Assembly: GCA_000004695.1 (NCBI GenBank)
Contig: CM000155.2
Coordinates: forward strand, 1,440,001 to 1,504,000
Length of the DNA: 64,000 nt
Direction: 5' to 3'
Origin: Dictyostelium discoideum
Taxonomy: Eukaryota
Positions 1 through 64,000 of the stretch are shown here, piece after piece; position 1 is the stretch's first letter; each line of letters starts with the position of its first letter. Below the pieces are notes generated by a model. It was not told where the DNA came from and ran no database searches. It was given only the letters and a program-made list of their open reading frames with translations. Both the position numbers and the translations under genes were made by a program.

Positions 1-56322: not shown

Positions 56323-56794
56323 AGATTATTAATTTTTTTATTTATTTTTATTTTTATTATTGTTTTTTTTGGATAATAAATATATCATTTTTCCACAACA
56401 CCCACACATATTTACATATCGCGCACACGAAATACTCAAAAAAAAAAAAAAAAACAAAAATAAAAATAAAAAAATAAATTTTAAAAAAAAAAACAAAAAA
56501 AAAAAACAGAAAAGGGGGAAATTATGGAGAGGGAAGGGTTTTAATAATAAAAAAAAAAAGAAAAAAAAAAATCAACGATTGTATTGGGTTTTTTAAAACA
56601 TATATTTTTCTTTTTAAAAATTTTTAATTATTATTATTATATTGTTTATTATTATTATTGTTTTGATTAAAATTTTAATATTATTTGTTTTTTTTAATTT
56701 TTTATTTAATCCCTTTATTTCTGTTTCATTTTTTTTTTTTTGTTTTTTTTTTTTTTTTTTTTTTTTTTAATCCATTTATTTCTATTTTATATTA

Positions 56795-56865
<71 letters not shown>

Positions 56866-56905
56866 CTGTTTTTTTATAAACCACGTCATAATATTTAAAA
56901 ATACT

Positions 56906-56950
<45 letters not shown>

Positions 56951-56953
<3 letters not shown>

Positions 56954-58022
56954 AAATCATTTTTAAATAAAAATAAAAATTCAAAAAAAATAATAATATT
57001 AGATGATAATGATTTTTCAAAATATCAACAAAGATATGATTTACAAAATCAAAATATTGAAATAGTTAGTAGTCCACTCCAAAATATAAGATCACAACAA
57101 ATTAATGATGGAGTACAAATGTCAGGATCTATTCAATCTGATTTATCAAGTTCAGATAATTTCACAAGCAGTGGTGGATTTGGAGGTGGTGGTAATAGTA
57201 GCTCAAATACAAGTAATAGAAATAGTGACAATAGTACACAACGTCCATTAATGGTTGATATTGGACTAGAATATAAATATAGATTGGCATTGGAACAGAA
57301 TCCAAATGATTTTAAAGCATTAGTTAAATGGGGTAGTTTAATATATAAGAATATTAAAAATCAAATGGGTGGTAAACATGTTGATGTTTGTCTAATGGAT
57401 TGGAATGAAGAGTTAATACCAATACCACAAAATAATAATAATCATCATAATCATAATCATCATAATAATCATACAAGTGGTAATTTCACAGGAAACATTA
57501 ATAGTAATACAACATTAAGTAATTCATTCTTTGAAACTTTAAATTCATTTAACCTAAGAGAGCCATTATTTGATGTTTGTGGAAAATATCAATCATCATT
57601 ACAATTATCTGGCGGTAGTAATTTATTAAATATTCCTTTCTCAACTTTATTAAATTATAATCTTAATGAACAATTAAATATTTTAGTTAATAATTTAAAT
57701 AATTCATCACCATCATCATCATCATCATCAATAAAAACTAAAAATACTACATCCACAACTACAACTACAACAACTACAAAAAATTTAAATGATATTTCAA
57801 ATAATATAAATAATAGTAGAGTATTAAGATCAGTATCATTACCACCTGCACCACCTCCACCACCAACAGAAGATCCAAATTCACCATGGTCAGATCCAAT
57901 ATTATGGATGAAATGGGGTGATTGTTTATTTCTTTTATGTACATATTTAGAATTACCAATGTATAGAGCAACTTGTGAAAAATATTTTAAATGTATACAG
58001 ATTTTATTTAAACAACAAGAGA

Positions 58023-58053
<31 letters not shown>

Positions 58054-60625
58054 AAATCAACAAGATAAAGAAAAATTTGAAAAACAAAATAATTATAATA
58101 TAAAATTATTAGCAATTGTATTAAGAAAATGGGGTATTACATTAAGTAGATATAGTAGAAGAATGAAAAGTCAATTTTTAATGTCAGAATGGACAAGTGA
58201 TGAAAATATTCAAGTTGAAGAATTATGGAAAGTTTTACATAGTCAATCGATTCAATCATTATTGATAAGTAATAAAATATCGCCATCATTGGTAACACAA
58301 TATCATTTGGCTACGGCATATCATCGTCATGCAATAACATTGAATCAATTTGGATGTCAATCAAAAGAGGAAATCTATGGTTTAATTACAAATTCTTGTA
58401 AAATTTATTATGAAACTTTATTGGAATCATTATCAGATACATTCTTACAGCAACTACAACTTCAACAACAACAACAACCATGGCATGATATTGAATATTA
58501 TAATAATAATGAAATATTTAATGATCAATTTAAATCTAAATCATTAGAGAATTGGGGTAGAGCATTGGATGTTCAATTATCAACCAAATTAAATGATGAA
58601 GAGGAAACCATTGAGAAAGAAGAAGAAGATTTAAATTCAGTCGATGAATATTTAACAACATTTTCAAAATCAGTGTTAAAAGGTGTTACACCATCATTGG
58701 AAGGTGTGGTTTCATTATGTTTAAATTCAAAGCAAGCACTTCAATATAAAGCAATCAATAGTGTCTCTGTTTTATGTAGATCAAGTGAAATTGTAAAATC
58801 ACCAATTTACAATGAACTCATGGATCAAATGACCAAAGTTGAATCATTCGTTTCAAAAAGAGATGATGCTGAATCATTATTATCTCAACAAAAAACTTTG
58901 AAAAGTATGCCACCAAAATTACAAGCATACGTTCGTATGAGTGGTTTAGGTGAAGAAGAAATTATGAGAAATTTTGAAATTGCTTGGAATTCAATTTATT
59001 TCCTAACAAAAGATACAATTCCAAATCAACCAATACCACCAAACTATTATAGATCAAATAAAAAAAATAAATTAAAACAAAGACAATTGAATGATAGTAA
59101 TAATCAAGATGAAAAAGAAGAACCTGAAGAAATTAAACCACCTTTACTACCTTCAATTCATCGTACTAATCAATTAAATAATAATAATAATAATAATAAT
59201 AATATAAATAATAATAATATAAATAATAATAATATAAATAATAATAAAAATGGTAATAGTGGTGGTGAAACTCCATCACCATCATCATCTTTTGTTATTA
59301 CACCTTTTACATCAAATTCACAATCAAAATTTAATACACAAAGACAATTCCTCTCAAATTCAACTTTATTTAATTTATCTAGTAGTGGTATTTTTACTAA
59401 TAATAATAATAATAATAATGGTGGTTCAACTATAACTACTACAACAACCAATAATATATCACCAACTAAAACAAATGGTTGGACTTTAACTTTACCAAGT
59501 AAAGCACCAACTAGAAGAGCAACAGTTTCATTGATTAATATAAATGATTTAATTAATCAGCAACAACAAAATCAAATAAATTCTGTATCAACATTATCAC
59601 AAAATAATATAATATTAAATAATAATAATAATTTAGATAATAAACCAATTTCAAAATATATACCAAATTCAATTATTAGAACAACAGTTAATCCACCATT
59701 ATTATCAAGATGTGATGAAACTATATTTTCAAGTGGTACACCATTACCATTATTTAGGGATAAAATTAAATTGGGTACAGGTGCATTTGGAAATGTATTT
59801 TATGCAATTAGAAAATCAGATTCAAGTCCTGTTGCAATTAAAGTTTTAATGGAACGTACTAAAAAAGATAGTCCAATCATACCTGAACTCTATATTCATA
59901 GTGCTTGTAATCATTCAAATATTGTTACCTACATTGAATCCTATCTATGTAAAGGTCATGTTTGGATCATTTTAGAGTATTGTGATGGTGGTACAGTTAG
60001 AGATTTACTTCAAGCAACTTGTACTCCTGGTAATCCAAATAATTTACAATTGTTTGAAGAGACTTTAATCGCTTATATCATCACAGAGTTATTGGAAGGT
60101 TTGGTTTATTTACGTTCAAAGGGTATCATTCATAGAGATTTAAAGAGTAGAAATATTTTGTTAACTAGAAAGGGTAAAGTAAAGATTGCCGATTTCGGTC
60201 TCGCTACAACTTGTAGTTTAGGTCGTGGTAGAACTCGTATGTGTGGTACCATGGGTAGAATCGCTCCAGAGGTAATTAGAAGAGAACCCTATGACACCCA
60301 ATCTGATATCTATAGTTTGGGTTGTTTAATCATTGAAATGGCTGAAGGTACCGTTCCCTATGGTAAAGATTCCTCTTTGAAAGCATTATTCTATACAGCA
60401 ATCCATCAATATAAATTACCAAATCCTAAAAAGTATACAAAAGAATTTGTAGATTTCCTTTATCTTTGTTTAAATCCTGACCCTTTCAAAAGACCAACAC
60501 CTGAAATGTTACTACATCATACTTTCCTAAGTGGTGCTGATAGAGGTAAATCAATATTATTAGGTCGTTTTAAAAATCAAGATACAAGAAAAAATTTACT
60601 TTTGGATAATTTTGTTGCTTTTTAA
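56951..60625 (+). CDS. Serine/threonine protein kinase of 1224 aa. The catalytic domain is at the C-terminus after a long N/Q/S/T-rich region. Single exon.
   Basis: The kinase subdomains are 'LGTGAFGNVFYAIRKSDSSPVAIKVL' (GxGxxG plus the VAIK lysine), 'HRDLKSRNILL' (catalytic loop), 'KIADFGLA' (DFG) and 'GTMGRIAPEVI' (an APE-type activation segment, similar to STE-group kinases). The ATG at 56951 follows a ~50-nt A-run, and the stop is at 60623-60625. Confidence 0.85.
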
Positions 60626-60627
60626 AA

Positions 60628-60661
<34 letters not shown>

Positions 60662-60851
60662 ACCAAAAATAAAAGAAACTAATATTTAATTAAATCAATG
60701 ATCTCATTCTATTTTTAACTGGAGTTTTTTATTATTTTTTTTTGTTTTTTTTATTATTTTTTTTAGTTTTTTATTATTTTTTTTTATTATTTTTTTTTTT
60801 TTTTTTAGTTTTTTTAGTTTTTTTTTTTTATTTTATATTATTTTTTACATA

Positions 60852-61412
60852 ATGGATTTTATTATATCTTTTATCAAAAATTTATTTGGTTTTTTGACAA
60901 TTAAAAAAGTTATGATTTTAGGAGTGGAGAATGTTGGTAAAACTACTTTATTGTATAATATTTACAAATTTTATTCAGAAAATATAACAACAACAACATT
61001 ATCATCATTGCCAATACCAATACCAACAAATGGATTTAATGTTGAAAGTATTGTAATTGAGCAAGTTAAATTTGATATTTGGGATATTGGTGGTAAAGAA
61101 ACTAATAGGATATGTTATAGACACTATTTAACTAGTGAAATTGATTCAATAATATTTGTATTTGATTCGAGTGATATTAATTCATTGGAAGAATCAAAGA
61201 AAGAATATCAATATTTAAAAAATCAAATTAGTTTAAAAAATGTTCCATTTTTATTAGTTGCAAATAAACAGGATTTAAAACAACAAACAATTGAAATAGA
61301 TGAAATTTTAAAAACTTATTTTGATAAATCTTCAATTAATGAAACCATTTTAATGTCTCAAAATAATAATGATGATTTAATAAAGTGTATAAATTGGATT
61401 TTTTCAAATTAA
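60852..61412 (+). CDS. ARF-like (Arl) small GTPase of 186 aa, single exon.
   Basis: The Arf-family motifs are 'VMILGVENVGKTTLLY' (G1), 'TNGFNVESI' (the Arf T-x-G-F-N switch-I signature), 'FDIWDIGGKE' (DxGGQ-like G3) and 'LLVANKQDL' (NKxD). The acidic N-terminal amphipathic segment 'MDFIISFIKNLFGFL' is typical of Arf/Arl. Confidence 0.8.
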   Translation: MDFIISFIKNLFGFLTIKKVMILGVENVGKTTLLYNIYKFYSENITTTTLSSLPIPIPTNGFNVESIVIEQVKFDIWDIGGKETNRICYRHYLTSEIDSIIFVFDSSDINSLEESKKEYQYLKNQISLKNVPFLLVANKQDLKQQTIEIDEILKTYFDKSSINETILMSQNNNDDLIKCINWIFSN

Positions 61413-61620
61413 AGATAATTAATATTAATTTCCAACAAACAATCATTGAACCCTATCTTTTTTTCAACCAACAATCTAAAATATTATTTAAAAAAAAAAA
61501 AAAAATTAAATTAAATTTATTATAAAAAATTCAAAAACATTTATAATAAATTTTTCAATTAATTTTTTTATTAAACAAAAATTGAATATTGGGTTTATAC
61601 CTTTCCAAAAATTCACAAAT

Positions 61621-61621
61621 C

Positions 61622-61670
<49 letters not shown>
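61621..61670. repeat. 50-nt homopolymer T-tract (A-tract on the minus strand) abutting a GC-rich island.
   Basis: Visible directly. Confidence 0.95.
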
Positions 61671-61672
<2 letters not shown>

Positions 61673-61835
61673 GGTGGAGCATAAAAAAGGGATTGCAGAG
61701 GTCGGTAATGATATTTTGATTTGTCGTCTTAACCACTAGACTATTAAGGAAGTATCCATAAATTAGAATCGAACTAATGCTTACAAAGTGAATTTAATCG
61801 AAGTAACCCACCTACTCATGCCCTCAAGAAAACAA
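61671..61835. ncRNA. GC-richer island (~165 nt) with tRNA-like hairpins and Pol III-like T-run context. It is a candidate small ncRNA or tRNA-derived remnant, and it does not fold into a canonical tRNA.
   Basis: The minus strand contains a canonical T-arm, 'ATTAG-TTCGATT-CTAAT'. Immediately 3' is a canonical D-arm, 'GTCT-AGTGGTTA-AGAC'. A loop 'caaaTCAaaat' follows. The arm order is wrong for a standard cloverleaf, and I could not pair an acceptor stem. The island is flanked by T50 on one side, and 'aacccacctact' lies nearby. Confidence 0.25.
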
Positions 61836-62578
61836 TTCAATTATAATACCTTTTTTTCAACAACCAACTTTCTGATAATTTTAACAAAATAACATTTTTT
61901 TTTTTTTATTTTTTTTTATTGATATTTTATTTTGTTAATTATTTTAGAAATTGAATTTTCCTAATATCTGTATCATTGGTATTTGATAGTTTTTTTTTTT
62001 TTTTTAAAGTTTTATTTGATTAAATATAATGGTGATTTTCTGTGGGATCGATATCACCTAAAAATGATCAAATAAAAATATGGTTCTAATTCTTTAGATT
62101 ATCATTTTTTTTTCCTCAATTTTAATTATTAAACTTTTTTTTATTTGGTTTGTTTTTGGGTGTTGTATTTAATTATTGTTAATATTTATCTATTATTTTT
62201 TTAAAATTCTAAACATATATAATAATAAAAAATAAATACATTAATTTTAAAATTAATTTCTTTTGATTGACCGTTAATCAAAAGAAACAATGATTTACAT
62301 TGTAATCAATCACATAACTTGTAAACCAAAGTTTTTTAAAACAAATAAATAATAAAAAAAAAATAAATAAAAAATAAAAAAAAATAAAAATGTAAATGAA
62401 TATAAAATAATATTTTCTTTTTTAAAAAAAGGAACACCATGGATGAATTATTTTGAAGATAATATTTTTTGGAGATTTGATGTATGAACTATTTATTATT
62501 TATTATTTATTTTTATTTTTTATGTTTATTTTTTTTTTAATGTTAAAAACAAAAAAATTAAAATTCAACAAGAACAAT

Positions 62579-64000
62579 TTATTTCTTAGAACTAATACAT
62601 GATTTACATATTATTGTTTGGCCATTACTAGCTAACTGTTTAAATTTATCTTTGTCGATTTGAAAATCTTTTTTACATTTTGGACAGTTTAGTTTTTTAT
62701 CATTGCTTTTTTGATCATTTTGTTTGTTGGATTTACATGATTTACATATTATTGTTTGACCATTTTTAGCTAAATCTTTAAATTTATCTTTGTTGATTTG
62801 GAAATCATTTTTACATGTTGGACAGTTTAGTTTTTTATCACTGCTTTTTGGATCATTTTGTTTAGCTAATTTATCAGTTACATTTGAATTTGAATCGACT
62901 TGTTTATTGGATTTACATGATTTACATATTATTGTTTGACCATTTTTTGCTAAATCTTTAAATTTATCTTTATTCATATGGAAATCTTTTTTACATGTTG
63001 GACAGTTTAGTTTTTTGTCACTGCTGTCTGGATCATTTTGTTTGTTGGATTTACATGATTTGCATATTATTGTTTGACCATTTTTTGCTAAATCTCTAAA
63101 TTTATCTTTATTGATATGGAAATCATTTTTACATGTTGGACAGTTTAGTTTTTTATCACTGCTCTTTGGATCATTTTGTTTAGCTAATTTATCAGTTACA
63201 TTTGAATTTGAATTCTTTGAAGTATGACATGATTTACATTTTATTAGTTGACCAAGTTTCTTTAGTTCTTCATATTTGTCTTTGTTAAAATCAAAATTAT
63301 TTTTACAAGATGGACACTTTAGTGTTTTTAAACTACCACCATTTAAATTGGCTTGTTGTTGGTTTGAGTCTTTAGTTGGATTTGAATCTTGTTTTTGTTG
63401 AGCTGAATCGACGTATTGTTTTTTAGAATTATCATTTTTAATTTTTGATTCATCAATGGTGATGTTTTTCTTTTTTGTTTTTAATGACTCTTCTTTATTT
63501 AATTTATCACAGATCTCTCTAATGGTTCTAATCATTTCATCGGCCGATTTTCTGGCATCGAATGAAGTTGAGTTTTTAGCTTCCATTTCCATTTGATTTA
63601 AAGTAATTTGAAGTTCATCAACTAAATTAAAACCACTACAAATTTTTTTCAATTCTTTACAAGATTTTACAATATCATCGGTCATTTTATTCAAAGTGGC
63701 ACTGGCTAATTTCTTTGCTGAATCAAGATTGAGAATTTTTCCTGAAAATTCGGAAGAGAGTTCAGAGCTTTTTAAAAACTTTTCCTTCATATCTGTGAGT
63801 TCTTGCTCAACTGTCTTATTAACTTTAACCATTGTTTTTCTTCCATGATAATGAACATTGTAAAGGCACTTTGAAGGACAAATTTTGCAATTATTGGTTC
63901 CACTCATTGCTACACAACCTATGAATGCATTATCCCCTTTTGTTGATAGCTCTTCTAAGCCACCTTTTAAATGATAAAATTTATTAATAATTATTTAAAA
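62579..64000 (-). CDS. Partial gene (the 5' end lies beyond the window). It encodes a protein with a coiled-coil-like N-terminal region and ~6 tandem ~42-aa CxxC-(x20)-CxxC zinc-ribbon-like repeats.
   Basis: The tool ORF 62579..63907 has its frame open upstream to the window edge ('...GDNAFIGCVAMSGTNNCKICPSKC...'). The repeat unit 'KKLNCPTCKNDF(H/Q)INKDKF(K/R)DLAKNGQTIICKSCKSNKQND(P/Q)KSSD' occurs about 6 times. The underlying DNA is a ~126-160-bp tandem repeat (62640-63330) at high identity. I do not recognise a family. Confidence 0.55.

Follow-up and report, generated by a model that had tools for sequence, protein, structure and literature searches.

A tandem repeat of cysteine-rich units at one end of a 64,000-nucleotide stretch of Dictyostelium discoideum DNA (the window; ~20% GC) raises the question of which gene the units belong to, how they came to be arrayed and what such an array would do. 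An initial annotation of positions 62,579 to 64,000, made from the letters alone, had described a partial protein of repeated CxxC...CxxC units, encoded on the minus strand by a gene that continues past position 64000.

The repeats lie in the 3' exon of DDB_G0292334

The repeat-bearing stretch is the 3' exon of DDB_G0292334 (UniProt Q54DC6, 776 aa), a gene that is already annotated as hypothetical but unstudied, and for which our literature searches found no experiment or paper. This last exon supplies the final two bases of the Cys316 codon, residues 317-776 and a TAA stop (62579-62581). The gene has one intron only, of 64 nt (GTAAGT...AAAAG), and the window ends within it; excising this single GT..AG segment, and no other, yields the 776-aa product. 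We checked the splice model on locus L002, which encodes the DDB_G0292334 protein (P0006) and aligns to positions 58000..64000 of the window with 0 mismatches and 3 indels. As the initial annotation had expected, the gene extends past the window: the reading frame is open from its first ATG (63907) up to the intron acceptor AG at 63964-63965, and exon 1 (946 nt), which encodes an AIG1/GIMAP-like G domain, lies beyond. We rejected a bacterial-style ORF starting at ATG 63907 (442 aa), since the frame is open upstream to the splice acceptor and the spliced product is the DDB_G0292334 protein. A second copy in the window was likewise rejected, as tblastn matches this locus alone. The features outside the array are as follows.

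62579..63963, minus strand: exon 2, the last exon of DDB_G0292334 (translation; exact match to the protein C-terminus; splice model)
63964..64000, minus strand: last 37 nt of the intron (splice model checked on the identical locus L002)
63845..63963, minus strand: second half of the Cys/His module (residues 317-355), family core, outside the repeat array
63494..63811, minus strand: helical region, C-terminal end of the conserved core (residues ~367-472; AlphaFold helices)
63326..63478, minus strand: low-complexity K/N/Q/D/S linker from core to array (residues ~478-528; pLDDT, orthologue variation)

The protein thus reads, from its N-terminus, as a G domain, a helical core with a predicted Cys/His metal-binding module, and a lineage-specific C-terminal tail. 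The AIG1 profile (PF04548) matches residues 7-159 with 36.0 bits (cut-off 27), and the G1 (GETGCGKS, residues 11-18) and G3 (DTPG, residues 86-89) motifs are invariant among 7 orthologues and nearly so among 64 relatives. The top Foldseek matches of the G-domain fold are GIMAP7, Toc34 and GIMAP1 (E 3.6e-6 to 1e-5), taken from a full-length AlphaFold model of low confidence (mean pLDDT 58.8); a PDB sequence search with the full protein gave only marginal septin P-loop matches (E of at least 0.04). Profile score, G1 and G3 motifs and fold all liken the protein to the GIMAP/AIG1/Toc34 clade of septin-related GTPases. It departs from that clade at G4, the guanine-specificity motif, where FTNCL (family consensus LTNC) lacks the Asp of the usual T-(K/H)-x-D, in the ~250-aa helical and Cys/His core that follows the G domain and belongs to no Pfam family, and at its C-terminus, where GIMAPs carry a hydrophobic anchor instead of an array of predicted zinc modules. 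The GTPase identity is not visible from the window alone. An extracellular, disulfide-rich repeat was rejected because the protein has no signal peptide and its N-terminus is a P-loop G domain.

Within the core, C332, C341, C344, C348, H353 and H355 of the Cys/His module are invariant in the 7 orthologues and near-invariant in 64 distant relatives; no Pfam family covers the region. The part that the initial annotation had called coiled-coil-like does contain four helices in the AlphaFold model (367-381, 395-423, 429-446 and 450-472), the coiled-coil label itself being that annotation's own. These helices are preceded by the conserved Cys/His β-module, which it had not mentioned. The helical region has a dN/dS of 0.05, within a range of 0.05-0.3 for the conserved core, and profile matches of the relatives stop near position 470-490. 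The linker that follows differs among orthologues and is predicted with low confidence (pLDDT <50 over residues 478-525).

Five Cys4 units and their turnover

The tail consists of five small Cys4 modules, CxxC-x22-CxxC, each of which is predicted to fold alone.

63227..63316, minus strand: predicted zinc unit 1, CPSCKNNFDFNKDKYEELKKLGQLIKCKSC, residues 532-561, the divergent first unit
63053..63142, minus strand: predicted zinc unit 2, residues 590-619
62915..63004, minus strand: predicted zinc unit 3, residues 636-665
62735..62824, minus strand: predicted zinc unit 4, residues 696-725
62597..62686, minus strand: predicted zinc unit 5, residues 742-771, the last unit
62596..63213, minus strand: higher-order 318-bp repeat, two blocks (Tandem Repeats Finder period 318, 1.9 copies, 92% matches)

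The tandem repeat and its strand were read correctly in the initial annotation: Tandem Repeats Finder reports 62596..63213 with periods of 138, 180 and 318 bp, 91-93% matches and a score of up to 1075, in a frame that stays open to the stop codon. Its finer measures need revision. We count five units where about six had been proposed, repeat lengths of 46 and 60 codons (138/180 bp) in place of 126-160 bp, and a motif of C-P-x-C-K-x21-C-K-S-C with one residue more than the x20 given. The five copies of a 121-nt unit are spaced by 138/180/138/174 bp, all in frame, and every repeat period is a multiple of 3. Nor are all units near-identical, as had been said of them: over a 102-nt core the description holds for units 2-4 (95-96% DNA identity), and not for unit 5 (81-86% against units 2-4) or unit 1 (70-75% against the others). 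In each 318-bp block a long linker precedes one unit and a short linker the next; the 300-nt blocks 62596-62895 and 62914-63213 are 92% identical, and identity between the two places rises to 97-100% (30-nt windows) over the long linker and the start of the next unit. All 20 cysteines of the 248-aa tail fall within CxxC pairs. The linkers that join the units are 14-28 residues of Lys, Asn, Asp and Ser and are disordered (pLDDT <50), and the tail's composition bears out the K/D-rich character first ascribed to them.

The pattern exceeds chance: when 23 units taken from 6 orthologues are aligned, only the four Cys columns are invariant, and D. purpureum units that are only 19-52% identical have nonetheless kept all four. 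Conserved cysteine spacing in orthologues also goes against the one outcome that the initial annotation had named as damaging to its reading. The number of units is far less constant. The D. discoideum complex has 5-6 and D. purpureum has 3, while the Acytostelium orthologue has 2 zf_Tbcl domains at the same tail position and the orthologue in Polysphondylium lacks Cys units; across dictyostelids, counts of 0, 1, 2, 3, 5 and 6 occur. A stretch of ~100 nt (long linker and start of the next unit), near-identical at two places in AX4, produces a 14-aa linker insertion that is missing in two other D. discoideum strains. Three D. discoideum strains share an identical 32-residue unit 5.

First and last units are positional orthologues across lineages, and inner units do not sort by position. 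We infer from this pattern of identities that the inner units have been homogenised, as would be expected if unequal crossing-over or gene conversion had acted on them. The initial suggestion of recent expansion or concerted evolution is supported by this lack of sorting, by the 95-96% identity of inner units in AX4 and by the ~100-nt stretch that is near-identical at two places there. By such a mechanism the array would grow, shrink and homogenise through unequal crossing-over and gene conversion between in-frame 138/180-bp units. The array has a dN/dS of 0.34 and is therefore under purifying selection, weaker than that on the core. It offers a clean, datable case of domain-array turnover in dictyostelids, with the 14-aa linker polymorphism between D. 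discoideum strains; as repeat dynamics go, these are usual for in-frame tandem repeats, and the case is a fairly ordinary one.

Fold and zinc family of the units

The conserved pattern of four cysteines suggests that the units bind zinc, and each would bind one ion through its four Cys. The initial annotation had likened each unit to a zinc-ribbon or treble-clef Cys4 site, and invariant CxxC...CxxC pairs, weak profile matches and the fit of an AlphaFold model agree with this, either fold being possible. In the single-unit model (pLDDT 84), the first CxxC sits between strands 2-5 and 12-15, as a β-hairpin knuckle, followed by a helix at 17-26, and C32 and C35 lie at the start of a helix at 33-40. 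The predicted topology is treble-clef-like. The full-length model repeats these β-hairpin and helix elements in each of the five units. A fold search with the unit model returned no significant match; its nearest, non-significant neighbours are mostly treble-clef fingers of the PHD and RING kinds, together with FYVE (1dvp) and the rabphilin-3A finger. With the unit profile, a PDB search gave marginal matches to 6zxw_H, an uncharacterised 60-aa protein (E 0.012), and to the 7zok zinc finger (E 1.7). A word-index search, for which a repetitive, Lys-rich query is unsuited, returned nothing for the 250-aa array and one match at E 1.1 for the 23-unit profile; it missed the known orthologues too.

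Sequence profiles lean weakly to a zinc ribbon. The best Pfam match to the array is DUF7836 (PF25206; cut-off 26.7), which gives the exon-2 product 48.6 bits and the whole protein 44.4, but all five units add to this score, a single one reaching 20.4. The array aligns only to positions 7-42 of the 59 in that profile (a single unit to 7-40), and DUF7836 is a family without known function, for which our literature search found no paper. Zn_ribbon_4 (PF13717; cut-off 30.3) scores 35.0 bits on the exon-2 product, 27.5 on the full-length protein and 16.3 on one unit, and TIGR02098 MJ0042_CXXC (cut-off 20.9) scores 27.4 over the 250-aa array and 15.8 on one unit. Running Pfam on one repeat unit, as had been proposed, thus gives weak matches to Cys4 families and none above cut-off, and single units fall short for DUF7836, Zn_ribbon_4 and MJ0042 alike. 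Like an MJ0042-type zinc ribbon, the unit has a CPxC knuckle with an aromatic residue and a β-strand behind it, then ~20 residues and a CxxC, and two CxxC pairs ~20 residues apart are present in all five units. Zinc-ribbon topology, in which both CxxC pairs sit on β-hairpins, does not appear in the AlphaFold unit model: the second CxxC is predicted at a helix start and not on a second β-hairpin. MJ0042-type domains usually occur once, at the N-terminus of a prokaryotic protein, and not as five-fold arrays in eukaryotes.

A further candidate comes from the orthologues. The Acytostelium orthologue, with its two domains, scores 31.2 bits against the zf_Tbcl profile (PF13451; cut-off 24), and one relative (P0011) has 1 copy at the same C-terminal position. 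The layout of this 'probable treble clef domain', a family for which our literature search found no paper, is akin to that of the units: CxxC-x3-aromatic-x-aliphatic, then acidic-Lys, aromatic, Gly/Asn and CxxC-basic, with a spacing of x24 versus x22 in D. discoideum. Pfam finds no match between the D. discoideum units and zf_Tbcl even at E up to 10, and hhalign of a D. discoideum unit with the orthologues' zf_Tbcl units gives a probability of 1.1% (E 0.047). With scores this weak, homology with zf_Tbcl is plausible but unproven.

What the tail may bind

The tail contains 57 Lys, 1 Arg, 26 Asp and 2 Glu; its net charge is +30 and its pI 9.5. In Polysphondylium the tail, without Cys units, is also Lys-rich (+19). 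Lys richness is in part codon bias of a ~20% GC genome. We propose that this strongly basic, multivalent tail would act as a tether between a polyanionic ligand and the GTPase, the latter probably in the form of a nucleotide-dependent oligomer, with RNA favoured and an acidic membrane surface as the main alternative. Taken together as one account (3' exon of DDB_G0292334, Cys4 zinc array turned over by recombination, tail as polyanion tether with RNA favoured), we regard this as probable, if only somewhat so. Tandem small zinc fingers that bind RNA are familiar from CCCH and RanBP2-type ZnF arrays, which the tail would resemble in its several ~30-aa zinc mini-domains (predicted here), flexible linkers and multivalency. 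CCCH fingers occur on other members of this GTPase family: among 64 long members, added domains include zf-CCCH (n=3), RRM (n=1) and KH (n=1). In this analogy the folds and ligand sets differ, and there is no sequence relationship. The argument for RNA binding by the tail consists of five of 64 relatives, which bear other domains, and of charge.

If the ligand were instead a membrane, the polybasic array would bind PS or phosphoinositides and place the GTPase on an organelle or phagosome as a GIMAP-like oligomeric scaffold. The G domain is nearest to GIMAP and Toc34, and GIMAP/AIG1 GTPases are described as scaffolds on intracellular membranes (PMC3417536). GIMAP relatives are known for membrane scaffolding and not for RNA binding (Schwefel et al., 2010, as cited in PMC3417536). 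The charge of +30 would suit such a surface, lipid-binding FYVE and the rabphilin-3A finger are among the non-significant fold neighbours, and the Cys-free +19 tail of Polysphondylium suggests that what orthologues retain may be charge and not a specific fold. Yet the tail lacks a hydrophobic or amphipathic anchor of the GIMAP kind, a purely electrostatic tail would not need four invariant Cys per unit, and relatives in the family gain RNA-binding and not lipid-binding domains; we judge a membrane anchor possible, on the unlikely side. Small Cys4 fingers also frequently bind proteins, and the units might cross-link oligomers of the GTPase, or else draw in several copies of a partner such as ubiquitin or a different GTPase. 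The closest fold neighbours, PHD and RING fingers, point this way, as does the weak alignment of the unit profile to the zinc finger of Myxococcus gliding motility protein X (7zok), a domain that reportedly binds the GTPase MglA. All these matches are far from significance, however, no conserved hydrophobic surface patch has been shown, and very high charge and Lys-rich linkers suit a polyanion better, which makes protein-protein modules improbable.

It could also be that the units do nothing, the array being an AT-rich tandem repeat that is in frame by chance. Simple repeats abound in Dictyostelium proteins, lineages differ in unit number and linker length to the point that the Polysphondylium orthologue has no array, and dN/dS is higher in the array than in the core. 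This neutral coding minisatellite is very improbable in the face of four Cys kept in 23 of 23 units, D. purpureum included, of a dN/dS far under 1, of a confident fold prediction for the unit, and of Cys4 domains retained at the same place in more distant dictyostelids. More speculatively, the protein may be an immune-type GTPase of amoebae, a GIMAP-like oligomerising switch whose tail evolves fast and recognises the ligand; the zinc-module array would then sense nucleic acid of foreign origin, or the surface of a bacterium or endosymbiont, and set off assembly of the GTPase, an idea to which we give little credence.

By itself the array, a set of predicted Cys4 zinc modules at the end of a model-organism gene already annotated as hypothetical, matters little. 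What it marks is an entirely unstudied GTPase family, with a conserved ~250-aa helical and Cys/His core without a Pfam model, whose accessory domains in other lineages are RNA-binding. As D. discoideum is genetically tractable, DDB_G0292334 is an easy entry point to this family. The family could be large and patchily distributed among eukaryotes, with accessory domains swapped among zinc arrays, CCCH, RRM, KH and a Crinkler N-terminal domain; our profile search retrieved ~3,300 representative sequences.

The gene and its tandem array

GC content is about 20% throughout the 64-kb window and its ORFs contain long Asn/Gln/Thr runs; the DNA being eukaryotic, we used the bacterial-style ORF list as a guide only. 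Positions 58000..64000 aligned to L002, the AX4-like locus in an NCBI Dictyostelium discoideum assembly, without a mismatch and with 3 indels. The 776-aa protein encoded on L002, P0006, is DDB_G0292334 (XP_629715.1; UniProt Q54DC6), which carries the database name 'AIG1-type G domain-containing protein'. The reference genome annotation already includes this gene, and its Pfam matches are already listed in public databases. A literature search found no paper mentioning it; AIG1-like genes have been reported in D. discoideum (PMC12845241). Within the 64-kb window there is no second copy.

A minus-strand reading frame is open from the window edge region as far as the TAA at 62579-62581. The first ATG of this ORF, at 63907, was ruled out as the start, since upstream of it the frame continues without a stop as far as an AG at 63964-63965. 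P0006 was reproduced on L002 only by excising a 64-nt intron (GTAAGT...AAAAG), and thus the window contains exon 2 and the final 37 nt of the intron.

Features of DDB_G0292334
beyond position 64000: exon 1, 946 nt, residues 1-315 and the first base of codon 316
62579..63963, minus strand: exon 2, from the splice model on L002
63845..63963, extending past the window edge, minus strand: Cys/His module, residues ~300-355, from the orthologue alignment
63227-63316, minus strand: unit 1, residues 532-561
63053-63142, minus strand: unit 2, residues 590-619
62915-63004, minus strand: unit 3, residues 636-665
62735-62824, minus strand: unit 4, residues 696-725
62597-62686, minus strand: unit 5, residues 742-771

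The initial annotation had placed a tandem CxxC...CxxC repeat here, and Tandem Repeats Finder, a repeat search and the translation all bear this out. In 62596..63213, Tandem Repeats Finder reported in-frame periods of 138, 180 and 318 bp with 91-93% matches and scores of up to 1075, while the repeat search returned a 121-nt unit in five copies, spaced 138/180/138/174 bp apart, and a pair of 300-nt blocks 92% identical to each other. The translation holds five CxxC-x22-CxxC units rather than the roughly six proposed, and the unit length is 138/180 bp rather than 126-160 bp. The description of the repeats as near-identical fits units 2-4, whose core DNA is 95-96% identical among themselves, but not unit 5 (81-86% to units 2-4) or unit 1 (70-75%).

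Conservation and fold of the units

Orthologues and one relative, P0011, differ in the number of units they carry.

Cys4 tail units by lineage
three D. discoideum strains: 5 each
two 'D. cf. discoideum' assemblies: 6 and 5
D. purpureum: 3
Acytostelium subglobosum: 2
P0011: 1
Polysphondylium violaceum: 0, with a Lys/Asn/Asp-rich tail in their place

The Cavenderia model stops abruptly in apparently unspliced sequence, so the missing units there are uninformative. Among 23 aligned units, only the four cysteine columns are invariant; L4, K10, F13, K19, L23 and G27 are nearly so. The cysteine spacing x2/x22/x2, whose conservation in orthologues the initial annotation had proposed as a check, is found in every D. 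discoideum and D. cf. discoideum unit and in two D. purpureum units, with x23 in the remaining one. The conserved spacing rules out a low-complexity artefact.

Across strains and species, first and last units group by position; inner units group largely by lineage or with positions mixed. In AX4, a long linker (..SNSNVTDKLAKQNDPKSSDKK) follows unit 1 and also unit 3, and when the two 318-nt copies are compared without gaps, the long linker together with the first part of the next unit is 97-100% identical (30-nt windows), against 88% for the copies as a whole. In strains FIR and FIW the linker after unit 3 is short, and the proteins are 762 and 761 aa. From this pattern we infer that the homogenised centre and diverging edges may reflect unequal crossing-over and gene conversion, as expected in an in-frame tandem array.

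Profile matches to the array are weak and generic for Cys4 sites, and pass cut-offs only as sums over several units. The exon-2 product scored 48.6 bits against DUF7836 (cut-off 26.7) and 35.0 bits against Zn_ribbon_4 (cut-off 30.3), and the 250-aa array 27.4 bits against TIGR02098 MJ0042_CXXC (cut-off 20.9) and 36 bits against archaeal Trm112, below the cut-off of 77. One unit alone fell below every family's cut-off. AlphaFold, given one unit with the 23-unit alignment, returned a model (pLDDT 84) in which strands 2-5 and 12-15 flank the first CxxC, helix 17-26 follows, and the second CxxC opens helix 33-40. This modelled topology is treble-clef-like and not that of a classical two-hairpin ribbon. 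The full-length model has the same elements at all five units, with disordered linkers, and depicts the units as independent folded modules.

Tail units of Acytostelium and P0011 resemble the D. discoideum unit in layout and reach, or come close to, the cut-off of 24 for Pfam zf_Tbcl ('probable treble clef'), with protein scores of 31.2 and 19.3 bits and single-unit scores of 21.2 and 26.4 bits. Profile-profile comparison of the D. discoideum unit with these gave a probability of 1.1% (E 0.047). Because the family matches are weak and the zf_Tbcl comparison is not decisive, we describe the unit as a Cys4 zinc mini-domain and file it in no family; its fold is probably treble-clef-like, and it may be a diverged zf_Tbcl.

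The GTPase core and the role of the tail

Residues 7-159 of P0006 score above the Pfam cut-offs for AIG1 (36.0 bits against 27) and MMR_HSR1, and the G1 motif GETGCGKS and G3 motif DTPG are both invariant in a seven-orthologue alignment. The best fold matches of the G domain, taken from a low-confidence full-length model (mean pLDDT 58.8), are GIMAP7, Toc34 and GIMAP1 (E from 3.6e-6). Residues ~230-490 match no Pfam family; they are helical and strongly conserved, and enclose a Cys/His module (C305, C308, C312, H313, C316, C332, C341, C344, C348, H353, H355) that is invariant in the seven orthologues and mostly nearly invariant over 64 distant relatives. This module probably binds two metal ions.

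A search with the profile of the seven orthologues recovered 3,326 cluster representatives at E<=1e-3, 345 of them at E<=1e-30, nearly all aligning to profile positions ~5-475, the G domain and core. Members with names come from dictyostelids, Pelomyxa, Phalansterium, Willaertia, Peranema, bdelloid rotifers and a tardigrade, all annotated hypothetical, and the range takes in Amoebozoa, Heterolobosea and euglenids as well as these animals. The core of ~470 aa (G domain, helical region, Cys/His module) defines a large uncharacterised eukaryotic family, and the zinc array falls outside it. The tail, with its small Cys4 zinc modules in tandem, is an array of a known kind and belongs to an unstudied GIMAP-like GTPase; its significance is modest, and the core family, mostly beyond the array, is the more interesting object.

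The tail contains 57 Lys, 1 Arg, 26 Asp and 2 Glu (net charge +30, pI 9.5), with +3 to +4 per unit and +1 to +3 per linker; the cysteine-free Polysphondylium tail is strongly basic too (+19). Each unit would bind one Zn at its predicted site, and the array may act as a multivalent tether to a polyanion. RNA is the favoured ligand, as domains added among 64 longer family members include zf-CCCH (three, N-terminal in those checked), RRM (one) and KH (one); GYF, DnaJ and the Crinkler N-terminal domain also occur there. The main rival is electrostatic binding of the tail to acidic membranes, which agrees with reports on GIMAPs (PMC3417536). Less likely, the units are protein-protein binding modules, or the array is a neutral minisatellite; the array is under constraint, weaker than the core's, with an AX4-FIR dN/dS of 0.34 for the array against 0.18 for the G domain and 0.05 for the helical region (dS ~0.12).

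Neighbouring genes and strain differences

An Arf-family small GTPase ORF of 186 aa (60852..61412, plus strand), whose L002 counterpart has Pfam Arf and Ras matches, is convergent with DDB_G0292334 across a very AT-rich spacer of ~1.2 kb. A 1224-aa ORF (56951..60625, plus strand) has a C-terminal protein-kinase domain, with HRDLKSRNILL and DFGLA motifs visible, and contains long homopolymer stretches of Asn, Gln and Thr. A perfect 48-nt poly(T) run (61624..61671) and, within 60624..60846, an A-rich tract of 55 nt followed by a T-rich tract of 122 nt are typical Dictyostelium intergenic sequence.

The orthologous gene at L001, the corresponding locus of strain FIR, has ~1 kb upstream of it the pol ORF of an LTR retroelement (399-3976), with domains for protease, reverse transcriptase and integrase; L002 has two other genes at that position. 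Window positions 58257..64000 differ from L001 at ~5% of nucleotides (gene dS ~0.12). Both assemblies are labelled D. discoideum; for a single species this divergence seems high, and it suggests that there is a cryptic lineage.
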